Positions 1-20,554 of a DNA stretch of 20,554 nucleotides are shown here, piece after piece (positions within the stretch are counted from its first letter, which is position 1; every line of letters starts with the position of its first letter). Source of the stretch: a virus (lineage: Duplodnaviria > Heunggongvirae > Uroviricota > Caudoviricetes); the IMG/VR virus record IMGVR_UViG_2541047172_000030. One strand, given 5' to 3'. The notes beneath the pieces are model-generated. The model made no database searches, had not been told where the DNA came from, and saw nothing but the letters and a program-made list of their open reading frames with translations. The position numbers and the translations under genes are program-made.

Positions 1-8212: not shown

Positions 8213-9548
8213 CGGTCGTGGTGCGTTCCGTGGTGTGCCGTTCCTCGTCTGGCGTGAGCAGCGCGAACGTGGCGGGCGAAACATTGTCCGTCGGGAATAT
8301 CCGTTACGGGAAACCGGTGGTGCAGACGATCTGGGACCTAAACTGGCTGAATTTACGTTCAGTGTACTTGTGATGGGGGATGATGTTCAGACACAGCGAA
8401 ATCGTCTGCGTGATGCCCTTCGTGCTCCCGGTGCCGGGGAGCTGCTTCACCCGGATTACGGCACGTTAAATGTGCTGATAAACAGCTTTGAAAGTCGTTA
8501 TAACGCTGCTGAACAGGGCGTGGTTGAGTTCACCATTAATGTCACGCCGGTAAGTGATGATACCGCACCTGCTGTCACACAGGACACGGCCGCCATTCTG
8601 GAGCAGAAGAGTACCACCGCGCTCGGGAAGGTTTTTGAAACCCTGGAAGCGGGCTGGACGGTGATTTCTGACGGAATGCACGATGTCCAGGCAATGACCG
8701 AAACCATCAGCGATAAGGTGTCCGCCCTGGAAAATGCCGTTTCCGGCATGGGGATTGTACAGGATATCAGTGCCTTTACTGCCACGTTCACGGCGCTGAA
8801 AGGGAATGCCACGGCATTACTGACAGCACCTTCCCGCATGGCCTCATCTTTTGCGGGGCTTTTCAGTGCCCTGATCACCCTGCCATCGCTGCCGTCACTG
8901 TCTTCAGGAGGCCTGAATACCCGGCCCGGTGGCAGTATCGGCCGGACGACATCCGCCTTCTCTCAGGGAATGCCGCAACTGTACAGGACATTATCTTCCC
9001 TGCGTTACGTGCTGGATGAGCAGGATAATCCGCAGACTCTCATCGGTCTGACACCGGCAGCACAAAAGAATATTCGTCTGATACGGGCGGTAATGCAGAG
9101 TGCTGCCGTGGTGGCCCAGGCACAGACCGTGGGAAAACTGCTGGATCAGGTTCTCAGTCAGGAAACCCTGCCGGACAGTGACGCAGCCCACCGTACCTGG
9201 CCTGTCTGGCTGGAAAGTTCAGTTGATCTTCAGCGCATTAACCGTGACTTAAGCGAAGCGCTCGAACGGCAGGTGATGACACTGTCCGGGCAGGGGTATA
9301 CCGCCACGGCGCTGACGCTTCGTGATGCCAGACTGGCACTGACAGAGGATCTGAATACACGGGGAGTTCAGCTACCCGGTGCAACAGTAGTGACTGTACG
9401 TACCACCGAGCCTGCACTGGTGACCCTGTACCGTGCCACCGGGAACAGTACCGGCTGGCAACGTTTTGTGCGCCGTAACGGTATTGTTGATCCGCTGTTC
9501 ATTCCCGGAGGCCATTCAGTGGAGGTGATTAGTGAGCAGCAGGGTTGA
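8199..9548 (+). CDS. N: Mu gpN-like DNA circularization / tail protein
   Basis: ORF track gives 8178-9548, but the ATG at 8199 has a strong GGAGGG site 5 nt upstream and is preferred. Overlaps the tape measure stop; size and position match Mu N. Confidence 0.7.
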   Translation: MASGDGRGAFRGVPFLVWREQRERGGRNIVRREYPLRETGGADDLGPKLAEFTFSVLVMGDDVQTQRNRLRDALRAPGAGELLHPDYGTLNVLINSFESRYNAAEQGVVEFTINVTPVSDDTAPAVTQDTAAILEQKSTTALGKVFETLEAGWTVISDGMHDVQAMTETISDKVSALENAVSGMGIVQDISAFTATFTALKGNATALLTAPSRMASSFAGLFSALITLPSLPSLSSGGLNTRPGGSIGRTTSAFSQGMPQLYRTLSSLRYVLDEQDNPQTLIGLTPAAQKNIRLIRAVMQSAAVVAQAQTVGKLLDQVLSQETLPDSDAAHRTWPVWLESSVDLQRINRDLSEALERQVMTLSGQGYTATALTLRDARLALTEDLNTRGVQLPGATVVTVRTTEPALVTLYRATGNSTGWQRFVRRNGIVDPLFIPGGHSVEVISEQQG

Positions 9549-10656
9549 ACTGTATCTGGGCGGTGAGATTTTTTCCGGCTGGCTGACGGTGAGTGTTCGT
9601 CGCTCTCTTGAACATCTGGCGGGCTCCTTTGAACTGGGGGTAATGATGCCCGGTGTACGCCTTCCGTCATCCGTCCGTGCCGGTCAGTCTCTGGAATTGC
9701 GCATTGACGGTCAGCCTGTGATCACTGGCTGGCTGGATCAGGTCCGGCAGCGCATCAGCGCCACGCGTTTTCAGATCACGCTCAGCGGACGGGATAAAAC
9801 CGGTGACCTGGTGGACTGTTCAGCCATTCATCCGGGCAGCCAGTGGAGGAACCGCACGCTGGAGCACATTGCTTCAGATTTGTGTGCTCCGTTCGGGGTC
9901 ACGGTGCGCTGGCAGGTAAATGATGCAACGGCAGCCCGGCCCTTTTCCACCTTCACACTGGAAAACTCAGAAACCGTGGCAGATGCGCTGACACGGGCCG
10001 CGAGACACAGAGGCGTCCTGGTAACCAGTAATGCCGCCGGTGAACTGGTTTTCACTCAGGCCGGCAGTCAGCGTGGCGACACGCTGACGCTGGGCGAAAA
10101 TCTGCTGGATTTGGATCACAACGTGGATCACCGTCTGCGCCACAGTGAATACCGTGTACGGGGGCACGGGCGTGGTGGTGGTCATGCCGGGGATGCACTG
10201 ACAGCCGGAACGCTGGCCGCACCCGTTGGTACGGTGACAGACAGTGCCATCCACCGTTACAGACCGAAAATTGTGCTGGCGGATCATGCTGTTGATGCAG
10301 ACGGTGCACGCCAGAGGGCTGTCCGGGAAATGCGCCGGGCGGTTGCCCGCTCTGTGCGCCTGACAGCCACCGTGCGGCACTGGTTTCGGGAGAACGGCCA
10401 GTTGTGGGATATCAACCTGCTGACGGCTGTCACGGCTCCCCGCACCGGAGTGGAAGAGCGTGATCTTCTTGTCTGTCAGGTGGAGTTTTCGCTGGATGCA
10501 AATCACGGCGAAACCACCCGTCTGATTCTGGCACCCCGTGACGGCTTTATTGTTCCGGCAGAGCCGGGAAACAGCGGAAGCGGAAATGCGGGTGACGTGG
10601 ACGCCTTCGTGCGGGCACAGATGAAAAAACAGGGGATTAAATTCAATGATGAATGA
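9532..10656 (+). CDS. P: Baseplate hub protein (Mu gpP / gp44-like)
   Basis: 374-aa ORF (Mu P is about 379 aa) with a GTG start preceded by GGAGGTGA; overlaps the N stop. Confidence 0.7.
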   Translation: MSSRVELYLGGEIFSGWLTVSVRRSLEHLAGSFELGVMMPGVRLPSSVRAGQSLELRIDGQPVITGWLDQVRQRISATRFQITLSGRDKTGDLVDCSAIHPGSQWRNRTLEHIASDLCAPFGVTVRWQVNDATAARPFSTFTLENSETVADALTRAARHRGVLVTSNAAGELVFTQAGSQRGDTLTLGENLLDLDHNVDHRLRHSEYRVRGHGRGGGHAGDALTAGTLAAPVGTVTDSAIHRYRPKIVLADHAVDADGARQRAVREMRRAVARSVRLTATVRHWFRENGQLWDINLLTAVTAPRTGVEERDLLVCQVEFSLDANHGETTRLILAPRDGFIVPAEPGNSGSGNAGDVDAFVRAQMKKQGIKFNDE

Positions 10657-11260
10657 CGAAGTCATCAGCCGCCTTCTGGCCCCCGTGATGCGGGGTGTTC
10701 GTCTGCTGTTCGGGCGTGGTGTACTGACCGGCACAACGGACACGCTGAAAATCCAGAATGTGCAAATCACCGGTATGGATGGTGAAACCTTTGATGACGT
10801 TGAACGCCCCCAGCAGTACGGGCAAATCAGCGTCCCCCTGCCTGGTGCGGAAGTTTTTCTGGCCTGTGCTGGCGGACAACGGGATCAGGCCGTGGTGCTT
10901 GTGGTGGAAGACCGCCGCAGTCGCCCGACCGGACTTACCGCCGGAGATACCGGCGTGTATCACCATGAGGGGCACCGTATACGTCTGACAAAGAACGGCC
11001 GGATCATTGTGACCTGTAAGACGCTGGAGATTTACGCCGATGAAGGTGTTCAGGTGGATACACCGGAGGCTCACTTTACCGGTAATGTCACAGTGGATAA
11101 GAACCTGCATGTCAAAGGCAATGTGTCCATTGACGGCACCGGAAGATCACAGGGGACGTTCACGATGTCCGAAGCGGTTATTGCCGGGATCACCTATTCA
11201 GGTCATGTGCATCACGATAACGGTGAAGGCAGCAAAACGGGAGGACCAGAGAATGGCTGA
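10646..11260 (+). CDS. Baseplate central spike protein (Mu gp45-like)
   Basis: 204-aa ORF at the Mu gp45 position. C-terminus carries a His cluster (SGHVHHDNGEG) consistent with the metal-binding apex of phage spike proteins. Confidence 0.65.
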   Translation: MMNDEVISRLLAPVMRGVRLLFGRGVLTGTTDTLKIQNVQITGMDGETFDDVERPQQYGQISVPLPGAEVFLACAGGQRDQAVVLVVEDRRSRPTGLTAGDTGVYHHEGHRIRLTKNGRIIVTCKTLEIYADEGVQVDTPEAHFTGNVTVDKNLHVKGNVSIDGTGRSQGTFTMSEAVIAGITYSGHVHHDNGEGSKTGGPENG

Positions 11261-11690
11261 TATTGCTGTCGTCTGGGATCAGGGTTGCGGTTCCCTGCAA
11301 CTGAACGGCGCAGATCTTCTGACGGATAACAGCCTGCTGACTGCGGTCATTATTTCACTGTTTACGGACAGGCGGGCGCTGGATTCCGATGAAATCCCTG
11401 ACGGCACCCGTGACCGTCGGGGATGGTGGGGAGACAGTTTCCGGGAGCGCCCCGTTGGCTCCCGTCTCTGGCTGTTAAGCCGTGAAAAGACGCTGTCCTC
11501 CGTGGTCAGCCGTGCACAGGCCTATGCTGATGAAGCGCTGGCGTGGCTGCATAAAAGCGGTGCTGCCACATCCGTGGTATGTCATGCCATGCGTGTGGGG
11601 CATGCTCGCCTTTCGCTTTCCGTGAAAATCACCCTGCCGGACGGAAGCAGACATCCGATGATTTTTTATGCTGATATGAAGGGGGAATGA
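11253..11690 (+). CDS. Baseplate protein (Mu gp46-like, gp25/GPW family)
   Basis: In-frame ATG at 11253 with GGGAGGA upstream, within ORF-track entry 11040-11690; gives 146 aa. Overlaps the spike gene stop and the next gene start (ATGA). Confidence 0.65.
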   Translation: MADIAVVWDQGCGSLQLNGADLLTDNSLLTAVIISLFTDRRALDSDEIPDGTRDRRGWWGDSFRERPVGSRLWLLSREKTLSSVVSRAQAYADEALAWLHKSGAATSVVCHAMRVGHARLSLSVKITLPDGSRHPMIFYADMKGE

Positions 11691-12772
11691 TGCCTTATCA
11701 GCCCTTACCACTGGCGCAACTGATCACACAGACACAACAGGATATCAGCCAGCGCCTGCCCGGTTCGCAGCCGGGCGTGAATGAAACCACCCTGAATGCC
11801 ATTGCGTATGCACTGGCGGGTCTGTCAGCACAGGAGCATGAACATCTGGCCTGGATCTCCCGGCAGATAATTCCGACAGAAGCTGATGAAGCCGAACTCC
11901 TGAAACACTGCGCATTCTGGGGTGTCATCCGTAAACCGGCTTCCCGCGCTGACGGACCGGTACAACTGATGCTGACCACGGATGCAGGGATCACGGAAGG
12001 CGTACTCCTTCAGCGAAGCGATGGGGTTGTGTACCGCATCACCGGCTCTGCGACCGGAAAAGCCGGAACACTGAATGTTAATGTGGAGGCGGAAAGTGCG
12101 GGGCGCGCTGGAAATACCCCGACCGGAACCCGCCTGTCCTTTATCACGCCACAGGCGGGCATCAACCAGACAGCCACGGTCACCGGCACGGGACTCACCG
12201 GTGGTGCGGATGTGGAAACGGTGCCGGAGTTGCTGTCCAGGCTGGTATTCCGGGTACAGAACCCGCCATCAGGGGGAACACAGTATGATTTTGAACGCTG
12301 GGCACGGGAAGTACCGGGCGTGACGCGGGCATGGTGTAAGCCTGAATGGCCTGAGGCGGGTAGTGTTGGTGTGACTTTTGTTCAGGATAATAACCCTGAC
12401 ATTTTCCCCGGAGAAGGTGATGTGAAGCGGGTGGCGGATTATATCCGCAGTCATGATGATCCGGCGACGGGCCAGCCCGTTGGTCAGCCACTTGGGCCGA
12501 CAATCAGCGTGTTTAAGCTGACCAATAAGCCGGTGGCGTTTGAGATCAGGATTGTACCCAAAACGCCGGAAAATCAGGCTGCCGTAAAACAGGCATTAAC
12601 AGACCTGCTTTATAACGAATCGCGGCCGGGTGGACTTGTATTGCCTTCATCATTCTGGCGGGCTGTTGCAGGGGTGAAAGGACTGGAGGATTTTGAAGTT
12701 CGCAGCCCGCTGAAGTCCGTGATGGCCGGAGATACAGAGTTGCTGACCGTGGGGGAAATCACATGGCTGTAA
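11687..12772 (+). CDS. Baseplate wedge protein (Mu gp47-like, baseplate J family)
   Basis: 361-aa ORF at the Mu gp47 position, translationally coupled to both neighbours. Confidence 0.7.
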   Translation: MMPYQPLPLAQLITQTQQDISQRLPGSQPGVNETTLNAIAYALAGLSAQEHEHLAWISRQIIPTEADEAELLKHCAFWGVIRKPASRADGPVQLMLTTDAGITEGVLLQRSDGVVYRITGSATGKAGTLNVNVEAESAGRAGNTPTGTRLSFITPQAGINQTATVTGTGLTGGADVETVPELLSRLVFRVQNPPSGGTQYDFERWAREVPGVTRAWCKPEWPEAGSVGVTFVQDNNPDIFPGEGDVKRVADYIRSHDDPATGQPVGQPLGPTISVFKLTNKPVAFEIRIVPKTPENQAAVKQALTDLLYNESRPGGLVLPSSFWRAVAGVKGLEDFEVRSPLKSVMAGDTELLTVGEITWL

Positions 12773-13323
12773 CCCTGACCCCGCATCAGCGCGCCCTGTT
12801 GCAGTTGCTGCCTGACGGGCTGGCATGGGATAAGCGGCCGTCATCCGTTCTTGCGGCTTTGTGCCTGGGCCTCAGTCATTCCACGGAGCGTGTTTCCTGG
12901 ACCGGTAACCAGATGCTGGCAGAACGTTTTCCTGATTCATCCCGTCTGCTGCTGGAAGACTGGGAGCGTTATCTGGGGTTACCGGAATGTGATATGACCG
13001 GCGCAACCATTCAGGAGCGTCAGCGTTATGCCGGGAATAAATACCGGATGAAACCCTCTCTTAACCGTGAATTTTATATCCGGTTTGCGGCAGAGTTTGG
13101 TTATGAAATAGATATTCAGCCATCACCGGATTCACAGTGGGTCAGTATTGTCACGATTAACAGTGAAACCGGCTACCGGAATATGAATGTGCTGGATGAT
13201 ATTCTCACGCCGCTGCGTATTTATGAAGGCGGTGCGCTGGAATGTATTCTGAACCGTTATAAGCCTGCATGGCAGACGTTTATTTACGTATATGCAAACA
13301 GTCACGAAGAGGAGAATATTTAA
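12763..13323 (+). CDS. Baseplate/tail protein (Mu gp48-like)
   Basis: 186-aa ORF between the wedge and tail-fibre genes; its stop overlaps the tail-fibre ATG (TAATG). Confidence 0.6.
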   Translation: MAVTLTPHQRALLQLLPDGLAWDKRPSSVLAALCLGLSHSTERVSWTGNQMLAERFPDSSRLLLEDWERYLGLPECDMTGATIQERQRYAGNKYRMKPSLNREFYIRFAAEFGYEIDIQPSPDSQWVSIVTINSETGYRNMNVLDDILTPLRIYEGGALECILNRYKPAWQTFIYVYANSHEEENI

Positions 13324-14234
13324 TGTTCCATGTTGATAATAATTCCGGCGTGGCGAATATGCCTGCGCTGGCACCGGCGCAGAGTAATACCACCACCTGG
13401 TTTACCGAAGGTGACGGACAAAAAGGTATCAGCTGGATTGGTCAGGACTGGCTGAATATTCTCCAGGCCGAACTGCTGAATATTCTGGCTGAAGCCAGTA
13501 TTCAGCCGGATAAGGCGCAGTTAAACCAGCTTACGCTGTCCATTAAAGCCATTATCGCTGCGAATGCCTTTTCCCGGAAAAACAACCTGAAAGAAATTGC
13601 TGATGCCGGTGCGGAAGCCCAGCGTCTTGCCCGTGGTTATCTTGGTCTTGGGGCGCTTGCCACAAAAAACAGTCTTGGTCCCGGTGACGTTAATGCTCTG
13701 GCGAAGGATCAGAACCTTGCCGACCTGGAGAATGCGGGAACCGCCCGTAATAATCTGGATGTTTACAGCAAAAGCGAAGGTGATAACCGTTACCTGCGCA
13801 GGGAGCAGAACGGCGCAGACATTCCGGATAAAGGCGCTTTTATCGATAACGTTGGTTTACGGGAAACGGTAAATAAGGCTGCTGATGCCCTGCCATCGGG
13901 TGGAACCGCCGTGGCAGCAAACAGACTCGCCACCCCAAGAAATATTAATGGTGTTCCTTTTGACGGAACGCTGGATATCAACATCACGTCAGGAATGACG
14001 CAGTCAACCGCAGATGGCCGGTATGTACAGAATGTTCAGCTTGGAGCACAGAGCTATCATTCACCCGGAGGCAATGAAATGTCATGGAATTACAGCGCAC
14101 CTTCCGGTTGTATGCTTTCCGGAATTAACGTGCAGGAAACCGGCTCCCGGTCTGCGGACAATATCGGTGGGGTCTATTATCGCCCGGTTCAGATTTATAT
14201 TAATAATGCCTGGAGAACGGTAAGTTCAGTGTAA
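13323..14234 (+). CDS. S: Tail fibre protein S: constant N-terminal part fused to the currently expressed variable C-terminal part
   Basis: In-frame ATG at 13323 with GAGGAG upstream, within ORF-track entry 13269-14234; 303 aa. A Gin-type crossover site lies inside the gene at 13840-13865. The C-terminal ~125 aa are paralogous to a promoterless minus-strand cassette at 14870-15228. Confidence 0.8.
   Translation: MFHVDNNSGVANMPALAPAQSNTTTWFTEGDGQKGISWIGQDWLNILQAELLNILAEASIQPDKAQLNQLTLSIKAIIAANAFSRKNNLKEIADAGAEAQRLARGYLGLGALATKNSLGPGDVNALAKDQNLADLENAGTARNNLDVYSKSEGDNRYLRREQNGADIPDKGAFIDNVGLRETVNKAADALPSGGTAVAANRLATPRNINGVPFDGTLDINITSGMTQSTADGRYVQNVQLGAQSYHSPGGNEMSWNYSAPSGCMLSGINVQETGSRSADNIGGVYYRPVQIYINNAWRTVSSV
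13840..13865. other. Left inversion crossover site (gix/hix-like 26-bp site) inside the tail fibre gene
   Basis: TTATCGATAACGTTGGTTTACGGGAA; its reverse complement TTCCCGTAAACC-AA-CGTTATCGATAA fits the remembered Hin/Gin/Cin/Pin consensus. Shares the core TCCCGTAAACC with the right site, in inverted orientation. Confidence 0.6.
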
Positions 14235-14244
14235 ACCACAGAAA

Positions 14245-14263
14245 AGGGTGCTGAATGCACCCT
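14245..14263. terminator. Stem-loop between convergent tail fibre and tfa genes (7-bp stem AGGGTGC/GCACCCT, 5-nt loop)
   Basis: Perfect inverted repeat in the 34-bp gap between the two convergent stop codons; flanking sequence is only weakly U/A-rich. Confidence 0.35.
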
Positions 14264-14268
14264 CTGAA

Positions 14269-14790
14269 TTATTCCGGTTTTTCCGGCCAGGGAATCGCCT
14301 GGTAATGCCCCTCACTGGCAATATCATTAAAGTGCATTTCTTTAAGCTGTCGGATATACGCCATCCAGCGCGTCAGCTGTAATTTATTTTCATCGCTAAT
14401 CATGTCCAGTTTTAATTCCGTTTTCCAGTCATCCACAGTTTCGTTGGCTTCCTGGAGCAGCGATGAGCGGCGCTTTTCAGCAACCGTCTTCCAGTTTACC
14501 GGCACCTTTGATATCAGGCCATCAGAAAACTGCCAGTTACCGTCAATATTCACACCTTCCGGCAGTTCGTCCACTTCAACAACAGTAAAACCTGCCGGAT
14601 ATAAAGCAGAGACATCTTCAGCAACAGAGCAGATAATACCCGTTACAGGCGAAATACAGAGTTTGTATTTCTTTGTGAAAAGCGGGATAGATTCATAAAA
14701 ATCCCTTCCGTCCTCACTCTGGAAATACTGAACATCCTCACCATAGGGTTTGTGTTCCGGGTAATATCGTTTTACGTTAATAAGCTCCAT
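14269..14790 (-). CDS. Tail fibre assembly protein (Tfa; Mu U / TfaE-like)
   Basis: ORF-track entry 14269-14901; start placed at the internal ATG (14790), which has an AAGGTGA site, giving 173 aa. C-terminal ISDENKLQLTRWMAY... resembles Tfa family proteins (recollection). Co-oriented with and downstream of the silent alternate cassette. Confidence 0.8.
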   Translation of the reverse strand: MELINVKRYYPEHKPYGEDVQYFQSEDGRDFYESIPLFTKKYKLCISPVTGIICSVAEDVSALYPAGFTVVEVDELPEGVNIDGNWQFSDGLISKVPVNWKTVAEKRRSSLLQEANETVDDWKTELKLDMISDENKLQLTRWMAYIRQLKEMHFNDIASEGHYQAIPWPEKPE

Positions 14791-14869
14791 TATTTCACCT
14801 TGTTTTTGTTGAAAAGACAAAATCATCATATATTTATTCAGATAATCTGTTTTTTGAACTACTGCACTT

Positions 14870-15228
14870 TTATGCGCTGGAAGCTGTTTTCCACGAACCA
14901 TCTATCAGAAACTGAACAGGTCGATAATATGCGGTTACCGTTGCATTACCATCACCAGCGACATCAAGCCCTGTAAGTACGCATCCGTCAGGAACCTCAA
15001 AAATATTATATTGCATTCCAATCGTTGACCTTGAACCTCTTCGAATGCTTTGAACATAACGTGAGTCAGCCACAGACTGCGTCATCCCCGATGTAATATT
15101 TATATCCTGCGTTCCGTCAAATGGGACACCATTAATATTTCTTGGAGTGGCGAGTTTATTCGCTGCAACAGCCGCTCCGTTCGATGGCAGGGCATTCGCG
15201 GCCCTGTTTACAGTATCCCGTAAACCGA
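14870..15228 (-). CDS. Promoterless alternate tail fibre C-terminal cassette (Sv-prime), expressed only after inversion
   Basis: Minus-strand frame open from the right crossover site to a stop at 14870-14872. The ORF track reports only the part from an internal Met (14870-15085). My translation (GLRDTVNRAANALPSNGAAVAANKLATPRNINGVPFDGTQDINITSGMTQSVADSRYVQ...) parallels the plus-strand tail fibre (GLRETVNKAADALPSGGTAVAANRLATPRNINGVPFDGTLDINITSGMTQSTADGRYVQ...) and diverges toward the C-terminus. Confidence 0.7.
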
Positions 15229-15241
15229 AGGTTTCAGGGAT
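15215..15241. other. Right inversion crossover site (gix-like), upstream of the invertase gene
   Basis: ATCCCGTAAACCGAAGGTTTCAGGGAT: imperfect palindrome with AAACC / GGTTT half-site cores, about 55 bp upstream of the invertase ATG. Confidence 0.6.
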
Positions 15242-15295
15242 GCCGTATATCTGCTTTAAAAGGCCTTTCCACCTCTTTTTAAGGAAGGTAAATAC

Positions 15296-15856
15296 ATGCT
15301 GATTGGCTATATACGCGTATCAACAAATGACCAGAACACAGGTTTACAAAGAAATGCGCTGGAATGTGCAGGATGTGAGCAGATTTTTGAAGATAAAATG
15401 AGTGGTAAAACGACACAGCGGCCGGGACTGAAGCGGGCACTGAAGAAACTAAAACCCGGTGACACACTGATGGTCTGGAAACTGGACAGGCTGGGGCGCA
15501 GTATGCGCCACCTTGTTGCGCTGACAGATGAATTACAGCAACAGGGGATAAATTTTCGTAGTCTTACTGACAACATTGATACGTCAACCCCCATGGGGCG
15601 CTTCTTTTTTCACATAATGGGTGCGCTGGCAGAAATGGAGCGTGAATTAATTGTCGAACGGACACGGGCTGGTCTTGCAGCTGCCCGTGAAAGGGGACGA
15701 ACCGGCGGCAGACCCCGTCGTCTCACGCAGGAACAATACGAGCAGGTCGGGCGTTTACTGGCCGGGGGTGTCAGTCGAAGACAGGTGGCACTTATTTTTG
15801 ATATCGGCCTTTCAACCCTTTATCGTTATTATCCTGCGAGCGTTTCGGAAAAATAA
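15296..15856 (+). CDS. gin: Serine recombinase DNA invertase (Gin/Pin/Cin/Hin family)
   Basis: 186-aa ORF starting MLIGYIRVSTNDQNTGLQRNALECAGCEQIFEDK..., with ...WKLDRLGRSM...GINFRSLTD...MGRFFFHIMGALAEMERELIVERT..., near-identical over long stretches to Gin/Pin as I recall them, including the catalytic Ser in RVSTNDQ. AAGGAAGG site 6 nt upstream. Confidence 0.95.
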   Translation: MLIGYIRVSTNDQNTGLQRNALECAGCEQIFEDKMSGKTTQRPGLKRALKKLKPGDTLMVWKLDRLGRSMRHLVALTDELQQQGINFRSLTDNIDTSTPMGRFFFHIMGALAEMERELIVERTRAGLAAARERGRTGGRPRRLTQEQYEQVGRLLAGGVSRRQVALIFDIGLSTLYRYYPASVSEK

Positions 15857-15955
15857 GACGCTCTCTTTGTTGGGCCTTTACTGAATTAACGCAAAATGGC
15901 GTTTATCGGTCTGTGGATATGATAATTCAGTTTATTCAGGAACAGGCTGATTATT

Positions 15956-20554: not shown

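Follow-up and report, generated by a model that had tools for sequence, protein, structure and literature searches.

We here describe a tail-fibre inversion switch in a window of 20,554 nucleotides (the whole stretch of DNA that was analysed) that corresponds to the late region of a Mu-like prophage of the Sp18 type. The assignment as a switch of the G-segment type, homologous to the G segment of phage Mu, is supported, and that the inversion switch is real is shown by anatomy, homology and the natural inversion of a sister allele. In the allele carried by the window, the two crossover sites are non-equivalent: 1 bp is inserted in the right site, where it separates the central dinucleotide from the inner half-site. 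Judging from the occurrence of its predicted frameshift product on public contigs, this allele apparently still inverts, toggling between an intact fibre that ends in the tip Sv and a truncated fibre, and most likely the window copy thus switches the Sv fibre against a truncated one, not two receptor-binding tips.

The element is the same as in Sp18 of E. coli O157:H7 Sakai (ECs_4989-4992), with G15227 as the sole difference over 2.4 kb, and genome comparison reveals 100% identity of the 2.4 kb around the switch to many STEC genomes. The switch is already known as the "invertible host-specificity region" of Sp18 from a 2009 paper (PMC2669165), and a claim of novelty is not supported; RefSeq likewise already carries annotation of the fibre, the chaperone, the fibre fragment and the DNA-invertase. 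Sp18 was predicted to be intact, and its DNA was reported to be efficiently packaged (PMC2669165). As in Mu, mom/com are located at the prophage end. Sp18-type phages are active transposing phages of STEC, with insertions in sorM (the Sakai copy), mdtH, dcuC, psiE and other genes. A scan of GTDB species representatives recovered distant relatives only, in Citrobacter braakii and Edwardsiella. The locus comprises the following features.

13323-14234, + strand: tail-fibre gene S as it now stands (Sc + Sv), 303 aa plus stop; the 912-nt ECs_4989 in Sakai
13323-13853, + strand: Sc, the constant N-terminus, 177 codons outside the invertible segment
13840-13865, + strand: left crossover site, 26 bp of 12-2-12 form, TTATCGATAACG TT GGTTTACGGGAA, central TT at 13852-13853
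13854-15227, no strand: invertible segment of 1,374 bp, counted from one central dinucleotide to the other; 1,373 bp in Sakai
13854-14234, + strand: Sv, the variable tip expressed at present, 126 aa plus stop by translation
14243-14265, - strand: G+C-rich, terminator-like hairpin, 9-pair stem and T-rich tail, a pattern match from a consensus scan
14269-14790, - strand: U'-like tail-fibre assembly (chaperone) gene, 173 aa, Pfam Caudo_TAP E = 2e-18; ECs_4990 in Sakai
14870-15226, - strand: S'v, a silent cassette without start codon, 118 codons plus stop (14870-14872) by translation
15215-15241, + strand: right crossover site, 27 bp of 12-3-12 form, ATCCCGTAAACC G AA GGTTTCAGGGAT
15296-15856, + strand: gin, serine DNA invertase, 186 aa, Resolvase plus HTH_7 domains
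15317-15380, + strand: candidate recombinational enhancer, two Fis-like 15-mers at gin nt 22-36 and 71-85

The arrangement is that of Mu (and D108): the fibre N-terminus is constant and lies beyond the segment, which itself carries both alternative C-termini, one of them startless and on the opposite strand, and gin follows immediately to the right. Residues 1-191 of S align to Mu S (5yvq_A, E = 5e-49), from M19 of a longer open reading frame, and the last ~70 residues align to the Mu S tip (residues 435-503). A start at 13269 was ruled out, as both the alignment to Mu S and the Sakai annotation place the true start at 13323. Fibre N-terminus, fibre tip and chaperone are homologous to Mu S and U, and the crossover falls at the same position inside S (FIQNLGLQETVN in Mu, FIDNVGLRETVN here). 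The preliminary description, made from the sequence alone, had proposed a ~1.4 kb segment holding an expressed C-terminus (+) and a promoterless paralogous cassette (-), in agreement with the 1,374 bp and the Sv/S'v pair found here; however, it had overlooked the chaperone gene on the - strand between the two tips. It had also described the tips as alike for about 55 residues and then diverging, and indeed 50 of the first 60 residues of Sv and S'v are identical, followed by 22 of 66 aligned columns. The comparison to known fibres that it suggested shows Sv to be a homologue of the Mu S tip that shares ~48% identity with the C-terminus of the P2 fibre. Where divergence is informative, dN/dS values of 0.1-0.2 indicate purifying selection on the two tips as well as on the chaperone gene; comparisons with relatives give 0.11-0.12 for Sv at dS ~1, and 0.09-0.13 for Sc (diverged relatives). 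The hairpin at 14243-14265 lies between the convergent Sv and chaperone genes.

Compared to Mu, the segment is small, 1.37 kb against 3.06 kb (1,374 of 3,056 bp, or 45%, consistent with the earlier estimate of less than half), with tips of ~120 aa instead of ~335 aa and a single chaperone gene where Mu has both U and U'. The compactness that had been highlighted hence stems from short tips plus a single chaperone gene, but it is a family-wide architecture and not peculiar to this locus. No chaperone gene follows Sv on its strand; the sole Caudo_TAP gene is located downstream of S'v, separated from it by 79 bp, as opposed to a separate chaperone for each alternative fibre end in Mu. Its product matches Mu U in structure 5yvq_B (E = 2e-15). 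The one-chaperone architecture recurs in all relatives with a complete switch that were read and is conserved across the Sp18-type family. Moreover, the gene is under purifying selection even in relatives lacking gin and S'v, where it is convergent to S, a pattern of conservation that suggests that it has its own promoter and may serve both tips. A consensus scan for a promoter active in the present orientation found none in the 79-bp spacer; in the gin-less relatives a 10/12 promoter match is present, with the number of such matches not above chance.

Gin belongs to the Din family of Fis-dependent small serine invertases (Hin/hix of Salmonella, Cin/cix of P1, Pin/pix of e14), which act on 26-bp sites with 2-bp staggered cleavage. 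Hin flips a promoter, whereas the switch in the window flips a coding end. The invertase had been called near-canonical, and this is borne out by 75% identity to Mu Gin over 181 aa, matches to structures 3uj3 and 4m6f (E = 2e-91), and both expected domains (PF00239, E = 1e-51; PF02796, E = 2e-14), i.e. a small serine recombinase with a C-terminal helix-turn-helix. The N-terminus reads MLIGYIRVS(9)TNDQ with the nucleophile Ser9, and alignment with Mu Gin places S9, H106 and M114 at conserved positions, M114 being the wild-type residue. The 5' 120 nt of gin are the stretch best conserved with Mu, third codon positions included. Here, a comparison using the degenerate G-N13-C motif identifies two Fis-like 15-mers at the same gin positions as in Mu (15/15 and 14/15 identical), spanning 64 bp, with ~96 bp between the proximal one and the right-site centre. 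This spacing matches the geometry of the hin enhancer, which is contained in the recombinase gene at a distance of ~100 bp from one of the sites (PMC3798978), and the two 15-mers are candidates for Fis sites of a recombinational enhancer.

The crossover sites were examined in detail. The gix-like left site, as previously proposed, is present at 13840-13865: 21 of its 26 positions are identical to Mu gix (TTATCCAAAACC TC GGTTTACAGGAA, from AF083977), it occupies the homologous codon position in the S reading frame, its half-site symmetry (7/12) equals that of Mu, and the junctions of inverted relatives fall exactly there. An inverted partner had been placed at 15215-15241; the position holds, but not as an equivalent site, as the extra G at 15227 had been missed, which sets the half-sites 3 bp apart. 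Where the canonical 26-bp Sakai site reads AAACC AA GGTTT, the window reads AAACC G AA GGTTT, with AA at 15228-15229 as exchange dinucleotide. The Sakai right site is of 12-2-12 form, with an 18/26 match to Mu and a half-site symmetry of 10/12. Relatives have 26-bp right sites with cores AA or GA, and among the genomes and relatives compared the cores within any one genome always pair, TT with AA or TC with GA; the TT/AA pair differs from the TC/GA of Mu and of other prophage relatives, and the 12-3-12 right site is likewise unlike Mu. With the outer (gin-side) half-site as reference for the right site, the central dinucleotides of the window are identical (TT 13852-13853, AA 15228-15229), while the coding-homology register instead yields TT against TC. 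The 11-mer GGTTTACGGGA is present in exactly two copies in the window, one per strand (13854-13864 and 15216-15226), against a chance expectation of 0.34 matches with one mismatch allowed. The surrounding inverted repeat (13845-14029 and 15051-15235, 185 nt, 77% complementary) is the coding homology of Sv with S'v. The exact right-site variant with the extra G was found in 36 complete genomes, and a database search of IMG/VR returned no copy of it. Strains carrying this allele include E2865, RM10386, RM8385 and FRIK944.

Inversion in nature is directly evident for the sister, Sakai-type allele. A search for both orientations had been proposed as a check, and among 5,426 complete genomes the segment is in the window orientation in 182 E. 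coli genomes and inverted in 23, with the junctions exactly at the predicted crossover. When the Sakai copy is flipped in silico with both exchange points placed exactly at the central dinucleotides, the result reproduces NZ_CP148314 apart from a single mismatch over 3,000 nt, i.e. the breakpoints lie at the site centres. Sc is identical in genomes of either orientation, and in inverted Sakai-type genomes S'v is expressed as a 295-aa Sc-S'v fusion, the in-frame form of which is present on 153 contigs and in 5 complete genomes. In addition, ten contigs of relatives in IMG/VR break off at the crossover site or just past it, as expected of mixed-orientation cultures. A pair with both orientations at one chromosomal insertion site was sought among the genomes compared, and none was found; in the inverted O157:H7 strain 2-6-2 the prophage resides in mdtH, an insertion unique among the 5,426 genomes.

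Based on homology with Mu and Hin, on which its individual steps rest, we propose that the switch operates using the following mechanism. S would be read from the upstream late operon, with Sc remaining outside the invertible segment. Gin dimers would bind the left (13840-13865) and right (15215-15241) sites, probably assisted by Fis on the enhancer in the 5' end of gin. Gin would then cut both sites at the central TT/AA, rotate half of the complex by 180 degrees and religate, thereby inverting 13854-15227. Sister copies with a canonical right site, such as that of Sakai, alternate on inversion between Sc-Sv (303 aa) and Sc-S'v (295 aa), the latter with the only chaperone gene behind it. In the window allele, G15227 belongs to the segment and separates the central dinucleotide from the half-site on the S'v side, and the site is presumably still used; on inversion the extra base would enter S right after codon 177 and shift the frame. 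The predicted left junction is ...GATAACGTT C GGTTTACGGGATACTG..., the right junction ...CCCGTAAACC AA GGTTTCAGGGATG... without the G, with the remainder identical to the window, and the +1 junction is expected to read AACGTTCGGTTTAC. The flipped product would be a fibre truncated to 200 aa, in which Sc is followed by 23 out-of-frame residues, leaving the window copy with one working host-range state, the present Sv state, and a presumably defective flipped state. Dependence on Fis and the enhancer, the inversion rate and the flipped-state phenotype are inferred.

This prediction is matched by public data. Exchange at TT/AA in the window allele predicts ...FIDNV-RFTGYCKQGRECPAIERSGCCSE-stop with S'v out of frame, and a look-up in protein collections detected the exact predicted frameshifted 200-aa product on 49 public contigs, e.g. 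EEQ2250427.1, with EEQ6322842.1, EER0890563.1 and EES1058662.1 as further entries. The implied fusion junction, AACGTT-C-GGTTTACGGGAT, leaves a 2-nt overlap between the parental junctions, and with an overlap of 2 nt only, it cannot be an assembly artefact. In RefSeq complete genomes, a junction-specific megablast retrieved no inverted copy of the window allele, and a look-up by chaperone protein yielded canonical alleles in its 24 largest blocks. We consider it likely that the locus is an Sp18 G-segment-type switch in which the extra-G site is still used and the flipped state is defective.

Alternatively, the 1-bp insertion may abolish recombination, freezing the copy in the Sv state with the S'v cassette as a fossil. 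We favoured such a locked switch after the extra G was detected in combination with one orientation in all 36 complete genomes carrying it, until the match to the predicted frameshift product overturned it. The 12-3-12 spacing displaces one half-site by 1 bp, and a comparable suspicion was raised for SfMu of Shigella, where a 1-bp change by the core of one repeat was noted and a host-range change was absent (PMC4406740). However, the product expected from TT/AA inversion exists on the 49 contigs, which would otherwise require two independent 1-bp insertions at mirror-image positions, and 0/36 inverted falls short of significance (P = 0.24, assuming the same inverted fraction as in the Sakai type). 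A locked switch is consequently unlikely.

Less probable still, the window may hold a fully working two-host-range switch, as the preliminary description assumed with its alternate receptor-binding tips, in which inversion fuses Sc in frame to S'v and delivers an alternative tip plus chaperone. Such switching does occur in the sister Sakai-type allele, as the 295-aa fusion demonstrates, and S'v and the chaperone gene of the window are intact and identical to those of Sakai; for the window allele the claim is not supported, as inversion at TT/AA puts S'v out of frame. An in-frame product would require exchange in the homologous register, with a left core TT mismatched to a right core TC, and in Hin a core mismatch leads to a second rotation that restores the parental arrangement (PMC4513852). 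Further, an in-frame inverted derivative of the window allele, retaining the extra G at the right junction, was not found among complete genomes, where the best matches to the in-silico sequence are all 1 nt shorter, whereas the frameshifted product exists. Finally, that the inverted repeat is a mere remnant of duplicated fibre genes beside an unrelated recombinase, in line with the 185-nt repeat being coding homology, is hardly conceivable, as near-identical prophages differ by inversion with breakpoints exactly at the central dinucleotides, refuting this reading, and as both the sites and the enzyme have their orthologues in Mu (gix and Gin).

In the literature, the nearest counterpart to a crossover site altered in nature is found in SfMu: its G-segment repeats differ by one base beside the central dinucleotide, and its authors suspected that inversion was reduced or abolished (PMC4406740); there, the change is a substitution in a full-size Mu-type G segment, whereas the window has an insertion. 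Published data on half-site spacing for gix or hix were not found, only engineered Gin fusions with variable core lengths. Taking the parts together, we regard it as slightly more probable than not that a Gin-family site with a 3-bp gap is still recombined, that the outer half-site sets the exchange point, that transposition has nevertheless carried the allele to many insertion sites and into several STEC serotypes, and that the family runs two tips on a single chaperone gene, which may have its own promoter and serve both. As the extra base pair would travel with the segment, a two-tip host-range switch would become a fibre on/off switch.

In conclusion, as a switch the locus adds little, since invertible fibre segments are textbook knowledge and the present one is published and annotated. 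The one chaperone, possibly shared, raises a small question on how Tfa-type chaperones pair with fibre tips. For host-range calls from sequence, about one fifth of the complete-genome copies in the window orientation (36 of ~180) may be able to express one tip only. Above all, the window allele represents a natural experiment on which half-site spacing is tolerated by a Fis-dependent invertase and on which half-site fixes the cleavage position, open to direct study with strains already in collections.

From ORFs, Pfam matches and homology, the window contains the late, tail-encoding part of a Mu-like prophage together with its right end. The invertible element belongs to the Mu G/Gin class, and a Gin-type tail-fibre switch is correct as the general interpretation. 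By Pfam, the switch combines a tail fibre gene (S) and a resolvase-type invertase with an oppositely oriented gene for a Caudo_TAP chaperone.

Features of the switch and its surroundings (window positions)
11687-12772, baseplate J gene, upstream of the switch (ORF and Pfam match)
12763-13323, Mu gp48 gene, upstream of the switch (ORF and Pfam match)
13840-13865, left crossover site, TTATCGATAACG TT GGTTTACGGGAA
14269-14790, minus strand, chaperone gene homologous to Mu U, the only one inside the segment
15215-15241, right crossover site, CCCGTAAACC G AA GGTTTCAGGGAT (12-3-12); in the Sakai copy CCCGTAAACC AA GGTTTCAGGGAT (12-2-12), with the AA centre complementary to the left TT
15296-15856, plus strand, invertase gene gin
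15317-15380, candidate enhancer, two G-N13-C 15-mers spanning 64 bp, about 96 bp from the site centre
15956-17995, plus strand, SASA/DUF6645 esterase of 679 aa, directly 3' of gin (Pfam)
19377-20114, mom, downstream of the switch, near the prophage end

The RefSeq annotation of Sakai and the alignment with Mu S both put the start of S at 13323; the longest fibre ORF begins 54 nt further upstream (13269-13322), within the end of the gp48 gene. The gix-like 26-bp site reported within S is confirmed, being identical to that of Mu (TTATCCAAAACC TC GGTTTACAGGAA, taken from AF083977) at 21 of 26 positions and located at the corresponding position of the S reading frame (Mu, FIQNLGLQETVN; window, FIDNVGLRETVN). 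Exactly two copies of the 11-mer GGTTTACGGGA occur in the window, one per strand, at the two ends of a segment of 1,374 bp, indeed under half the 3,056 bp found in Mu. The segment holds, as proposed, an expressed variable C-terminus (Sv, plus strand) and a paralogous start-less cassette (S'v, minus strand), whose coding homology constitutes a 185-nt, 77% inverted repeat. The tips share 50 of their first 60 residues and then 22 of 66 aligned columns, in agreement with the reported divergence after about 55 residues, and the adjoining invertase is rightly assigned to the Gin family, with 75% identity to Mu Gin and retention of both Ser9 and M114, the Gin residue whose change gives Fis independence. 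The preliminary description of the locus thus stands as an observation with three corrections, namely the S start, the additional chaperone gene and the right site, which is present and inverted but does not have the 26-bp form. Its claim of novelty fails, as the switch is already published and annotated.

The region 13500-15900 is 100% identical by megablast in many Shiga-toxin-producing E. coli (O157:H7, O26, O103 and O145:H28), and the same search retrieves prophage Sp18 of O157:H7 Sakai, annotated as fibre (ECs_4989), assembly protein (ECs_4990), fibre fragment (ECs_4991) and DNA-invertase (ECs_4992). Among the isolated phages of INPHARED, the window-type fibre is absent except for a Mu-like insert in two Stx phages. 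The prophage ends at about 20243, past mom, leaving a flank of about 310 bp to 20554, and this junction has no match among 5,426 complete E. coli genomes. Related copies are inserted in sorM, mdtH, dcuC, psiE, comR, mhpD and other genes; together with the unmatched junction, this indicates a phage that is actively transposing and whose copies rarely share an insertion site. The 679-aa esterase combines DUF6645 with a SASA (sialate O-acetylesterase) domain; it also lies 3' of the switch in gin-less relatives and looks like the prophage-borne STEC esterases carried as cargo.

All complete switches read in the Sp18-type family pair two tips with a single chaperone gene, which invariably follows the same cassette. 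The tip whose strand lacks one, Sv, has homologues in the tips of Mu S and P2 H, and each of these phages encodes a chaperone for its fibre (U in Mu). Relatives lacking S'v and gin share one common deletion junction and retain S on the plus strand and an intact, convergent chaperone gene on the minus strand (e.g. at 4947-5519 in the related locus L055), the latter with a dN/dS of 0.13-0.20 among them. This retention suggests that the chaperone gene is expressed independently, perhaps from a promoter of its own, and that it may act on both tips. Scans of the 79-bp spacer in the window and of the gin-less relatives found no convincing promoter for it. In six related loci, gin-less ones included, a conserved inverted repeat (TCTGAAATATGCGTTATTTCAGA) lies about 60-90 nt 5' of the chaperone start; the window spacer is unrelated to it.

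Judging by the homologous Mu and Hin systems, Gin dimers would bind both sites and, with Fis on the enhancer, form an invertasome in which 2-nt staggered cleavage is followed by rotation and religation (PMC3575834, PMC3798978). The 15-mers at 15317-15380 match Mu at 15/15 and 14/15 positions, in the stretch of gin that is most similar to Mu, third codon positions included, and could represent the recombinational enhancer.

The canonical allele, as found in Sakai, is active. Among complete genomes, 182 have the orientation of the window and 23 are inverted, and the Sakai locus, flipped in silico exactly between the central dinucleotides, differs from that of strain Z1323MEC0002 (NZ_CP148314) by a single mismatch over 3,000 nt. 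In inverted genomes the fibre is intact at 295 aa, with the constant N-terminal part (Sc) joined to S'v, and is followed by the chaperone gene. For two of these genomes (loci L005 and L006, from NZ_CP024056 and NZ_AP027256; locus positions 124-1011), automatic annotation calls no more than a 67-aa piece of fibre and an antisense ORF; translation there yields the intact 295-aa protein, so the discrepancy lies in the annotation and the gene is not truly disrupted. Ten contigs of relatives in IMG/VR terminate within about 150 bp of the crossover, three of them 2-9 bp beyond it, at the very point where Sv and S'v diverge, the pattern left by assembly forks when a culture contains both orientations. 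Purifying selection acts on both tips and on the chaperone gene (dN/dS of 0.11 for Sv at a dS of about 1). In some genomes the first ~25 codons past the crossover are a mosaic of Sv-type and S'v-type sequence (GLRETVNKAANALPSNGTAV...; e.g. 655-760 in loci L003 and L004), suggestive of gene conversion between the inverted-repeat arms.

Across 2.4 kb, the window differs from Sakai solely by an extra G at 15227. This is a real variant, with the same bases recurring in 36 complete genomes from various laboratories and serotypes; the prophages concerned occupy different host genes, including dcuC, psiE and sorM. The central dinucleotide is itself polymorphic among relatives, either Mu-type TC/GA or TT/AA (Sakai, and window 13852-13853 and 15228-15229), and the two centres agree within every genome read, reminiscent of the 'localized conversion' reportedly described for P1 cix sites. 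Four related loci have an extra T in the outer, gin-side half-site (GGTTTTCAGGGATA) with a GA centre; they belong to inverted genomes whose 295-aa fibre is intact. Hence, length variation of the right site is not confined to the window allele.

All 36 complete genomes with the extra G have one orientation, which could suggest a locked switch; this reading is unlikely, as the count is not significant (P = 0.24) and the predicted frameshift product occurs publicly. If exchange followed the coding-homology register, the product would stay in frame, but the centres TT and TC would be paired, and in Hin mismatched centres are rotated a second time, which restores the parental arrangement (PMC4513852). 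Exchange at TT/AA, beside the outer half-site, would instead bring the extra base pair into S, yielding a 200-aa product in which Sc runs on into 23 out-of-frame residues before a stop. The three fibre forms were looked up by exact sequence on public contigs.

Fibre proteins on public contigs
Frameshifted Sc fusion (e.g. EEQ2250427.1), 200 aa, 49 contigs, one of 5.5 Mb
In-frame Sc-S'v fusion, 295 aa, 153 contigs
Sv form, 303 aa, at least 1,000 contigs

The junction implied by the 200-aa protein, AACGTT-C-GGTTTACGGGAT, has just 2 nt that overlap between the two parental junctions and therefore cannot be an assembly chimera; RefSeq complete genomes contain no frameshifted inverted copy of the window allele. 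The most economical interpretation is continued recombination at the 27-bp site, where the outer half-site would set the cleavage point and flipping would truncate the fibre. With the predicted product on 49 contigs, the proposal of two alternative receptor-binding tips is probably wrong for this allele. The nearest published parallel is SfMu, where a one-base change beside the centre of one repeat is suspected of impairing inversion (PMC4406740). The off-register yet apparently active site is a modest curiosity.

Follow-up and report, generated by a model that had tools for sequence, protein, structure and literature searches.

A single tail fibre assembly gene, possibly shared by two fibre tips, in the invertible segment of an Sp18-type Mu-like prophage

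How does a Mu-like phage provide a chaperone for its expressed fibre tip when the only tail fibre assembly gene (tfa) of its invertible segment points the other way? Phages P1 and e14 carry a convergent pair of tfa genes, one per tip. The first-pass annotation of the window, by which we mean the whole stretch of 20,554 nucleotides analyzed here, had contrasted the layout of this locus with two convergent tfa genes in Mu, P1 and e14, and for Mu the pair (U and U') is indeed seen in the Mu sequence. As explanations it had offered a chaperone-independent tip, a shared chaperone made from an internal promoter, or a deletion leaving one orientation defective. The genes and crossover sites concerned are the following.

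13323-14234, plus strand: tail fibre gene S, 303 aa
13323-13853, plus strand: constant N-terminal part of S (Sc), 177 aa, directly 3' of the Mu gp48 homologue
13840-13865, no strand: left crossover site, TTATCGATAACG-TT-GGTTTACGGGAA, gix/hix-like, 26 bp, core at 13852-13853
13854-14234, plus strand: variable tip A (tipA, Sv), 126 codons, stop 14232-14234 included; fused to Sc, the expressed orientation
14269-14790, minus strand: tail fibre assembly gene tfa, 173 aa, Pfam Caudo_TAP E=1.9e-18, WP_000420351.1
14870-15226, minus strand: silent variable tip B (tipB, Sv'), 118 codons plus stop, co-oriented with tfa
15215-15241, no strand: right crossover site, ATCCCGTAAACC-GAA-GGTTTCAGGGAT, 27 bp, with an extra core base, GAA at 15227-15229
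15296-15856, plus strand: serine DNA invertase of the Gin/Hin type, Resolvase E=1.4e-51 plus HTH_7

The product of tfa scores 67.3 bits against Pfam Caudo_TAP (PF02413; cut-off 22.1), and the gene adjoins a fibre tip gene. It is homologous to Mu U/U', to the tail fibre assembly proteins of P2-like phages and of 186 and to Rac Tfa, and is 52.6% identical to the Tfa of Rac-SA53, whose gene sits after a tipA-like tip. This sole Caudo_TAP gene of the window ends 34 bp past the S stop (14234), with a hairpin in between. We searched for a second tfa with a Tfa HMM on all six-frame pieces of the 20.5-kb window and with tblastn (E up to 10) on positions 14200-15300. The HMM recovered the known gene only (E=2.7e-71), with no second tfa or remnant in the window, and the relaxed tblastn gave nothing on the plus strand of 14200-15300. 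These searches confirm that the invertible segment holds one tfa, co-oriented with the silent tipB, and that the plus-strand variable end is followed by the stop of this gene and by no tfa on its own strand. A plus-strand tfa missed because of a non-canonical start, which the first-pass annotation had itself considered, is absent from the window.

Positions 12700-16000 are 100% identical to chromosomes of E. coli O157:H7, O26, O103 and O145, and the window represents the Sp18 type of Mu-like prophage, which occurs widely among EHEC E. coli (O157, O26, O103, O145, O111). The annotated gene order is sheath, tube, tape measure, Mu gp43-48 homologues, tail fibre, tfa, invertase, DUF6645, com and mom. 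Sp18 DNA has been reported to be packaged and its host specificity was scored "atypical"; the sole remark on the invertible region in that paper is that it differs from Mu's (PMC2669165). Copies 100% identical to the window type are found in O157:H7, O26 and O145 genomes at three different insertion sites, namely a gene of the urease cluster (FRIK944) and two positions in portal genes of lambdoid prophages (O26 RM10386, O145 12E115); the copy in an O103 genome is also 100% identical. We compared the right flanks of these three (L001, L148, L149) with that of the window (20279-20554), which is a TonB-dependent receptor-like gene and differs from the three other sites. An identical prophage at different chromosomal sites fits active Mu-type transposition. 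Right after the invertase lies a gene for a 679-aa protein (15956-17995) with a sialate O-acetylesterase-like (SASA) domain and a C-terminal DUF6645. Every family member has this protein, and it may act as a second host-recognition protein of an enzymatic kind.

The constant part of the fibre is 46–48% identical to residues 1-198 of Mu/D108 S. The two tips are evidently homologous to each other: 72 of 126 aligned positions are identical between tipA and tipB, and both carry the C-terminal motif YYRPVQ...W.T.SS. TipA is furthermore 50–67% identical to tips of Rac-SA53, P2-like phages and many prophages, in all of which tfa comes directly next. In RefSeq, part of the silent tipB cassette (14870-15073, minus strand) is annotated as a free-standing 67-aa "tail fiber protein", and a "frameshifted hypothetical protein" is placed at about 15096-15282 on the plus strand, opposite tipB. 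Both entries are artefacts of annotating a promoterless cassette.

The invertible segment comprises 1,375 bp (about 1.4 kb), with the crossover junction mapped against the flipped genome FORC_044. A 185-nt inverted repeat (77% complementary) has the crossover sites at its outer ends and encodes the conserved start of both tips; the adjacent invertase is 75% identical to Mu Gin (tblastn). When the segment was flipped in silico, the new left junction aligned over its full length to 15 complete E. coli genomes, with 100% identity in three. These 15 genomes and several IMG/VR contigs have exactly this flipped arrangement, with Sc-tipB in frame; tipB is fused to Sc to give a 295-aa fibre, and tfa follows. 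In FORC_044, tfa starts 79 nt downstream of this Sc-tipB gene and tipA lies on the opposite strand, which agrees with the earlier expectation that the flipped orientation would yield a variable end plus tfa. Inversion thus occurs in nature.

Enzymes of the Hin/Gin type cut a 2-bp core, flanked in each site by two 12-bp half-sites, and partner sites must have matching cores. Canonical relatives of the window have such a core, TC on the Sc strand, matched at both sites (for example FORC_044, L002, L011, L012, L022 and L036). The cores of the window deviate from this family norm: the left one is TT, not TC, and the right half-sites are separated by 3 bp. In the metagenomic contig L013 both cores are TT, which suggests that the cores were converted step by step before 1 bp was inserted. 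The exact right site of the window occurs in 36 E. coli records and a version one base shorter in about 124. With a 3-bp right core and a non-canonical left core, the segment of the window is probably impaired in inversion and locked, or nearly so, in the tipA orientation. The first-pass annotation, which had read the anatomy correctly, had overlooked this abnormal right site. Overall the window orientation was found in 182 genomes and the flipped one in 15, a ratio that is only suggestive since the genomes are non-independent samples.

We then asked whether the single tfa is particular to this copy. From the viral collection 57 loci were retrieved via the constant fibre part and 80 via Tfa, and annotated by tblastn; in the genome collection the constant fibre part recovered only 4 loci. 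The layout Sc-tipA, hairpin, convergent tfa, spacer, tipB on the tfa strand and invertase is shared by at least four allele combinations of the Sp18 family. Within this family the constant part is 94–100% identical, and there are two types of tipA and three of tipB. Between the main allele types Tfa is 61–64% and the tips about 55% identical, and dS of tfa between alleles is beyond saturation. For at least three combinations both orientations were found (window versus L002, L010 and L046; L026 versus L024 and L025; L085 versus L051 and L082). A related arrangement is present in a Mu-like prophage of Citrobacter braakii ATCC 51113 (L006 6001-9871) with three sites (about 6819, 8857 and 9223) and three alternative tips, where the only tfa of the segment points the same way as the silent cassettes and has a 69-nt spacer in front of it. 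Downstream of the invertase this prophage carries a further fibre-like gene with collagen repeats and a tfa-like match. A second tfa had also been proposed as something to look for in related prophages. None of the Sp18-family alleles has one; the classical convergent pair does occur in the more distant Mu-like relatives L041 and L042 and in two invertase-bearing prophage loci with a related tfa, L126 and L142, so both designs exist. Judged by this comparison, the single-tfa layout is a conserved design and not a one-off deletion, and in a literature search we found no earlier description of an invertible segment with a single tfa. Decaying copies were seen as well: both the invertase and the tipA cassette are frameshifted in L021 (7101-8083), as is tipB, upstream of tfa, in L055 (L087).

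Tips resembling tipA are also found outside invertible segments. Rac-SA53 and 46 non-invertible prophage loci have a tipA-like tip whose end lies 5–17 nt before a tfa whose product is 54–58% identical to the Tfa of the window, and these tips share the C-terminal motif ADNIGGVYY...QIYING.WR.VS. Because tips of this kind elsewhere directly precede a tfa of the same family, tipA is probably a client of Tfa. We dropped covariation between the tips and the Tfa N-terminus as a test. The N-terminal 60 residues of Tfa are similar in all alleles while the tips reassort freely, which fits a universal chaperone; the test is confounded by physical linkage.

Several family members have lost most of tipB, the right crossover site and the invertase. 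They comprise five IMG/VR contigs (L016, L027, L028, L033 and L039, the last at 6532-7800) and, with the same class of deletion, four complete E. coli genomes: CI5 (L147 19470-23287), M1, M3 and M18. The five contigs, when compared, share one deletion junction. Of tipB, the derivatives retain some 35 nt at the 3' end. The remaining order is S-tipA, convergent tfa and then directly the DUF6645 gene. The tfa gene is intact in all of these derivatives, with dS of 0.11–0.43 and dN/dS of 0.10–0.23 among them, an argument for purifying selection that is weakened if recombination with invertible alleles imported tfa into the frozen derivatives. The late region of the CI5 prophage contains no pseudogenes. 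Since tipA is the sole tip left and tfa has been kept, the derivatives argue that Tfa acts on tipA and would be expressed even though it is permanently convergent to S. Together with the altered cores of the window, the switch appears to have been frozen in both known ways, by a core indel and by deletion of tipB and invertase, in the seemingly tfa-less tipA orientation. The identical copies at several sites and the packaging of Sp18 DNA mentioned above point in the same direction: the tipA orientation is apparently competent, and a phage with an apparently fixed tipA orientation has kept moving.

If tfa is expressed in this orientation, the sequence around it should be informative. The elements bordering the gene are listed below.

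14243-14265, no strand: GC-rich hairpin between the convergent stops, T-run on the tfa strand, -14.7 to -16.5 kcal/mol
14791-14869, minus strand: AT-rich spacer from the tipB stop to the tfa start, 79 nt, with Shine-Dalgarno AAGGTG; candidate promoter region
14825-14830, minus strand: candidate -10 hexamer TATGAT, 34 nt 5' of the tfa ATG, predicted start near 14818

Spacers between tipB and tfa are 51, 79 or 120 nt long in the Sp18 family and 69 nt in Citrobacter. In contrast, the gap in conventional tip-tfa pairs (n=46) is only 5–17 nt, so that a spacer 5' of tfa is specific to the single-tfa design. Four spacer types that cannot be aligned with each other all have a -10-like hexamer 34–35 nt 5' of the ATG: TATGAT in the window (type I), TATTAT in type II, AATAAT in type III and TATAAT in Citrobacter. 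This positional coincidence was matched in 1 of 20,000 shuffles, a figure that overstates independence, as types I and III may share ancestry and AT-rich spacers readily give -10-like hexamers. Among spacers of type II, only 0–2 positions vary within the 45 nt closest to the tfa ATG, with dS of tfa at 0.1–0.4. From the spacers and their hexamers we infer that tfa has its own promoter there.

A consensus sigma-70 scan of 13200-16000 returned no minus-strand promoter in the tfa gap, and no -35 match lies 5' of the candidate -10 in the window spacer; the best match by eye in the gap is 8/12 (AAAACA-17-TATGAT). According to PMC2582627, Mu late promoters have a -10 but no typical -35 hexamer and need the activator C. 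Mu Pmom carries TTAT-N6-ATAA. No convincing motif of the kind expected for a box of a Mu C-type activator was common to the region upstream of com/mom in the window and the tfa spacers. We did note a near-palindrome, CAGATAATCTG, at 14839-14849 between the candidate -10 and the would-be -35 position, and a related string, AAAACAGATT(T)AT, in the type III spacer. The hairpin between the convergent stops is terminator-like on the minus strand. Its plus-strand side has no clear T-run, and read-through from S would therefore run antisense across tfa. We also asked whether such a hairpin signals a design with two promoters, and rejected the idea because Mu has a hairpin between U and U' too.

We lean towards the interpretation that one Tfa is shared by the two homologous tips and is expressed from a promoter of its own, whichever way the segment lies. 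A Gin-like invertase would flip the 1,375-bp segment and so join the constant part of S to tipA or to tipB, and the single Tfa would serve both, including tipA as a presumed client. For this, tfa would form a self-contained unit of the 79-nt spacer with its -10-like element and Shine-Dalgarno sequence, the ORF and the hairpin terminator, and as such could be made both downstream of tipB and convergent to S-tipA. Its promoter would probably depend on a late activator. Of the explanations offered earlier it is hence the shared chaperone from an internal promoter that the comparison favours, with the promoter in the AT-rich gap deduced from the -10-like hexamer. More tentative, and in our estimate just short of an even chance, is the complete proposition that tfa is an autonomous, late-activated unit within invertible DNA, lies head-on to S in the favoured orientation and acts as a universal chaperone, and that the switch was frozen at least twice in the orientation that looks chaperone-less.

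All other explanations are disfavoured by the retention of tfa in the tipA-only derivatives and by the repeated freezing in the tipA orientation. TipA might fold without a phage chaperone, so that tfa would serve tipB only and be silent in the window orientation. No allele has a co-oriented tfa after tipA, a consensus promoter is lacking 5' of tfa, and the tipA orientation dominates among the genomes and hence works somehow. Yet homologous tips elsewhere always have an adjacent tfa of the same family (46 of 46 conventional tipA homologues), and the derivatives without tipB keep an intact tfa, at the dN/dS given above and under apparent purifying selection, together with a conserved spacer, which is hard to explain if Tfa served tipB alone. 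We therefore regard a chaperone-independent tip as unlikely. Supply of tipA's Tfa in trans, by related tfa genes of other resident prophages or by the few sister copies whose segment inverts in the course of replicative transposition, also seems improbable to us. That phage Tfa proteins can complement one another is known from early work, and Tfa proteins 54–58% identical to that of the window are common in the prophage contigs recovered with it as query, both of which would make such a supply conceivable. It would, however, make the host range hostage to the prophage content of the lysogen, and it leaves unexplained why invertase-less derivatives, which cannot flip, have kept a convergent tfa of their own and its spacer.

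Finally, the single tfa might be a degenerate state left by the loss of a second, plus-strand tfa, with fibre-defective particles produced in the window orientation, as in the earlier suggestion of a deletion. Two tfa genes in Mu, the convergent pairs in L041, L042, L126 and L142 and the decay of some family copies through frameshifts (L021, L055) would be in line with such a loss. Against it, the window holds no remnant of a second tfa, and the layout is conserved across alleles whose tfa dS exceeds saturation. Moreover, both known freezings fix the very orientation supposed to be defective, and identical copies occupy different insertion sites in several serotypes of a prophage type whose DNA is packaged (PMC2669165). 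We consider this reading highly improbable.

Should the shared Tfa prove true, host-range switches of the Mu type need no duplicated chaperone: one orientation-independent Tfa serves swappable tips, and the invertible module is halved in size. For the annotation of prophage host range this would mean that a "missing" tfa is no evidence of a defect, and it would bear on the engineering of phage or tailocin fibres whose tips can be exchanged while one chaperone serves them all.

Among known systems the closest are the G segment of Mu with Gin, and grouped with it the C segment of P1 with Cin and the P segment of e14 with Pin. Like the window, Mu has the order gp47, gp48 and S, a crossover inside S, com and mom downstream, gix-like inverted sites of 26 bp (27 bp for the right site of the window) and an adjacent serine invertase. 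The two differ in that the segment measures 3 kb in Mu and 1.4 kb in the window, the variable tips have more than 300 aa in Mu and about 120 aa in the window, and convergent U and U' stand against one tfa. The gap between S and U is 2 nt in Mu, whereas 51–120 nt separate tip and tfa in the Sp18 family, and the 3-bp core of the right site in the window copy is unlike Mu. The tip-tfa pairs of Rac-SA53 and P2-like phages have a tip of the same fold family as tipA with tfa 2–17 nt downstream on the same strand, without inversion. Min of plasmid p15B is a multi-site inversion region, and the Citrobacter prophage with its three sites and three tips resembles it in that cassettes are shuffled rather than just flipped; the window, unlike such regions, has two sites only. 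The single-tfa switch is thus a variant of the well-known theme of the Mu G segment, and a tfa of its own for each tip is a feature of the classical examples, not a requirement of the recombination system.
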